This document shows positions 1 to 57,903 of a stretch of 57,903 nucleotides of DNA, in pieces (within the stretch, counting starts at the first letter, position 1; each line of letters opens with the position of its first letter). Position numbers and translations under genes: made by a program. The stretch comes from an uncultured Candidatus Saccharibacteria bacterium. GTDB lineage: Bacteria > Patescibacteriota > Doudnabacteria > UBA920. The stretch is from positions 1-57,903 of the forward strand of contig CAZQMO010000006.1 in assembly GCA_964594755.1 (NCBI GenBank), written 5' to 3'. Below the pieces are notes generated by a model that saw only the letters and a program-made list of their open reading frames with translations, had not been told where the DNA came from and did not search any database.

Positions 1-2
1 CT

Positions 3-395
3 ATGTATACAGATCCAATTTCCGACATGTTAACAAGAATCCGCAATGGGCTTGCTGCTGGCAAGCAGGATTTGGTAATGCCTTACTCTAAGTACAAGCA
101 CAACTTGGCTCAGGTTTTATTAGAAGAAGGTTTTCTTTCTGGAGTAAATGAATTACCAGGCCGTGTGAAGATGCTTCAGATTAACTTAAAGTATGATAAC
201 GGTGGTAGCCCAGTAATTTCTGGTATCAAACGCGTTAGCACCCCAGGCCAAAGAATTTATATGCCAGTTGGGAAGATTCCTCGCACTAATGGTGGTTATG
301 GTGTTACTGTTGTTTCAACTTCTAAAGGTCTAGTTACAGATAAGCGCGCCCGCAAGGACCGCATCGGTGGAGAAGTAATTTGCCAGATCTGGTAA
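3..395 (+). CDS. rpsH: 30S ribosomal protein S8
   Basis: TDPISDMLTRIRNG start, SKYK, RVSTPGQRIY, STSKG, GGEVICQIW; first gene of the spc-operon remainder. Confidence 0.98.
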   Translation: MYTDPISDMLTRIRNGLAAGKQDLVMPYSKYKHNLAQVLLEEGFLSGVNELPGRVKMLQINLKYDNGGSPVISGIKRVSTPGQRIYMPVGKIPRTNGGYGVTVVSTSKGLVTDKRARKDRIGGEVICQIW

Positions 396-410
396 AGATT
401 AATCAAATTT

Positions 411-992
411 ATGAGTAGAATTGGAAAAAAACCAGTTATTCTTCCAAACGGCATCACTGCTGAATTGAAAGACCAGACCCTAACCATCAAAGGTGGTAAA
501 GGTACTTTGACTATGACTGTTCATCCAAAAGTTTCTGTTGAAGTTAAGGATGGGGAAGTATTAGTTGATGTAGCTAAGAAAGAGGATAAGCGCGAAAAAG
601 CTCTTTGGGGCTTGTCTCGAGCTTTAGTTCAGAACATGGTTGATGGTTTAGAAAAAGGTTATACTAAGCAGTTAGATGTGGTTGGAGTAGGTTTTAAAGC
701 CGAAGTCCGCGGTAAGGATTTAGTGTTGTCTTTGGGTTATTCTCACCCAATTGAATTCCCAATTCCAGAAGGTATTGAAGTAAAGGCAGAAAAAGATCCA
801 GCTAAAGTTACTATTCAGCAATATCAGACCACTATTACATTGACCGGTATTGATAAGCAGTTGGTAGGCCAGGTCGCTGCCAATATTCGTGAATTAAGAA
901 AGCCAGAACCTTATAAGGGTAAAGGTGTTCGTTATAGCGACGAAAACATCTTGCGTAAAGCTGGTAAAGTCGTGAAAGCGGTAGGTAAATAA
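411..992 (+). CDS. rplF: 50S ribosomal protein L6
   Basis: [30 protein letters not shown] motifs. Confidence 0.98.
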
Positions 993-993
993 T

Positions 994-1347
994 ATGAATA
1001 AGATTCAGCACAAACAATTAAAGCATCAACTCCGTAAGGGGCGAGTGCGTAGCGTAATTTCTGGTACTGCTAGCCGTCCACGCTTATCAGTGTTCCGTTC
1101 GAATGCTCATATTACTGCTCAAGTAATCGATGATCAAACTGGTAAGACTTTGGCTACTTCTTCTACCTCTACCTTAAAGGTCACTGGTAATAAAGTAGAG
1201 CAAGCTGCTGCAGTAGGAAAAGATATCGCTGCAAAAGCGCAAGCTGCTGGTGTTAAAGCTGTTGTCTTTGACCGCGGTGGCTACAAGTATCACGGCCGCG
1301 TTAAAGCAGTTGCCGATGCTGCCCGTGAAAGCGGTTTAAACTTCTAA
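994..1347 (+). CDS. rplR: 50S ribosomal protein L18
   Basis: [10 protein letters not shown] and [28 protein letters not shown]. Confidence 0.98.
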
Positions 1348-1359
1348 TTTATAAAAACT

Positions 1360-1860
1360 ATGGAAAAGAAATCTCGCAAACCGAATAATCGCACTCCACA
1401 ACAACCTCGTGAATTTGATCAGAAGGTTGTGGAAGTTAAGCGTGTCACCCGCGTTACTGGCGGTGGTAAGCGCATGCGTTTCCGTGCTTTGGTGGTAATT
1501 GGTGACCACAAAGGCAAAGTTGGTATTGGTTTGAGAAAAGGGATGGACGTTGCCGAAAGTGTTAACAAAGCTGTTAATGCTGCTAAGAGAAATATGATTA
1601 CTGTACCGATTGTCAATGATACGATTCCTCATGAAGTGAAAGTAAAGTATAAGTCTAGCAAGCTCCTTATGATGCCTGCTCGTCCTGGTACTGGTGTAAT
1701 TGCTGGTGGAGCTGTACGTAGCGTGTTGGATATGGCCGGAATCAAGAATGTAATTAGCAAGAGAGTTGGTTCTAATAATAAGACTAATAATGTCCGTGCA
1801 GCTTACGAAGCTTTCAAGATGATGCGCAGCAAAGAAGACATTTTGTCAGCTCGTAAATAA
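1360..1860 (+). CDS. rpsE: 30S ribosomal protein S5
   Basis: KRVTRVTGGGKRMRFRALVVIGD and PARPGTGVIAGG. Confidence 0.98.
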   Translation: MEKKSRKPNNRTPQQPREFDQKVVEVKRVTRVTGGGKRMRFRALVVIGDHKGKVGIGLRKGMDVAESVNKAVNAAKRNMITVPIVNDTIPHEVKVKYKSSKLLMMPARPGTGVIAGGAVRSVLDMAGIKNVISKRVGSNNKTNNVRAAYEAFKMMRSKEDILSARK

Positions 1861-1884
1861 CACTCCTTTAATTAATATATAGAG

Positions 1885-1950
1885 TGTCATCCCCGCGAAG
1901 GCGGGAATCTCCTAAAATATAGGAGATCCTGAATCAAGTTCAGGATGACA
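1885..1950. repeat. 66-bp palindromic (REP/RPE-like) element, TGTCATCC...GGATGACA ends
   Basis: Terminal inverted repeats enclose the hairpins CCCGC-GAAG-GCGGG, ATCTCCTA/TAGGAGAT and CCTGAA/TTCAGG; relatives at 22496, 56017 and 57645. Confidence 0.9.
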
Positions 1951-1963
1951 ACACACAAGACAT

Positions 1964-2398
1964 ATGATTAAGCTACATGATTTAAAACGTCATCCAAAAT
2001 CAACCAAGCGCCGCAAAGTTGTCGGTCGCGGTGTTGGTAGTGGTCACGGTACTTATTCTACTCGCGGTGCGAAGGGTCAAAAATCCCGTACTGGTCATTC
2101 TAAGTCTCCAGCTCGATTTGAAGGTGGACGCCAACCGTTAATCCGCCAAGTTCCTAAGAGTCGCGGTTTTAAGAGCATCCACGAAAGCGCTATGGCAGTC
2201 AGCGTCAGTTCACTCAACAAGTTCACTGATGGTGATGTAATCACTGTGGCAAGCTTAAAGAAAGCTGGCTTAATTCCAAGCACTGTTAACCGCGTTAAGT
2301 TACTTAAAGGTGATCTTAAGCGCAAGCTAACAGTGGCTGTTCCTGCATCTGCGACAGCTAAAGAAGCTATCGAAAAGGCAGGCGGTTCAGTTAAATAA
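1964..2398 (+). CDS. rplO: 50S ribosomal protein L15
   Basis: VGRGVGSGHGTYSTRGAKGQKSR, FEGGRQPL, AIEKAGG. Confidence 0.98.
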   Translation: MIKLHDLKRHPKSTKRRKVVGRGVGSGHGTYSTRGAKGQKSRTGHSKSPARFEGGRQPLIRQVPKSRGFKSIHESAMAVSVSSLNKFTDGDVITVASLKKAGLIPSTVNRVKLLKGDLKRKLTVAVPASATAKEAIEKAGGSVK

Positions 2399-2407
2399 TA
2401 AATTTTA

Positions 2408-2442
2408 AGATGCCATCTTTGCCTGTGAGTAAGATGGCATCT
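2408..2442. promoter_or_regulatory. Perfect 12-bp stem-loop between rplO and secY
   Basis: AGATGCCATCTT (2408-2419) and AAGATGGCATCT (2431-2442), 11-nt loop, no U-tract; TATAAT follows at 2447-2452. Confidence 0.7.
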
Positions 2443-2458
2443 ATTGTATAATACCAAT

Positions 2459-3736
2459 ATGAATAAACTCAGTTTAATTTGGAAAACTAAGGATCTGCGC
2501 TGGAAGATCACAATGGTCTTGATTCTTTTGTTAATGACACGCGTTTTAGCACATATTCCGATTCCAGGGGTCAGTGTTGAAGGTTTGCGTACTTTCTTTG
2601 AAGGCAATCAATTCTTGAACTTGTTAAATATCTTTTCTGGTGGTGGTTTGAGCAACTTCTCCATTGCGTTGCTTGGTGTTGGCCCTTACATTACTGCTTC
2701 AATTATCATGCAATTGTTGGCTATGATTGTGCCGTCTTTGCAAGAATTACAAAAGGAAAGCGGTGAAGCCGGTCGTACTAAAATTAACCAGTATACTCGA
2801 TTTTTAACAATTCCGTTAGCTATTTTGTCTGGGTTCGGAACGATTCGGTTATTGCAGAGCCAAGGTGGCGCTGAATTACTCGGAGTGTTCACTCCATTCC
2901 AATGGTTTTTAACTTTGTTAGCGGTAACAGCTGGAACTATGCTCGTGATGTGGATTGGTGAAATTATTTCTGAATACGGTATCGGTAATGGGATTTCTTT
3001 AGTAATTTTTGCAGGTATCGTTGCTCAGCTACCAACTAGTGTTGGTTCTCTGATTGAATTATATGACCCAACTCAGTTACCGACCATTCTTGGTTTCGCA
3101 GCTGTGGCGTTGTTAGTTATTGCTGGGGTAGTTTATGTGACTGAGGCTCAGCGTAATATTCCAGTTTCGTATGCAAAACGCATGCAAGGGGAGCGTCAGG
3201 TTGGTGGGGTTAGCTCACATCTACCCCTGCGTTTAAACCAGGCTGGTGTAATCCCAATTATTTTTGCCATTTCTTTGTTATTGTTCCCAGCTATCATCGC
3301 GCAGTTCTTTGTGAACGCAAAGACTCCATTAGTGGCAGAATGGGCTCAAAAGGCCATTGATTTTACTAATAATCAAGGACTTTGGTATGGGGTTGCTTAT
3401 TTCGTGTTAGTTGTCTTGTTTACCTATTTTTACACTAACATTGTGGTAAATCCAGATGATGTCTCTCAGAACATGCAGCGCAGTGGTGGATTCATCCAAG
3501 GTATTCGTCCAGGTCGCCAAACCGCTGACTACTTGTATAAAGTGTTGAATCGCATTACTTTACCTGGTTCATTGTTTTTAGGTACCATCGCTATCTTACC
3601 GTTTTTGATGCAAACCTGGACTGGAACTCAGGCTTTAACATTTGGCGGAACTGGTTTGTTGATTGTAGTTTCAGTGGTAATTGAGTCTATTAAGCAAGTA
3701 GAAGCTCAATTAACAATGCATGACTATCAGAAGTAA
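2459..3736 (+). CDS. secY: Preprotein translocase subunit SecY
   Basis: SIALLGVGPYITASIIMQLL, GIGNGISLVIFAGI, GGFIQGIRPG, FGGTGLLIVV; ATG 2459 preferred over the upstream TTG. Confidence 0.98.
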   Translation: MNKLSLIWKTKDLRWKITMVLILLLMTRVLAHIPIPGVSVEGLRTFFEGNQFLNLLNIFSGGGLSNFSIALLGVGPYITASIIMQLLAMIVPSLQELQKESGEAGRTKINQYTRFLTIPLAILSGFGTIRLLQSQGGAELLGVFTPFQWFLTLLAVTAGTMLVMWIGEIISEYGIGNGISLVIFAGIVAQLPTSVGSLIELYDPTQLPTILGFAAVALLVIAGVVYVTEAQRNIPVSYAKRMQGERQVGGVSSHLPLRLNQAGVIPIIFAISLLLFPAIIAQFFVNAKTPLVAEWAQKAIDFTNNQGLWYGVAYFVLVVLFTYFYTNIVVNPDDVSQNMQRSGGFIQGIRPGRQTADYLYKVLNRITLPGSLFLGTIAILPFLMQTWTGTQALTFGGTGLLIVVSVVIESIKQVEAQLTMHDYQK

Positions 3737-3760
3737 GGATAATTTTTTATTTCAAAGTTT

Positions 3761-3787
3761 AAACCCCCGCAAAGCGCGGGGGTTTTT
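3761..3787 (+). terminator. Intrinsic terminator ending the spc operon after secY
   Basis: AAACCCCCGC-AAAGC-GCGGGGGTTT followed by T residues. Confidence 0.85.
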
Positions 3788-3795
3788 GCATGTTC

Positions 3796-3878
3796 GACCG
3801 AGCTTGCCGCTCAAGCCGATGGGCTACGTTTGGCTTTGCGAAACTGGGCCCAGAGCCTTTCGCTTTGCAAGCCCGGTC
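3796..3878. other. GC-rich rod-like inverted-repeat structure of unknown function
   Basis: Outer GACCGAGCTTGC/GCAAGCCCGGTC, inner TGGGC/GCCCA and GTTT/AAAC pairings. Confidence 0.5.
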
Positions 3879-3931
3879 TTACAGAAAGGGAGTTAGAAGA
3901 TTAAGATGTTTTGTGGTATAATATTGACACT

Positions 3932-4264
3932 ATGGAGCAAGAAAATAAGGAATTTCCCAATCAAATAGAGCAGTCTCCGCATGAAATCTCTACACCAGAG
4001 ACACCTGTACTTGAAACCGAAGAAGGTGTAATTGTTGAGCAGCCAATGACTGAGGAAGAGAAGCAGGAAATCACTGAACAGTTGGCTCTGGAGCAGGTTC
4101 AACCTGTTGCGCCAACCGTTCAAGAAGTTAAGGCTGTAGCAATGGAACGAGCAGCAGTAGAGCAAGAACAGTTGGATAAGGCTCATGAACACCTCCAAAA
4201 GGATAACGAGATTGAAACCAGCGCTGATGCTCACAGCATACTTAACGACTTAATGAATAACTAA
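3932..4264 (+). CDS. Acidic hypothetical protein
   Basis: Glu/Gln-rich ORF; the ORF-track start at 3911 overlaps a TGG-TATAAT element (3917-3922), so ATG 3932 is preferred. Confidence 0.7.
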   Translation: MEQENKEFPNQIEQSPHEISTPETPVLETEEGVIVEQPMTEEEKQEITEQLALEQVQPVAPTVQEVKAVAMERAAVEQEQLDKAHEHLQKDNEIETSADAHSILNDLMNN

Positions 4265-4309
4265 GCTTCAGCCCCGCAAATTACTTAAAACAAAAAGCAA
4301 AATTACCAA

Positions 4310-6868
4310 ATGTTATTTGGATTTGATATCAGCACGATACTTATAACCACACTACTACTAGCGGTTTTAGTAGTAGTCTTTGTATTGGCGGCAGTTTATT
4401 ATATTCACAGATTCTGGTATTACAAGCACGTGATTTTGCCTCGCACCAAAAATTGGGTGTTCTTGGAAATTCAAATGCCCAAGGATAACAGCGAGGATAA
4501 AGAACGAACCTTGCGCGATGAGGAGAAGAAAAAACTGATTGCTGTTGCAGAGCAGCTTTACACAACCTTGTCTGGTATAAGTCATGAGAATTGGTTTTGG
4601 CAGCCCAAGGATTATATTAGTTTTGAGATTGCCTGTTCGGCAAAAAAGATTTCCTTCTACATCAACTGTCCTAAGCATCTGCAAGATTTAATCGAAAAGC
4701 AAATTCAAGCGCAGTACCCACACGCGTTCATTGAAGAAATCAAAGGTTATAATCCGTTTCCAAAAAGCGGAGAGTTAGCCGCGGCTGAATTGCAACTCAA
4801 TAAATCTTACGTTTACCCTCTGCGCACTTATGAAGACATGGAATCAGATCCGCTCAATGCGTTGACCAACGCCATGTCTAAATTAACTGAACAAGACGGG
4901 GCAGCGATTCAAATCATTCTTTATCCAGCAGGAACACATTGGCAACTTAAGCCGCGACACATGGCTTTGGAAATTCAACAAGGTAAGAACCCTAATGTTG
5001 TGTCTAGTAGTATGGGTCAGAAATTTGCGCGTGAGGTAGGTAGTGGTCTAAAAGATAGTGTGCTCGGGTCTAGGAACCCTTCCGAATCTCAGCTACAACA
5101 ACGGAACGATTTAACCGGTCAGTATAGTGCTATTTCGCTCACTCCAATGCAGCAAGAAATGGTGAAGCGCTTCGAAGAGAAAGCGAGCCGGCCGGGGTTC
5201 TTTACAAATATTCGCATAGTTACCGCATCAGAAGTGCCTGGTCAGGCTCGTCTACATTTACAAAACATTACCTCTTCTTTTTTGGAATATAATATGGCGC
5301 CGTTTAATGGCTTTCGAATTAAATCTCGTAAGAAAAAACGCATAGTCAAGGATTATATCTTTAGAGTTTATCGTCGTTACGGCCGTAAAATGATTCTAAA
5401 CACCGAAGAACTGGCTAGTCTGTGGCATCTGCCAACTCCATACCTAGAAACGCCAAATATCAAATGGCTGTTGTCTAAAAAGGCTCCGGCACCAGTGAAC
5501 TTAGTTGATAACGGGTTGTTGATTGGTAAGAATATTTACCGCGGATTAGAAACTAAAATTCATATAGCCAAAGAAGACCGTCGCCGTCACATGTATATTT
5601 TGGGACGTACAGGTGTTGGTAAAACCGAGGTGATGAAATATATGGCCGTTCAAGATATTGCCAACGGCGAAGGACTTTGCATTATTGATCCTCACGGCGA
5701 TTTCATAGAAGACGTGTTGCCTCATATTCCTAAGCACCGTGCCGAGGATGTAATTTTGTTTGACCCATCTGACACCGAACGGCCACTTGGACTTAACATG
5801 CTGGAAGTCACTCGAGAAGAGCAAAAGGATTTTTCAGTTCAAGAAATGATTGCCATCTTCTACAAATTAGTCACTGACCCAGCTATGCTTGGTCCAATGT
5901 TTGAACATAACATGCGCAACGCCATGTTAACGCTGATGGCAGATAAAGAACAACCAGGAACTATCGTTGAGATTCCCCGAATCTTTACAGACACGGAATT
6001 TCAAAAGTACAAAGTTTCGAAAGTTGCCGACCCAGTGGTCCGTGCCTTTTGGGAAAAAGAAATGGCAAAGACTTCTGATTTTCATAAATCAGAAATGCTT
6101 GGCTACTTGGTATCCAAAGTTGGCAGGTTTGTAGAAAATAGTATGATGCGCAATATTGTTGGACAAGCCAAGAGCTCGTTTAATTTTCGTGACATTATGG
6201 ATAGCCAAAAAATCTTATTAGTAAATTTGGCTAAAGGCAAGATAGGGGAGATGAATGCCAAGCTGCTCGGGTTGATAATTGTTTCCAAGATTCAAATGGC
6301 GGCGTTGTCACGAGCCGATCAGCCCGAAGATCAGCGCCGAGATTTTTACTTGTACGTTGATGAGTTTCAGAATTTTATCACTGATGCCTTTTCTTCTATA
6401 CTCAGTGAAGCTCGTAAGTATAAACTTAATTTGATTATTGCTCACCAGTTCTTAGCACAGCTTCAGCAAGCAGCTGGTGCGCAGGGTGCGGCCAGTCAGG
6501 ATTTGCGCGATGCCGTGTTTGGAAACACAGGTTCCATGATTAGCTTCCGTATCGGCGTGGAAGATTCCGAAGTTATGGCCAAAGAATTTGCTCCAACCTT
6601 TAATGAATTTGATTTACTAAATATTGATCGCTATAACGCGTTCGTTAAGTTGATGGTCAACGGTTCAGCTTCCAAACCATTCAATATGGCCACTTATCCG
6701 TTACCAAAAGCTATGGCCGAACAAAAGCAAATTGCTGATGCTATCCGGCAATTGTCTCGATTAAAGTATGGCAGACCGCAGAATGAGGTTGAAGCTGATA
6801 TTTTAAAAGCCAGCCAAATCGCTGATATGATGGCAGCTGGGCCAGCTAGTACAGAAAAAACTTTATAA
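4310..6868 (+). CDS. VirB4/TraG-VirD4/HerA-like P-loop ATPase with N-terminal TM (CPR type)
   Basis: Walker A GRTGVGKT, IIDPHGD, Walker B LYVDEFQNF, LSEARKYKLNLIIAHQ. Confidence 0.85.
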   Translation: MLFGFDISTILITTLLLAVLVVVFVLAAVYYIHRFWYYKHVILPRTKNWVFLEIQMPKDNSEDKERTLRDEEKKKLIAVAEQLYTTLSGISHENWFWQPKDYISFEIACSAKKISFYINCPKHLQDLIEKQIQAQYPHAFIEEIKGYNPFPKSGELAAAELQLNKSYVYPLRTYEDMESDPLNALTNAMSKLTEQDGAAIQIILYPAGTHWQLKPRHMALEIQQGKNPNVVSSSMGQKFAREVGSGLKDSVLGSRNPSESQLQQRNDLTGQYSAISLTPMQQEMVKRFEEKASRPGFFTNIRIVTASEVPGQARLHLQNITSSFLEYNMAPFNGFRIKSRKKKRIVKDYIFRVYRRYGRKMILNTEELASLWHLPTPYLETPNIKWLLSKKAPAPVNLVDNGLLIGKNIYRGLETKIHIAKEDRRRHMYILGRTGVGKTEVMKYMAVQDIANGEGLCIIDPHGDFIEDVLPHIPKHRAEDVILFDPSDTERPLGLNMLEVTREEQKDFSVQEMIAIFYKLVTDPAMLGPMFEHNMRNAMLTLMADKEQPGTIVEIPRIFTDTEFQKYKVSKVADPVVRAFWEKEMAKTSDFHKSEMLGYLVSKVGRFVENSMMRNIVGQAKSSFNFRDIMDSQKILLVNLAKGKIGEMNAKLLGLIIVSKIQMAALSRADQPEDQRRDFYLYVDEFQNFITDAFSSILSEARKYKLNLIIAHQFLAQLQQAAGAQGAASQDLRDAVFGNTGSMISFRIGVEDSEVMAKEFAPTFNEFDLLNIDRYNAFVKLMVNGSASKPFNMATYPLPKAMAEQKQIADAIRQLSRLKYGRPQNEVEADILKASQIADMMAAGPASTEKTL

Positions 6869-6881
6869 AAACCTCTTAAAT

Positions 6882-6909
6882 AACCGGACTTTTTTTAAGT
6901 CCGGTTTTT
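6882..6909 (+). terminator. Intrinsic terminator
   Basis: AACCGGACTT-TTTTT-AAGTCCGGTT plus T tract. Confidence 0.8.
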
Positions 6910-6917
6910 GATTTGTA

Positions 6918-6946
6918 TTGACAAAACTACTAAAAAGTGCTATAAT
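6918..6946 (+). promoter_or_regulatory. Consensus sigma70 promoter for the 7058-9613 operon
   Basis: TTGACA (6918-6923), 17-bp spacer, TATAAT (6941-6946). Confidence 0.85.
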
Positions 6947-6956
6947 TGTGTTTCAT

Positions 6957-6974
6957 AAATTAAGATTGTTTTTC
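6957..6974 (+). repeat. 18-bp direct repeat, left copy (att-like)
   Basis: AAATTAAGATTGTTTTTC, identical at 9763-9780. Confidence 0.75.
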
Positions 6975-7057
6975 CGAATCTGCTGATCTAGTCATCAGGT
7001 TTGGCAAAGCAATTTGCCGTAGTACTTTGAAAATTTCATAGATTTAGGAGAGAGATT

Positions 7058-7666
7058 ATGTCAGAACTGAAAGGCCTAGAAGGCTTTATACGTAATTATG
7101 ACGGTAATTTTGGTTTGATTCAGCAGACCGGACCGCTATCGAAAGATGGCTCAAAGCCGGTTCGTAAAAAAGATCAAAAACCGTTTGAACAAGTTCTTTA
7201 CCTCGAGGATTGGACTAACTCCGGCCTTACGCCAGAGCAGATCAAAGTCGGACAACGTCTGAAATATGACGCAGTGCCTGATGAAAAATCCGAAGGCGGT
7301 AAACGTAAGAAAGCGATTAACTTTACGTTGAAGGACACCGCAGAACCAGTTTCTGAGGTGAAACAAGAAAAGCCAAAAGAATTTTTGGTGAAAGCAAATG
7401 GTTCAAATTTTTTGGAGCTACGAGTTATCGATGAGAAAGCTACAAATTTTACCATCGCGGCTTTAGCACCAAAGGTTGAACAAGTTGAATTCACCGTGGA
7501 TGGTGCGAAACAACCTTCGCCACCGTCCGGAAGAATTCAGATCAAAGACATCAAGTCATTTGCCGACATTGAAGTTGTGTATCCGATGGATTCACTCGCT
7601 TTAATGATTCGGTGTGATGACACCGGATCTCGTCAGCACTTGACGTTGTGGAATAAACAGAAATAG
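7058..7666 (+). CDS. Hypothetical protein with possible N-terminal cold-shock/OB-fold-like domain
   Basis: SD AGGAG; pattern GFIRNYDGNFGLI...IKVGQRLKYDAV...GKRKKAINF resembles CSD strand spacing; product is inference. Confidence 0.55.
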   Translation: MSELKGLEGFIRNYDGNFGLIQQTGPLSKDGSKPVRKKDQKPFEQVLYLEDWTNSGLTPEQIKVGQRLKYDAVPDEKSEGGKRKKAINFTLKDTAEPVSEVKQEKPKEFLVKANGSNFLELRVIDEKATNFTIAALAPKVEQVEFTVDGAKQPSPPSGRIQIKDIKSFADIEVVYPMDSLALMIRCDDTGSRQHLTLWNKQK

Positions 7667-7676
7667 GAGAACAGTA

Positions 7677-8396
7677 ATGGCAGAAAAAACATGGGACAGC
7701 GTCAAAAATTTGTTAGCGGTTATTAAAGATATGGGTCAGAGCTTTGGTGCTTTGGCAGGATTCTTTTCGCTATTCAATGATGCAAGACCGGTCGTCGAAG
7801 GAGTCCTTCGACAAGTATCACCGGAGTTTGCTTTAAAACTTCGTAGGTCTGAGCAGCAAGGTTCAAAAGGTGCCGCTGATGAAGTGATGTTTCTTAAAAC
7901 ATTACTCATCATGGACGGCGATGACCCGGATCAACAAGATCGCCCTGAACTCGAAGCTATCGTCAGTTATTTGTCGTGGGTTAATACCCGTGACTTGATC
8001 TATGGCGTGGTTTTCATTTGGGTCACTGGTCTGGAAATGGACGATGACGAGCGTCTGAGGTTTTTAAAGCAAATTGCTTTAATGACTGACGACAACGGTA
8101 ATCGTCTTACGGACGAAGCTCATCAGAAACGGTTTGAGTTTACTCAGACCATGGAGATTTTCCGAAAGCCCCTTGGTATGATTGAAGGTTTTCTTCAAAA
8201 ACATCCAGGAATACAGGAAAAAATCGAGCAGTTCCAGCAATGGGACGCAACATTCGCAGCATCGGCCGCGGCCAACCAAACCAATTTTTTGGCAAGGATG
8301 ACCGAAATTCAAGGACGAATCGCTGATCCGACAACCGTACCGAACCTTCCACAGGTAAATCGCGCAGGTTGGAAATATTGGTTTAAATTCTGGTAA
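7677..8396 (+). CDS. Hypothetical alpha-helical protein
   Basis: 239-aa ORF, SD AGGAG, 10 nt after the previous stop. Confidence 0.75.
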   Translation: MAEKTWDSVKNLLAVIKDMGQSFGALAGFFSLFNDARPVVEGVLRQVSPEFALKLRRSEQQGSKGAADEVMFLKTLLIMDGDDPDQQDRPELEAIVSYLSWVNTRDLIYGVVFIWVTGLEMDDDERLRFLKQIALMTDDNGNRLTDEAHQKRFEFTQTMEIFRKPLGMIEGFLQKHPGIQEKIEQFQQWDATFAASAAANQTNFLARMTEIQGRIADPTTVPNLPQVNRAGWKYWFKFW

Positions 8397-8413
8397 GCCA
8401 GGAGGGGATAAAA

Positions 8414-9613
8414 ATGAACGTACTGACAACTTTTGTTTTCGGCCTGGCAAACGTGCTGGGTTTAGGTTTTATTCGTGTGTATGATGCTACCGTGAATTCT
8501 TATCGCGATACTCGCGATCAGTTGAAGCGGTATGCGGTCTTTACGATCGTGATGGTTCTCGTTGGTTCTGTGTTATGCAGGGCTGGTGAGGAAAATAATT
8601 CATGGTGGCTGTTGAATCTTGGCTACGTCCTTCTCACTATCAACTACGCCCTTGGCGGGTTGATCCTAGTCCTCTTGATAAAGAAGGCTATCCCGATGAT
8701 CTTGGTTTCCAAGATTAGTATCGCTACTATCGGTCAGACATTGGCGTTATCCAGTAAAGGACACGCAGCTGCTGGTTCGGTAGAAGAAGCGGATAAGCGA
8801 TTCACTCAGGTTTTCTGGGCAATCATTGTTAGTATGCAAGCATTTTCTTTGCTACTAACATTCATTCCTTTCTACCGAAACTTTCCTGGACTCTTGGTTT
8901 TCATGGGTTCAATCGTTTTGGTTAGCTTTACAGTGGTAGCACTGGAAGCGAAAGGACCTTGGTACGAACGCTACATGATGGGGATTTTATCCCTTGGGGT
9001 GGTCTCGATGGTCGTGGTTGTTATCAACTCGATCTTACCGGGAGAACTTTGGACTCGTGTCTCGGGTTCTTGGACCGCGTTTCGCCAGCTGGAAGAACTT
9101 ACTGCAAGAACTTATTGGGTCGCATTCATTTGGTTTGTGGCTTTGATAATTTTTGCGTACGGTGTCCTTAAGGTGATTTTCCGGAAGGGTGCTGAAGGAT
9201 CTTGGAAAGCTTTAGGAATCGGAACGGTGTTACTACTGTTCATGATTTTCCTGGGACCCAGGACAGAAGCATTAGTCCGGGAATCTGGACCCATCAATGC
9301 ACCGAGCTTTAAGTTCAGTATGCAGACAATCGGCGGACAAACGAATTCCCAGAACTCATCAGTTCAGGGACCGTATCTACCGAATGCAGACAATGATCTG
9401 AAAGTTGGGGAAGCATATAAGTTTCCCGATAACACTGCTGTATTTCTTTATGGGAAGGACGGTCAACTGCACTGGTTTAAAAGCCCTAGTGCTTTCAATA
9501 GACATTACGGTTGTGCCGGGAATCCTACACCGCTGGAGTGTCACCCAATCTATGAAATGCCTACGAGTGTCTCAAAAAGAGACTCTCGATTGAAGGGTGC
9601 TCCAATTCAATAG
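8414..9613 (+). CDS. Hypothetical multi-pass membrane protein with soluble C-terminal domain
   Basis: SD AGGAGG; about 8 hydrophobic segments followed by a Gly/aromatic C-terminal domain. Confidence 0.8.
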   Translation: MNVLTTFVFGLANVLGLGFIRVYDATVNSYRDTRDQLKRYAVFTIVMVLVGSVLCRAGEENNSWWLLNLGYVLLTINYALGGLILVLLIKKAIPMILVSKISIATIGQTLALSSKGHAAAGSVEEADKRFTQVFWAIIVSMQAFSLLLTFIPFYRNFPGLLVFMGSIVLVSFTVVALEAKGPWYERYMMGILSLGVVSMVVVVINSILPGELWTRVSGSWTAFRQLEELTARTYWVAFIWFVALIIFAYGVLKVIFRKGAEGSWKALGIGTVLLLFMIFLGPRTEALVRESGPINAPSFKFSMQTIGGQTNSQNSSVQGPYLPNADNDLKVGEAYKFPDNTAVFLYGKDGQLHWFKSPSAFNRHYGCAGNPTPLECHPIYEMPTSVSKRDSRLKGAPIQ

Positions 9614-9635
9614 GAGGTATTGTTTTGAATTTTTG

Positions 9636-9661
9636 CCAGCTACACATGTAGCTGGTTTTTT
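9636..9661 (+). terminator. Intrinsic terminator of the three-gene cassette
   Basis: CCAGCTAC-ACAT-GTAGCTGG-TTTTTT. Confidence 0.85.
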
Positions 9662-9663
9662 AT

Positions 9664-9689
9664 AAAAAAAAGAGCTGTAAAACAGCTCT
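9664..9689 (-). terminator. Intrinsic terminator for the minus-strand gene ending at 9766
   Basis: On the minus strand AGAGCTG-TTTTA-CAGCTCT followed by a T run. Confidence 0.75.
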
Positions 9690-9762
9690 GATGCAAGTCG
9701 ATGTGATAATGTGATGTATAATTGCATGTGATTATGTTGACTCGCACCTTGTTACGTAAGAA

Positions 9763-9780
9763 AAATTAAGATTGTTTTTC
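9763..9780 (+). repeat. 18-bp direct repeat, right copy (att-like)
   Basis: Identical to 6957-6974; encodes the last codons and stop (EKQS*) of the minus-strand gene. Confidence 0.75.
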
Positions 9781-10782
9781 ATCAGCAGGTGGGCCAGCTT
9801 TTGGTTTGGACCTGGGAGTGACTTTTGTAAACCCATCATCTACGGATGAGTCATCAGTAGTCACATTCGGAGCTGCCGGAGGAGTCACAGATTCAGTGTC
9901 ACTGTTGATAATGCTGACGTGCTCTGTAGACTTAATCCTGAGTTCTGAATTATTGAATCTTCTATAGTTGTACTGAGAGAATTTGTCTCTGATTTTACGT
10001 GCCCATTGAGGTTTCCCCAAGAACAAGTAAGAAATTGACCCAATTACAACTATTCCTAAAAGGATGTATAGAACAGTTTCCATCCACGGATTAATCGTAT
10101 CGTAGTACAACCCAGCGATACTAGTACCTAACCGGCTAAAGAAACCTGGCTCAGAATTTTCAGTTTCATTGGCCGCTGGTGTAGCAGTTGGTTCTGACTG
10201 AGGGCTTGATCCGTTACTCGGTTGCTGGTTGGACAACTTGGCATTTATGAGATTAGCGAGCTTTTGCTGAAACTTGTCATTGGCCGGTAGTTTTGAAATC
10301 ACTCGTTCACTAGTCTTTTCGGCCAAGTCATCTAACTGTGCATCAGTCAAGTTTTCTAGCCTAGAGACAGTGGTCGTTACAGCTTGAGTTCTGGGTGTGT
10401 TTGTTTGGTTCGCTTTTCTCCTTATCGAATTTAGAGATCGGCGAGCACTCAATGATTTTTCCGCAGCCATATAGGCTCGGTACTCTTGCCATTGCCCAGA
10501 GCTTTTATCATCAAGATTGTTGCCTGAGAGTAAAGACTTTTCTAGATACATTATATTGGGACGATTCCGGGCTTTACCTTTTTTCATCCTTCGTTTGCCG
10601 TCTTTATCATAACTACTGAAAGCAAACAATCGGTAATCAATGACCTGTCCGGTTTCGTCGCGCATAACGCCTTTGCGGTCAACGCTGACCGCCATCCGTG
10701 AATCAGACTGCGAGAACGCCAGTCCTGGGCTGATAATTGCTATCAGCATCAGAACCGCGAGCGCAGTTTTAAACTTACGCAT
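9766..10782 (-). CDS. Secreted/membrane-anchored hypothetical protein (signal peptide plus internal TM)
   Basis: Start moved to ATG 10782 (MRKFKTALAVLMLIAIISPGLAFSQ, signal-peptide-like) behind AGGAGG; promoter TTGACA(10857)-17-CAGAAT upstream. Confidence 0.75.
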   Translation of the reverse strand: MRKFKTALAVLMLIAIISPGLAFSQSDSRMAVSVDRKGVMRDETGQVIDYRLFAFSSYDKDGKRRMKKGKARNRPNIMYLEKSLLSGNNLDDKSSGQWQEYRAYMAAEKSLSARRSLNSIRRKANQTNTPRTQAVTTTVSRLENLTDAQLDDLAEKTSERVISKLPANDKFQQKLANLINAKLSNQQPSNGSSPQSEPTATPAANETENSEPGFFSRLGTSIAGLYYDTINPWMETVLYILLGIVVIGSISYLFLGKPQWARKIRDKFSQYNYRRFNNSELRIKSTEHVSIINSDTESVTPPAAPNVTTDDSSVDDGFTKVTPRSKPKAGPPADEKQS

Positions 10783-10963
10783 AGATTTTATCCTCCTATA
10801 TTTTTTGGTCAATTTGGATTGACTTAATATTCTGCCATATATTTTGGCTTCTGTCAAAGTTCGCTTGTGTATCTAGAAACTTGTGTTATAATAATTCAAA
10901 GTATTCTGGATCGAAACCCAAACAAAAGTTCGCAAGAATACAAACAAAAATTCAATTAAAATT

Positions 10964-11593
10964 ATGGATAAACACGCAAATTTGGCATTAATCGTGCAGA
11001 TGATTGAAGCGGCTGAAAAAAACATTCAGTCTGCTAAGCATTTGTTGCGAGAAATGGCGGGCGGAGCACCAGTCAGAGGCAGCAGCAATATTGCCGAAAA
11101 AGTAACTGGTTTGGCGGTTTTAGATGGCGGCAAGATTATTGAAGGCGTGTTTGACGGCCAAAATATGATTGGTCCGGACAACAAGCAGTACCCAGTTCCA
11201 GCCAACTATGCTTCTAAATCTAAACTCGTAGAAGGAGATGTACTTAAACTGACGATTGCTGATGACGGTTCCTTTATCTACAAACAAATTGGTCCGGTTG
11301 ATCGCAAAAAGATGATTGGGATGCTCCTGCAAGATGAAAACGGCGACTACAAAGTTATTGCTGAAGGAAAAACCTTCCGAGTATTGTTGGCATCGCTAAC
11401 TTATTTTAAAGCTCAAGCAGGGGATGAAGTTACTATCGTGGTACCTCAAGAAGGCGATAGCCAATGGGCTGCTGTAGAAAATGTGATTAAGCATGGCGCC
11501 GGTGGTGATTCAGAATTTAGTAGCGCTGCCGGTGGAATGGATCAGGACGTAGAAGCTGAGTCTTTAGCACAGCCAGAAACTGAAGAATTTTAG
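10964..11593 (+). CDS. Conserved hypothetical protein (CPR-type)
   Basis: EGVFDGQNM..YPVPANYASKSKLVEGD motif that I recall from CPR proteins; function unknown. Confidence 0.7.
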   Translation: MDKHANLALIVQMIEAAEKNIQSAKHLLREMAGGAPVRGSSNIAEKVTGLAVLDGGKIIEGVFDGQNMIGPDNKQYPVPANYASKSKLVEGDVLKLTIADDGSFIYKQIGPVDRKKMIGMLLQDENGDYKVIAEGKTFRVLLASLTYFKAQAGDEVTIVVPQEGDSQWAAVENVIKHGAGGDSEFSSAAGGMDQDVEAESLAQPETEEF

Positions 11594-11653
11594 ATAACAA
11601 TTATGATTTTTTTCATCGGGCTTGACTCAAACTATTAACAATTAGCCATCTCA

Positions 11654-12325
11654 ATGCAAAATACCGCACAACTCACACTGAACCAGAAAATTGCCAACTT
11701 GTTGGCAGCGAAGCCAGTTATTTTACAAATCTTGCGCTTTGGGGCAATCGGTACCCTGAACACAGCGCTGGATTTTATTATTTTGAACTATGTGACAGAA
11801 AGTTTCGGGGTAGTGAGCGGGGTTTCTTTGGGCCTACTCAACATTATTAGCTTTAGCGCGGCAGTAATTCAAAGTTATTTGTGGAATCGGGCATGGACCT
11901 TTGCTAGCTTCAACCTTACACCTTTCTCTAATGCATTTCGCTTAGTGGTTGTCGGGGCTTTAGGGTTAACAGCTTTCTTATTAGTCATTTTCGGTGGTTT
12001 GCAAAACGCGAGTACTAATTATTATTTACTCATTTTAATCGTCTTTATCGTAGCTGAAATAATCATTTGGTACGGTTTTGGTTTGAAGTTGTCGAGCAAG
12101 AACGAACAAGGTGTTGGCCAACAATTTACAGTTTTCCTTTTCATCAGTTTAGTAGGATTACTAATAAACAGCGGCATTGTGGCATTAGCCTCCACTGCCT
12201 TAGCACCTTCACTGTCTAGCTTAATTAACACCGCCAGCATTAAAAATGCTGCGAAAATCTTAGCTACCGGCGTATCTCTAGTCTGGAACTTCCTTGGTTA
12301 CAAGCTGATTGTGTTCAAAAAGTAG
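11654..12325 (+). CDS. GtrA-family flippase-like membrane protein (duplicated GtrA repeats)
   Basis: ILRFGAIGTLNTALDF, SYLWNRAWTF, second repeat FLFISLVGLLIN...WNFLGYKLIVF. Confidence 0.85.
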   Translation: MQNTAQLTLNQKIANLLAAKPVILQILRFGAIGTLNTALDFIILNYVTESFGVVSGVSLGLLNIISFSAAVIQSYLWNRAWTFASFNLTPFSNAFRLVVVGALGLTAFLLVIFGGLQNASTNYYLLILIVFIVAEIIIWYGFGLKLSSKNEQGVGQQFTVFLFISLVGLLINSGIVALASTALAPSLSSLINTASIKNAAKILATGVSLVWNFLGYKLIVFKK

Positions 12326-12345
12326 TCCCTTGACTTTTTTCACTT

Positions 12346-12371
12346 AAAACCGCTCAATTAAGAGCGGTTTT
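12346..12371 (+). terminator. Intrinsic terminator
   Basis: AAAACCGCTC-AATTAA-GAGCGGTTTT. Confidence 0.8.
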
Positions 12372-12412
12372 GTTATGGTATAATTAAGTAGAGATGGAAT
12401 TATTTAATATAT

Positions 12413-12518
12413 AGCCGAAGGATCGGGCTTTGCCCGTACTGAGGCAAAATTGGAAAGGGGAGGCAGGCCGCTTGCGGCCGTTGGAAGGGGAAAACCCTTT
12501 CTGGGTTTTCCCCTTCCA
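12413..12518 (+). ncRNA. Candidate structured 5'-leader element of dnaX (homologous to 44415-44565)
   Basis: Three hairpins between an extended -10 (TGG-TATAAT 12376-12384) and ATG 12530; aligns with the mraZ leader with compensatory pairs. Confidence 0.65.
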
Positions 12519-12529
12519 AGGTTATCTTT

Positions 12530-14077
12530 ATGGCAGTTTATTATCAGACTTACAGACCCCAAAATTTTAGTGAAGTTGTTGGTCAGGAATCTTTAGTAAA
12601 AGCACTACTTTCGGCTTCAAATTTGGGCAAAATTGGGCATGCTTATTTATTTTGTGGTAGCCGCGGGGTGGGGAAAACTACCTTAGCCAGAATTCTAGCT
12701 AAGGCCGCTAATTGTCCTAATTCAAAGAAAGGTGATCCTTGCGGAACTTGCGACGTATGCACAGCTATAGCTCGCGGCGCTTTTTTAGATGTTGTAGAGA
12801 TCGATGCCGCTTCTCATACTGGTGTAGACAATATTCGAGAGCTAATTGAGCGCATTAATTTTGGTCCAGCCCAAGGTAAAACCAAAGTCTTCATTATCGA
12901 TGAAGTTCACATGTTGTCTAAGGCTGCCTTTAATGCCTTACTAAAAACTTTAGAAGAACCGCCAGCACATGCATTATTCATTTTAGCCACTACCGATATT
13001 GATAAAGTTCCTGATACAATTGTCTCCCGAACGCAACGGTTTGATTTTCGTAAGATTACCCCTCCTCAAATCCTAGAAACGTTAAAACGAATTGTAAAAA
13101 AAGAAAAATTGAAGCTTGATGACACGGCTTTGCAAATCATTGTTGATAATAGCGAGGGCGGTCTGCGTGATGCGTTGTCTCAGCTATCCATGATTGCTGT
13201 GTTAGACAAAGATTCTAGTGAAGCTGATATTCATTTGTTACTTGGGACAACTTCCCGGGCCACAGTTTTGGAACTGTTATCCTTAGTGGCTTCTGGTAAC
13301 ACCTCAGCGATGCCTGAATTTTTTGCTAAGCAAACGGAACTGAATTTTGACCCCAATAGTTTTACTAGAAAAGTTTTACAGGTTCTGCAAGAATTGCTCG
13401 AAGATGATTTGGCTAAAACTGGCGGTGATCATGAACTGGCAGGAAAGTTTTTATTACCTCAATTATTACATGTAATGCGTCTTTATTTACGTGCTTACAA
13501 AGAAATTGAACGAGCTTTGAGTCCTGAACTTCCTTTGTTACTTGCTAGCATTGAGGCTGCGTTATATATGTCTGGTGGACGAGGTACAGCAGTTGGGAGT
13601 CAACCAGTTATCAATACTAGTACACAAAAATCACCACCACCAATCAATCAAGTGGTGGTTCAGGATTCTCCAGAAGATGTTGAGGTACAGGCTGTTATAC
13701 CTGTTCAAGTTCATACCGTGGTGGATGGTAATACTCCGGTTTTGGATCAAGCCCAAGTTTCTGTTTGGTGGCCAAATTTAGTAAATGAGATGCGTAAAGT
13801 TAATGGTCCTTTGGCTACGTTGTTACGGAATTGCCCAATTGCTTCCGTAGAAGGCAATAATGTCGTGGTCGCAGTAAAGTACCTTTTCCATAAAGAACAG
13901 CTGGAAAGCACCAAAATCCGTTCATTCATCAATGAACACTTAAGTAATCAAGCTGGTGGGCCAGTAATTTTCTCGGCAATTATCGATAAGCGTTTAACAG
14001 TGAGTGAACAAATTAATGACACTGCCACTGCTGTCTCAGATGCGTTAAGGATTTTTGGCGGCGAAGTCATAGAGTAG
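12530..14077 (+). CDS. dnaX: DNA polymerase III subunit gamma/tau
   Basis: YRPQNFSEVVGQ, GSRGVGKTT, Cys4 zinc module, IIDEVHML, SRTQRF. Confidence 0.97.
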   Translation: MAVYYQTYRPQNFSEVVGQESLVKALLSASNLGKIGHAYLFCGSRGVGKTTLARILAKAANCPNSKKGDPCGTCDVCTAIARGAFLDVVEIDAASHTGVDNIRELIERINFGPAQGKTKVFIIDEVHMLSKAAFNALLKTLEEPPAHALFILATTDIDKVPDTIVSRTQRFDFRKITPPQILETLKRIVKKEKLKLDDTALQIIVDNSEGGLRDALSQLSMIAVLDKDSSEADIHLLLGTTSRATVLELLSLVASGNTSAMPEFFAKQTELNFDPNSFTRKVLQVLQELLEDDLAKTGGDHELAGKFLLPQLLHVMRLYLRAYKEIERALSPELPLLLASIEAALYMSGGRGTAVGSQPVINTSTQKSPPPINQVVVQDSPEDVEVQAVIPVQVHTVVDGNTPVLDQAQVSVWWPNLVNEMRKVNGPLATLLRNCPIASVEGNNVVVAVKYLFHKEQLESTKIRSFINEHLSNQAGGPVIFSAIIDKRLTVSEQINDTATAVSDALRIFGGEVIE

Positions 14078-14120
14078 ACATTTTTTTCCAATCAAAAGTC
14101 AAAAAATTAATTTAAAAAAC

Positions 14121-15767
14121 ATGTTTGAAGACAAAAATAAAACTATAATGGCCGCGGTAATTGGATTCGCAGTTTTGGCCTTGGTTGTTGTCACTGTTTG
14201 GGAACCTGGGAGTTTATCCTTCCGTGATCCCACTGATTATGAGGAACAAGCTCGTTTGGCTCAAGAAGAACTCGAGCAGTACCGCGAACTGTTGGCTTCT
14301 ATTGAGCCAAATGTAGAAGCTAGTCAGCAGTTCTTGCAGAAAGTGGCAACCGAAGATTTGGTGCGAGAGGAAGTAGAAACAGCTTTGCAAACCAACCAAA
14401 GGATCACAATCCCACAAGTTGCTAATTCAGAAATAAATATCGCCAACCGTGATGATCGTGACTTTGTAGTCAATTACCTGAACGACACTCGTTCTATGAT
14501 GGCGAATTATTCAGAGTCAATTAAGGGAAGCGTTGATGACTTGTTTGCGCCCACTGGTAGTCCATCCGAATTGGCTCGTGCCGAAGCTTTGACAAATGAT
14601 TTTGTCAGTAATTGGAAAACGGTCAGTGTACCACCGTCAGCGGCAGAGCTACATAAGGCTAGTTTGGTTGCCCTGGATCAGTATGGAGATGTATTTACAG
14701 CGGCCAAAGACTACTCGAGTGTCCAGACCGAACAACCATGGTCAACGGTCTATAACAGGTATGCAGTAATTGATAACCGTTTAGCTACAGTTAAAACCGA
14801 ACTCGAAAAACTTAACGCCACCTTTGCGTTTGCGCCCCAAGAAGTAGAGTTACCTGATTTTAGTTTAGTAAAAACTGCCCAAGCGCAATTTGGCTTTGGT
14901 ACTATAGTCACCATAGACTGGCAGATGATTCTTTATGAAGGGATTCGTACTGGTCTAGCTCGTTCCTTCGCGCAATTTAGTATCAACATGATTGACAAGC
15001 TGGTGGGGCATATCGAAAAGAACTTTGCAATTGCCAGCCAACTTTATTATTCCAACGAACTTGGCCGTTTCTATTCGGTTGAGTACATGCAAAAGTTCGT
15101 ATCTGATCCATTAGATAGGGATATTATTTCTAAGTTTATACCAGAATATTTTTGTGTAAATCCGGACGGCCGGCAACTGCGTGATATTTTCGTTGCCAAA
15201 GCCAGGGAAAATGTCGGAACAGATTTAGTTATTAACCCATCTGACCCTGATTTCTTGCAGAAACTGGCTCGTCTTGGAGCTGATGAAAAAAATTATCCAC
15301 TCTGGTGGGAAGGTTATTATCAATCCTTAGCAGCACAAACTAAAGCAGAGGCAGACAGAGCTGCCACTAAAGAAGTGGTCAGTCCAGGTTTAAAGAGTGG
15401 TCGTGATATCGTGAATACTCAGATTCAGAAGACAGTTTCTTCAATTTTAGGGGTCCAGGAATCGGCCATTAGTGGAGCTATGCAACTTGGTACTAATAAC
15501 GCCGAAAACATTGCCAGTCAGTTAGTGGCCAGCATAGTTCAAAATTTGGTGAATAAGTTCATCTTTACCCCGTTATCCGGCGGGCAAACTTCTGGCCCGA
15601 GTGGTATTGGGATTATTGCTGAACGAAATGTCTGTTTGGGTACTGCGCAAATTAAACCATTAATTCCACTTCCTGAAGGTGGCTACCAAAATCCTGACCG
15701 ACCAACAGTTCCGCCACAAACCAGTGATCCAGGTAATTACCCTGGTACAGGTTTACCGCCGCGTTAA
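14121..15767 (+). CDS. Membrane-anchored extracellular hypothetical protein
   Basis: N-terminal TM, long helical body, Pro-rich tail. Confidence 0.75.
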   Translation: MFEDKNKTIMAAVIGFAVLALVVVTVWEPGSLSFRDPTDYEEQARLAQEELEQYRELLASIEPNVEASQQFLQKVATEDLVREEVETALQTNQRITIPQVANSEINIANRDDRDFVVNYLNDTRSMMANYSESIKGSVDDLFAPTGSPSELARAEALTNDFVSNWKTVSVPPSAAELHKASLVALDQYGDVFTAAKDYSSVQTEQPWSTVYNRYAVIDNRLATVKTELEKLNATFAFAPQEVELPDFSLVKTAQAQFGFGTIVTIDWQMILYEGIRTGLARSFAQFSINMIDKLVGHIEKNFAIASQLYYSNELGRFYSVEYMQKFVSDPLDRDIISKFIPEYFCVNPDGRQLRDIFVAKARENVGTDLVINPSDPDFLQKLARLGADEKNYPLWWEGYYQSLAAQTKAEADRAATKEVVSPGLKSGRDIVNTQIQKTVSSILGVQESAISGAMQLGTNNAENIASQLVASIVQNLVNKFIFTPLSGGQTSGPSGIGIIAERNVCLGTAQIKPLIPLPEGGYQNPDRPTVPPQTSDPGNYPGTGLPPR

Positions 15768-15772
15768 ATTTT

Positions 15773-17005
15773 ATGACTGAATTAGAAACCCCTACAACTC
15801 AACCAAAGGAGACTACTCCGAAAGTAGAAACTTCAACTCATCAAGCACCTTATTGGGTGGTTGTGTTAGCCTTGCTGGCTGGTATAGTTGGTGGTATGTA
15901 TGGTGCGCTAGATTTGGCTCAGCGACCGTTTTTTCAAAATCTTTTCGGACAAGGACCACAAGGTGTTGGTCTAAGTCAGACTGTTCAGGTCACGGAGGAA
16001 TCAGCGGTTACTAATGTAGTTAAAGAAGCAGGGCCAGCTGTGGTTTCGATCGTGATTTCAAAAGATGTTAGTCAGCAATTTGATTTTGATGCTTTTCGAT
16101 TCTTTGGGATTCCCGCTCCGCCTTCTTCACAGCCAAACATTCAAGAAGTTGGCGCAGGCAGTGGATTCTTTGTGAGCGATGATGGTTGGATAATGACCAA
16201 TAAGCACGTGGTCTTAGATGAAACCGCTACTTATACTGTAGTCACTAAAGACGGTGAGTCATATGAAGCTCAGGTGATGGCCCGCGATCCAAGTAATGAC
16301 CTTGCTCTGTTAAAGATTGAAATTAGTAATGCGCCGTATCTGCGTTTCGCTGATTCCGACACTTTACAGCTTGGTCAAGGGGTGGTGGCTATTGGGAATT
16401 CTTTGGGACAATATCAAAATACTGTGACATACGGGATTATTTCAGGTGTAGGGAGAAGTATTCGCGCTGGTGGTGGCGGAATTTCGGAGTTGCTTGAAGG
16501 GGTTATTCAAACTGATGCCGCGATAAATCAAGGAAATTCTGGTGGACCGTTGCTTAACTTAGCAGGTTTTGTGGTTGGTATTAATACTGCAGTGGATGTT
16601 AGTGGACAGTCAATCGGCTTTGCTATCCCTGCTAATGATGCCCGTATTGCTCTTGAAAGTTATCAAGCCAACGGTAAAATTTTGAGACCTTATTTAGGGG
16701 TTCGTTATACCATGATTACTCCAGCCTTGGCTAAAACCGATGAGCTGCCGAAGGATTATGGGGCTTTGATTGTTAGAGGTAGCGGTACAACTGATTTTGC
16801 GGTTTTACCTGGTAGTCCTGGCGATCGTGCTGGGCTACGAGAGGGTGATATAATCTTAGAGTTAAACGGACAGCGATTAGATGAAGATAATTCTTTAGCC
16901 AGAGCCCTACGCCGCTTTAAACCCGGGCAAAGAGTAGATGCAAAAATTTATCGTGATGGTGGCGAACAAACAATTACGATTGAGGTAGGAGAACGAACCC
17001 AATGA
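15773..17005 (+). CDS. htrA: HtrA/DegP-family serine protease with PDZ domain
   Basis: GSGFFV, TNKHVV, DLALLK, IQTDAAINQGNSGGPL, C-terminal PDZ (GDRAGLREGDII). Confidence 0.93.
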   Translation: MTELETPTTQPKETTPKVETSTHQAPYWVVVLALLAGIVGGMYGALDLAQRPFFQNLFGQGPQGVGLSQTVQVTEESAVTNVVKEAGPAVVSIVISKDVSQQFDFDAFRFFGIPAPPSSQPNIQEVGAGSGFFVSDDGWIMTNKHVVLDETATYTVVTKDGESYEAQVMARDPSNDLALLKIEISNAPYLRFADSDTLQLGQGVVAIGNSLGQYQNTVTYGIISGVGRSIRAGGGGISELLEGVIQTDAAINQGNSGGPLLNLAGFVVGINTAVDVSGQSIGFAIPANDARIALESYQANGKILRPYLGVRYTMITPALAKTDELPKDYGALIVRGSGTTDFAVLPGSPGDRAGLREGDIILELNGQRLDEDNSLARALRRFKPGQRVDAKIYRDGGEQTITIEVGERTQ

Positions 17006-17379
17006 AGATTTTAGGCATAGATTATGGTGAAAAACGGATTGGTTTGGCAGTCAGTGATGAAACTCAAACACTCGCAAGGGAACTAGATATTTGGGATCCG
17101 GAAAAGTTTTGGTCCCATATTGTAGAGTTGATCGACACAGAAGCCATCGTGCGGGTTGTGGTTGGATTGCCTCTAAACATGTCTGGAGAAAAAACTCAGA
17201 AATCAGAAGAAGTTCAGGCGTTCGTAGATGAGTTGAGTAAGTTAATAAGTCAACCTGTGGAAGTAGTAGATGAACGGCTTTCTAGCGTGATGGCTCAGCA
17301 AATTGCTGGCCAAGATAAAAATATTGACAGTTTAGCCGCCCAAATATTTTTACAAGGGTACTTAAATAGTAAGAAGTAA
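17002..17379 (+). CDS. yqgF: YqgF/RuvX RNase H-like nuclease
   Basis: ILGIDYGEKRIGLAVSD, VVGLP, VDERLSS, IDSLAAQIFLQ. Confidence 0.93.
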   Translation: MKILGIDYGEKRIGLAVSDETQTLARELDIWDPEKFWSHIVELIDTEAIVRVVVGLPLNMSGEKTQKSEEVQAFVDELSKLISQPVEVVDERLSSVMAQQIAGQDKNIDSLAAQIFLQGYLNSKK

Positions 17380-17393
17380 AGAGTAAAAAGTAA
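17368..17393 (+). repeat. Four AGTAA-core heptamer units upstream of the four-helix-bundle gene
   Basis: AGTAA at 17368, 17375, 17382, 17389 (exact 7-bp period). Confidence 0.8.
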
Positions 17394-17749
17394 TGAAAGA
17401 TACTAATTATCAACATTGGCCAGTATGGCAAAAGTCTATGGAATTAGTACTTAAGATTTATCAGTTAACTAATAATTTTCCAAAGTCTGAAATGTTTGGT
17501 TTGACTTCACAAATGCGCAGATGTGTGACTTCTATTCCTGCTAATATAGCCGAAGGAAGTAGAAGGAATTCTAAGAAGGAATTGCATAGATTTTTATCTA
17601 TAGCTTTTGGTTCTGGGGCAGAACTAGAAACTTTTTTACAGATAGTTTTATCGCTAAAATTTATAAAATCATACCAATTTAATGAATCATATTTGCTTTT
17701 GCAGGAAGTGATGAAGATGTTAAATGTAATGACCAAAAATACCAGGTAA
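17393..17749 (+). CDS. Four-helix-bundle protein (23S rRNA IVP/Avd-like family)
   Basis: VWQKSMEL..IYQLT..FPKSEMFGLTSQMRR..SIPANIAEG; markedly AT-rich. Confidence 0.92.
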   Translation: MKDTNYQHWPVWQKSMELVLKIYQLTNNFPKSEMFGLTSQMRRCVTSIPANIAEGSRRNSKKELHRFLSIAFGSGAELETFLQIVLSLKFIKSYQFNESYLLLQEVMKMLNVMTKNTR

Positions 17750-17755
17750 AACTGA

Positions 17756-17782
17756 TTACTTCTTACTATTTACTTTTTTACT
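17756..17782 (-). repeat. Four inverted TTACT-core heptamer units downstream of the four-helix-bundle gene
   Basis: TTACT at 17756, 17763, 17770, 17778 (7,7,8-bp period), reverse complement of the upstream units. Confidence 0.75.
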
Positions 17783-17785
17783 TTT

Positions 17786-18790
17786 ATGAGTCAATTTAGA
17801 CAAAATCCAATCAATAAACAATGGGTCTTAATTGCACCTAGTCGCAGTAAACGTCCGGAAGACTTTCGCACTTATAGTGTTGGTTTCGGCCTGCCTGAGT
17901 TAGATCCAAGTTGCGTATTTTGCCCAGGAAATGAGCACAAGAATCCGGATCTATGTGAGGATGTTTGTCGTGTCCCTAATGATAATAATTGGCAGCTACG
18001 CGTGATTTCAAATAAGTATTCAGCTTTAGAGGAAGCGAAGCTGTATCGGAATCGTGACTTTTATCATTCTCAAGCTGGTTATGGTGAACATGAAGTCATT
18101 ATTTCTCGTAAGCATAACGAACCACCAGCATTGCAATCTGCGGTGTTGGTCCAACAGACTTTAAAGATGTTCCAGGATCGCATCAAGACTATTCATCAAG
18201 ATCCCAAAATCAATTATGTGCAAGTTTTTCATAATCATGGTCGTGACGCCGGGGCCTCTTTAATTCACCCACATTATCAAATTTTAGCTACCCCAATGGT
18301 GCCACCACATATTCATGATGAAATGCGCGGTTGTTATCATCATTATCAGCTAACAGGACATTGTATTTATTGCGACATCATCAAGGAAGAAACAAAGATG
18401 CGTGATAGGATTGTTTATGAAGATGATTACTTTATTGTCATGTCGGCGTACGCTTCACGTAGTCCGTTTGAAACTTGGGTGTTACCTAAGCGACATCATG
18501 CGCGATTTGAAGCTACTTCTGATGTAGAGTTGCTTCATTTGTCACACGTGCTAAAAAAAGTGCTCGGTTCACTCTATGTAAAGTTATCTGATCCACCATT
18601 GAATTTTTATTTTCATTCCATGCCAAAGTCTTCAGATAAACATATTATTCAAGAAGAAAAAAGTTATCACTGGCATTTAACCATTTTCCCAAGACTAACG
18701 ATCTGGGCAGGGTTTGAATATGGTACTGGGATTCCAGTTAACCCAATGGCTCCAGAAATGACTGCTCAGTTCTTAAGAGGGGAGTTGTAA
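17786..18790 (+). CDS. galT: GalT-like hexose-1-phosphate nucleotidylyltransferase (HIT superfamily)
   Basis: WVLIAPSRSKRP, CVFCPGNE, GASLIHPHYQ (HxHxQ). Confidence 0.85.
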   Translation: MSQFRQNPINKQWVLIAPSRSKRPEDFRTYSVGFGLPELDPSCVFCPGNEHKNPDLCEDVCRVPNDNNWQLRVISNKYSALEEAKLYRNRDFYHSQAGYGEHEVIISRKHNEPPALQSAVLVQQTLKMFQDRIKTIHQDPKINYVQVFHNHGRDAGASLIHPHYQILATPMVPPHIHDEMRGCYHHYQLTGHCIYCDIIKEETKMRDRIVYEDDYFIVMSAYASRSPFETWVLPKRHHARFEATSDVELLHLSHVLKKVLGSLYVKLSDPPLNFYFHSMPKSSDKHIIQEEKSYHWHLTIFPRLTIWAGFEYGTGIPVNPMAPEMTAQFLRGEL

Positions 18791-19470
18791 TGGGGAAATT
18801 GATTATTGCTAACTGGAAACTTAATCCACTCACTGAACGTGAAGCAATTGCCTTAGCAGAGCGAATTACACAGGTTAGTCCTTATGAAGTAGTAATTTGC
18901 CCGCCATTAGCATTTCTGAACTCTGTCAAATATCTACATTTAGGAGCCCAGGATGTTTCCCCGCAAATAAAAGGCGCTTATACTGGGCAGATTTCACCCA
19001 GTCATCTGGCTAGTTTAGGAATTGAATATTGCATAGTTGGCCACAGTGAAAGACGGGCAATGGGTGAACGAGATGATTTGATTAATCAAAAACTCCAAGC
19101 TTTGATTCACTACAAAATTACTCCGGTGCTGTGCGTTGGTTACGGCACTACTGTGAGTCAGGATGAATTAGAAGTTACCGATGTGTTAGGTTCGCAGCTT
19201 ACTCAGGATTTGGATGGGGTTGATCCAAAGAAAATAATTGTTGCTTATGAGCCTGTTTGGGCGATTGGTAGCGGCCGACCAGCAACCCCAGAGCACGCAG
19301 AACAGATTGCCTTGTATATTCAAACCAAGTTCGGAGTAAAAAAAGTATTATACGGCGGTAGCGTTAATAGCACCAATAGCGAAGCTTATTTGTCGCAACA
19401 CCATGTTGATGGTTTACTTGTTGGAGGTGCTTCGTTGTTACCAGATGATTTTAATAAAATTATTAGTTAG
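18790..19470 (+). CDS. tpiA: Triosephosphate isomerase
   Basis: ANWKL, VGHSERR, AYEPVWAIG, LVGGASL. Confidence 0.97.
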   Translation: MGKLIIANWKLNPLTEREAIALAERITQVSPYEVVICPPLAFLNSVKYLHLGAQDVSPQIKGAYTGQISPSHLASLGIEYCIVGHSERRAMGERDDLINQKLQALIHYKITPVLCVGYGTTVSQDELEVTDVLGSQLTQDLDGVDPKKIIVAYEPVWAIGSGRPATPEHAEQIALYIQTKFGVKKVLYGGSVNSTNSEAYLSQHHVDGLLVGGASLLPDDFNKIIS

Positions 19471-19551
19471 TAAGTCATGAGTAAATCGCAATCAGTATTT
19501 TGGAATCCTAATTTTTAGAAATCTCTTACTACTATTCTTTACCATTTAATT

Positions 19552-20001
19552 ATGATCTACATTGCAGCCGACCACGGTGGATTCAAACTCAAACAACATC
19601 TCGCAAGGTTTTTGCAAAAACAAAAGCTGGATTTTAAGGACCTTGGCCCAGCAAAGTTTAAAGATGGCGATGATTACCCTGACTTTGGAGCCAAAGTTGC
19701 TAAGCAAGTTTCAAAGAATCCGGTGAGTAATCTTGGTATTTTAATTTGTCGTAGCGGGCAAGGGATGTGCATTGTTGCCAACAAGTATCCAAGAGTCAGA
19801 GCTGTCCTGGTATGGAATCAGGCTGCAGCAAAGGTTAGTCGTAATGATGACATGGCTAATATATTATGTTTACCTAGTGATTTTATGAATTATTCACAAG
19901 CAGAAAGTATTCTGAAGACTTGGCTAAACACAGCTTATTCAACAGAACCACGTCATATGAGAAGGGTTCATAAGATCAGTAAGATAGAGGAGTCTTTGTG
20001 A
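19552..20001 (+). CDS. rpiB: Ribose-5-phosphate isomerase B
   Basis: IAADHGG, DDYPD, ICRSGQGM, ANK, NILCL. Confidence 0.93.
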   Translation: MIYIAADHGGFKLKQHLARFLQKQKLDFKDLGPAKFKDGDDYPDFGAKVAKQVSKNPVSNLGILICRSGQGMCIVANKYPRVRAVLVWNQAAAKVSRNDDMANILCLPSDFMNYSQAESILKTWLNTAYSTEPRHMRRVHKISKIEESL

Positions 20002-20642
20002 TAATACCGGCAATTCTAGAAACCAATGCCAAGCAATTTCAGGCAAAATTAAAGGAAGTTTTAGCTTTAAAGGGAATCAAAACGGTGCAGGTGGATTTTG
20101 CTGATGGAAAATTTGTTGCCACTAAAACTGTTGATGTTTCCGAAATCAAATTACCCAAGAATAAAATTGAGTTTGAGGCCCACTTAATGATTAGTAATCC
20201 TAGCAATTTTGCAGATTACAAAAAGAAGGGTTTCGATAAAATTATCTTGCATTACGAATCATTTGATAATGAAACGGATTTAGAAGACTCGTTAGAAGAA
20301 ATTCGTAAGCTAAAGATGAAACCAGCATTGGCAATTTCTCCTACCACAGCTGTGTCTGTATTGCGTTATTTTTCGGATAACATTTTAAATTTTACTTTAT
20401 TATCGGTTGTCCCTGGCAAGCAAGGACAAAAAATGTTACCAGATACACTGGAACGATTAATGGAACTACGCGATCATGCTAAAGCAGGAACCGTAATCGA
20501 AGTAGATGGTGGTGTGAATGCCGATAATATTGCCAAGTTGATTGATGCTGGTGCTACTGATTGTGTGGTTGGTTCAGCTTTAGTTTCCGGCGATATCAAG
20601 GAAAATTACAAAAATTTATTGGAAGCAATTACTAATGGCTAA
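19998..20642 (+). CDS. rpe: Ribulose-phosphate 3-epimerase
   Basis: VQVDFADG, EAHLMI, VPGKQGQ, IEVDGGVN, VVGSAL. Confidence 0.9.
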   Translation: MIIPAILETNAKQFQAKLKEVLALKGIKTVQVDFADGKFVATKTVDVSEIKLPKNKIEFEAHLMISNPSNFADYKKKGFDKIILHYESFDNETDLEDSLEEIRKLKMKPALAISPTTAVSVLRYFSDNILNFTLLSVVPGKQGQKMLPDTLERLMELRDHAKAGTVIEVDGGVNADNIAKLIDAGATDCVVGSALVSGDIKENYKNLLEAITNG

Positions 20643-21486
20643 GCTATCTTCAGTAGAGTTACAACTTACGGCTAACAACATTCGTCAAAGTATTATTGAA
20701 ATGTTGGTAGAAGCTGGCAGTGGACACAGTGCCGGTCCTTTGGGTATGTCGGATGTCTTCACGGCACTTTATTTTGAGTTGATGAATATTGATCCAAAAA
20801 AACCTGATTGGGATGAGCGCGATTGGTTAGTATTGTCTTGTGGTCATATTTGTCCGGTGTTGTATGCCACTTTGTCCGAACGTGGTTATTTCCCAAATTC
20901 AGAACTCAAAACTTTACGTAAACTTGGTACGCGACTACAAGGCCACCCACATAATTTATCTTTACCTGGCATTGAAACTACAAGTGGTCCCTTGGCACAA
21001 GGTTCTTCCCAGGCAGTGGGGATTGCCTTAGCTTTCCGCATGAATAAGCAAAGAAATCGGGTTTATTTAGTTATGAGTGATGGCGAACAGCAAGAAGGTC
21101 AGACTTGGGAAGCAGTGATGCTGGCTGGTAAAGAAAAACTTCACAACCTAACTGCAGTAATCGACCGTAACAATATTCAGATAGACGGTTACACCGAAGA
21201 CGTGATGCCATTAGATGATCTTAAAGCTAAATATGAAGCCTTTAATTGGCATGTGATTGAAGTCGATGGTCATAATATTCAAGCTGTGATAAACGCTTAT
21301 CGCGAAGCTGAAGCCATCTACGAAAAACCAACTGTGATTATTGCGCATACTATTCCAGGTAAAGGCGTTGACTTTATGGAAGGTAAATATGAATGGCACG
21401 GCAAACCACCAAAACCAGAGGAAGCTAAAGTTGCGCTACAAGAATTACGAACTTTGCAGGGAAAGATTAAATCTGAGCATGAATAG
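20635..21486 (+). CDS. tkt: Transketolase, N-terminal subunit
   Basis: GSGH, LSCGH, LQGHP, TPP motif SDGEQQEGQTWE, DRNNIQIDG. Confidence 0.93.
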   Translation: MAKLSSVELQLTANNIRQSIIEMLVEAGSGHSAGPLGMSDVFTALYFELMNIDPKKPDWDERDWLVLSCGHICPVLYATLSERGYFPNSELKTLRKLGTRLQGHPHNLSLPGIETTSGPLAQGSSQAVGIALAFRMNKQRNRVYLVMSDGEQQEGQTWEAVMLAGKEKLHNLTAVIDRNNIQIDGYTEDVMPLDDLKAKYEAFNWHVIEVDGHNIQAVINAYREAEAIYEKPTVIIAHTIPGKGVDFMEGKYEWHGKPPKPEEAKVALQELRTLQGKIKSEHE

Positions 21487-21500
21487 TATCCGTAATAATT

Positions 21501-22493
21501 ATGTTAAACCCTAAACAAAAATTAAATCCTGCGTTAGGAAACGGTACGATTGAGCAAAAGGCGACTCGCGATGGTTTTGGCGACGCTCTTTTGGAGCTGG
21601 GCGAAAAAGACGATCGCATCGTTGCCCTTACTGGAGACTTGGCAGAATCCACGCGCGTTCTGCCTTTTGCAGAAAAATTTCCAGAGCGGTTTATTGAGTG
21701 CGGCGTGGCTGAGCAAAACATGATGGGCGTGGCAGCTGGTTTGGCCTTAGCAGGAAAAATTCCATTTGCAGCAAGTTACGCTACCTTTAGCCCTGGTCGT
21801 AACTGGGACCAATTGCGCGTGTCAGTTTGCTACAGCCAGGCCAATGTAAAAATTATCGGAGCGCATACAGGTGTGTCGGTCGGTCCGGATGGAGCAACTC
21901 ATCAGGCTCTGGAGGATATTGCTATTACCAGAGTTCTACCGAACCTGACAGTGATTCAGCCCTGTGATGCTCATGAAGCTCTTAAAGCAACTTCAGCTAT
22001 TGCTCATGCGAATGGTCCTCATTATTTACGACTCACTCGCGAAAAAACACCACTCATTACAACTGAATATTCACCGTTTCAAATTGGCAAAGCCAATATT
22101 CTAAAAGAAGGTAAGGATGTTGCCTTAATCGGTTGCGGCCCCGTCCTGTATAATGGTATTAAGGCTGCGCTAGATCTAGAGCCGGGAAATATTAATGTTT
22201 TAGTTATAAATTTACATACCATTAAACCGCTTGATGAATCAGTATTAATTTGGGCAGCGAAATTAACTGGCGCAGTAGTTACTTTGGAAGAGCATCAGGT
22301 TAATGGTGGGATGGGAAGTGCAGTAGCAGAATTTTATGCCAAGAATTATCCCGTGCCAATTGAAATGGTTGGAATGCAAGACAGTTTTGGAGAAAGTGGT
22401 AAACCTGAAGAGTTGTGGGAGAAGTACGGCATGGGTGTTGAAGCAATTAAACAAGCAATAAAAAAGGTAATTAACAGAAAAGTTAAGAAATAA
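21501..22493 (+). CDS. tkt: Transketolase, C-terminal subunit
   Basis: GVAEQNMMGVAAGLA, GPDGATHQALED, LEEH..GGMGSAV. Confidence 0.93.
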   Translation: MLNPKQKLNPALGNGTIEQKATRDGFGDALLELGEKDDRIVALTGDLAESTRVLPFAEKFPERFIECGVAEQNMMGVAAGLALAGKIPFAASYATFSPGRNWDQLRVSVCYSQANVKIIGAHTGVSVGPDGATHQALEDIAITRVLPNLTVIQPCDAHEALKATSAIAHANGPHYLRLTREKTPLITTEYSPFQIGKANILKEGKDVALIGCGPVLYNGIKAALDLEPGNINVLVINLHTIKPLDESVLIWAAKLTGAVVTLEEHQVNGGMGSAVAEFYAKNYPVPIEMVGMQDSFGESGKPEELWEKYGMGVEAIKQAIKKVINRKVKK

Positions 22494-22495
22494 TA

Positions 22496-22603
22496 TGTCA
22501 TTCCTGGCGCGCTTCACGAAGTGAAGGCCGACCGGGAATCCATTAGACTTCTAGTGGATCCCCGGTTCTCGCCGCTTTACAAGCGACTCGCCCGGGGATG
22601 ACA
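22496..22603. repeat. 108-bp palindromic element, TGTCATTCC...GGGATGACA ends
   Basis: Same termini and GGGAATCC/GGATCCC core as 1885-1950, with longer internal hairpins. Confidence 0.85.
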
Positions 22604-22612
22604 GGAGAAAAT

Positions 22613-23638
22613 ATGCCAAAACCAAAATATGACATGATTGCCATAGGTGATCCGACAATAGATACGTTTCTTTTCGTAGATGATATTGAAGTAAAAAAAA
22701 TCAATGGTCAGCTCAAAGCAATTATTAGCTGGGGTGATAAATTACCCGTTCAAAAATTCGCTCGCACTGTTGCGGGTAATGCTGCTAACGCTGCGGTTGG
22801 CTCAAGTCGTTTGGGTTTAAAAACTGCTTTTTATACAGTTTTAGCACATGACACTGGTGGTCGTGAGATCACTCATAAAATGCGTAAAGAAAAAGTTGCT
22901 ACTGATTACATTGTGATTGATGAGGACCACCCCACTAATGCTTCAACAGTGCTAAGTCATGATGGCGAAAGAACAATTTTTGTTTATCATGAACACCGGA
23001 AATATAAGTTACCCAAATTAGCCCCATCGGCTTGGGTTTACTTAACTAGTATGGGTGTTGGATTCGAAAAAATTTATAAAGATTTAGCTAAATATTTAGA
23101 CAAGACTGGCGCGAAGTTAGCTTTTAATCCTGGTACCTTCCAACTTCGCAAAGGCCCAAAGTCTAATAAGCAAATTTTAGAACGCACCACAGTGTTGTCA
23201 ATTAATAAAGAAGAGGCGCAGAGCTGGGTTGGCAAAACCGAAGATTTTGAAGTGCTTAGTAAAAAGCTTCAAAAATTGGGACCAGAAACTGTGGTAATTA
23301 CCGATGGTCGTAAAGGTGCTTATAGTTATGGACCAGAAGGCTACTATTACATTACTGAATTTCCAGGACCACGTATTGAAGCTACAGGTGCAGGGGATAG
23401 CTTTACTACTGCATATGTTGGAGCCTTGGCATTAGGTATGACTCATCTTGAGGCGTTGCGTTGGGGACCTGTTAATGCGGGCAGTGTAGTTATGGCGATA
23501 GGCCCGCAAGAAGGTTTACTAACCAAGAAACAAATTTTGGCAAAGTTGTCTCGTCGGAGGAGTTTTAAACCCGTGGCTTTGGTTGATGAGAGAACCAAAT
23601 CAAAAATTGCGGCCATGGTTGGCAAAATGAAAGACTAA
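22613..23638 (+). CDS. PfkB-family carbohydrate kinase
   Basis: GNAANAAVGSSRLG, TDGRKG, EATGAGDSF signature; ATG 22613 behind AGGAGA (the ATG at 22598 lies inside the repeat). Confidence 0.88.
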   Translation: MPKPKYDMIAIGDPTIDTFLFVDDIEVKKINGQLKAIISWGDKLPVQKFARTVAGNAANAAVGSSRLGLKTAFYTVLAHDTGGREITHKMRKEKVATDYIVIDEDHPTNASTVLSHDGERTIFVYHEHRKYKLPKLAPSAWVYLTSMGVGFEKIYKDLAKYLDKTGAKLAFNPGTFQLRKGPKSNKQILERTTVLSINKEEAQSWVGKTEDFEVLSKKLQKLGPETVVITDGRKGAYSYGPEGYYYITEFPGPRIEATGAGDSFTTAYVGALALGMTHLEALRWGPVNAGSVVMAIGPQEGLLTKKQILAKLSRRRSFKPVALVDERTKSKIAAMVGKMKD

Positions 23639-23639
23639 C

Positions 23640-24506
23640 ATGTTAGTTCACATCAAAGAACTGTTCGAAAAACCAGTCCGGGGCAAGTTCGCTTATCCTG
23701 CGTTTAACACAATCAACTTTGAGACCACTCGGGGCATTATTGATGCTGCCGAGGAAATGGGAACTCCGGTAATAATCGAAACAACTGAATCCACTGTGAA
23801 GTATGCAGGTTTAGAAACCATTTTTGAAACTGTGGCTAGTTTGGCTATCAAGTCAACGGTGCCGATTGTACTTCATTATGATCACGGTAAAGAGGCGGAT
23901 CATCTAAAGAGGGCTATCCAATTAGGATACTCGTCAGTTATGATTGACCATTCTGCCCTGGATCTCGATCAGAATATCAAAGATACTAAAGAAATGGTTG
24001 AGTTCGCTCATAAGGAGGGTGCTTGGGTTCAAGGCGAGGTTGGTAAGATTCGAGGTAATGAAGATTGGGTTTCCGTTTCAGAAACGGAAGCGTTACTGAC
24101 CGAACCAGAGGAAGCGGAGAAGTTTTGGCAAGCTACTGGAGTAGACACATTGGCTAGTGCAGTCGGGACTATTCACGGTATAATAAAAATGACCGGAAAC
24201 GTTAAAGCTCATGTTGATATTGAAAGAATAGAGCAGATTGCCAGCCGAGTTCCTGTGCCTTTGGTTCTTCATGGAGCAAGTGGGGTTCCAGATGATATAA
24301 TATTGAAAGCGATTAGTGCTGGTGTATCGATAATCAATATTGATACGGAAATTAGAATCGGATTTTCTTCTGAACTTCGCAAAGCTTTAGCAGACCATCC
24401 AGATGAGATTGACCCGCGCAAATATTTAACCCCGGCTATTGAAGGCGTGAAAAATGCCGCTATAAGGAAGTTAAAAGCTTTTAAAACTATTAATCAAGTA
24501 ACTTAA
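23640..24506 (+). CDS. fba: Class II fructose-bisphosphate aldolase
   Basis: LHYDHG, SSVMID, GTIHG, LVLHGASG, NIDTE. Confidence 0.93.
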   Translation: MLVHIKELFEKPVRGKFAYPAFNTINFETTRGIIDAAEEMGTPVIIETTESTVKYAGLETIFETVASLAIKSTVPIVLHYDHGKEADHLKRAIQLGYSSVMIDHSALDLDQNIKDTKEMVEFAHKEGAWVQGEVGKIRGNEDWVSVSETEALLTEPEEAEKFWQATGVDTLASAVGTIHGIIKMTGNVKAHVDIERIEQIASRVPVPLVLHGASGVPDDIILKAISAGVSIINIDTEIRIGFSSELRKALADHPDEIDPRKYLTPAIEGVKNAAIRKLKAFKTINQVT

Positions 24507-24510
24507 ATTT

Positions 24511-24747
24511 ATGATCCAAGGAAGTGGGCTACAAGAAAAAAACGCCAGGTTGAGATTTTTGTTATATATTTTTATGGGAGTCATAGCTTTTGGCTCATTG
24601 TTATACTGGCGGACTGCGGCATTGGACTCAGCTGAGTACGTTGAGTTTGCCACACCAAAGAAAACCAAAACCGAGAAGTTGGAAAATAACTTACGTTCAA
24701 ATCGATACCAAATTGAAACTTTCGACAGTTCGCCGAGCATTAATTAA
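24511..24747 (+). CDS. Small single-TM hypothetical protein
   Basis: Tightly packed between fba and gap; one hydrophobic segment. Confidence 0.6.
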   Translation: MIQGSGLQEKNARLRFLLYIFMGVIAFGSLLYWRTAALDSAEYVEFATPKKTKTEKLENNLRSNRYQIETFDSSPSIN

Positions 24748-24763
24748 TTAGTAATAAAACAAA

Positions 24764-25795
24764 ATGCCAAAAACCAAGCTCGCGATCAACGGCTTTGGCC
24801 GTATTGGCCGCCAAGCTTTTAAGATCGCCTTACAAAAACCAGATTTAGAAATCGTTGCTATCAATGATTTAACCAGCCCAGAAGCCTTGGCTGGTTTGTT
24901 GAAATATGATTCGAACTACGGCAAATACTCAGAAGCTGTAGATTTTGATGAAAAGCATGTGATTGTGGGTGGTCAAAAGTTTCCGGTGTATGCAGAGAAA
25001 GACCCAAGCTTGTTGCCTTGGAAAGATTTAGGTGTAGATGTTGTAATCGAGAGTACTGGCCGCTTCACAGATAGTGAGAAAGCCGGAGCTCATCTACAAG
25101 CTGGTGCGAAGCGAGTGATTATCTCTGCGCCCGCGAAAGATGAAGGAATGACTAAAACTTTTGTATTGGGTGTTAATGAAGATAAGTATTCTGATGAAGC
25201 AATTATTAGTAACGCTTCTTGTACAACTAATTGTATCGCACCAGTTGCGCATGTTTTGCACACCAAGTTCGGGATTCAAAAGGCGATGATGACAACAATC
25301 CACAGTTATACTGCGGAACAAAATTTGGTTGATGGTCCGCCTCCTGGTGGACACGCAAATGATATGCGTCGCGCCCGCGCTGCAGCTACAAATATCGTAC
25401 CGACAACAACTGGCGCCGCGATTTCCGCTACAGAAACTATCCCTGCGTTAAAAGGTTTGTTCGATGGAATGGCGATTCGCGTACCGACACCTGTTGGAAG
25501 TTTGTCTGACTTCACTATGTTGTTGGCGAGAGACGTCACAATCGAAGAAGTTAATCAAGCTTTCACTGATGCTGCAAATCATCCTTTGTATAAAGATAGA
25601 ATTTCCGTGACGACAGATCAAATCGTATCTACCGATATCGTTGGCAATCCTTCATCTGCAATCGTAGATTTATCTCTTACTAAAGTAGTAGGCGGTAATA
25701 TGGTAAAGGTGATTGCTTGGTATGATAACGAGTTTGGTTATTCAAACAGATTAGTAGAGCAGTGTGTGTTAGTTGGTGAAACTTTGAAAAAATAA
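24764..25795 (+). CDS. gap: Glyceraldehyde-3-phosphate dehydrogenase
   Basis: INGFGRIGR, catalytic ASCTTNC, WYDNEFGYS. Confidence 0.98.
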   Translation: MPKTKLAINGFGRIGRQAFKIALQKPDLEIVAINDLTSPEALAGLLKYDSNYGKYSEAVDFDEKHVIVGGQKFPVYAEKDPSLLPWKDLGVDVVIESTGRFTDSEKAGAHLQAGAKRVIISAPAKDEGMTKTFVLGVNEDKYSDEAIISNASCTTNCIAPVAHVLHTKFGIQKAMMTTIHSYTAEQNLVDGPPPGGHANDMRRARAAATNIVPTTTGAAISATETIPALKGLFDGMAIRVPTPVGSLSDFTMLLARDVTIEEVNQAFTDAANHPLYKDRISVTTDQIVSTDIVGNPSSAIVDLSLTKVVGGNMVKVIAWYDNEFGYSNRLVEQCVLVGETLKK

Positions 25796-25823
25796 AAACC
25801 GAACGTGGGAGCGTCCGGTCGGT
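25787..25823 (-). terminator. Probable terminator of the antisense small-ORF pair
   Basis: ACCGA/TCGGT stem followed on the minus strand by TTTTATTTT; stem is weak. Confidence 0.45.
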
Positions 25824-25831
25824 CTTATGGT

Positions 25832-25942
25832 TTAGGCAATACTTGTGAATACCTTATAGAGGAGAATCCCTCCAAAGATGTAGAGTAATGCTAAAAAAAT
25901 GTTCGGAGATTTGGTCTCTAGCCTCTCTAGCCATTGAACCAT
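25832..25942 (-). CDS. 36-aa membrane peptide B (MVQWLERLETKSPNIFLALLYIFGGILLYKVFTSIA)
   Basis: Hand-translated; AGGAGG SD, ATG 25942, TAA 25832, one TM-like segment; below the ORF-track cut-off. Confidence 0.65.
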   Translation of the reverse strand: MVQWLERLETKSPNIFLALLYIFGGILLYKVFTSIA

Positions 25943-26037
25943 AGCAAGCCTCCTATAGCAAGAATGGTCGTAGCTAGGACTCCGAAAGCAACGAGTTTGT
26001 TAAAGAGATTTGCCCCAGCAATCCCTGATAGTTTCAT
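25927..26037 (-). CDS. 36-aa membrane peptide A (MKLSGIAGANLFNKLVAFGVLATTILAIGGLLWFNG)
   Basis: Hand-translated; AAGGAGG SD, ATG 26037, TAG 25927, one TM-like segment. Confidence 0.7.
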   Translation of the reverse strand: MKLSGIAGANLFNKLVAFGVLATTILAIGGLLWFNG

Positions 26038-26085
26038 TTTTCAAGCCTCCTTAAAAAAATAAAAAACGCTCCGAGGAACATACTT

Positions 26086-26114
26086 ATTAAACCATAATTT
26101 ATAAACATTGTCAA
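26086..26114 (-). promoter_or_regulatory. sigma70 promoter for the antisense peptide pair
   Basis: Minus strand TTGACA(26114-26109)-17-TTTAAT with TG extension; overlaps the pgk TTG start. Confidence 0.65.
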
Positions 26115-27340
26115 TTAAGCAGATATCCACAAATAAAAACCTCAAAAATAAGCGCATAATTTTGCGTTTAGATTTGAATGAGCCTATAGATAATAATGGA
26201 AAGTTATTAGATGATTTTCGGATTTCTTCAGCTATACCTACTATCAAAGCTCTTTGGAATAATGGCAATAAATTGATAATCGTCTCTCACTTAGGTCGCC
26301 CTGATGGAGAAGTCGTGAGTGGAATGACCTTACGGCCTGTAGTAGAACGTCTGGCTGAATTATTGGAAACAAAATTTGTAGAAACCAGTAATCAGTTACC
26401 AGATTATGCGATTAAGCATACAATTTTTTTTACCGGTGATCTTAATGACGCGTCTGTTAAAGATTTGTTAACGGCGCAATCCGCCAAGGACATTGTTGTG
26501 TTAGAAAATATTCGATTTTATCCAGGCGAAGAAACTTCGGATCAAAGTTTTGCAAAACATTTGGCCGTGCTGGGTGATGTTTTTGTTAATGAGGCGTTTA
26601 GTGTATCCCATCGTAATGCAGCTTCAATTACAGTTTTGCCAGAATTATTACCAGGCTACGCCGGACCTTTGCTAGCCAGGGAGACGGCAGCTTTGGATGT
26701 GCTGTTGTCGGGTCGTTACAAGAAACCTTTTGTACTCTTGATGGGTGGGATTAAAATTAGCGACAAATCTCAGACACTTATGAACTTAGGAAAATCAGCT
26801 GACCAGATTTTAGTTGGCGGTGGATTAGCGAATTTGTTTCTGGCGGCTCAAGGTTATAATGTCGATGTCCAAAATGATAAGGCCAGTATTTCCGCGGCTA
26901 AACAGATTTTATTAAATTTCAAATCCAAAATCGTACTGCCGATTGACGCGACTTGCTATAGTGCTGGTCAACGTACTGGCAGTAAAGTTGTGGTAAAGAA
27001 AATTCCGGCAATATCCAAAACTGATAAGGTCTATGACATTGGCCCAGCAACAATTTTGGCATTCACCAAAGTATTGCAAACTGCCGGGACGATTTGCTGG
27101 AATGGACCAATGGGCTACTTTGAAGAAAAGCCTTATCGGGCCGGGACTTTAAGCATGGCTAAAGTGGTCGGCGGACTTGGCAAGCGCAAAGCTTATGTTG
27201 TTGCTGGCGGCGGCGAAACTGTGGCGGCGATTAGGCAATCTGGACAACTTGATCATCTGGACCATGTTTCTACTGGCGGCGGCGCCATGTTGGAATATTT
27301 AGCCGGCAGTAAACTTCCAGGTATAGAAGTATTAAAATAA
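26108..27340 (+). CDS. pgk: Phosphoglycerate kinase
   Basis: RLDLNEP, SHLGRP, LENIRFYPGE, GGIKISDK, WNGPMG, GGGET, STGGGAMLE; start uncertain. Confidence 0.96.
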   Translation: MSIKQISTNKNLKNKRIILRLDLNEPIDNNGKLLDDFRISSAIPTIKALWNNGNKLIIVSHLGRPDGEVVSGMTLRPVVERLAELLETKFVETSNQLPDYAIKHTIFFTGDLNDASVKDLLTAQSAKDIVVLENIRFYPGEETSDQSFAKHLAVLGDVFVNEAFSVSHRNAASITVLPELLPGYAGPLLARETAALDVLLSGRYKKPFVLLMGGIKISDKSQTLMNLGKSADQILVGGGLANLFLAAQGYNVDVQNDKASISAAKQILLNFKSKIVLPIDATCYSAGQRTGSKVVVKKIPAISKTDKVYDIGPATILAFTKVLQTAGTICWNGPMGYFEEKPYRAGTLSMAKVVGGLGKRKAYVVAGGGETVAAIRQSGQLDHLDHVSTGGGAMLEYLAGSKLPGIEVLK

Positions 27341-27428
27341 CGCCTCGGGCGTTTTTTTATTTGGCGCAAAAATGGTATAATTAATTTGAAATCTGACTTA
27401 AGAAATAAAAACTGCAAAAAGAAAATTC

Positions 27429-28676
27429 ATGCCTAAGCTTACAAAACTAGTGGCTCGACAGATTTTGGATAGCCGTGGAAACCCTACTATCGAAGTGAGG
27501 GCCTATTCAGGTAAAGCATTTGCAGCTGCAAGTGTGCCTAGTGGTGCATCTACTGGTAGCCATGAAGCAGTGGAGTTGCGTGATAACGGAAAAACTTTTG
27601 ATGGAGCTGGCGTGGCCAAAGCTGTTCGAAACATAGAAACCAAACTTTCCAAAAAACTCAAAGATTTCGATATAAATGACCAAGAAGCATTGGATATGGC
27701 GATGGTTGAGCTTGATTCAACCGAGCAAAAAAGCCGACTTGGCGCTAACGCCATCTTGGGAGTATCGTTGGCAGTGGCTAGGCTGGCCAGTCAATTGAAT
27801 GATCAACCGCTCTATGTTTACTTGGCCAAAGTTTATGGTTATAAGCAACCAAAAAAATTACCAACCCCATTATTGAATGTGCTCAATGGTGGACTGCATG
27901 CTGATAGCGGCACTGATGTGCAAGAATTTTTCTTGATTCCGAAAAAAGGTAATTTATGGAACAGGCTTGATGCGGCCCATAAAGTCATCTCAGCTCTAAA
28001 GTCAGATCTAGCAAAGAAGAAATTATCTGTTTCGGTTGGTGATGAAGGCGGGTTTGCGCCTAAATTAAATTCTAACGAAAAGGCTTTGCGATTCTTGCAC
28101 GCGGCTGTTCATCACGCTGGTCTGCGATTGGGACGTGATATGGCTTTAGGGATTGATGCAGCAGCTACTGTCTTCTTTGATGTCGACAAGGAGATTTATC
28201 GATTCAAAGCTGATAAACGAAACTTTAAGCCGGTCAGTGTTTATCAATTGTATGCCCGCTGGGCCAAGAAGTATCATTTAGAAGTAATCGAAGATGGGTG
28301 TAGCGAAGATGATTTGCAGGGTTGGCAAAAATTGACTACGCAATTAGGGAGTAAACTTTGTTTAGTTGGCGATGATTTGTTTGTAACGAACCCTTATCGT
28401 TTACAAGCTGGGATTATTGCAGGCGTGGCTAATGCCGTCTTAATCAAACCTAATCAAATCGGTACCCTGACTGAAACTATGACCACTATTGCCTTGGCGC
28501 AACGTTATGATTACAAAGTGATTGTTTCGCATCGGAGCGGGGAAACGTGTGATGACTTTATTGCCGACTTAGCTGTAGCTGTAGGCGCTGACTATATCAA
28601 AGCTGGTAGTTTGGCGCGGGGTGAAAGAATCGCTAAATATAATCGCTTGTTAGAAATTGAGCAGGAGTTAATTTAG
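27429..28676 (+). CDS. eno: Enolase
   Basis: ILDSRGNPTIEV, VPSGASTG, GDEGGFAP, VGDDLFVTN, SHRSGET. Confidence 0.98.
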   Translation: MPKLTKLVARQILDSRGNPTIEVRAYSGKAFAAASVPSGASTGSHEAVELRDNGKTFDGAGVAKAVRNIETKLSKKLKDFDINDQEALDMAMVELDSTEQKSRLGANAILGVSLAVARLASQLNDQPLYVYLAKVYGYKQPKKLPTPLLNVLNGGLHADSGTDVQEFFLIPKKGNLWNRLDAAHKVISALKSDLAKKKLSVSVGDEGGFAPKLNSNEKALRFLHAAVHHAGLRLGRDMALGIDAAATVFFDVDKEIYRFKADKRNFKPVSVYQLYARWAKKYHLEVIEDGCSEDDLQGWQKLTTQLGSKLCLVGDDLFVTNPYRLQAGIIAGVANAVLIKPNQIGTLTETMTTIALAQRYDYKVIVSHRSGETCDDFIADLAVAVGADYIKAGSLARGERIAKYNRLLEIEQELI

Positions 28677-28677
28677 T

Positions 28678-28908
28678 ATGGTGGAATTAGGAATTTGGGA
28701 ACACTACAAGGGTGGCCGATACGAAGTAGTAATCAATGCCTTACTAGAAAACAGTGAAGAACCTGCAGTAGTTTATCGAGCTTTGTATGAAAACAACAAG
28801 TCAGAATACTGGATTCGGACCGAGCAAGATTTTTTAGCTATGGTTGAAGTCGCAGGCCAACAAGTACCAAGATTTAAATTAGTGGAGCTTCATGGCAAAG
28901 ACTTATAA
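28678..28908 (+). CDS. DUF1653-like small protein
   Basis: HYKGGRYEV...VVYRALY...WIR...F pattern. Confidence 0.75.
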   Translation: MVELGIWEHYKGGRYEVVINALLENSEEPAVVYRALYENNKSEYWIRTEQDFLAMVEVAGQQVPRFKLVELHGKDL

Positions 28909-30508
28909 AAAAATTGTCTTAGTAGTTTTGGATGGCTTCGGTGTGGCAACTTATAGTCATGGTAACGCCATTGCCTTGGCTAATCCAGAAGCCCTTAATG
29001 ACATGATTGCTAATTACCCTTCGTTAACTCTATTGGCTTCTGGACCAGTAGTGGGTTTGCCATGGGGAGAAATGGGTAATTCTGAAGTAGGTCATTTAAA
29101 TATGGGAGCAGGTCGAATCGTTGGTCAGGATCTGCCTCGGATTAACACGGCGATTTCGAATCGTTCATTTTTTTCTAATCCAGTTTTACTACAATCGATT
29201 GAACATGTGAAAAAGAATAACTCTAAACTCCACCTAATTGGTTTAGCTAGTGAAGGCGGAGTTCATGGAAGTAGCGAGCATTTGTATGCCCTGCTTGGCC
29301 TGGCAGCTGAGCAAGGAATTCAAGATGTATTCATTCATTTGATTACTGACGGGCGGGATAGTGGTCCGAAGGTCGCTTTGGAAGGTCTCCGTAAATTGCG
29401 TGGCAAGATCGAAGAAATTGGTGTGGGTAAAATTGCTACGATTACTGGTAGATTTTACGCGATGGATCGCGGTGGACATTGGGAGCAGACTATGGCGGCG
29501 TACCGAGCCATGGTATTTGGTAGCGGTTCAGCTGCAGAAACTGCTGAAGATGCAGTACTTAATAACTACAATCAAAATGTATTTGATGAAATGATTCCGC
29601 CAACTGTCATTGTTGACCGCTCGGATAGCAGCCAAATCAAACCAACCGCAGTGGTTGGTCCTAATGATGCAGTCATTTTTTACAACTTCCGTTCTGACCG
29701 TGCCTTGCAGTTAACTGAAGCGTTTATGAAGCCTGAGCAGGTGCCGGTTGAACCGGGCCCGGCTCACCTGGATAATCTGTTCTTTGTCACGATGACCGAG
29801 TATTTTGAGGATTTACCAGTACACGTGGCATTCCCTCCTACGAATTTACAGAATAATCTTGCCGAGGTTTTGGCGGCTAATGGTTTAAAGCAATATCACA
29901 TTGCAGAAACAGAAAAATATGCCCACGTCACTTCGTTTTTTAATGGCGGTGCTAGTGAATCACTGGTGGGCGAGCAGCGCACTATTGTGCAGAGTCCTGT
30001 GAATGATAAAAATTACGTTGATCGTCCTGAAATGTCTGGTCTGGAAATCACTACGAAATTAATTGAAAAAATTACTAATGAAGACTTTTCATTTTACTTG
30101 GCTAACTTTGCCAATGCTGACATGGTCGGCCACACTGGCAGTATTGAATCAGCCACTAAAGCGATTCAATATTTGGACAGATTTTTAGAGCAGATTAGGC
30201 GGGCGACCTTAGATGCCGGGGCCTTGTTAATTATTACGGCAGATCATGGTAATGCAGAATATATGATTGAAGCCAAGACAGGTGATATTAATAAAGAGCA
30301 CACTACTAGCCCGGTGCCGTTCGTAGTAGTTGCTAAAGAGCTGGCTTTTGATAAACCAAAGCAGCGCAATTATTTATCCTTATCTGGGATGGTTCCATCA
30401 GGAGTGATTTCAGATATTGCCCCAACAGTTTTACAATTTTTTGGTATAGATAAGCCAAAAGAGATGACAGCAGTAAGCTTGGTTGATCAAATTGAGAGCC
30501 AGCTGTGA
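28892..30508 (+). CDS. gpmI: 2,3-bisphosphoglycerate-independent phosphoglycerate mutase
   Basis: LDGFG, MGNSEVGH, GRFYAMDR, NFRSDR, ETEKYAHVT, DMVGHTG, TADHGN. Confidence 0.97.
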   Translation: MAKTYKKIVLVVLDGFGVATYSHGNAIALANPEALNDMIANYPSLTLLASGPVVGLPWGEMGNSEVGHLNMGAGRIVGQDLPRINTAISNRSFFSNPVLLQSIEHVKKNNSKLHLIGLASEGGVHGSSEHLYALLGLAAEQGIQDVFIHLITDGRDSGPKVALEGLRKLRGKIEEIGVGKIATITGRFYAMDRGGHWEQTMAAYRAMVFGSGSAAETAEDAVLNNYNQNVFDEMIPPTVIVDRSDSSQIKPTAVVGPNDAVIFYNFRSDRALQLTEAFMKPEQVPVEPGPAHLDNLFFVTMTEYFEDLPVHVAFPPTNLQNNLAEVLAANGLKQYHIAETEKYAHVTSFFNGGASESLVGEQRTIVQSPVNDKNYVDRPEMSGLEITTKLIEKITNEDFSFYLANFANADMVGHTGSIESATKAIQYLDRFLEQIRRATLDAGALLIITADHGNAEYMIEAKTGDINKEHTTSPVPFVVVAKELAFDKPKQRNYLSLSGMVPSGVISDIAPTVLQFFGIDKPKEMTAVSLVDQIESQL

Positions 30509-30560
30509 GTAGTTGGCAGTAAAGATTGTTATGCTATGATGGAAAGAGTAAGATTCCATT

Positions 30561-32363
30561 ATGGCAAAACACTGGCAGCTCAAAAATCCAGTTCCTGCGC
30601 ATATTCTAGAGCAATTCCCAGAATTATCTGGTTTGCAGGTACAATTACTCTATAATTTAGGTTTGTCCGATCCTGATCGGGTGGATTGGTTTTTAAATCC
30701 GGATTACCATAATTTGTATGATCCGTTTTTATTTAGCCAAATACAGACAGCAGTCGAGCGAACTTGGCAGGCGATTTCAAAAAACGAAAAAATTCTTATT
30801 TATGGTGATTATGACGCTGATGCTGTAACAGCCAACGCTTTATTGACGCAAACTTTTCGTTACTTAGGGGTCGAAGTGGAAAGTTATATCCCAGATCGGT
30901 TTAGCGAAGGTTATGGTTTGAACCTAGATGCATTTCAAAAGATTAAAGATCAAGGTGTAAAGGTTGTGATTACTGTGGATTGTGGGACAAATTCAGTGGC
31001 CGAAGCCGAGTTTTGTAAAAACAATGGTATTGATTTAATTATCACTGATCACCACGAAATTACCGGAGACATACCAGATGCATTTGCATTAGTTAATCCA
31101 AAAAATCCTAATGAGCTTTATCCGGACAAACAAATTACTGGAGTTGGGGTTGCATATAAATTTGCCAAAGCTTTATTGAGTGATCATGATAAAGTGATTG
31201 CCCAGCGAGGCATTGAACCATCCGAGCATATTCCTGAATGGGATAAGTGGCTACTTGATTTAGTAGCGATCGGTACGGTGGCGGATTGTCACTCATTATT
31301 GGGTGAGAATCGCATCTTAGTAAAGTTTGGTTTAAAGGTTTTACAAAAAACCAAATGGTTGGGCTTACGGTTATTAATGGAAAATGCCGGGATTGATGTG
31401 AATAAAAAATCTCCCGACACAGTCACGCTCGGCTTTACCATTGCGCCGCGCATTAATGCTGCTGGTCGGTTAGAGCATGCCAATGTGGCGTTAGATTTAT
31501 TAACTACAAAAGATTATGCAGAGGCCATTGATTTAGCTAATCGGATAGAGGAAATCAATCGCCGTCGTCAGGATATCACGGCCCGAATGGTCTCCGAGGC
31601 TAAAGAAAAAGCAGAGAATATTTCGGACCGAAAAATTTTAGTCCTCTCTGACTCAGCTTGGCCAAAAGGTGTGGTTGGTATTGTTGCCGGCAAGCTGTCA
31701 GATTTTTACCAAAAACCTGTGATTGTCTTGGAACGTGGCGAAAATGAAAGTACTGGCAGCGCCAGAAGCGCCCGCGGTTTTGATATTGTGGCTGCGCTCA
31801 AAGCTGTGAGTGAGCATTTGTCCAGATACGGTGGTCACAAAGAGGCTGCCGGTCTAACTTTAGCCAATGAGAAATTCGATGATTTTTATTTAAGCTTATT
31901 GAAGTATGCCGAAACTCACTGGCCAGAGGAATTGCCCGACGCTATTTTAGAGGTCGATGCAGAATTAACTGAATCTGATCTATCTTTCGATCGCTATGCG
32001 GAGCTAGAAACATTAGAGCCTCACGGCGCTGGTAACCCCAAGCCAAAGTTTTTAATTTCCGGAGTAACCATAGGTGGTTTTCGTACCGTTGGAACAACGC
32101 AGAATCATTTGCAGATGCAGTTGTTGTGTGGAGAAAAGTTGGTGGAAACTATTGGCTTTGGTCTAGGGTTTTGGGCTGGTCAATTGGAAGTTGGTCAGAC
32201 ATTAGATTTGGTTGGTGAAATGTTGGTAGATTCCTGGAACGGAACAAAGAAATTAAAATTAAGAATTATCGATTTAAAAATCCTCCCCGCAGAAACGGTG
32301 AGTGAAGAAAGTACTATACAAGATGAGTCAGCCAAACAAGTTGAGCAAGCGTCTGTTTCTTAG
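30561..32363 (+). CDS. recJ: ssDNA exonuclease RecJ
   Basis: YGDYDADA, TVDCG, ITDHH (DHH), GTVAD, PRINAAGR, GSARS, GGHKEAAG. Confidence 0.96.
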   Translation: MAKHWQLKNPVPAHILEQFPELSGLQVQLLYNLGLSDPDRVDWFLNPDYHNLYDPFLFSQIQTAVERTWQAISKNEKILIYGDYDADAVTANALLTQTFRYLGVEVESYIPDRFSEGYGLNLDAFQKIKDQGVKVVITVDCGTNSVAEAEFCKNNGIDLIITDHHEITGDIPDAFALVNPKNPNELYPDKQITGVGVAYKFAKALLSDHDKVIAQRGIEPSEHIPEWDKWLLDLVAIGTVADCHSLLGENRILVKFGLKVLQKTKWLGLRLLMENAGIDVNKKSPDTVTLGFTIAPRINAAGRLEHANVALDLLTTKDYAEAIDLANRIEEINRRRQDITARMVSEAKEKAENISDRKILVLSDSAWPKGVVGIVAGKLSDFYQKPVIVLERGENESTGSARSARGFDIVAALKAVSEHLSRYGGHKEAAGLTLANEKFDDFYLSLLKYAETHWPEELPDAILEVDAELTESDLSFDRYAELETLEPHGAGNPKPKFLISGVTIGGFRTVGTTQNHLQMQLLCGEKLVETIGFGLGFWAGQLEVGQTLDLVGEMLVDSWNGTKKLKLRIIDLKILPAETVSEESTIQDESAKQVEQASVS

Positions 32364-32757
32364 CACTGATGGCGGTGCGCGTGGTAATCCTGGACCAGCA
32401 GCCGCTGGTTATGTGTTGTATAACCAAGCAGGGGAAATCCAATTTGCTGGAGGAAAATATTTAGGAGAGAATACCAATAACGTAGCAGAATATACAGCTT
32501 TAATTTTAGGCTTACAAAAAGCTTTGGAGTTGGGAGCCACCGAAGTAGTGGTAAAAATGGATTCTGAGTTAATAGTTAAACAGATGAGCGGTGAATATAA
32601 AATTAAACAACCTCACCTTCAGGAATTAGCTCATCAAGTTAAGGATTTACTTCAGCAATTGGATTTCTACGAAATCAAACACGTTTTGCGGCATTTAAAT
32701 AAAGCTGCTGACCAGCAGGTGAATAGGGCTATTGATGAAGCGCTGGGTTTAAAATAA
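32323..32757 (+). CDS. rnhA: Ribonuclease HI family protein
   Basis: TDGGARGNPGPA, TNNVAEY, DSELIVKQM, NKAAD; ATG 32323 preferred. Confidence 0.9.
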   Translation: MSQPNKLSKRLFLSTDGGARGNPGPAAAGYVLYNQAGEIQFAGGKYLGENTNNVAEYTALILGLQKALELGATEVVVKMDSELIVKQMSGEYKIKQPHLQELAHQVKDLLQQLDFYEIKHVLRHLNKAADQQVNRAIDEALGLK

Positions 32758-32773
32758 ATATTTTGAACTAACC

Positions 32774-32894
32774 TTGGTGGAGTTTTTTAAGCTTGTTCGC
32801 CGTGCTCTGTATCCTAGTTTTTGTTCTAGCTTAGCGTAGCCTATGACGCTTTTTAGAACGAATCTCTAAGCTGGCTTGAGCTTACAACTCCCAA
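32774..32894. ncRNA. Candidate rod-shaped structured RNA with central bubble
   Basis: Nested pairings TTGG/CCAA, GGAGTT/AACTCC, AAGCTT/GAGCTT, GCC/GGC, GTTCTA/TAGAAC, AGCGT/ACGCT between convergent genes. Confidence 0.4.
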
Positions 32895-32901
32895 CTTTGA
32901 T

Positions 32902-34197
32902 TTATCGCTGTATCAACACGGAGTAAAGATTGTTTTCTGATTTGACTATCAGAGCTTTTTGGTTTGAGGTAATGAAAAGTTGTTGGCTTGGTCCAGTATA
33001 CAGCATGTAGCGATTTTGATTTCCTCGAGAATCAATTTCGATCGCTTCAGTACCATTGGGCCCAGCAATGAACCCGTAACCAAACAAGGGAATCACATTG
33101 GCTGCCATCAGGTTTTCTGTGGTTCTAGCCAGCAGTTCGCTGCGGTTTGAGGTAAAGTTATAGAAGAAAATTTCTGTAGGGGTTACGTAGGTTAAGCGTT
33201 GGCTATTGGGGTCTAACTCAACAACTTTCACGAAACTGTTTAAGAGCTCTAGAGTCTGGTTAACTCGGTAAAAACTTTCTCCTGCTAACATAAATAACTC
33301 CTTTTGATTTGTTAAAAAGAATTTTAACTCTTGTTGTTGCGGTAAGCCCTCTGAAACAATTACCAATTGTTTAGTAATAGTTGTACCTGTCCAAAGATAA
33401 GTTGCCAGTTGATAGGTAGCTTCAGTTTCGGACGCTACATAAAAAGTTCCGTCTTTAATAGTGTAGCCCCAGACATTGCTCAGCAACGTTTGGGTTTGAT
33501 TGCTGCCAAATCGCCCAATAACCAAGTTGTTATCAATGATTCCAGTAACAGAACTGCTGTCTAGGAGTGAGATTTGAGTTGCACTATTAAACACAGTTGG
33601 CAAAGCTGTTGTTTGCCAATTACTGCTATTCATTAGATAGCGCTGATTTTGGTCAGTTGTAACAAGCCAAAGATTATTGTCTTGTGTAGCTTGGAAGTTG
33701 GTAATAACAAACGGTAAGGTGGTTTGATTAGAAATCCTTTCATTAATAACATCATATAAAATTATTTCTTGGCCTTTGCTGTACAAAATTTGGTTGTCGC
33801 GCATTGCTACGGCATTGATTGTAGTATCAATAGCAATCGGTTCGGCTTCAGGTAGAAGTCTGATGGCGTCATTAATACTGCCGGCGTAGGTTACTTCTCC
33901 TGCTTCAATAAATAATTGTTTTTGCCAAGGACGAAAACCCTCCATAGTCACTCGCACGGTTTGCCAGCCTTGCTTCACAAACCGAATAGTGGTTGGAGTA
34001 GAACCAGCTTCTTGTTCGTTTAAGAATACAGTTGCACCGTCAGGTTCAGACTGGACATCGATAATTCCGGTATTAGTTGGTGAGGGGTCAAAAAAAGGTA
34101 GAGTACGCCCAGTCACATACAGAAGGATAAGGGGAGAGAGAACTATAAAGACCACAACCAGTAAGGCAATGATGAAATAACGAGCTTTTGAATCCAC
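32902..34197 (-). CDS. PEGA-domain membrane-anchored protein
   Basis: N-terminal TM; IDVQSEPDGATVFLN...G.QTVRVTMEGFRPW (PEGA) followed by a beta-rich body. Confidence 0.8.
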   Translation of the reverse strand: MDSKARYFIIALLVVVFIVLSPLILLYVTGRTLPFFDPSPTNTGIIDVQSEPDGATVFLNEQEAGSTPTTIRFVKQGWQTVRVTMEGFRPWQKQLFIEAGEVTYAGSINDAIRLLPEAEPIAIDTTINAVAMRDNQILYSKGQEIILYDVINERISNQTTLPFVITNFQATQDNNLWLVTTDQNQRYLMNSSNWQTTALPTVFNSATQISLLDSSSVTGIIDNNLVIGRFGSNQTQTLLSNVWGYTIKDGTFYVASETEATYQLATYLWTGTTITKQLVIVSEGLPQQQELKFFLTNQKELFMLAGESFYRVNQTLELLNSFVKVVELDPNSQRLTYVTPTEIFFYNFTSNRSELLARTTENLMAANVIPLFGYGFIAGPNGTEAIEIDSRGNQNRYMLYTGPSQQLFITSNQKALIVKSENNLYSVLIQR

Positions 34198-34318
34198 AAT
34201 AAAAAATTAGTTGGTAATTATCAATTCTGCTGTACAGAAGTGTATATATTATAACAGAATTTAAGGATTGTCGAGACCTAGACCAGATCGGCTATTCTAG
34301 CTACAATTGGAAAGCTAT

Positions 34319-35596
34319 ATGACTTCCAAAGACGATAAATTTTTAATTACTGGTAACCAAATTTTAGGTGGGGAAATTTCAGTGGTGGGTGCTAAGAATG
34401 CAGCTTTAAAGGCTTTGGCTGCAAGTTTGATTATGACCGGACCAAGTACTATTAAGAATGTCCCACAGATAGAGGACATTCAACGGCTTTTAGATATCAT
34501 TGAAGATCTCGGGGTGAAATTGGAGTATGGCGATCATGAAGTCAAGATTATTGACCCAACGATAAAAAAATCTAAACTCGATCCAGATTTGCATCAGCGT
34601 ACTCGTTCATCGATTTTATTGGCAGTCCCGACTCTGCTTCAACATGGTGAGGTGGAATTTGCTTACCCTGGTGGTTGCGTAATTGGCAAACGCCCAATTG
34701 ATTTTTTCTTGAATGGCTACAGAAAGTTTGGAATTGCTATTGAAGAACGGGAAGATGGTTTTATGCTACGTGCTGGTAAGTTACAACCGGCAACAGTGGT
34801 GTTTACCCGCGTGAGTGTTACTGGGACTGAAGCTATGATGATGTTAGCTGCACGAATACCAGGGCAAAGCGTGATTGTGAATGCAGCTATGGAGCCGGAA
34901 GTTGTTGCCTTAGGTGAGTTGCTTAATAGTTGTGGGGCAAAGATTTCTGGATTAGGTACACCGCGCTTAACTATTGATGGCGTGACCGATTTAGCGGGCA
35001 GTACTTTTACAACTCCGCCAGATCGAATTGAAGCCGGAACTTTCGCAATTTTAGCGGCAGCAACCAATGCGGAACTTTTAGTACAGAATATCATTCCTGC
35101 ACACCTCGAGGTTTTTTGGCAGCTACTTTCGCAGGCTGGGGTACGGTTTGAGCTTGGGGATAATAGTGTTAAGATAAACCCATCGCGCAGTCAATTGGTA
35201 GCTATTTCGAAAGACATAATTACGCATGAATATCCGGGTTTTCCCACTGACCTCCAGGCTCCTATGGCAGTGCTGATGACTCAGGCAAAAGGTCAATCAC
35301 TCATTTTTGAAACCATCTACGAAGGCCGGCTGTTCTATGTTGATTTGCTTAATAGTATGGGCGCGAACATTTTTATGGCTGACCCTCACCGGGTAATGAT
35401 TTCTGGGCCAACCAAACTTAGCGGTGCCAAACTCACTTCACCAGATATTCGCGCTGGTATCGCCATGGTGATTGCTGGATTAATTGCTGAAGGGCAAACC
35501 GAGATTGATAATATTTACCAAATTGATCGCGGTTACGAAGATATTGAGAATCGATTAAAGGCGATTGGTGCAAAGATAGAAAGAATTACTACATAA
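34319..35596 (+). CDS. murA: UDP-N-acetylglucosamine 1-carboxyvinyltransferase
   Basis: GAKNAAL, PGGCVIGKRPID, DRIEAGT, YPGFPTDLQ, DIRAG, IDRGYE. Confidence 0.96.
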   Translation: MTSKDDKFLITGNQILGGEISVVGAKNAALKALAASLIMTGPSTIKNVPQIEDIQRLLDIIEDLGVKLEYGDHEVKIIDPTIKKSKLDPDLHQRTRSSILLAVPTLLQHGEVEFAYPGGCVIGKRPIDFFLNGYRKFGIAIEEREDGFMLRAGKLQPATVVFTRVSVTGTEAMMMLAARIPGQSVIVNAAMEPEVVALGELLNSCGAKISGLGTPRLTIDGVTDLAGSTFTTPPDRIEAGTFAILAAATNAELLVQNIIPAHLEVFWQLLSQAGVRFELGDNSVKINPSRSQLVAISKDIITHEYPGFPTDLQAPMAVLMTQAKGQSLIFETIYEGRLFYVDLLNSMGANIFMADPHRVMISGPTKLSGAKLTSPDIRAGIAMVIAGLIAEGQTEIDNIYQIDRGYEDIENRLKAIGAKIERITT

Positions 35597-35597
35597 C

Positions 35598-36605
35598 ATG
35601 CTACAGAACAAAATTGGAATTGATTTAGGGACAGCGAACGTATTAGTACACGTACCCAAACGCGGCATTATTATTAATGAGCCAACTGTAGTTGCCATCT
35701 CTGTGGATGACAACCGCGTTTTAGCAGTTGGTCAAGAAGCCAAGGAAATGTTGGGGCGCACTCCCGAAACCATCGTGGCACATCGGCCGATGAAAGATGG
35801 GGTAATTGCTGATTATCGCGTGACCGAAGCCATGATTCGCTACTTTATTAATAAAGCTTTGGGGAAGGTACGTTTCTTTCGTCCCGAAGTGATGATTAGC
35901 GTTCCTGGTGGAATTACCTCAACGGAACGTCGCGCAGTTATTGATGCCGCGCAAAGCGCTGGTGCCAAAACTGCTTTTGTAATTAAAGAAACTGTGGCTG
36001 CAGCCATCGGGGCAGGCATCCCGATTTCTTCTGCCAGTGGTAACTTGATTATTGATATGGGCGGTGGTACTACTGATGTGGCCGTATTGTCTCTTGGGGG
36101 AATCGTGAATTCAACTTCTGTGCGCGTGGCTGGTAATCGAATTGATCAAGCTATCATCGAATACGTTCGTAAAAAGCATGGCCTGGCTATTGGTGACCGT
36201 ACTGCCGAAGAAATTAAGATTTCAATTGGTAGCGCTCTGGCTTTACCAGAAGAAGAAGTCGCCGAAATTAAAGGTCGTGACAACATCACTGGCTTACCAA
36301 AAACTGTAACAATCTCCACTAATGAAGTTGTGGAAGCAATTCAAGAAGAACTTAAAGCCATTGTTCGGGCAGTAAAAACGGTTTTGCAAGAAACCCCTCC
36401 AGAACTAGCTAGTGATATTATCGATAAAGGCATGATTATGACTGGTGGCACAGCGCAACTTCGTAATTTGGATCAATACATTGCTAAAGCAATTGGTGTA
36501 CCGTGTTACGTGGCCGAAGAACCACTGTTGTGTGTTGCTAAAGGTACAGCTATTGCCTTGGATCACTTAGATAGTTACAAGAAGAGCATTCTCAGTATCA
36601 AATAG
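35598..36605 (+). CDS. mreB: Rod-shape actin homolog MreB
   Basis: GIDLGTANV, DMGGGTTD, TPPELASDI, TGGTAQL. Confidence 0.97.
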   Translation: MLQNKIGIDLGTANVLVHVPKRGIIINEPTVVAISVDDNRVLAVGQEAKEMLGRTPETIVAHRPMKDGVIADYRVTEAMIRYFINKALGKVRFFRPEVMISVPGGITSTERRAVIDAAQSAGAKTAFVIKETVAAAIGAGIPISSASGNLIIDMGGGTTDVAVLSLGGIVNSTSVRVAGNRIDQAIIEYVRKKHGLAIGDRTAEEIKISIGSALALPEEEVAEIKGRDNITGLPKTVTISTNEVVEAIQEELKAIVRAVKTVLQETPPELASDIIDKGMIMTGGTAQLRNLDQYIAKAIGVPCYVAEEPLLCVAKGTAIALDHLDSYKKSILSIK

Positions 36606-36690
36606 CACCTCCGGGTGTTATTTTATTTTTAGTACTGATTGTGTTATAATATTTTTACAAAAGTTCGTAAACGAAATAAATATCAAACCA

Positions 36691-37251
36691 ATGGAGATTA
36701 CGCGTAGAAAGGCTCTCTACTTATTTTTAAGCTCATTGCTAGGCATGATGCTGGTGTTAATGTTTCATCGCTCAGTTTTTGTTATTTACGAAATTTTGGG
36801 TGATTTTTTCCCGCGGCAGCAATGGCTAAACCTTCCGTATTATCATGTGGCGATTTCAGATTTTCTAACAATGTTATTAGCGATGTTTATTGGCGGTTGG
36901 TATGGTATTTGGCTAGGCCTGCATTGGTATAAGATTGTTTACGAAGACAGGCAGGTTCGCTCTTGGTTCCATGGTTTTGTCCCGCACGCTTGGCGGTCTC
37001 ATAAGGTTAAGGACAATCCGAGCCAGGCCGCTGCCACTGGCATGCCTCGCAAGATTGTGGCAACCTCTAACTCAGATGATGTGTTTCAAACTATGCGCAC
37101 AACAGGCATCAAGCCAGTCTGGAGTTTTGATGATTTTAAAAAAGTTGAAACCAACGAGACACCCAAAAAGCGCGTAGTTAAAAAGCGTACTGTCAAAAAG
37201 CGCGTAGTTAAAAAGACAGCTAAGAAAACTTCTGAGCCGGAAGCGGAGTAA
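36691..37251 (+). CDS. Membrane protein with Lys-rich C-terminal repeats
   Basis: Two TM segments; tail KKRVVKKRTVKKRVVKKTAKK with a 21-bp exact repeat (37165, 37195). Confidence 0.75.
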   Translation: MEITRRKALYLFLSSLLGMMLVLMFHRSVFVIYEILGDFFPRQQWLNLPYYHVAISDFLTMLLAMFIGGWYGIWLGLHWYKIVYEDRQVRSWFHGFVPHAWRSHKVKDNPSQAAATGMPRKIVATSNSDDVFQTMRTTGIKPVWSFDDFKKVETNETPKKRVVKKRTVKKRVVKKTAKKTSEPEAE

Positions 37252-37255
37252 TTCC

Positions 37256-37627
37256 ATGACACCTGGTCAACTCATTTCCAAAACAGTACTTATGCAGCTA
37301 TTTTTGGTGATCATCAAGATCATCTTTTTTGGTTTCTTAAACATTGAGTTGTTATCAATTCTTATAGTCTATTATCTGCTTTTGGCAGCTTGTGCCATCG
37401 CTTTGGTTCGTCGCTTCGGCCCGCTTAATTACTTTGAGGCATTCCTGGCCATGGGACTATGGTTAATACTCAGCCTTGTAACGGATTACTTAATTACAGC
37501 TTCCATTATCGGCAGGGAAGTGTTTAGCGATTATCATTTTTGGATTTCATACGCCGTAGTGCTCCTGGCCATGCTGATCTTTCATAAAAAACAGCATGTG
37601 GAAATGCGCAAAGCTCTAAAGAAATAA
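37256..37627 (+). CDS. Four-TM hypothetical membrane protein
   Basis: Hydrophobic ORF followed by terminator AAAACCGCT-TACTGG-AGCGGTTTT. Confidence 0.75.
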   Translation: MTPGQLISKTVLMQLFLVIIKIIFFGFLNIELLSILIVYYLLLAACAIALVRRFGPLNYFEAFLAMGLWLILSLVTDYLITASIIGREVFSDYHFWISYAVVLLAMLIFHKKQHVEMRKALKK

Positions 37628-37699
37628 TTACAGAAAACCGCTTACTGGAGCGGTTTTAAAATAGTTGAATTTAGGTGAACAATCGTATACCATAATGGT

Positions 37700-39097
37700 A
37701 TGCAGCCTATAATTGCGCATATAGATATGAATTCGTATTTTGCCACCTGCGAACAGCAGGATAATCCGTCGTGGCGTGGCAAGCCGGTCGGGGTGTGTGA
37801 ACACCTTGGCGGGATTATTATTGCAGCCAGTATAGAGGCAAAACGTTGGGGGATTAAGACCGGCACTCCGGTTTGGGAAGCGCGCAAGCTGTATCCGCAG
37901 GTTATCTTAACTAAAACTAACCCAGACCGTTATCGGTTCTATACTGCGCGGTTTTTAAGAGTGTTCGCAGATTATACCGACCGTATAGAAAAGTACAGCA
38001 TAGACGAGGCGTTTTTGGATTTAAGCAAGGCCTGCAATATTCGCGTGCCGGTTTCTAAAAACCCCCCTCCTTTTAAGGAGGAGTTGGGGGAGGTGAATTC
38101 TCACCCTCACCCAACCTCCCCCTCAAGAGGGGGAGGAGTTACATATGAATACGTTGATCCTTGGGAAGAAGCTATGCGGGTGATTGGTGAGATTAAGTTA
38201 AGAATGAAGACCGAAGTCGGGGATTGGATTACTTGCAGCGCTGGCGTTTCTTATAGTAAGTTGGTGGCAAAGATTGCTTCGGATTTGCAAAAACCAGATG
38301 GCTTGGTGGTTGTCCGACCAGAAGATAAAGCCAGTTTGTATGAAAGATTGGAATTAACTGACATTCCGGGGATTGGTAATCGTCAAAAACGTAATTTAAA
38401 TAAGCTGGGAATTTTTACACTCACAGATTTGCGCGATTACCCGCTCAGTAAATTAGTAACGCATTTTGGTATCGGCGGTTATCATTTGCACAGTATGGGT
38501 CAACTCGAAGGCAGTTGGAAGGAAGGTTTTGGTGATGATCCGCCAGCTGGCGGAGTAGCTTCACCAATGAAATCTATGGGCCATATGTACACTGTGCCGC
38601 TAGAGTATCGTAAAAAAAATATCATGCGACCAGTTTTGTATAAACTTTCGGAGATGGTCGCAGCACGCTTGCGGATTAATGGCTTAATGGGTAATCAGAT
38701 TTATGCACACGCATATAATGGCAATGAAGTTCACGCTGGTCGTGGCGCCAAGATTGGTTATTATGTTCAGGATGGCCGAGATATTTATTTGGAAGCTTTA
38801 GCTTTGCTACGCGCTACTGCGAGTTTGCGAGAGTTAGAAACTAATACTTATTTTGTAGGTGTCACAGTTGGCGGTTTAATGCCTTATTACCCGCAAGCTA
38901 GTTTATTTGAAGATAAACCTCGCCGCGAACGCCTGGCTGCAGCTTTGGATAAAATTAATCAAAAGTATGAGGATTTTACTGTGGCGCGCGTGCCAGCGTT
39001 TTTGGCGCGCGATATTATTCGCGACAGCGTTGGGTTTGGTCGTATGAAAGAATTCAAAACTACATTTATGAAAGGCGGACATGGACGGTTTCGGTAA
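37700..39097 (+). CDS. dinB: Y-family DNA polymerase IV
   Basis: HIDMNSYFA, AASIEAK, SIDEAFLD, KIASDLQKPDG, IPGIG. Confidence 0.93.
   Translation: MQPIIAHIDMNSYFATCEQQDNPSWRGKPVGVCEHLGGIIIAASIEAKRWGIKTGTPVWEARKLYPQVILTKTNPDRYRFYTARFLRVFADYTDRIEKYSIDEAFLDLSKACNIRVPVSKNPPPFKEELGEVNSHPHPTSPSRGGGVTYEYVDPWEEAMRVIGEIKLRMKTEVGDWITCSAGVSYSKLVAKIASDLQKPDGLVVVRPEDKASLYERLELTDIPGIGNRQKRNLNKLGIFTLTDLRDYPLSKLVTHFGIGGYHLHSMGQLEGSWKEGFGDDPPAGGVASPMKSMGHMYTVPLEYRKKNIMRPVLYKLSEMVAARLRINGLMGNQIYAHAYNGNEVHAGRGAKIGYYVQDGRDIYLEALALLRATASLRELETNTYFVGVTVGGLMPYYPQASLFEDKPRRERLAAALDKINQKYEDFTVARVPAFLARDIIRDSVGFGRMKEFKTTFMKGGHGRFR
38062..38137. repeat. In-frame palindromic insert in dinB (PPPFKEELGEVNSHPHPTSPSRGGG)
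   Basis: Hairpins CTCCTT/AAGGAG and CTCCCCCTC/GAGGGGGAG flank GTTGGG..GGTGA/TCACC..CCCAAC; lies just after SIDEAFLD. Confidence 0.75.
38539..38554. repeat. 16-bp perfect palindrome TCCGCCAGCTGGCGGA in dinB
   Basis: One base from TCCGCCAACTGGCGGA found in all three tRNA-derived repeats. Confidence 0.7.
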
Positions 39098-39131
39098 ATT
39101 TTGATATATTAAAACAAACGGAGGAAACATT

Positions 39132-39353
39132 ATGGATGAAAAGAAAGAACCCGCAGAAATTGTCTGCGAAAAGATTCGTAATGGCGAATTAAAATCAATT
39201 ATTAACCCTGATGGTACTCTCACGGCTGAGGCGCAGGCGTTTGTTGATAAACGTTTCGCCGAGTCAGAGATAGCTTTTGAGCCTTTAGTTGAAAAGCTTC
39301 GTCAGTCTCGACGAATTACTGCGGAAGACTTAGCATTCAGAATCAGTATATAG
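39132..39353 (+). CDS. Small hypothetical protein (paralog of next gene)
   Basis: SD GGAGG; DGTLTAEAQA...SRRITAEDL. Confidence 0.7.
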   Translation: MDEKKEPAEIVCEKIRNGELKSIINPDGTLTAEAQAFVDKRFAESEIAFEPLVEKLRQSRRITAEDLAFRISI

Positions 39354-39362
39354 GAGGGAAAG

Positions 39363-39563
39363 ATGGTTAATGAGATTGATGGTAAATCCAAGAGGGTTTC
39401 CATTCAGAAAGATGGAGATTTGACTCCTCAAGCCGCGGCGATCGCTAATCCACAATTTGTAGCTGCCCAAAAGGCAATTCAGCCCATGCTTAAACGCATT
39501 GACGATTCTCGTCGTCTGAGCGGGGAAGATATGATGTGGACAGCCAATACCAAAGCTGATTAA
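39363..39563 (+). CDS. Small hypothetical protein (paralog of previous gene)
   Basis: SD AGGAGG; DGDLTPQAAA...SRRLSGEDM; terminator GACGC..GCGTC-TTTT follows. Confidence 0.7.
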   Translation: MVNEIDGKSKRVSIQKDGDLTPQAAAIANPQFVAAQKAIQPMLKRIDDSRRLSGEDMMWTANTKAD

Positions 39564-39650
39564 TAATCAGCCTATGACGCACCTTCGGGCGCGTCTTTTG
39601 TTTTTGTGGTATAATTAATGCAGTAAATAGAGAATTCGAAACCAAAATCA

Positions 39651-39983
39651 ATGGCAATATTGCCAAAATATAAACAATTCATCAGCGAATTCGTTCGTCA
39701 GCAAATGACTGTACTTGGTCCTCAGATAGCAGTGAGTACTGCCAACCGGACCGAGGGCCTTCAGGTAGACCCAAGAGGTTCTGTAGTTGTAATTGAAGGT
39801 GACGCAGCTTTGGTATTGAAAGATTTATTATCAGAATTTAGCAAGTTAACCCCCCAACTTACTCCATATTTTGTTGAGGGATTTTTTAATAAATTCCCAG
39901 ACATTGCCGAAGAGTATGGAGATGTTCCAGCTAAAAGTAATTTTCATTGCGTTTTAAAACAATCTAAAGCTTTAACCAAATAA
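39651..39983 (+). CDS. Small hypothetical protein upstream of the sensor kinase
   Basis: Translationally coupled (TAATG) to the kinase; TGG-TATAAT upstream. Confidence 0.7.
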   Translation: MAILPKYKQFISEFVRQQMTVLGPQIAVSTANRTEGLQVDPRGSVVVIEGDAALVLKDLLSEFSKLTPQLTPYFVEGFFNKFPDIAEEYGDVPAKSNFHCVLKQSKALTK

Positions 39984-41650
39984 TGATTGTCGTCGTTTTA
40001 TTACTCGTAGATTTTGCCTTACTAGCCTTAGTGTTAGCTTTTTACTTGCGTAAAATTTATAAGGAACGACAAGAATTGCTAGGTCATGCCCACGAATCTT
40101 ATCAGCTTCAGCAACAGATGTATCAAGTGGAAGTGTTGCAAGAAATTAGCGAACGTTTAGGTTACTCGCTTGAGGGTAGTAAAGTTATTGAAATCATTAC
40201 TAATAGTATTGGTAACTTGCTGGAGTATGAAACGGTGTCATTCATGTTGTATGACCAAACCGATAAGGTTGTATTTAAGTGTCATGTTCATCAAAGCGTC
40301 AATCATCGGTTTATTACCGAAGTCAAAGAACACATGGTTAGTGCAACGGAACTGCTTTGTGGCGGTTTAGATTCAAACATTAAGTTTGACGACACAATCG
40401 GAGGATCCCTGTTACAAGATCACTTGGATGTCGATGTGCAGTCCTTTGTAAATATTCCTGTTATTATAGGTAACGAGCTGCTAGGTTTAATTAACATTTC
40501 TTCATCCAAGCCGAATTTGTTTAACTACGATCAGGCAGCAATCTTGTTTAACATCACCAATCAAGCTGCTAAAGCAGTTAGTCAGTTACAAACTTTATTG
40601 GAAAGTGAAAAAGGCAAACTAACAGGTATTATTGCAGCAATGACTGACGGGGTGATGATGGTGGATTTAGAAAATAGGCTGGAGATTTATAATCCGGCAG
40701 TAGTTGATTTACTGGAGTTGCCAGTGGGCCGGGAAATTACCATGTTTGATATCGTTGACTCTTTGGCTGGAAAAGTGGATCTTCGCACCAAGATTGATGA
40801 ATCATTGGCCAAAAGTTCACCAGTTACTATTAATGAATTAGTCCTGCGCGACAAAGCTTTCGAGATTACTATTACACCAGTACGAGACCATGCTGGTAAT
40901 CAGCGCGGTGCGGCAGTTATTCTACATGATGTGACTTCAGAAAAATCTTTGGAAAAATTGCGCCAAGAATTTACCGCTATGATGGTACACGAGTTGCGCG
41001 CGCCACTTACTGCTGTGCGCTGGAGTGCGGAAAGTCTACTTAAGAATCTTACTGAAGCCAAAGCTCAATTAGAGGCTGCCAAATTAAAAGAAAGTATTTC
41101 TAACATCGATATCTCAGCTACCAACATGCTGGATTTGGTCAATGATTTGTTGGATGTTGCAAAAATTGAAGCAGGTAAGTTTGATTTGAATATCCAAGAG
41201 TATGATCTTTCGGAAATCGTGAAAGATGAAGTTGCAACTTTTAAGGCTCTCGCAGAGAGTAAGCACTTAACAATTAATTTTATTACGCCAGGAGTTACTA
41301 AAGTTAAGTGCGATAAGATACGTATTGGTCAGGTGATTAGTAATTTGCTTAGCAATGCCATTAAATATACTGATAGCGGGCAAGTAGATGTGCAGATATC
41401 TACTGATACTGCAGAGCAGCGGGTTGTGGTCGCGGTTAAGGATAGTGGTCTGGGTGTGAGCCGTGAAGATTTGGCGGTCTTATTTTCCAAGTTTAAACAG
41501 CTAAAGAGTTTTGATCGAACTAAAAAGGGAACTGGTTTAGGTTTGGTTGTAAGCAAAGGGATTATCGAAGCTCATAATGGAAAAATCTGGGCAGAGAGTG
41601 CTGGGGAAAACTTGGGCTCAACTTTCTCTTTCAGTTTGCCCCTAAATTAA
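39983..41650 (+). CDS. Sensor histidine kinase (TM-GAF-PAS-HisKA-HATPase)
   Basis: HELRAPL H-box, NLLSNAIKYT N-box, DSGLG G1, GTGLGL G2. Confidence 0.93.
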   Translation: MIVVVLLLVDFALLALVLAFYLRKIYKERQELLGHAHESYQLQQQMYQVEVLQEISERLGYSLEGSKVIEIITNSIGNLLEYETVSFMLYDQTDKVVFKCHVHQSVNHRFITEVKEHMVSATELLCGGLDSNIKFDDTIGGSLLQDHLDVDVQSFVNIPVIIGNELLGLINISSSKPNLFNYDQAAILFNITNQAAKAVSQLQTLLESEKGKLTGIIAAMTDGVMMVDLENRLEIYNPAVVDLLELPVGREITMFDIVDSLAGKVDLRTKIDESLAKSSPVTINELVLRDKAFEITITPVRDHAGNQRGAAVILHDVTSEKSLEKLRQEFTAMMVHELRAPLTAVRWSAESLLKNLTEAKAQLEAAKLKESISNIDISATNMLDLVNDLLDVAKIEAGKFDLNIQEYDLSEIVKDEVATFKALAESKHLTINFITPGVTKVKCDKIRIGQVISNLLSNAIKYTDSGQVDVQISTDTAEQRVVVAVKDSGLGVSREDLAVLFSKFKQLKSFDRTKKGTGLGLVVSKGIIEAHNGKIWAESAGENLGSTFSFSLPLN

Positions 41651-41691
41651 CAGGGTAGTATAATAAAATCACGTAATTAAGGATATAAAAA

Positions 41692-42072
41692 ATGCCTAAA
41701 ATTGTATGCGCTGAAGACGATCAGATGATTGCCGCTTCCTTAGTGGAAGGGTTTAAGGGCGCTGGTTTTGAAGTAACTTCTGCCTATGATGGCGAAGAAG
41801 CTTTAGTAAAAATTAAGGAAGTTAAGCCAGATGTTGTGATTTTAGATATTATGATGCCTAAACTAGATGGGATTGGTGTGGTGTGGGAGCTGAAAGCTGA
41901 CGCCGACCTGGCCAAAATCCCAGTGGTTATGCTTACCAACTTAAGCGATCCAGCCACCGTGAGTAAAATCCTTGAAGCTGGGGTAACTGATTACCTGCTT
42001 AAAAGTGAACAATCCATAGATGAAATCGTTACCAAAGTCACCGAAGTAATGAATCGTGGCAAAGGTGAATAA
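41692..42072 (+). CDS. Stand-alone response regulator receiver
   Basis: AEDD, LDIMMPKLDG, VMLTN, DYLLK. Confidence 0.93.
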   Translation: MPKIVCAEDDQMIAASLVEGFKGAGFEVTSAYDGEEALVKIKEVKPDVVILDIMMPKLDGIGVVWELKADADLAKIPVVMLTNLSDPATVSKILEAGVTDYLLKSEQSIDEIVTKVTEVMNRGKGE

Positions 42073-42074
42073 TT

Positions 42075-42620
42075 ATGGATGTATTTGCGCACACGCTGTG
42101 GACTAACGCAGTGTTCCATCTCAAATATAATCAAGCCAGAAAGATGCGGTACTTAGCCGCATTTTTTGGTGTGATACCTGACCTAGTTGGTTTTGCACCG
42201 CTGTTTATTTACATGATTTTTTCTGGACGATTTTTTTCAGGTGAGCAATTTCCATTCACGCCAACTAATTGGACGTTTGGTTTTGCTGAACAAGCTTATA
42301 ATTTCACACACAGTGCAGTAATCTTTTTTGCAGTTATGGTGCTAGTGAATTTAATCGTCAATCTTGTTAGGTATTATCGCAATCCATTAACTTATCGGTT
42401 TTATTTCTTTTGGCCCATTTTGGGCTGGTTATTACATATCTTGCTTGATATTCCAACTCACCCAGACTTTTATCACACGCCATTCTTGTTTCCGCTGTCC
42501 GATTATCAGTACACGGGCGGTGTGAGTTGGGCTCATCCAACTTTTATGGCCATAAATTATGGTTTGTTAATTTCTGCTTATATTGCGATTTATATCTACC
42601 AAAGAAAAAAGTATGCCTAA
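42075..42620 (+). CDS. Membrane-bound metal-dependent hydrolase-like protein
   Basis: H(TLW), PDL, H-x-x-LD-x-x-TH pattern within TM segments. Confidence 0.6.
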   Translation: MDVFAHTLWTNAVFHLKYNQARKMRYLAAFFGVIPDLVGFAPLFIYMIFSGRFFSGEQFPFTPTNWTFGFAEQAYNFTHSAVIFFAVMVLVNLIVNLVRYYRNPLTYRFYFFWPILGWLLHILLDIPTHPDFYHTPFLFPLSDYQYTGGVSWAHPTFMAINYGLLISAYIAIYIYQRKKYA

Positions 42621-43083
42621 GAATGAATTATTTTTAATCGCTCATAATATCCGCTCGCTTCACAATGTGGGGGCGATTTTTCGAACTTCGGATAGTTTTG
42701 GGGTGAGTAAAATTTACTTAACTGGTTATACTGGGATTCCCGAAGGTAAGAACGCAGAAAAAATTTCTAAAGTTGCTCTTGGCGCAGAGCAGTTCATTCC
42801 TTGGGAGAAGGCAAAGAACCTTGGGCCACTGCTCAAAAAACTAAAAGCTCATGGCGTGCGCATCGCTGTGTTAGAAAACAATGTGAACTATAAAACTATT
42901 CCGTTGCCAAAATATAAACCAAAATTTCCTCTAGCCTTGGTATTAGGGGAAGAGACCAAGGGGAATACAAAAAAGATTTTGGATTTAGCTGATGATATCA
43001 TCGAAATCCCGATGTATGGCCAGAAAGAAAGTTTGAACGTTTCCGTGGCTTGTGGCGTTGCACTCTATCAAATACGAAAATAA
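42613..43083 (+). CDS. TrmH/SpoU-family RNA methyltransferase
   Basis: HNVGAIFRT, LGEETKG, IPMYGQKESLNVSVACG; ATG 42613 preferred. Confidence 0.92.
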   Translation: MPKNELFLIAHNIRSLHNVGAIFRTSDSFGVSKIYLTGYTGIPEGKNAEKISKVALGAEQFIPWEKAKNLGPLLKKLKAHGVRIAVLENNVNYKTIPLPKYKPKFPLALVLGEETKGNTKKILDLADDIIEIPMYGQKESLNVSVACGVALYQIRK

Positions 43084-43110
43084 AAAGAGCCGAAGCTCTT
43101 TTTTCTTGAT

Positions 43111-43314
43111 TTACTTGTACTCAAATTCGAACTGGTCTGGACGACCAGCTGCCATCCATTTGGCGAGTGATTCTGAAGTTGGCTCTCGCTGGCATTCGCA
43201 ACCACAGGGGCCAGCGTGAATTTCGCCACCTATAGAAATTTGATCTGCACCATGACAACGGTGTTCATATGGCTCATGAACGTTACAGCCATCACAGATA
43301 TTATTTGTATTCAT
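43111..43314 (-). CDS. Small Cys/His-rich hypothetical protein
   Basis: SD AGGAGG; CxxC, HxC and CxCxC motifs; bidirectional terminator AAAAGAGC-CGAA-GCTCTTTT downstream. Confidence 0.65.
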   Translation of the reverse strand: MNTNNICDGCNVHEPYEHRCHGADQISIGGEIHAGPCGCECQREPTSESLAKWMAAGRPDQFEFEYK

Positions 43315-43341
43315 TCGAAAATTCCTCCTGTAGTGTGTAAA

Positions 43342-44139
43342 TCACGACAACTTTTTAGAAGCCATTAGTTCTTTTGTGGTTCGAATGAACTGTATTAGCT
43401 CTTGATAGTTCAGGGTGTCGTCGTGCGGATGTCTGAGTTTGCTTTCGGCATCAATCGACAGCGAATCATACTTTTCGACAAGCGGGCGAATGCTTTCGAG
43501 GTTTCCAGAGTGCAATCCACCGGCAATGCCAAAACGAAGCTTTTTGTTTAATCCATGTCCGTAGAGTTCGCTCAGGTAACCATCGGTTCCAGCGATACTC
43601 ATTTCTTTCCCTGTACCTCCCGATGGATCTAGTAAGACGTAATCCACCAGTTCATAATATTCTGTACGGATTTTATCTGCGAGCTTAACAGGATTGTTAT
43701 CGATGGCCTCGAAAGCTTTTTCTCCGACTTGCAAGACCACTGTGTGCCCACGACCTTCGGTGCGAAACTTTTGAAGTTCTTTTGGGTCGGGCCAGCAAAT
43801 ATTGAGCTGAAATCCTTCCAGATTCTGACCACAAATATCCACCAACATTGCTAGTTGATCAGATAGGTTGGGCTGTTTCGAGTTGTAGTGAATCAAGTAG
43901 GTTAGGAATCCGCCTGGGTTCAAGTCTAACAGCCTAGGAATGCTCTCAATCGCAGGGTATCGATTGGGGAATTTCTCACTCCGTCTCCCTGACATAGTAT
44001 TATAACTCACTAACACACCAACCATTAGTTGATAGTTTGTAGGGAATGGCGTTTGGCGGTTATAAAACGCTTCTCGTATGGTTACTACTAAATCTTCTAA
44101 GTCGAAGATTCCAGTTACTCCAATATACGGTTTTTTCAT
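43342..44139 (-). CDS. TrpF(PRAI)-like TIM-barrel protein
   Basis: IGVTG start, LLDPSGGTG, AGGL..GN, SIDAES.LR; ATG 44139 behind AAGGAGG. Confidence 0.6.
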   Translation of the reverse strand: MKKPYIGVTGIFDLEDLVVTIREAFYNRQTPFPTNYQLMVGVLVSYNTMSGRRSEKFPNRYPAIESIPRLLDLNPGGFLTYLIHYNSKQPNLSDQLAMLVDICGQNLEGFQLNICWPDPKELQKFRTEGRGHTVVLQVGEKAFEAIDNNPVKLADKIRTEYYELVDYVLLDPSGGTGKEMSIAGTDGYLSELYGHGLNKKLRFGIAGGLHSGNLESIRPLVEKYDSLSIDAESKLRHPHDDTLNYQELIQFIRTTKELMASKKLS

Positions 44140-44291
44140 AATTCCTCCTTTTGTGGGATAAATATACCACAACTTATCAAAAAGTCACTAATTTTGTCAA
44201 GGACTGGGGATAGCTGGGGAGCAATTCTGGAAAACATCAAAAAACCTTTTAATTAAAAAGGTTTTTTTGTTTTTCGGGCATTAGTATTAAA

Positions 44292-44374
44292 TTGAAAAAT
44301 GGGTGAAAGTGGGGTATACTGACTTCAAGTGGAATGAAGTGGGGGAAAGTGGGGATAAGTGGGTGGATAAGTGG
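44292..44374 (+). promoter_or_regulatory. mraZ promoter overlapped by a MraZ-box array
   Basis: TTGAAA(44292)-17-TATACT(44315); AAGTGG at 44307, 44327, 44337, 44347, 44357, 44369. Confidence 0.85.
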
Positions 44375-44414
44375 ACAACTCAAACCATACAGATTTCTAG
44401 AAACTAAAAGTAAC

Positions 44415-44565
44415 AGCCGCGAAGACATCTGGCTTTGCCAGGGTCTGAGCAACCAAGGAAAGGTGAGGCAGACCGCGAAGCGGTCATTGGAAGGGATCCG
44501 GGTTAAGTCCAAACTAGGTTTGGACTGCTAACCGGTGAAAACCCTTCCCGGGTTTTTCCCTCCAA
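44415..44565 (+). ncRNA. Candidate structured 5'-leader element of mraZ (homologous to 12413-12518)
   Basis: Same three hairpins and linkers plus an extra ~40-nt hairpin; ends 8 nt before ATG 44574. Confidence 0.65.
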
Positions 44566-44573
44566 ACTGCATT

Positions 44574-45005
44574 ATGTTTATTGGTGAATTTCAAGCTTCA
44601 ATTGATGACAAGGCCCGCGTTGCCATTCCAGCAAAGTTCCGCAGTTCTTTGAAATCAAAGGTCGTCGTAACCAGAGGGTTAGATAACTCCTTGGTTCTGT
44701 ACACATTAGACGAGTGGAAAAAGTTAGCCGAGAAGGTGGCTAGTCTCCCAATTTCTACTGCCAACACGCGTGCTTTTTCTCGTCTGATGCTTGCAGGAGC
44801 AATGGATTGCGATATCGACAAACAAGGTCGAATTGTTCTCCCAAGTTACCTCAAGAGTTTTGCTAAGATTTCCAAAAAGCTCGTGTTCGCCGGTTTGTAT
44901 AACCGTATCGAAATTTGGAGCGATGAAGCTTGGCAGAAGTATAAAACACAAACAGAAAAACAAAGTAATCAAATTGCCGAACAATTGGGTGATCTAGGAG
45001 TATAA
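44574..45005 (+). CDS. mraZ: Transcriptional regulator MraZ
   Basis: MFIGEF..SIDDKARVAIP, DKQGRIVLP, RIEIW; precedes rsmH. Confidence 0.96.
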   Translation: MFIGEFQASIDDKARVAIPAKFRSSLKSKVVVTRGLDNSLVLYTLDEWKKLAEKVASLPISTANTRAFSRLMLAGAMDCDIDKQGRIVLPSYLKSFAKISKKLVFAGLYNRIEIWSDEAWQKYKTQTEKQSNQIAEQLGDLGV

Positions 45006-45006
45006 A

Positions 45007-45936
45007 ATGTTTGCTCATATTCCTGTATTACTCAATGAAGTTTTAGCACTGCTGGGGCCCGAAGCTAATCAAAATTTTGTTGATGCAACTTTGGGCGGCG
45101 GCGGTTACACTAAAGCTTTACTCGAGCAGTCTGCTCCAAATGGTAAAGTCTTGGCCATTGATTTAGATCATAAAGCTCTAGAGAATGCCCAAACTAAATT
45201 GCCGAAAGGCCGAGTGGTCTTGGTCCATGGAAACTTCCGCGACATTGCTCATCATGTCACTAGGCACAAGTTCTCAGATATTTCTGGGATTGTAGCCGAC
45301 ATTGGACTCTCTAGTTTCCAGCTTGATCAGTCTGGCCGTGGTATCAGCTTTCAAAAAGATGAACCACTGGATATGCGCTTTGATGAAAGTTCCCAAGAAC
45401 CTGATGCTAGGTTCATTCTCAACAATCATAGTACTGCGGAAATAGCGACCATCTGCCAAGATTATGGGGAAGAAAAATATAGCCACAAGATTGCAGACCG
45501 GATTGTAAGGAGTAGGGAACAAGAGCCAATCAAAACTACTTTCCAGTTAAATGATTTGATCAAAGCGGCTTTGCCAAAACCAGTACAGCATAAGTGGCAA
45601 GATACTGCTCGCAGAATTTATCAAGCTCTGCGAATCGAGGTGAATCACGAATTAGCCAACTTAGAAAGATTTCTTCCTGAAGCTTTCAATATCTTGGCCC
45701 CTGGTGGTACTCTCGTAGTTGTCACTTTCCATTCCTTAGAGGATCGGCTTGTAAAAAATTATTTTAAATCTCTGGCTACTGGCTGTATCTGCCCTCCTGA
45801 ATTTCCAGTTTGCCGCTGCGGTCGAACCCCGCAAGGCAAAATCCTCACAAAAAAAGCGGTTATGGCTACGGAACAAGAACTTGAGCAAAACTCCCGCGCT
45901 AAACCTGCCAAACTCCGTGCTGTTAAAAAATTATAA
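45007..45936 (+). CDS. rsmH: 16S rRNA m4C1402 methyltransferase
   Basis: HIPVLLNEV, DATLGGGGY, PLDMR, QALRIEVN, FHSLEDR, AKLR. Confidence 0.97.
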   Translation: MFAHIPVLLNEVLALLGPEANQNFVDATLGGGGYTKALLEQSAPNGKVLAIDLDHKALENAQTKLPKGRVVLVHGNFRDIAHHVTRHKFSDISGIVADIGLSSFQLDQSGRGISFQKDEPLDMRFDESSQEPDARFILNNHSTAEIATICQDYGEEKYSHKIADRIVRSREQEPIKTTFQLNDLIKAALPKPVQHKWQDTARRIYQALRIEVNHELANLERFLPEAFNILAPGGTLVVVTFHSLEDRLVKNYFKSLATGCICPPEFPVCRCGRTPQGKILTKKAVMATEQELEQNSRAKPAKLRAVKKL

Positions 45937-45942
45937 AATTCA

Positions 45943-46344
45943 ATGTTTAAAACCAACACTCTAAAATTTTTGTCCCCATTCGTAAGTTCCAAAACTACTT
46001 CCCGAAATATTTCGGCAGTATCATGGAGTGCTCGTAAAGATGCTCCGGCCAGAGTAGCTTCTAACAACAACGCGATTGCCAAGGCATCTTTGCTCGGTGT
46101 CATTGCAATTGGTGCCATGCTGGCACTTCACTTGTACTGGGTTAATACCTATTCAGACAAAGGTTTTGCTTTAAGTGAAGTTCAGGGTTCTATTAAAGAA
46201 CAAACAGAATTACAAAAGAAGTTATTGGTACAACAGTCGTTGTTGAACTCAACAACTGGCTTAACTGAATCTGCACAGAATGGTTTAGTCGCTATTACTG
46301 ATGAGGAATACTTAGCAAACAATAATTTTGCCGCTGTTGAATAA
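45943..46344 (+). CDS. FtsL-like single-TM coiled-coil protein
   Basis: Position between rsmH and ftsI; one TM followed by a coiled-coil. Confidence 0.6.
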   Translation: MFKTNTLKFLSPFVSSKTTSRNISAVSWSARKDAPARVASNNNAIAKASLLGVIAIGAMLALHLYWVNTYSDKGFALSEVQGSIKEQTELQKKLLVQQSLLNSTTGLTESAQNGLVAITDEEYLANNNFAAVE

Positions 46345-46353
46345 TTTACAGAT

Positions 46354-48084
46354 ATGGTGAGCCGTCCTTCTTTCGAACACACCTTCAGGAAAAGAATAGT
46401 CGTTTTGGCTGTTTTTTTCGTATTGTGCATGGTGATTATTGTTTTACGTTTGGCCAGCATGCAGTTATGGAGTGGTGATAAATATAAGGCTTTAGCAGAG
46501 AACCAGCGAACAGGTCAGCAACAATTAGAACCAACCCGGGGAGAAATACAAATTTGGGACAGTTTTAACAATTTACCCTACACGGTCGCAACATCAAGCG
46601 AAAAAATTATGGTTTGGGTGAATCCGAGTCAAGTTGAAAATCCCGAAGAGATTGCCACTAGACTTTCCGAACTTCTCGGCAATCCTATGGAAGAAATTCT
46701 TGCCAAAATTTCAGATAACACTAAGAAGTATGTGGTAATTAAAAAAGATTTGACCGAACAGGAGCAAACTGCAATCAAAGACGCGGCTCTTACAGGTGTG
46801 AGTTTTGATCGTGAAACCTCAAGACTTTATCCAGAAAAATCCTTTCTTGCTCATCTGCTCGGGTTTGTGGGTTATGTTGGTGATATCAAGCAAGGTGCTT
46901 CAGGTTTGGAATTGGCCTACAATAATGAACTATCAGGGAGTCCAGGTTTGTTATTAGAAGAAACAGATAATGCTGGGCGTTGGATTTTTGGTGGGAAGAG
47001 AGACCGGGTACCGGCGAAAGACGGTGACTCAATTATGTTAACCATTGATAAAACTGCTCAGCTCAAAGTTGAGGCAGTGCTAAAAGAAGCTGTAGAGAAG
47101 CATAGTGCAGATAGTGGTAGTGTGGTAGTGATGGATCCGAAGACTGGGGCTATCATTGCTATGGCAACTTATCCGACTTTTGACTTAAACAACTATTCTA
47201 AAGTAGAAAACCCGGAGATTTATCTTAACCAAGTTACGGTTGGCGCGTATGAGCCTGGTTCAATTTTTAAGCCATTAACCATGGCCGCAGCTATTAACGA
47301 AGGCCAGATTACTCCAACTACGACTTTTACAGATACTGGGGAGGTTAAGGTAGATCAATATACAATAAAAAATTCTGACTCCAAGTCTTATGGTCTACAA
47401 ACTATGACTCAGGTCTTAGAGCAATCTTTGAATACTGGTACGATTTTTGCCAAAGATTCGATTGGTAATGCTAAGTTCTTGGAATATGTTGAAAGATTTG
47501 GATTTGGCAAAAAAACAGGCTTTGAAGTTGTGGAGAGTGCAGGTAATCTCGCCAACTTAAAAGGGAATATTAAAGTAAATTATCATACTGCGAGTTTTGG
47601 ACAAGGGATTAGTGTGACCCCATTACAAATGGTGCAAGCATTCTCAGCAATCGCTAATGAGGGTAAGATGAGGGCTCCTTATGTGGTCAGTAAAATAATC
47701 CGCGCCTCCGGTGAACTAGAGGAAATTGGTCCGGTAGAAGCCCAATCAGTCATTTCTAGCAAGACCGCATCAGAAGTTGCCGCTATGATGGTGAATGTAG
47801 TGGAGAATGGTCATGGGACCAAAGCAGCTGTGCCAGGTTATTACATTGCTGGCAAAACTGGCACAGCACAGGTTCCTCGAAAGGATGGCCGAGGTTACGA
47901 AGAAAATAATAACATAGGTTCGTTTATTGGCTTTGGACCGGTAGAAGATCCTAAGTTTGTAATGCTCGTTCGTATCAATCATCCTCGCACTGTCAAATTT
48001 GCTGAGAGTACAGCAGCTCCCGCTTTCGGTGAAATTGCTCGCTTCCTAGTTCAACATTACAATATTCCTCCAAGTCGAAAGTAG
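46354..48084 (+). CDS. ftsI: Class B penicillin-binding protein (FtsI/PBP2 type)
   Basis: YEPGSIFK (SxxK), SLN, AGKTGTAQ; dcw position. Confidence 0.92.
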   Translation: MVSRPSFEHTFRKRIVVLAVFFVLCMVIIVLRLASMQLWSGDKYKALAENQRTGQQQLEPTRGEIQIWDSFNNLPYTVATSSEKIMVWVNPSQVENPEEIATRLSELLGNPMEEILAKISDNTKKYVVIKKDLTEQEQTAIKDAALTGVSFDRETSRLYPEKSFLAHLLGFVGYVGDIKQGASGLELAYNNELSGSPGLLLEETDNAGRWIFGGKRDRVPAKDGDSIMLTIDKTAQLKVEAVLKEAVEKHSADSGSVVVMDPKTGAIIAMATYPTFDLNNYSKVENPEIYLNQVTVGAYEPGSIFKPLTMAAAINEGQITPTTTFTDTGEVKVDQYTIKNSDSKSYGLQTMTQVLEQSLNTGTIFAKDSIGNAKFLEYVERFGFGKKTGFEVVESAGNLANLKGNIKVNYHTASFGQGISVTPLQMVQAFSAIANEGKMRAPYVVSKIIRASGELEEIGPVEAQSVISSKTASEVAAMMVNVVENGHGTKAAVPGYYIAGKTGTAQVPRKDGRGYEENNNIGSFIGFGPVEDPKFVMLVRINHPRTVKFAESTAAPAFGEIARFLVQHYNIPPSRK

Positions 48085-48166
48085 TTTATAGCCTTGACAG
48101 AATGCTGATTTAGGTTATGCTAAGCACACAAGAGCCATGTGAATTTGGCTTAAATAAGGAGGTATT

Positions 48167-48508
48167 ATGGGTAGTAAACATGAACGACGTTACGTTGGTC
48201 GCGATATTCGCAGATCCCGTTCGTTGTATCGAAAATCATTGGTCCGAAATCGGCCCCTAATGATGGAAGTTGTTGAAGACCTACCCATGGCCAGAGAAAT
48301 CACGGCTAAGGGGTTAGAACTCGCAACACTTCCCAAAGGACGATACGAGGTCCGCATTCAGTCTCATCCCAAACCAGAGATGCGCGGCCGCCAAACCAAG
48401 TGGGTTGTGGCAGACTGCAATGGTCATCAAGTCGGTTTGGCGAAGAATTTTATTCGCAAGTCCCTTGAACCTTACGGTGTGGTTAGATTTTTTCTCTTAG
48501 GCACCTAG
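48167..48508 (+). CDS. Basic orphan hypothetical protein
   Basis: Promoter TTGACA(48094)-16-TATGCT, SD AAGGAGG, terminator GCGAGCG..CGCTCGC downstream. Confidence 0.65.
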   Translation: MGSKHERRYVGRDIRRSRSLYRKSLVRNRPLMMEVVEDLPMAREITAKGLELATLPKGRYEVRIQSHPKPEMRGRQTKWVVADCNGHQVGLAKNFIRKSLEPYGVVRFFLLGT

Positions 48509-48594
48509 CGCGAGCGCGTCACTCCCGACCGCTCGCCATTTATTTTTTAAAAACTATTCCCACAATAATTTATTTACTCTATAATTAAGTCAAC

Positions 48595-50892
48595 ATGTTC
48601 ATCGTTCGTACCATCAACTCTGTTGCCAAGTCACTCGGCTTGCTGATAATCACTGCAGCAACAGGTTTCATGATGGTATTTTTTGTGCTTGGTGTTGGTT
48701 CGCTAGTGTATTTATACATGGTCAACCAATCTTTACCAACGTACGAAGAATTAGTGGACCGTGATGTACCTGAATCAAGTAAACTCTATGCCCGCGATGG
48801 CACATTGATTTACGAATTTTACGGTGAATACAAGCGTTCGCGCATCCCATTGGAGCGCGTCTCTCCTTATCTGGTTAATGCTACGTTAGCTATAGAAGAT
48901 AAGGATTTTTATAATCACGGAGCTATTTCTCTACCAGCGATTGCTCGTGCAGTAATCGCAAATTATGAGACTGGTGCACCTGTGCAAGGTGGTAGTACGA
49001 TTACTCAGCAGTTTGTTAAGAACGCATTGCTGGATCGAAAGAAACTTTACAGCCGTAAAGTCCGTGAAGTGTTATTAGCCTATAAAGTTGAATCACACTT
49101 TACTAAAGATGAAATTCTGGAACTGTATTTGAATGAAATTCCTTATGGCCGCAACAGTTATGGCGCTGAGGCAGCTGCTAAAATTTATTTCGGTAAGTCT
49201 GCTTCAGAGTTGAGTTTGTCAGAAGCGGCCTACTTGGCAGCGCTACCACAAGCACCAAGTTATTACAGTCCAACTGGTAAGAATCGCCAAGCTTTGGACG
49301 CGCGTAAAGATTTAGTTTTACAAAATATGCTTGAGCAAGGGTATATCACAGAGAACGAAATGTATCAGGCGCGTACAGTCCCTGTAGCATTCTTAGATAA
49401 CACTAACAAGTTGGTGGCACCATACTTTGTGGCTTATGTTCAAACTTATCTTACCCAAAAATACGGTGAAGCGTTCTTGAAAGAAGGTGGTTTAAAAGTT
49501 TATAGTGCTTTAGACATGAACCTTCAAACTTTAGCAGAACAGGTCGTTAAAGATGGGGCCGAGGAGAATAAGTTAAAAAATCGCGCCTATAACGCGGCAT
49601 TAGTGGCTGTTGATCCTGCCAATAATAAAGTGGTGGCAATGGCAGGTGGAAAAGATTTTTGGGGCGAACCTGAGCCAGCAGGGTGTATCGTAGGCAAAAA
49701 CTGCAAGTTTGAACCAAACGTAAATGTGGCCACTAGCTTGCGACAGCCAGGTAGTAGTTTCAAGCCGTATGCCTATCTAACTGCTTTCAAACCAGAACAT
49801 GGCTATACGCCATTATCTCGGGTGTTGGATGCGCCAATTACCTTTGGTGTAATTGGGAGTCGGCCTTATTCGCCACAAAATTATGATGGAAGTTTCCGTG
49901 GACTTATGACAATTCGTAAAGCTCTTGCTGGTAGTTTGAATGTTCCTGCAGTGAGAACTTTAAATGCCGTAGGTGTAGAAAATGTGGTACAGACTGCCAA
50001 AGATTTAGGAATTACTTCACCTATGAAAAACTGTGGGTTGTCGTTAGTACTTGGTGGCTGCGAGGTCCGGTTAATGGATCATACGATTGCCATGAGTGTA
50101 ATTGCTAATGGCGGTAAGGCCAATTTGAGCAGTCCGTTTATTCGAATCGAAGATAAACACGGCAAGGTTTTAGAAGATTCTACAGCGCCGCCAGAACAAG
50201 TCGTTAATCCTGAAGCAGTCTATTCTTTAATTAGTATTATGTCTGATGATCAGTCTCGCCAGTATATTTTTGGTCCAAAAAATCCGTTAGTTTTACCTGA
50301 TGGACGACCAGTTGCAGCAAAGACTGGGACAACTCAAAATTGGAAAGATGGTTGGACTATGGGTTTTACCCCACAACTCGCAGTGGGTGTGTGGACAGGG
50401 AACAATGATAGTACTGTGATGCGTGCTGGTGCGGATGGAGTCTTTACAGCGGCGCCGCTTTGGCAAAGGTTTATGACTGAAGCCCATAAGAATTTACCTG
50501 CTAAAGATTTTGAAGTTCCTGATGGGATCATTCAAGTTGCTTACGATATTTATTCAAATAAACCAGTAACCCGCGATTCCAAGAATGTGCGCATGGAACC
50601 AATCGCTTGGTATGCCCTGCCAAAAGATATTCAGGTGAGCGCGGCGCCACGCAATATGCCAAAGTCATTGATTGGCCCGATTGATAATCAACCTATTCCG
50701 ACCAATGGAGAGGGGACAGTGGGCGGGATTTCTACTGAGATTCCTTCAACAGAACCTGAGTCAGTTCCAGTGATTCCGTTTGAGCAAGCTTTTCCGCAGA
50801 CCTCTAGCCCGTATTTTGACTCGGGTGGGCTGCCAGAAGAAGAATCATCTGCCACAGATATTCCAGCTACGCAGAGACCTGGGTTGTGGTAA
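48595..50892 (+). CDS. Class A PBP (PBP1A-family transglycosylase-transpeptidase)
   Basis: EDKDFYNH, GGSTITQQ, RKVREV, YLNEI, QPGSSFKP, SLN, KTGT. Confidence 0.95.
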   Translation: MFIVRTINSVAKSLGLLIITAATGFMMVFFVLGVGSLVYLYMVNQSLPTYEELVDRDVPESSKLYARDGTLIYEFYGEYKRSRIPLERVSPYLVNATLAIEDKDFYNHGAISLPAIARAVIANYETGAPVQGGSTITQQFVKNALLDRKKLYSRKVREVLLAYKVESHFTKDEILELYLNEIPYGRNSYGAEAAAKIYFGKSASELSLSEAAYLAALPQAPSYYSPTGKNRQALDARKDLVLQNMLEQGYITENEMYQARTVPVAFLDNTNKLVAPYFVAYVQTYLTQKYGEAFLKEGGLKVYSALDMNLQTLAEQVVKDGAEENKLKNRAYNAALVAVDPANNKVVAMAGGKDFWGEPEPAGCIVGKNCKFEPNVNVATSLRQPGSSFKPYAYLTAFKPEHGYTPLSRVLDAPITFGVIGSRPYSPQNYDGSFRGLMTIRKALAGSLNVPAVRTLNAVGVENVVQTAKDLGITSPMKNCGLSLVLGGCEVRLMDHTIAMSVIANGGKANLSSPFIRIEDKHGKVLEDSTAPPEQVVNPEAVYSLISIMSDDQSRQYIFGPKNPLVLPDGRPVAAKTGTTQNWKDGWTMGFTPQLAVGVWTGNNDSTVMRAGADGVFTAAPLWQRFMTEAHKNLPAKDFEVPDGIIQVAYDIYSNKPVTRDSKNVRMEPIAWYALPKDIQVSAAPRNMPKSLIGPIDNQPIPTNGEGTVGGISTEIPSTEPESVPVIPFEQAFPQTSSPYFDSGGLPEEESSATDIPATQRPGLW

Positions 50893-50985
50893 TACTAGAC
50901 TTGCGTAATTTTTTTTGACCTGAGTATTGCGGAGTACGTGCGGTTTTGATATTCTTTTCCTATTCAAACGGGATAGGAGGATGAT

Positions 50986-51555
50986 ATGAGTTCACTCGAG
51001 GTTGATGATAAGACCACTTTTCGCTGGCGTTATTTTTTGTCCGAAATCAATAACGAATCTATTGGTAACCTAATTGATCAACTGGAAGCTCACCACCAAG
51101 AAAACTCGGAGAAGCCGGTTTGTTTATTTGTTTCTTGTCGTGGAGGTGAGATGTCCTTTGCAAATGGGTTTTATCGGTGGGTGAAGTTTTTAGGTTTGAA
51201 GTTGGTGACCATTGGGATGGGTGAAATTGCTTCGTCCGGACTTTTAGTATTTTTGGCAGGGACAAAGCGGTTTATTCTTCCCGATACCTATTATTATTTT
51301 CACGTCGGGCAAACAGGGATTACCAAGGTTCATTCGCCAGAGGAGTCTAAAGCTTTGCTCGCCGCCTTTGAATATGAAGTAAAGTGCATGAAAAACATCG
51401 TGCTTCAGGAGACAAGTATTCCACTTACTCAGCAGCAAGAATTTGATGAAGGTTGTGGTATATGGTCAAGCGATCAGCTCGTGGAATACGGTTTTGCCGA
51501 AGCAGTTGTTAGTTCATTAACTGATCCTATTATTCAATCACAAACCCTGCCTTAG
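50986..51555 (+). CDS. Divergent ClpP-like protease
   Basis: LFVSCRGGE, TIGMGEIASSG (putative catalytic Ser), AGTKRFILP..YFH; SD AGGAGG. Confidence 0.65.
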   Translation: MSSLEVDDKTTFRWRYFLSEINNESIGNLIDQLEAHHQENSEKPVCLFVSCRGGEMSFANGFYRWVKFLGLKLVTIGMGEIASSGLLVFLAGTKRFILPDTYYYFHVGQTGITKVHSPEESKALLAAFEYEVKCMKNIVLQETSIPLTQQQEFDEGCGIWSSDQLVEYGFAEAVVSSLTDPIIQSQTLP

Positions 51556-51623
51556 CGGGGTTCTTTTATTTTTTAGTCAATACAAAAAACGCCTCTCTGA
51601 TTTCGCAGTCGGTGTCTTTTTGT

Positions 51624-52268
51624 TTATTGTTTGTTGATGCTATTGAGACATTGGGTTTTGGCAGGCTCGGCCAGAGAATTGCAGATGGCACTAGGGTCAA
51701 TGTCCATTTGGGTTGGAATGTTAGAGTCTGGAGAAGCAGCTGGCAAAGATGGGATATTAAATTCCTGGAAGTTGATGTTGCTTGGCGGTTCAAAGAATGA
51801 ACTGTCAGCGTTCCATGATTTGCAGGAGTAATCATAGTTCTCATTTGGATCCATGCCTTGAGAGCTGTTGGCTTCGGTGGTGTTTTCAAATGACATCTTG
51901 AAACCTTTATCTTCGCCGTCCATCCAGACATAACTGGTGTTGGTGCTGCCAGCCATAAAGATCATATGACCAGTACGGGTTTGACCTTCGTCTGTGGAGG
52001 TAAAGTTGGCGCGGCCTTTATCTTTGGTTACGTAGATTGTGCCAGAGCTTTGGTTGTTGGCGTCGGTGCTGTTCCAAGAGCACTCAATGTCTCGACCGCG
52101 AGTCATTAACTCTTTTAGGGAAGTGGTTTCCATGGCTAGCTCTGATTCTCTCTCTGTGGTGGCAGAATCATTTTGCACTTCGCCGGAGTTTTGGTTTTGA
52201 GTGAAGTACCACACTCCAGCCCCAACCACGACGATAGCAGCAATTATGCCAATAATTTTCGTGTTCAT
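51624..52268 (-). CDS. Membrane-anchored extracellular hypothetical protein
   Basis: N-terminal TM; two Cys pairs; Ser/Thr/Asn-rich. Confidence 0.75.
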   Translation of the reverse strand: MNTKIIGIIAAIVVVGAGVWYFTQNQNSGEVQNDSATTERESELAMETTSLKELMTRGRDIECSWNSTDANNQSSGTIYVTKDKGRANFTSTDEGQTRTGHMIFMAGSTNTSYVWMDGEDKGFKMSFENTTEANSSQGMDPNENYDYSCKSWNADSSFFEPPSNINFQEFNIPSLPAASPDSNIPTQMDIDPSAICNSLAEPAKTQCLNSINKQ

Positions 52269-52331
52269 ATTGTTTAGTTAATAATCTTGGCTCCAGTATA
52301 ACAAAAAATCGCCCCGAAGGCGATTAGTTAT

Positions 52332-52406
52332 TGGCTGGGGTACCAGGATTCGAACCTGGGAATGAGCGGACCAAAACCGCTTGCCTTACCACTTGGCTAT
52401 ACCCCA
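52332..52406 (-). tRNA. tRNA-Gln (TTG), CCA encoded
   Basis: TGGGGTA acceptor, AGCGG-TTTTGGT-CCGCT anticodon arm, CCAGG-TTCGAAT-CCTGG T arm, TACCCCA-G-CCA; 75 nt. Confidence 0.97.
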
Positions 52407-52530
52407 TTACGTTAAATTTTTCACTGACCTGGCTATTTGTCCGCTGAGCGGACCTCTATGATGAACGGCTTACCGGCGTAAGCCTATGGCGCTTGCCTAC
52501 CTCCGCCAGTTGGCGGATGGCTATACCCCA
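52407..52530 (-). repeat. tRNA-Gln-derived 124-bp repeat unit A
   Basis: Retains tRNA blocks TGGGGTATAGCCA, GGTA-GGCAAGCG, GTCCGCTCA and CCAGGT in order, separated by three hairpins; lacks the TTCGA loop and acceptor 3' strand. Confidence 0.88.
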
Positions 52531-52552
52531 ATAATTTTCAATTAGCCTTGAT

Positions 52553-52581
52553 ATGATACCGAAAATACTGGTTTTTGGCAA
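52553..52581 (-). promoter_or_regulatory. Promoter for repeat unit A plus tRNA-Gln
   Basis: Minus strand TTGCCA(52581)-17-TATCAT(52558-52553). Confidence 0.7.
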
Positions 52582-52631
52582 GAATGCGCGCGTTTTTGTA
52601 TGGTATAATTTACCTATATTTAACAAGATTT

Positions 52632-53492
52632 ATGCCTATCTCAAGTCCTAAGCGTAGCAGTAATTGGAATTACGGTGGTAATAACTGGAAGCTGTCTCGC
52701 TCCAAAATTGAATTATTCATGCAGTGCCCGCGTTGTTTTTATTTAGACAACAAACTGGGTATTCGCCGGCCGTCTATGCCAGCGTTCTTGCTTAACTCAG
52801 CCGTTGACTCACAACTTAAAAAAGAATTCGATGTTCATCGCGCCCAAGGAACCAAGCATCCGTTTCAAGATGAATATGGGATTGATGCAGTTCCGGCGCA
52901 ACACGACAAAATAAATACTTGGCGAGAAAACTTTGAAGGGGTGCAGTACTTCCACGAGCCTACTGGGTTGTTGGTTAGCGGAGCGATTGATGACCTGTGG
53001 CTTAACAGCCAAGGAGAATATATAGTAGTTGACTACAAAGCTACTGCTAAAGACGCACCGGTAAAAGAGTTGAGCGGTATTTGGCACGAAGGCTACAAGC
53101 GTCAAATGGAAATTTATCAGTGGCTACTTCGCAACAACGACCTGAAAGTTTCAGATACAGGTTACTTTGTGTACTGTACGGGTAAAGCTGACCAAGAAGC
53201 TTTTGATAAAACTATTGAGTTTGATGTAGTGTTAATTCCTTACACCGGTAAAGCTGATTGGGTGGAAGGTATTCTGTTTAAGATTAAAGATTGTTTGGAT
53301 AGCTCAAAGATTCCAGATAGCGGTTCAGATTGTGAATATTGTGGTTGGTACTATGCTCGTGCTTCCGAAGAAGGTGAGTCTGTTGATTCAATTCCCCAAC
53401 CTCGGTTAAAACCAGATTTAAAAACCAAAATCGCTCGGAAAACTTCTAAATCTAAAAAGTTAACCGATTCTGGTTCAACTCCTTTATTTTAA
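52632..53492 (+). CDS. PD-(D/E)XK nuclease, Cas4/AddB-like
   Basis: LSRSKI, CPRC, GAIDDL, VVDYKAT, QMEIY, C-terminal C..CEYC; ATG 52632 after TGG-TATAAT. Confidence 0.8.
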   Translation: MPISSPKRSSNWNYGGNNWKLSRSKIELFMQCPRCFYLDNKLGIRRPSMPAFLLNSAVDSQLKKEFDVHRAQGTKHPFQDEYGIDAVPAQHDKINTWRENFEGVQYFHEPTGLLVSGAIDDLWLNSQGEYIVVDYKATAKDAPVKELSGIWHEGYKRQMEIYQWLLRNNDLKVSDTGYFVYCTGKADQEAFDKTIEFDVVLIPYTGKADWVEGILFKIKDCLDSSKIPDSGSDCEYCGWYYARASEEGESVDSIPQPRLKPDLKTKIARKTSKSKKLTDSGSTPLF

Positions 53493-53546
53493 TTGAGTTT
53501 ACTTACACTTAGGCATATAATTAAGAAGAGCATTAATAAGACGATT

Positions 53547-54743
53547 ATGAACAAATATGCGCGCATTTTAGGAGGCATTGGTGCGGGAATTATGACTTTG
53601 GTCATGGTTTTGGCACTAAGTACCCCTGCTTTGGCTGCAGAATTTTTGAAACCAGATGAAAGCGGGAATATCACGGTTTCAGCAGATAGTCAGTACCGCA
53701 ATCTTTATACTGCTGGTGGTAGTGTGCTGATGAACAATTCCACCTTAGGTGATGCCGTTGTGGTTGGCGGTGATGTTACAATTGAAGGTAATGTTGAAAG
53801 TGACCTTATAGTAGCTGGCGGTAGTGTGTACATTAACGGTCCAGTTGGTGGAGATATTCGAGTAGCTGGTGGTGACGTAATTATCAATAATTCAGTTGGC
53901 GGTGATGTAGTCGGTGTTGGCGGAACAATCCGTTTGAGTGATCGAGCTGTGGTGGGCGGTGATGTTGTAGTAGCTGGCGGTCAAGTTGAAGTGCTTGGCC
54001 CAGTTGCAGGAAAACTTACAATCCTTGGTGAGATGGTTACCATGAATAACGCTGTCGCTGGAGCAGTAGCAATTACTGCTAGTGAGAAGTTATCTCTTGG
54101 CGAAAAGACTAATTTTGCTGGCGAAGCAAAATACAAGTCGTGGCAGGAAGCCCAGATTGCAGACGGTGCCCAAACTGGCAATTTGCAGTACGAACAAATT
54201 CCTCGTAAACAGAACGAAGGCGGCAAAGCATTGGCCGGTGTTTTGACTTTAGGGTTTGTATTCAAGCTCTTGGCCATGATTTTGGCAAGCTTGGTACTGC
54301 TCAAGCTGTTCCCAAAGACCAGCACCGAGCTGGTTACTCATCTTAAAGAAAACGTATGGGCTAATTTGGGTATCGGCTTCGTTGCATTTATTGCCATGCC
54401 AATTATGGCGCTACTGTTGCTGTTCACCTTTGTTGGGTTTTACGCGGCTTTGATTGTGTTCGTTCTCTGGCTGCTATGGTGCATGGTCGGCGCATTGGTG
54501 GGTATGGTCTTTGTCGGAGCTTGGATTAATCAGAAGTTTATCAAGAAGGAACAACTGACTATTGATTGGCAAGCAGTCGTGCTGGGTGTTGTTATTGTTT
54601 CTATCTTGGCGTTGATCCCAGCCATCGGCTGGCTAATCAGCTTATTGATTGTTTGGGTAGGTTTTGGTACAATCATTCGGCATATTACTGCGATCAGTCG
54701 CGGTCAACAAGCAACACCAACAATTAATAACGAAACTGTATAA
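53547..54743 (+). CDS. Membrane protein with bactofilin-like beta-helical repeats
   Basis: Signal peptide, repeated GDxxVAGGxVxIxGxV, five C-terminal TMs. Confidence 0.8.
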   Translation: MNKYARILGGIGAGIMTLVMVLALSTPALAAEFLKPDESGNITVSADSQYRNLYTAGGSVLMNNSTLGDAVVVGGDVTIEGNVESDLIVAGGSVYINGPVGGDIRVAGGDVIINNSVGGDVVGVGGTIRLSDRAVVGGDVVVAGGQVEVLGPVAGKLTILGEMVTMNNAVAGAVAITASEKLSLGEKTNFAGEAKYKSWQEAQIADGAQTGNLQYEQIPRKQNEGGKALAGVLTLGFVFKLLAMILASLVLLKLFPKTSTELVTHLKENVWANLGIGFVAFIAMPIMALLLLFTFVGFYAALIVFVLWLLWCMVGALVGMVFVGAWINQKFIKKEQLTIDWQAVVLGVVIVSILALIPAIGWLISLLIVWVGFGTIIRHITAISRGQQATPTINNETV

Positions 54744-55021
54744 TGGGAATATTCGATAAGCTTAAAGATGTAAACGAGAGGCGTAAGCAGGCTAAGCAGA
54801 TTGAGATGATGCTTGGCCAAGAAGAAGTTACTGGTAAATCTTCAGGAAGTAAAATTGAAATCACGATTGATGGCAATCAGAATGTTAAAAGTGTAAAAGT
54901 TGATGATTCAATTGTTGGAGATAGGGGAGATATTGCTCGCAACATCCGTGACGCATTAGAAGACTTGAACAAAAAGCATAAAAAAATGTTGCAGAGTAAG
55001 TTCGGCAGCATGATGCAATAA
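54743..55021 (+). CDS. ybaB: YbaB/EbfC nucleoid-associated protein
   Basis: VTGKSSGSKIEITIDGNQNVKSVKVD pattern, ~90 aa. Confidence 0.85.
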   Translation: MGIFDKLKDVNERRKQAKQIEMMLGQEEVTGKSSGSKIEITIDGNQNVKSVKVDDSIVGDRGDIARNIRDALEDLNKKHKKMLQSKFGSMMQ

Positions 55022-55106
55022 AAAAAGAACCCCGACGCATAATGTGTCGGGGTTTCGGTAAAAGAAAGAGCAGGGAGAAACAAAGTTCTCTCTGCTCGCA
55101 GTTGCT

Positions 55107-55493
55107 TTATTGGTAGACCTTTCTTACATACACGTTCTTGAATATGATGCCGAGTACGAGACCCGCAATCAGTCCGATGATGTACGTGAGTGATGAACCA
55201 AGCGATTCAATCACGTAGAAATGGTAGACAACTATAAAGCTAAAGTAGAATAGTCCACTCAACATTGCGTAAGCGTGTGAGCGACTAAATTCTGTCTTCA
55301 CGATCGGGAAGATTCCCATGCCTGCGCCACATATAATGGCCAGGGCTAACGTTAGGATAGCCGATGGCTCCCGGTTGGCCCAGTTGGCCACGATCTCGTT
55401 AGGAGTTGGGTAAACCAACGCGACAGAGATATAAACCAATGCCACCGCAGCCGCGGCCGACAAAAGGATCTTTCCTATTTCGTTATTATTCAT
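55107..55493 (-). CDS. Four-TM orphan membrane protein
   Basis: ATG 55493 behind AAGGAG; promoter TTGACA(55549)-17-TATAAT; hairpin GAGCAGGGAGAA/TTCTCTCTGCTC downstream. Confidence 0.75.
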   Translation of the reverse strand: MNNNEIGKILLSAAAAVALVYISVALVYPTPNEIVANWANREPSAILTLALAIICGAGMGIFPIVKTEFSRSHAYAMLSGLFYFSFIVVYHFYVIESLGSSLTYIIGLIAGLVLGIIFKNVYVRKVYQ

Positions 55494-55552
55494 AAGTCTC
55501 CTTAAAGTTGTATTTTGTATATTATAGCATAAATCAGCATATTTGTCAATAA

Positions 55553-56734
55553 ATGAAACAGGGAAGTAAGACAACTAAAAAGCGCGTACTTATGGCGCTT
55601 TCAGGCGGAATTGATTCTGCTGTTTCGGCGTATTTGCTGCAAAAAGCGGGTTACCAAGTTGAAGCCGCATTTATGAAAAACTGGTCCTCAACGGCTGGTT
55701 TAAAATATTCAGATTGTCCTTGGCTGATTGACCGCCAAGATGCGTTGCGCGTGGCTGCTCATTTGGGTATCCTTATGCACACAGTGAACTACGAAAAAGA
55801 ATATAAAAAGAGCGTAATGGATTATTTCTTTAAGGAATATCAGGCAGGACGCACGCCGAATCCCGATGTGATGTGCAATAAAGAAATCAAATTCAAAGTT
55901 TTATACAACTGGGCCATGAAGAACGGTTTTGATTACGTGGCAACCGGTCATTACGCCCAAGTCAAAAAAATAAAAAATAAGGCAGGGGAGGATTACCAAC
56001 TTAAGCGAAAATCCTCTGTCATTCCCGCGAAGGCGGGACTCCAGATTCCGAATCAAGCTCAGGATCACAATGGGTATACTTACCAACTCGTGCGGAGCAA
56101 AGATGAATTCAAAGATCAAACTTACTTCATTTATAATATCCAGCAATCACAACTCCCCCACTTGCTGTTCCCTATCGGCTCAAAGAAAAAATCCGAGGTT
56201 CGCGCTTTGGCCAAGAAGCTTAAGCTTCCGAATGCGGATAAAAAAGAAAGCATGGGGCTCTGCTTTGTGGGTCAGATTCGCTTAAAAGATTTTTTGTCAC
56301 AAAAAATTAAACCAAAAACCGGCCCAGTTGTTACCCAAGATGGCCAAAAGATTGGCGAGCATCAAGGCTTGCCGTATTACACGATTGGCCAGCGCCAAGG
56401 GATTAACGTTGGTCAAGGCGGACCCTGGTATGTGGTGAGCAAGAATCTAAAAACTAATACTTTGGTAGTTACCAATGACCCTAATGATCCGGCTTTGCAG
56501 ACTAAGGAGATTGAAATTCATAGCGTAAATTGGATTAGCAAGCCGCAATCATTTCCAGCTAAGCTTGTTGGTCGCTATCGCCATCAAGGCCAATTAGAAA
56601 AACTGACCATTATTCCAAAGGGCCGCAACCATTATGAAGTTAAGTTTGCCAAGCCTCAGACAGCTGTAGCTAGTGGCCAAAGTTTGGTGCTATACGACAA
56701 AAAAGTCTGCGTGGGCGGCGGGGTAATAAACTAA
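55553..56734 (+). CDS. mnmA: tRNA 2-thiouridylase MnmA
   Basis: SGGIDS PP-loop, TPNPDVMCN, ATGHYA, KDQTYF, ESMGLCF, YYTIGQRQG, SGQS. Confidence 0.97.
   Translation: MKQGSKTTKKRVLMALSGGIDSAVSAYLLQKAGYQVEAAFMKNWSSTAGLKYSDCPWLIDRQDALRVAAHLGILMHTVNYEKEYKKSVMDYFFKEYQAGRTPNPDVMCNKEIKFKVLYNWAMKNGFDYVATGHYAQVKKIKNKAGEDYQLKRKSSVIPAKAGLQIPNQAQDHNGYTYQLVRSKDEFKDQTYFIYNIQQSQLPHLLFPIGSKKKSEVRALAKKLKLPNADKKESMGLCFVGQIRLKDFLSQKIKPKTGPVVTQDGQKIGEHQGLPYYTIGQRQGINVGQGGPWYVVSKNLKTNTLVVTNDPNDPALQTKEIEIHSVNWISKPQSFPAKLVGRYRHQGQLEKLTIIPKGRNHYEVKFAKPQTAVASGQSLVLYDKKVCVGGGVIN
55993..56088. mobile_element. 87-bp in-frame insertion in mnmA carrying a TGTCATTCCCGCGAAGGCGGG palindromic element
   Basis: TTACCAACT direct repeat at 55993-56001 and 56080-56088; element at 56017-56069 resembles 1885-1950. 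Confidence 0.85.
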
Positions 56735-56756
56735 AACGACCAGGACTCTGGTCGTT

Positions 56757-57320
56757 TTATTCTGAGCTTAAGTCTGCGGTGTTAACAATGCCTGCCAGTT
56801 CGGCCCGGTAGTTTTGGGCAGCACTACCGTCAAAGACATAGTAATATTCACCATACTTAATTTGATAAATATTATTGTAATAGTTGGTGGCTTCATAACC
56901 ATTGGCTGTGACGAAGGTCATTTTGCCAAAGGCGCGAGGCTCGGCTGGCTCGGTTTTAGTTAAATAAATTTTAATCTGTGCGCGAGGATCATTGCGGGTG
57001 ACATAAACAATATACAAGTCATCAATGTCATCATTCCAAGTAACGTTCCAACCCTGCGGCCGGAGAAAAGTGAGCGGGTAGTCTTGATCTACGAACTCAT
57101 TCCATCTAGCTGTATCAGCTGGTTGAACTTGAGGAAACTCTGGTTCTGGAACTGATTCTTTTGTTGGAGTTTGTTCCTGGCTTATAGTCTTATCAATTTC
57201 ATCTTGAACATAGAGTTTGTTAATCCGGGTCAAAACTAAAGCTGCATACACTGTGCAGAGTACGATAATAATTAAGATTATAAAGCTTCTACTGGGAGTT
57301 GAGTGATGAGTCAATTTCAT
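56757..57320 (-). CDS. Membrane-anchored extracellular hypothetical protein
   Basis: N-terminal TM followed by a small globular domain. Confidence 0.7.
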   Translation of the reverse strand: MKLTHHSTPSRSFIILIIIVLCTVYAALVLTRINKLYVQDEIDKTISQEQTPTKESVPEPEFPQVQPADTARWNEFVDQDYPLTFLRPQGWNVTWNDDIDDLYIVYVTRNDPRAQIKIYLTKTEPAEPRAFGKMTFVTANGYEATNYYNNIYQIKYGEYYYVFDGSAAQNYRAELAGIVNTADLSSE

Positions 57321-57552
57321 CGTATGTTTCTTTAGCTTGATCGAATTTTTGTTTGGCGTCTACGCTGTTGCCATAAACGTCGGAGATATTACTTTCGTTA
57401 CCGCAATAATAGAAATTGTTTGTTAAGGCTACACAATAACCGGGATTCTTTTGAACATAAGAGTATTTTGGCAAAAACCAAACTAAAAATATCACCACGG
57501 CAATTACGACTAAGTAAAATACGTATTTAGCGATATGGAACATATGAGGCAT
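57289..57552 (-). CDS. Small single-TM hypothetical protein with a Cys pair
   Basis: Hydrophobic N-terminus, C-x9-C, overlaps the next gene by 32 nt. Confidence 0.65.
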   Translation of the reverse strand: MPHMFHIAKYVFYLVVIAVVIFLVWFLPKYSYVQKNPGYCVALTNNFYYCGNESNISDVYGNSVDAKQKFDQAKETYDEIDSSLNSQ

Positions 57553-57607
57553 TGGTTTGGTTTCAGGTGTCGGACTTTTGTTTATTATAGCACAAACAAG
57601 GGTTAGG

Positions 57608-57636
57608 TTGAAAATAACTGCAATCTAGATTATAAT
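57608..57636 (+). promoter_or_regulatory. sigma70 promoter upstream of the tRNA-derived array
   Basis: TTGAAA(57608)-17-TATAAT(57631). Confidence 0.75.
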
Positions 57637-57644
57637 AGTCCTAC

Positions 57645-57699
57645 TGTCATTCTGGCAGCTACAAACGAGCCGTAGGCGAGTGCGGGCTAGCCGGAATCT
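57645..57699. repeat. Half copy of the TGTCATTC...GGAATC palindromic family
   Basis: ATTCTGGC/GCCGGAAT stem enclosing GCC-GTA-GGC; no terminal GACA. Confidence 0.6.
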
Positions 57700-57711
57700 A
57701 TTTGTAAATGA

Positions 57712-57903
57712 TGGGGTATAGTCATCCGCCAACTGGCGGAGGTAGGCAAGCGCCATAGGCTTACGCCAGTAAGCCGTTAATCTTAGAGGTCCGCTTTGAG
57801 CGGACAAATAGCCAGGTCAGTTAAAAATTGAAATCGATGGGGTATAGCCATCCGCCAACTGGCGGAGGTAGGCAAGCGCCATAGGCTTACGCCAGTAAGC
57901 CGT
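57712..57903 (+). repeat. Tandem tRNA-Gln-derived repeat units B (57712-57837) and C (57838 to window end)
   Basis: 126-bp period; near-identical to the reverse complement of 52407-52530. Confidence 0.9.

Follow-up and report, generated by a model that had tools for sequence, protein, structure and literature searches.

The mnmA gene of this CPR/Patescibacteria genome has probably acquired, in a single in-frame gain, a decayed TGTC-tagged REP inverted dimer that is carried as a tolerated passenger at a permissive β-hairpin tip. Two copies of TTACCAACT lie 87 bp apart (start to start) in the gene and enclose 78 bp, composed of a 15-nt spacer, a 53-nt palindromic core and a 10-nt spacer (Table 1); together with the 9 bp of duplicated target, the total gain to mnmA is 87 bp, or 29 codons. 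The 9-mer at 55993 and 56080, the extra peptide that it brackets (YQLKRKSSVIPAKAGLQIPNQAQDHNGYT, with no stop in frame and the ORF intact) and the CPR host all proved to be as given in a preliminary description of this DNA, which was based on the letters of the window alone (the window being the whole 57,903-nt stretch that was analysed). In-frame palindromic repeats are a textbook case of selfish DNA creating protein segments, documented mainly in Rickettsia and a few Proteobacteria, and the present event is one of this known kind in a new lineage. Within a limited literature base, we found no earlier report of in-frame palindromes in CPR, of in-frame palindromes in mnmA, or of one loop gathering many palindrome families; the hot-spot pattern that emerges at this loop is a more novel lead than the single insertion.

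Table 1. Positions in the window of mnmA, of the parts of its insert and of the second family copy
Feature	Position	Strand	Details
mnmA (tRNA 2-thiouridine synthase)	55553..56734	+	393 aa; frame intact, insert included
Direct repeat copy 1, TTACCAACT	55993..56001	+	codes part of D-YQL; disordered loop in model
Left spacer, TAAGCGAAAATCCTC	56002..56016	+	15 nt, from repeat copy 1 to palindromic core; outside family consensus
TGTC-tagged hairpin 1 (NTS/dRS3-like)	56017..56044	+	26/28 NTS positions; fits CGTC-1
Parts of hairpin 1	tag 56017-56020; stem 56021-56028; loop GAAG 56029-56032; stem 56033-56040; tail CCAG 56041-56044		
Decayed second tagged hairpin, inverse orientation	56045..56069	+	consensus ATCCTGAATCAAGTTCAGGAT-GACA; here ATTCCGAATCAAGCTCAGGAT-CACA
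Right spacer, ATGGGTATAC	56070..56079	+	10 nt, from core to repeat copy 2
Direct repeat copy 2, TTACCAACT	56080..56088	+	codes YQL; β-strand in model
Intact family copy between rpsE (S5) and rplO (L15)	1885..1950	+	three hairpins closed by TGTCAT/ATGACA

The decisive evidence for the insertion is the empty site in orthologues, the 9-bp repeat by itself being only mildly unlikely. At 1.06% of window positions, 40-nt flanks placed around a 53-nt gap have a 9-mer in common, and with this background of ~1% the repeat alone is weak evidence and it is the comparison with orthologues that counts. Loci L171 and L001 show an exact 87-bp gap and retain a single, slightly divergent 9-mer (TTACCAGTT and CTACCAGCT, respectively), which bears out the earlier claim of an in-frame, lineage-specific insertion in mnmA. 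The closest homologue, P0002 (locus L171), has 364 aa, exactly 29 residues fewer than the window protein, with 92% amino acid identity outside the loops, and its loop peptide, GHYAQVKKIKNKAGEDYQLVRSKDEFKDQTYF, equals that of the window minus the 29 residues. The 29-aa gap that had been anticipated among orthologues is therefore exact in the nearest of them, whereas many distant orthologues, which the preliminary description had missed, possess loops of equal or greater length derived from other palindromes.

A neighbour-joining tree built on loop-masked MnmA proteins pairs the window protein with the empty P0002 inside a clade that holds the empty P0004, P0007, P0008, P0011 and P0013. Given this nesting of the window and P0002 among short alleles, a single gain is far more parsimonious than repeated precise loss. 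The reverse polarity, with an ancestral long loop and short alleles derived from it by precise, hairpin-promoted deletion between the 9-mers, draws on the fact that direct repeats flanking hairpins are classic deletion substrates and that loops at this site turn over. It is nevertheless extremely improbable, as the short hairpin KNK(A/T)GE(D/N/T)YQL is common to at least seven empty alleles from across the clade, which would demand many independent precise deletions in place of one gain, and the other filled alleles have different inserts and lack the left 9-mer. A repeat-induced chimera that placed the element into mnmA during assembly is conceivable for a metagenomic contig carrying a repeated element, but is scarcely credible here, where the insert is a multiple of three in length and free of stops, is bounded left and right by unique mnmA sequence and has diverged from the 1885-1950 copy, and where analogous inserts are present in independent assemblies.

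The origin of the palindromic core is apparent from its relatives. Patterns derived from either half of the element retrieved only two copies within the window, that in mnmA and the intact one at 1885-1950, with no third, against 0.00-0.02 expected from shuffles; seven further three-hairpin copies occur in MAGs labelled Saccharibacteria/CPR, Peregrinibacteria, Sulfuricurvum and Mariprofundaceae. From the 1885 copy and these seven MAG copies we defined the family unit as hairpin 1, (T/C)GTC-ATTCCCGC-GAAG-GCGGGAAT-C, followed by a variable middle hairpin and then by an inverse tagged hairpin, ATCCTGAA-TCAA-GTTCAGGAT-GAC(A). Aligned with the element at 1885-1950, the core (56017-56069) shows a 13-nt central gap and few substitutions; the mnmA copy has no middle hairpin and has lost most of the second hairpin as well. 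Folded as single-stranded DNA, the 1885-1950 copy reaches −18.7 kcal/mol (z −6.15), with three hairpins and an outer TGTCAT/ATGACA pairing, and the mnmA copy reaches −7.9 kcal/mol (z −1.4), with hairpin 1 alone still forming. Both the alignment and the hairpins lost from the fold confirm that the mnmA element is a decayed copy of the one at 1885-1950, as had been proposed. Stop codons close all six frames of the 1885-1950 copy, and an Rfam scan of the window at gathering thresholds returned one tRNA and matched neither palindromic element. The sequences themselves likewise brought up nothing in a literature search.

The tagged hairpin conforms to the published definition of CGTC-1 REPs, which comprises a CGTC tag (TGTC or CCTC allowed), an 8-bp stem with A-T first and second pairs, a 4-nt loop and a tail that is mostly CCA; Neisseria dRS3 and R. 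conorii RPE-6 have been assigned to this family (Di Nocera et al. 2013, PMC3733652). The tag reads TGTC at 56017-56020 and at 1885-1888 and CGTC in L084 and L086; the ATTCCCGC-GAAG-GCGGGAAT stem pairs 8/8 in consensus copies and 7/8 in both window copies; and the tail is CCAG in the mnmA copy, L084 and L170, CCAT in L082 and L086, and CTA/CTC in some copies. The inverted-dimer layout is clear, at a copy count of 2 in the 58-kb window. Tag, stem, loop, CCA tail, inverted dimer and a location that is mostly intergenic and occasionally in frame within genes are all shared with CGTC-1 REPs. The present elements differ in their host, CPR being a phylum outside the Di Nocera survey, in a dimer that encloses a variable third hairpin, and, for the mnmA copy, in flanking spacers and a 9-bp repeat, which are not mentioned in the survey text.

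The preliminary description had likened the insert to Rickettsia palindromic elements (RPEs), and the likeness extends beyond analogy, since the hairpin fits the definition of the CGTC/TGTC-tagged REP superfamily in which R. conorii RPE-6 and RPE-4 have been placed (PMC3733652); the link is this published placing and not a direct sequence comparison. RPEs are in-frame palindromic insertions in genes with housekeeping roles (Ogata et al. 2000, 2002, summarised in PMC10969869). The mnmA insert likewise is a palindromic repeat in frame in a conserved gene, is missing from the nearest orthologues and lies in a fold-compatible region, and the parallel covers the in-frame palindrome in a housekeeping gene, the addition of a fold-compatible peptide and the reduced genome. 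RPE-1 is ~150 bp long and genus-specific, whereas the present element is a REP dimer of 53-66 nt found across phyla. The in-frame REP/RPE insertions on record extend to genes with two insertions and to recB, in which two Xanthomonas species carry different REPs at roughly one site (PMC3733652), but the recurrent filling of one loop by many unrelated palindromes is without a match for RPEs in the literature that we found. The present data extend the in-frame palindrome phenomenon to CPR/Patescibacteria and tie it to the NTS/dRS3/CGTC REP superfamily.

In Neisseria, the GIY-YIG nuclease SsnA has the NTS, which contains dRS3, as its single-strand target, Ssn having recently been described as the partner nuclease of NTS-type repeats (PMC11893778). 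Hairpin 1 of the mnmA copy agrees with the NTS consensus CGTCATTCCCGCGMAVGCGGGAATCYRG (PMC11893778) at 26 of its 28 positions, and exact 28/28 matches exist in other phyla (L084). The C that follows the palindrome, reported to be the most crucial base for SsnA binding (PMC11893778), is kept in the mnmA copy. The degenerate SRM motif is matched by the 1885 copy (0.24 matches expected per shuffled window) and missed by one base in the mnmA copy. NTS are seldom found within genes, the proportion in N. meningitidis being 2% (PMC11893778). The neighbourhood differs from that of NTS/SRM in having no ssnA within the window: motif searches of the window and of the collected loci found no small GIY-YIG protein of the ssnA type (cd10448), Pfam searches of ten selected window ORFs found no GIY-YIG domain and no transposase, and the window gene map lists mainly housekeeping-looking products. 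Elsewhere, paired family copies flank a 75-aa ORF in L081 and a 130-aa ORF in L082, the latter presumably ATP synthase delta.

These likenesses invite the reading that the insert is functional, either as an NTS-like site at which an Ssn-type nuclease would limit transformation or recombination at mnmA or as a selected mRNA or protein feature. Its resemblance to the SsnA-cut NTS, the retained crucial C and the recurrence of palindromes at this loop in many lineages all point that way. We nonetheless regard a selected function as highly improbable, given that the copy in mnmA has decayed and falls narrowly outside the SRM motif, that motif searches of the window revealed no small GIY-YIG gene, that the closest relatives lack the insert, and that the loops of other lineages are unrelated in sequence, which fits tolerance better.

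How the element entered mnmA is the least certain part of our proposal. One event in this lineage added 78 bp and duplicated 9 bp of target, and we consider it quite possible, if short of probable, that this occurred by fragment capture and not by cut-and-paste MITE transposition. A REP-bearing fragment with short flanks of its own would have been joined in at a break whose ends were staggered by 9 nt or, alternatively, through one illegitimate and one homologous junction, and the fragment may have been related to an insert already resident in other mnmA alleles, such as that of L168. A 16-nt stretch, AAATCCTCTGTCATTC, comprising the left spacer and the first core bases, is also present in the otherwise different mnmA insert of L168, and the right flank Y-x-YQL of the insert is common to L168, L169 and L002; these shared ends argue for a donor related to other mnmA inserts. 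We did not find a donor copy with the same spacers in scans with the extended left end: in genome contigs, AAATCCTCTGTCATYC gave at least 120 matches across all phyla, nearly all of them unrelated and as many as chance predicts for a 16-nt string in 596 Gb, and a gapped pattern that included this end gave three matches (two of them orthologous) whose outer flanks were unrelated. The insert peptide, used as a short query in protein searches, gave no candidates.

Transposition of a classical MITE, a 78-bp non-autonomous element moved in trans with 9-bp staggered cuts such that the TTACCAACT pair represents a target-site duplication, would account for the perfect 9/9 direct repeat, for its single copy at the empty site and for the outer TGTCAT/ATGACA inverted repeat of intact copies; MITEs are, moreover, similarly small and non-coding, with short terminal inverted repeats. 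In contrast to a MITE, the direct repeat here does not abut the inverted repeats but is separated from them by spacers of 15 and 10 nt, which lack a terminal inverted repeat of their own, and no flanking duplication is evident, by inspection, at the eight intergenic family copies. No parent IS is known, no IS or transposase with the same ends was found in the examined part of the window (gene map and Pfam on the ten selected ORFs), and no transposase dedicated to the CGTC/TGTC-tagged REP superfamily is reported in its survey (PMC3733652). Because the repeat is set off by non-family spacers, no duplication is evident at the intergenic copies and no dedicated transposase has been reported, the MITE reading is poorly supported, and we judge it rather improbable. 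The TSD-like scar noted in the preliminary description is accordingly real as a repeat with one copy at the empty site, but it does not adjoin the element and is no pointer to a MITE-type mechanism. A perfect 9/9 repeat beside an element that is ~10% diverged from its consensus counts slightly against our own proposal, but is a plausible enough outcome, with a probability of ~0.15 under equal decay.

Import of a ready-made loop is a closer competitor to fragment capture. Here, an empty allele would have received a loop cassette from the filled mnmA of a relative by recombination that was homologous at the right junction, in YQLVRS, and illegitimate at the left one, directly after the recipient's YQL, and the 9-bp repeat would be a by-product. 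The ends shared with L168, L169 and L002 are in keeping with such an import, as are near-identical alleles that differ in being filled or empty (L169/L295, 97.8% nucleotide identity; L002/L296, 95.7%), in which inspection of the alignments shows differences clustered beside the loop and loop flanks that seem to exceed the average divergence of the gene. On the backbone tree, the filled alleles are scattered and not monophyletic, and with the near-identical pairs this distribution suggests that loops seem to move between alleles by recombination. For the window allele in particular, we consider cassette import unlikely, if well within reach: no allele is known with an NTS-type core and these spacers, the two 9-mers are identical although their codons vary synonymously among relatives, and the sequence directly downstream of copy 2 already belongs to the window/L171 type, leaving room for only an extremely short homologous tract. 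Whatever their route, these loci provide clean filled/empty pairs of mnmA alleles.

Capture of the element as a passenger is compatible with what is predicted for the protein. Pfam matched PF03054, PF20259 and PF20258 on the mnmA product, giving the three-domain architecture of the enzyme, and the match to PF03054 (HUP domain) is single and complete, covering residues 10-240 and spanning the insert. Searches against the PDB matched the MnmA entries 2hma and 2der (E ~1e-88), and in these alignments the PP-loop SGGIDS and the conserved Cys motifs of the window MnmA align with the solved enzymes; the HMMER alignments to the solved MnmA structures are interrupted at query residues 139/169. An AlphaFold2 model computed from a 32-sequence alignment (mean pLDDT 71) superposes on 2hma and 2der with TM 0.76-0.82. 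In this model, strands 135-141 (AQVKKIK) and 175-181 (YTYQLVR) flank the insert, residues 144-172 have pLDDT <50, and the insert is modelled with low confidence as a loop, which lies at the tip of the β-hairpin next after GHYA, a strand of the PP-loop domain, in agreement with the surface loop that had been expected. The modelled native strand is built from the second YQL copy, and the first copy and the REP-derived peptide are in the low-confidence loop. The 29 added residues thus probably constitute a disordered surface loop, and the duplicated YQL probably lets the native strand re-form, such that the predicted enzyme would probably still work. We infer that the insert is probably a tolerated selfish or neutral passenger and no adaptation; it probably persists because the hairpin tip tolerates almost any in-frame addition, the same loop being occupied by many unrelated palindromes in related CPR genomes.

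A survey of ~150 CPR mnmA loci with an extractable GHYA-to-FKDQTYF segment places the insert in a wider pattern. The segment ranges from 24 to 74 aa among orthologues. Loops of at least 60 nt (n = 82) were folded and compared with shuffles at a cut-off of z < −2, which was passed by 49 of the 82 (mean z −2.7, best −9.7); same-length controls from the same genes passed in 3 of 81 cases upstream (mean z −0.1) and 6 of 78 downstream (mean z −0.7). The loop palindromes stem from many unrelated families, among them (T/C)GTCAT-ended elements and long hairpins whose arms consist of heptamer repeats (GTGGGCA, AGGGTAA, ACAAGAA and GTAGTAG among others), and their insertion points inside the β-hairpin vary by ~10 codons. 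Judged by shared 17-mers, 13-mer sharing between loops and other DNA having been too noisy, the same palindrome families recur at other places in the loci and also at two additional variable sites within MnmA. One and the same 72-nt palindrome, coding IGLSAKRIGLSKETLALSPARYTL, follows both GHYA and HSVNWI in L046. This pattern suggests a permissive sink, which it fits better than a sequence-specific target.

Two other explanations of the hairpins were tried and set aside. Programmed translational bypass, in which identical take-off and landing codons surround a hairpin, is exemplified by T4 gene 60 and the yeast mitochondrial byps; it was rejected because the reading frame stays open through the insert and in all loci examined but one (L130, in which a stop lies shortly after the loop), as would not be expected of untranslated spacers. 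A regulatory hairpin in the mRNA, or a tRNA mimic, is unsupported, the loops sharing no sequence or loop motif across lineages.

A bolder possibility, speculative and on the whole unlikely, is that the GHYA hairpin tip and the two further MnmA loops act in this CPR clade as a landing pad that actively receives hairpin DNA. A single-strand process directed by hairpins, for which an Ssn-like or other nuclease and template switching at replication are candidates, would then copy palindromes of many families into these sites, from loop to loop within a gene and from allele to allele. In that case, the growth of protein loops and the diversification of alleles in CPR would be driven regularly by palindromic repeats. 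Irrespective of mechanism, one loop with dozens of unrelated palindromes, together with twin palindromes in one gene, offers a natural system in which to study the spread of hairpin repeats and its toleration by proteins, and is a practical warning for the annotation and alignment of CPR proteins. A distant parallel exists in the mitochondrial genes of Nematomorpha, in which long inverted repeats likewise lie inside translated genes with both arms coding (PMC6649704); there the palindromes fall in conserved protein regions, whereas here a bacterial gene has gained them at permissive loops.

Across loci L001-L171, retrieved mainly from CPR genomes, the mnmA segment between GHYA and the (D/E)EFKDQTYF motif is hypervariable, ranging from 24 to 74 amino acids, and its reading frame is open in all loci examined except L130. 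Strong palindromic DNA (fold relative to shuffles, z < -2, down to -9.7) was found in 49/82 long versions of this loop, while the flanking controls for loop folding passed the same threshold in 3/81 and 6/78 cases. The palindromes belong to many families that are unrelated to each other. Two pairs of mnmA alleles, L169 and L295 (97.8% DNA identity) and L002 and L296 (95.7% DNA identity), each consist of one allele in which the loop is filled with an insert and one in which it is empty, and inspection of the alignments showed surplus differences clustering in the ~35 nt beside the loop. Because near-identical alleles differ in being filled or empty, with their differences concentrated next to the loop, these comparisons suggest that loop cassettes are exchanged between mnmA alleles via recombination.

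Palindromes also occupy more than one site of a single mnmA. The L046 gene carries a 72-nt palindrome twice, in frame at two different sites and in 100% identical copies, together with a third extra segment, SLREGVHPTPKQSKQKDRLLRVARNDTRAV, preceding VVGHHAGL. In the L042 mnmA, a long hairpin, its arms made up of heptamer repeats (ACAAGAA... / ...TTGTCAC), is present in two copies, one in the loop after GHYA and one in the variable loop ahead of the conserved GEHQGL motif; comparable heptamer-armed hairpins, with arms of GTGGGCA, AGGGTAA, GTAGTAG and GTAAGTA, were identified in other loci. The MnmA homolog P0013 (L296:10001-11176) has an empty loop after GHYA, but its second variable site is extended by a GC-rich segment of ~36 extra residues that reads SSRRARDARALPEQARVGGSERKRGDGV in the protein alignment.

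Coordinates of repeated and hairpin-forming sequences in the retrieved loci and the window
Feature	Coordinates	Encoded sequence
Duplicated 72-nt palindrome, L046 mnmA	L046:3391-3477; L046:4003-4075	IGLSAKRIGLSKETLALSPARYTL
Heptamer-armed hairpin copies, L042 mnmA	L042:2373-2477; L042:2700-2790	
Heptamer-armed hairpins outside mnmA	L057:180; L059:2280; L023:1980	
NTS-type sequences	L084:4408-4435; L086:2407-2434	
TTACCAACT, three sites other than the two flanking the mnmA insert	Window 33696-33704 (-); 34209-34217 (-); 41933-41941 (+)	

Exact (28/28) or near-exact matches to the Neisseria Transformation Sequence (NTS) occur in Sulfuricurvum and Mariprofundaceae MAGs and also in CPR, so that this 28-nt sequence is almost invariant between distant phyla. 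One NTS-type hairpin, 27/28 identical to the NTS, lies within the mnmA encoding P0014 (L170:3424-3480), where it is translated in a different frame as SFPRRRESS. It is enclosed by a small outer inverted repeat, ATCATC...GATGAT, an arrangement that resembles published REPs located within larger palindromes.

The intact copy of the element in the window lies within a ribosomal-protein operon, between rpsE (S5, end 1860) and rplO (L15, start 1964), and contains stop codons in all six frames. The window gene map has no L30 gene between S5 and L15, an absence that is a trait of CPR. Elsewhere in the window, surrounded by housekeeping genes, a 118-aa gene at 17393-17749 belongs, by its Pfam match to PF05635 (E 3e-38), to the 23S rRNA-intervening-sequence protein family, and it has an additional sub-cutoff score to bAvd-like (PF22296).

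In the window mnmA, the native GHYAQ codons, GTCATTACGCCCAAG (55947-55961), located 71 nt upstream of the insert, are identical at 11/15 positions to the 5' end of the element, GTCATTCCCGCGAAG, a likeness that could reflect chance or a pseudo-end. The sequence TTACCAACT has five occurrences in the window against 0.67 expected, a count reached in 0/100 shuffles. A perfect 12-bp inverted repeat, TAAAACGACCAG/CTGGTCGTTTTA, at 56732-56759 overlaps the mnmA stop codon and, with convergent genes on either side, is probably a bidirectional terminator.

Follow-up and report, generated by a model that had tools for sequence, protein, structure and literature searches.

What is the repeated element in which this 57,903-nucleotide stretch of DNA (hereafter the window) comes to an end, and how much of it is a tRNA? 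The initial annotation described a promoter, TTGAAA-17-TATAAT, followed by half of a TGTC palindrome and by two units, B and C, at a 126-bp period, and all of these are indeed found. The sigma-70-type promoter occupies positions 57608..57636 of the + strand, upstream of the B/C array, with its hexamers at 57608-57613 and 57631-57636 on either side of a 17-nt spacer, and matches the consensus at 11 of 12 positions. It is kept in the closest relative, locus L001, where identical hexamers with identical spacing lie at the syntenic place (12083-12111). A 75-nt leader (57637..57711, +) separates the promoter from unit B and contains, at 57644-57698, a half copy of a small palindromic repeat, TGTCATTCY...GGRATC. 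As L001 has only ∼20 nt in the place of the leader and is devoid of the leader insert, the repeat is regarded as a lineage-specific insertion.

Unit B (57712..57837, +) is 126 nt long and scores 76.9 bits against R1, a covariance model built from seven units. It opens with a part derived from tRNA-Gln (57712-57752, +), which includes a D stem (57721-57723/57745-57747) and a hairpin inserted in the D loop, H1 (57725-57740). A CCATA joiner (57753-57757) leads to the hairpin P2 (57758-57775), a second joiner with TAGAG at its end (57776-57788) connects P2 to the hairpin P3 (57789-57805), and an AU-rich linker (57806-57837) completes the unit. Unit C (57838..57903, +) is partial, as the window end falls just after its P2: H1 is found at 57851-57866, P2 at 57884-57901, and the 3′-incomplete unit scores 46 bits over model positions 1-54, with one base different from B. 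The two units repeat with a period of 126 bp and share 95% identity across 76 nt. The window has three occurrences of a 42-nt core pattern that was absent from all of 100 shuffles.

The third copy, unit A (52407..52530, 124 nt, R1 score 85.2 bits), is located on the − strand immediately 5′ of a genuine tRNA-Gln(UUG) gene, with H1 at 52517-52502, P2 at 52484-52467, P3 at 52453-52439 and the linker at 52438-52407. The tRNA gene (52332..52406, −) was called by ARAGORN as the sole tRNA in the window, scores 63.4 bits with the Rfam tRNA model and is evidently the source of the tRNA-derived parts of the unit. A promoter-like site, TTGCCA-17-TATCAT (52553..52581, −), lies upstream of unit A and is conserved in L001, and an intrinsic terminator (52307..52325, −), consisting of an 8-bp stem followed by TTTTGTTATA, closes the operon composed of promoter, unit A and tRNA. 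Divergent from the unit A promoter is a gene for a PD-(D/E)XK nuclease with a C-terminal cysteine cluster (52575-53492, +; Pfam). This gene is syntenic with tRNA-Gln(UUG) even in L008, whose UUG locus has no unit, and for this reason it is probably unrelated to the units.

Comparison of A, B and C confirms that the hairpin stems are invariant and that the differences fall in loops, in linkers and at one D-stem base of unit B. The stems of H1 (TCCGCC/GGCGGA), P2 (GGCTTAC/GTAAGCC) and P3 (GTCCGC/GCGGAC) are the same in all three copies, whereas the P2 loop is GCCG or GCCA and the P3 loop is TCA or TTTGA; two positions of the P2–P3 joiner and the AU-rich linkers vary too. The D-stem change in unit B is from C to T at 57722 and still allows a U-G pair. 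These differences are few, which makes the pattern within the window only weakly significant, and the weight of the argument consequently rests on covariation across species. The term ‘inserted hairpins’, which the initial annotation applied to all three, is appropriate for H1, which sits in a tRNA-like context; in contrast, P2 belongs to a conserved non-tRNA module and P3 is half tRNA-derived.

Alignment with the neighbouring tRNA discloses how the unit is assembled. It opens with positions 1-30 of tRNA-Gln, which cover the 5′ acceptor strand, U8/A9, the D stem and, of the anticodon stem, the 5′ strand. In place of positions 31-35 stand CCAUA, P2 (GGCUUAC/GUAAGCC in the window) and GUU-N-UAGA, after which the tRNA resumes with positions 36-45 (GGUCCGCUCA). 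Beyond position 45 the tRNA gives way to GCGGAC, which folds back on positions 37-42 to form P3; the 5′ strand of this hairpin is therefore tRNA sequence and the 3′ strand is new, and an AU-rich linker of ∼32 nt comes next. P2 is a hairpin of 7-9 bp across species, in which the sequence changes and the pairing is kept. The D stem, GCC/GGC, behaves as in a tRNA and is retained in all 19 distinct units with 96.5% pairing. The D loop exists in three states: native, with a 16-nt hairpin (H1, the state of the window units) or with an 85-nt insert.

The remainder of a tRNA is missing. The 5′ acceptor strand TGGGGTA is present, but no complementary 3′ strand exists within the unit, and TACCCCA beside a T arm occurs in the window only at the real tRNA. 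The units possess the AU-rich linker instead of a T arm with a GTTCGAATC-type loop; the sole exact occurrence of GGTTCGAATCC in the window is at 52356, in the true tRNA, and the one further site within a single mismatch, at 28821, is unrelated. There is no 7-nt anticodon loop on a 5-bp stem either, its place being taken by the CCAUA-P2-GUU...UAGA insertion in lieu of positions 31-35. ARAGORN calls the real tRNAs only and none of the units, and the Rfam tRNA model matches no unit at E up to 10 in the window or at E up to 1 in L089. Rfam 15 as a whole yields no family at gathering thresholds and, at E up to 10, only two noise-level matches in the unit region. The unit, then, is tRNA-derived and is not a tRNA. 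The earlier label ‘tRNA-like’ suits its 5′ third and the 3′ strand of the anticodon stem, and does not extend to the T arm and 3′ acceptor strand that it lacks.

Each unit also bears three UAG triplets, within UAUAGYC, CCAUAGG and UUAGAGG (AUAGAGG in unit A), for instance at 57719-57721, 57756-57758 and 57784-57786. The triplets lie in three different reading frames, two of them inside conserved motifs, and may be due to chance or constitute a recognition motif.

Homologues of the units were sought by blastn against the loci surrounding relatives of mnmA. These MnmA relatives are Patescibacteria, recorded under the labels Doudnabacteria, “Saccharibacteria” or Patescibacteria MAGs, and the closest of them, L001, has an MnmA that is 86% identical. 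At the syntenic site of L001, TTGAAA-17-TATAAT is followed by two units, which repeat every 112 bp and have a native D loop lacking H1, and then by a tRNA-Gln(CUG) gene and a terminator; a single unit precedes the tRNA-Gln(UUG) of L001. Tandem units are present in five independent assemblies (L001, L058, L081, L089 and L093). Two different pattern scans covering 185,579 species, with a single genome for each, both yielded an identical set of 10 stretches, all from this Patescibacteria clade, and a scan of metagenomes contributed 4 stretches belonging to these lineages. The exact pattern of the unit variant of the window had no match in the genome contigs searched. No units were found in viral contigs, which argues against a phage origin. 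A P2–P3 pattern stripped of the tRNA part matched 9 stretches outside the clade, approximately the number expected by chance, the best of which scored 15.4 bits with R1 (E 0.048); as these matches are not significant, a P2–P3 module independent of tRNA-Gln was discarded. The family is real and narrow, encompassing about ten species in addition to the window, with the module always fused to the 5′ part of tRNA-Gln.

When R1 was tested across 1.25 Mb of related loci, units scored 46-108 bits and genuine tRNA-Gln genes no more than 33 bits. Base pairs were counted in a model-guided alignment of 19 distinct units from about ten species, a procedure adopted because MAFFT and RNAalifold mis-aligned the variable-length stems of the raw units; the counts come from a small sample, and fitting the alignment to the model biases them towards pairing. 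With these provisos, 98.2% of cells in the whole structure pair, against 20-45% when the partners are slid, and the observed covariation score was reached by none of 500 shuffles. In P2, both partners have changed in six of the seven pairs, and pairing extends to 100% of cells; the stem takes at least seven distinct sequences with perfect pairing, among them CUUAC/GUAAG, CCUGC/GCAGG, UUUGC/GCAAA and UCCCCGCC/GGCGGGA, and the P2 of L082 includes a U-G pair, which is complementary only as RNA. P3 is 97% paired, and its new 3′ strand tracks the tRNA-derived strand, with CCGCU/AGCGG in the window and CCGUG/CACGG in L070. The non-tRNA bases G29 C30 C31 A32 T33 and A62 G63, which lie within the GCCAUAG and UAGAG motifs, are invariant, whereas the linkers cannot be aligned between species. 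The unit and its tRNA are 95% identical between the window and L001, while most flanking genes are 76-85% identical. The suggestion that the units are structured RNAs is supported by these homologues, whose stems exhibit compensatory changes.

A second, anticodon-like pairing, S1:S2 (positions 27-30 with 40-43), is 92% kept and is mutually exclusive with P3. The simplest source of its covariation is the adjacent tRNA, the sequence of which is copied by the tRNA-derived parts of the unit. In predicted folds of isolated units the probability of P2 and P3 is near 1 and that of the anticodon-like stem near 0.

The arrays share a common architecture. In all 16 for which downstream sequence is available, 1-3 units are followed, 27-71 nt further on and in the same orientation, by a tRNA-Gln gene of either the CUG or the UUG type. 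Units recur with a period of 111-126 nt, which rises to 197 nt when the 85-nt insert is present in the D loop, and in complete arrays a terminator is found only after the tRNA and never between the units and the tRNA. In many relatives tRNA-Gln(CUG) is situated 1-2.5 kb downstream of mnmA; ARAGORN detects no tRNA-Gln(CUG) in the window. Because all 16 arrays end in this fashion, the CUG gene lies near mnmA elsewhere and it is absent from the window, the B/C array very probably terminates in tRNA-Gln(CUG) within approximately 60-200 nt beyond the end of the window. The second real tRNA that had been anticipated there is thus backed by the relatives, as in the L001 succession of promoter, two units, tRNA-Gln(CUG) and terminator. 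Likewise, the central proposition of a promoter-driven array of conserved, structured, tRNA-derived units is supported by the promoter conserved in L001 and by the compensatory changes.

The observed anatomy, homology, conservation, covariation and genomic context can be brought together in the proposal that the unit is a lineage-specific structured RNA module which arose by partial duplication of tRNA-Gln and has been selected as a 5′ leader of tRNA-Gln operons, an account that we consider probable on balance. The element is probably functional, and from the promoters and terminators we infer that the units are transcribed and processed. Promoter, units and tRNA-Gln would form a single transcript, in which RNase P would cut at the 5′ end of the tRNA and further cuts in the AU-rich linkers would liberate units of ∼85-100 nt ending in the stable P3 hairpin. 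The released RNAs would present the D-stem/anticodon-stem side of tRNA-Gln without being chargeable and, as half-mimics acting in trans, might bind or titrate a factor that recognizes this side of tRNA-Gln. Such a function, as half-mimic or decoy of tRNA-Gln, is the most plausible role that can be envisaged for the units, albeit a tentative one. Copy numbers that differ between arrays, and that in some cases changed very recently, fit a dosage-sensitive product. That the units amount to a new class of bacterial regulatory RNA, in which non-chargeable half-mimics of tRNA-Gln, supplied at adjustable dosage by the leader of the tRNA-Gln precursor, serve as decoys or titrators for a protein reading the D and anticodon stems, is an unlikely extension of the same idea. 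The protein might then belong to the non-discriminating GluRS/GatCAB route to Gln-tRNA, or be a modification enzyme or a nuclease toxin that acts on the anticodon arm.

An incomplete tRNA copy next to a tRNA gene is usually written off as a scar of recombination, and the units might likewise be neutral: functionless partial tandem duplicates of tRNA-Gln, or remnants of recombination in the anticodon region, shaped by unequal crossing-over and gene conversion. Arrays have between 1 and 3 copies, certain tandem copies (those of L001, for example) are 100% identical even in their linkers, and the tRNA-derived parts of every unit match the adjacent tRNA, an agreement that could stem from gene conversion rather than from a need to mimic. 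The tRNA-Gln loci of this clade are also recombination hot spots, with 3′ fragments flanking islands in L001 and L058 and 5′ fragments of other kinds in L005, L014 (−) and L016. It also counts against a selected module that the family is small, with 19 distinct sequences, and that some copies look decayed. The unit at the L001 UUG locus has a 1-nt deletion that weakens P2, the L014 lineage is almost without P2, and L094 is devoid of the 5′ acceptor strand while the rest of its unit is kept. However, GCCAUAG, P2 and UAGAG have no donor for gene conversion, and yet they are conserved where the neighbouring intergenic DNA no longer aligns. The diversity of perfectly paired P2 stems and the changes by which the new strand of P3 compensates those of the tRNA-derived strand are also at odds with a neutral account, although template switching in replication can also create and maintain perfect hairpins. 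A neutral origin and persistence of the units is, in our estimation, rather unlikely.

If instead the unit acted in cis, its strands would compete with those of the tRNA itself and so tune either the folding of the pre-tRNA into a cloverleaf or the RNase P cut site. Every unit offers an identical 5′ acceptor strand as well as anticodon-stem strands, units always lie on the same strand as the tRNA and at the short distance upstream given above, and the mutually exclusive S1:S2 and P3 pairings are both largely kept. In equilibrium folding of whole precursors, the 3′ acceptor strand of the tRNA pairs with the 5′ strand of the first unit in four of six cases (probability 0.76-0.98), in a model that ignores tertiary structure and co-transcriptional order and favours large multiloops. 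Against competition in cis speak the near-zero probability of the anticodon-like stem in isolated units, the L094 lineage, which lacks the 5′ acceptor strand, and the lack of a sensing element or terminator between units and tRNA; it is improbable. Very unlikely is the notion that the palindromes act as DNA, whether as hairpins for a single-strand recombinase or as operators for a regulator. P2, P3 and H1 are perfect inverted repeats in DNA, and they occur in a recombinogenic region where small palindromic repeats have been inserted nearby. P2 nevertheless varies freely in sequence with its pairing kept, inclusive of the RNA-only pair in L082, the module lacks the genomic dispersal expected of a mobile element, and a Pfam scan of three window neighbours turned up no recombinase, its sole match being the PD-(D/E)XK nuclease. 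An assembler that had duplicated a single unit at the contig end could conceivably have produced the array, since the window ends inside a repeat and related assemblies have NN gaps in exactly such repeats; B and C, however, differ at 57722 and in their upstream linkers, and tandem units recur in the five independent assemblies, which leaves an artefact extremely unlikely.

Among the nearest known parallels to the units is the tyrT locus of Escherichia coli, where, reportedly according to Egan & Landy and Rossi et al., 178-bp repeats carry part of tRNA-Tyr. There, as here, tandem repeats stand beside a tRNA gene, hold a piece of that tRNA, are products of unequal recombination and are transcribed with the tRNA, as is presumed for the units. 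The tyrT repeats, though, are downstream and contain the 3′ end of the tRNA, whereas the units are upstream and contain the 5′ part; moreover, the units carry a non-tRNA hairpin module conserved with covariation over about ten species, and no conserved RNA structure is known for the tyrT repeats. Another E. coli example, the 3′ETS of leuZ, is a piece of a tRNA precursor that acts as a sponge for sRNAs by base-pairing. Like the proposed unit RNAs, it is part of a tRNA transcript with a function of its own after processing; it is an unstructured trailer, whereas the units are structured, tRNA-derived, repeated and placed in the 5′ leader. Pseudo-tRNAs, exemplified by tRNA-Other of Bacillus cereus, form a further group for comparison. 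So do tRNA-like structures, among them those of viruses (PMC8127992). Pseudo-tRNAs and tRNA-like structures resemble the units in being derived from, or imitating, a tRNA for a non-decoding use; they keep a mimic of the acceptor and T arm and are often aminoacylated, while the units are without both and display only the D-stem/anticodon-stem side.

CRISPR arrays and ToxI share with the units a promoter followed by head-to-tail repeats that would be cut into unit RNAs. The initial annotation had called the array CRISPR-like without variable spacers: the comparison is correct as regards layout and the absence of unique spacers, the 32-nt linkers being near-identical, and goes no further than layout. 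The repeats of the units measure 111-126 nt, as opposed to 28-37 nt in CRISPR, and in the window a 126-nt period with near-identical linkers between conserved cores discounts a CRISPR array. Cas genes were looked for in a Pfam scan of three window neighbours, one of which is the nuclease at 52575-53492, and the gene directly behind the complete arrays is a tRNA instead of a cas gene. A type III toxin–antitoxin system of the ToxI kind was rejected on the grounds that complete arrays lead into tRNA-Gln and a terminator with no toxin gene; in L001 the next gene after the array and tRNA-Gln is an Hsp70-like ORF on the opposite strand. Neither does a riboswitch or T-box leader agree with the lack of an Rfam match, the absence of a U tract after P3 and terminators that come only past the tRNA. 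Inspection of the sequences for attC-like or integron sites, k-turns, tetraloop-receptor motifs and a T-box specifier disclosed no features conserved across homologues. A small ORF (ATG GGG TAT ... CCA TAG) is not conserved in homologues either; in UBA926 its frame is disrupted by a net insertion of 86 nt in the D loop. A split tRNA was also discarded, as no separate 3′ half complementing the units was found in the window.

Fragments of tRNA genes, or att repeats, left by integrated genetic elements have been reviewed (PMC9897764). Akin to the units, they are partial, non-canonical tRNA sequences beside an intact tRNA gene. These scars are, however, 3′ fragments separated from the tRNA by kilobases and situated where an island ends, on its distal side, whereas the units consist of 5′ parts plus a conserved module, placed a few tens of nucleotides upstream of the tRNA with no island in between. 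An att-type integration fragment was accordingly excluded as the identity of the units, which hold the 5′ part and abut the tRNA, while true 3′ fragments occur separately in L001 and L058. The latter fragments, at L001 17959-17990 (+) and L058 11984-12015 (+), comprise the T arm, the 3′ acceptor strand and CCA, with GACCTAACTG in front. Found downstream of the intact tRNA-Gln(CUG), at a distance of 5.5 kb in L001 and 1.1 kb in L058, they bear the signature of an island integrated at the tRNA 3′ end. The L001 island has ORFs for Hsp70-like, methyltransferase, APH-kinase, NUDIX and glycosyltransferase proteins and no integrase.

No description of this element was found in the literature searched. 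The units are best filed as a conserved 5′-leader module of tRNA-Gln operons, absent from Rfam 15, and as a new variant among non-coding elements of tRNA origin. The compensatory evolution of their non-tRNA hairpin module, which always accompanies tRNA-Gln, suggests that the leader of a tRNA precursor was turned into a functional RNA. Should the unit RNA be stable and bind a factor that handles tRNA-Gln, it would represent a simple form of tRNA mimicry, tunable by dosage, in minimal-genome organisms with few known regulators. The arrays have a practical implication as well: such repeats break assemblies, an intact tRNA-Gln(CUG) just past a contig end may be missed, and inventories of tRNAs could be distorted in consequence. 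Two metagenome assemblies have NN scaffold gaps inside repeated tRNA-Gln 5′ sequence, at about 5500 in L091 and about 3440 in L094. That unit arrays break or confuse assemblers is probably why the window stops inside unit C.

Further rearrangements of tRNA-Gln were noticed in the clade. In UBA926 (L002 2265-2350; L089 3189-3275) the first unit of each array contains the 85-nt D-loop insert, which is structured, has no Rfam match and includes a degenerate copy of the 5′ end of the unit itself (CGGAGTATGGACAAGG). A second class of fusions joins the 5′ part of tRNA-Gln to another structured 3′ module, at L014 10381-10448 (−) and L016 10213-10280 (−), and L005 harbours a truncated pseudo-tRNA with its break in the T loop (15255-15357, +). 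The fusions in L014, L016 and L005 are all upstream of tRNA-Gln genes, and 5′ partial copying of tRNA-Gln seems to recur in this clade.

Repeats of other kinds are also present in the window. Besides the half copy in the leader of the B/C array (57644-57698), the TGTCATTCY...GGRATC family is represented by a full palindrome of ∼110 bp (22495-22604) and by a short copy in the mnmA frame (56016-56045); the stretch of mnmA at 56002-56081 has no counterpart in the mnmA of L001. A 416-aa ORF at 53493-54743 (+) contains numerous degenerate GGDV/VAGG-type repeats within its sequence (direct-repeat families D1-D6). Short tandem repeats are found at 37165-37215, where 15 nt are repeated in 3.4 copies, and at 44327-44375, where AAGTGGGGGAT is repeated in 3.5 copies.
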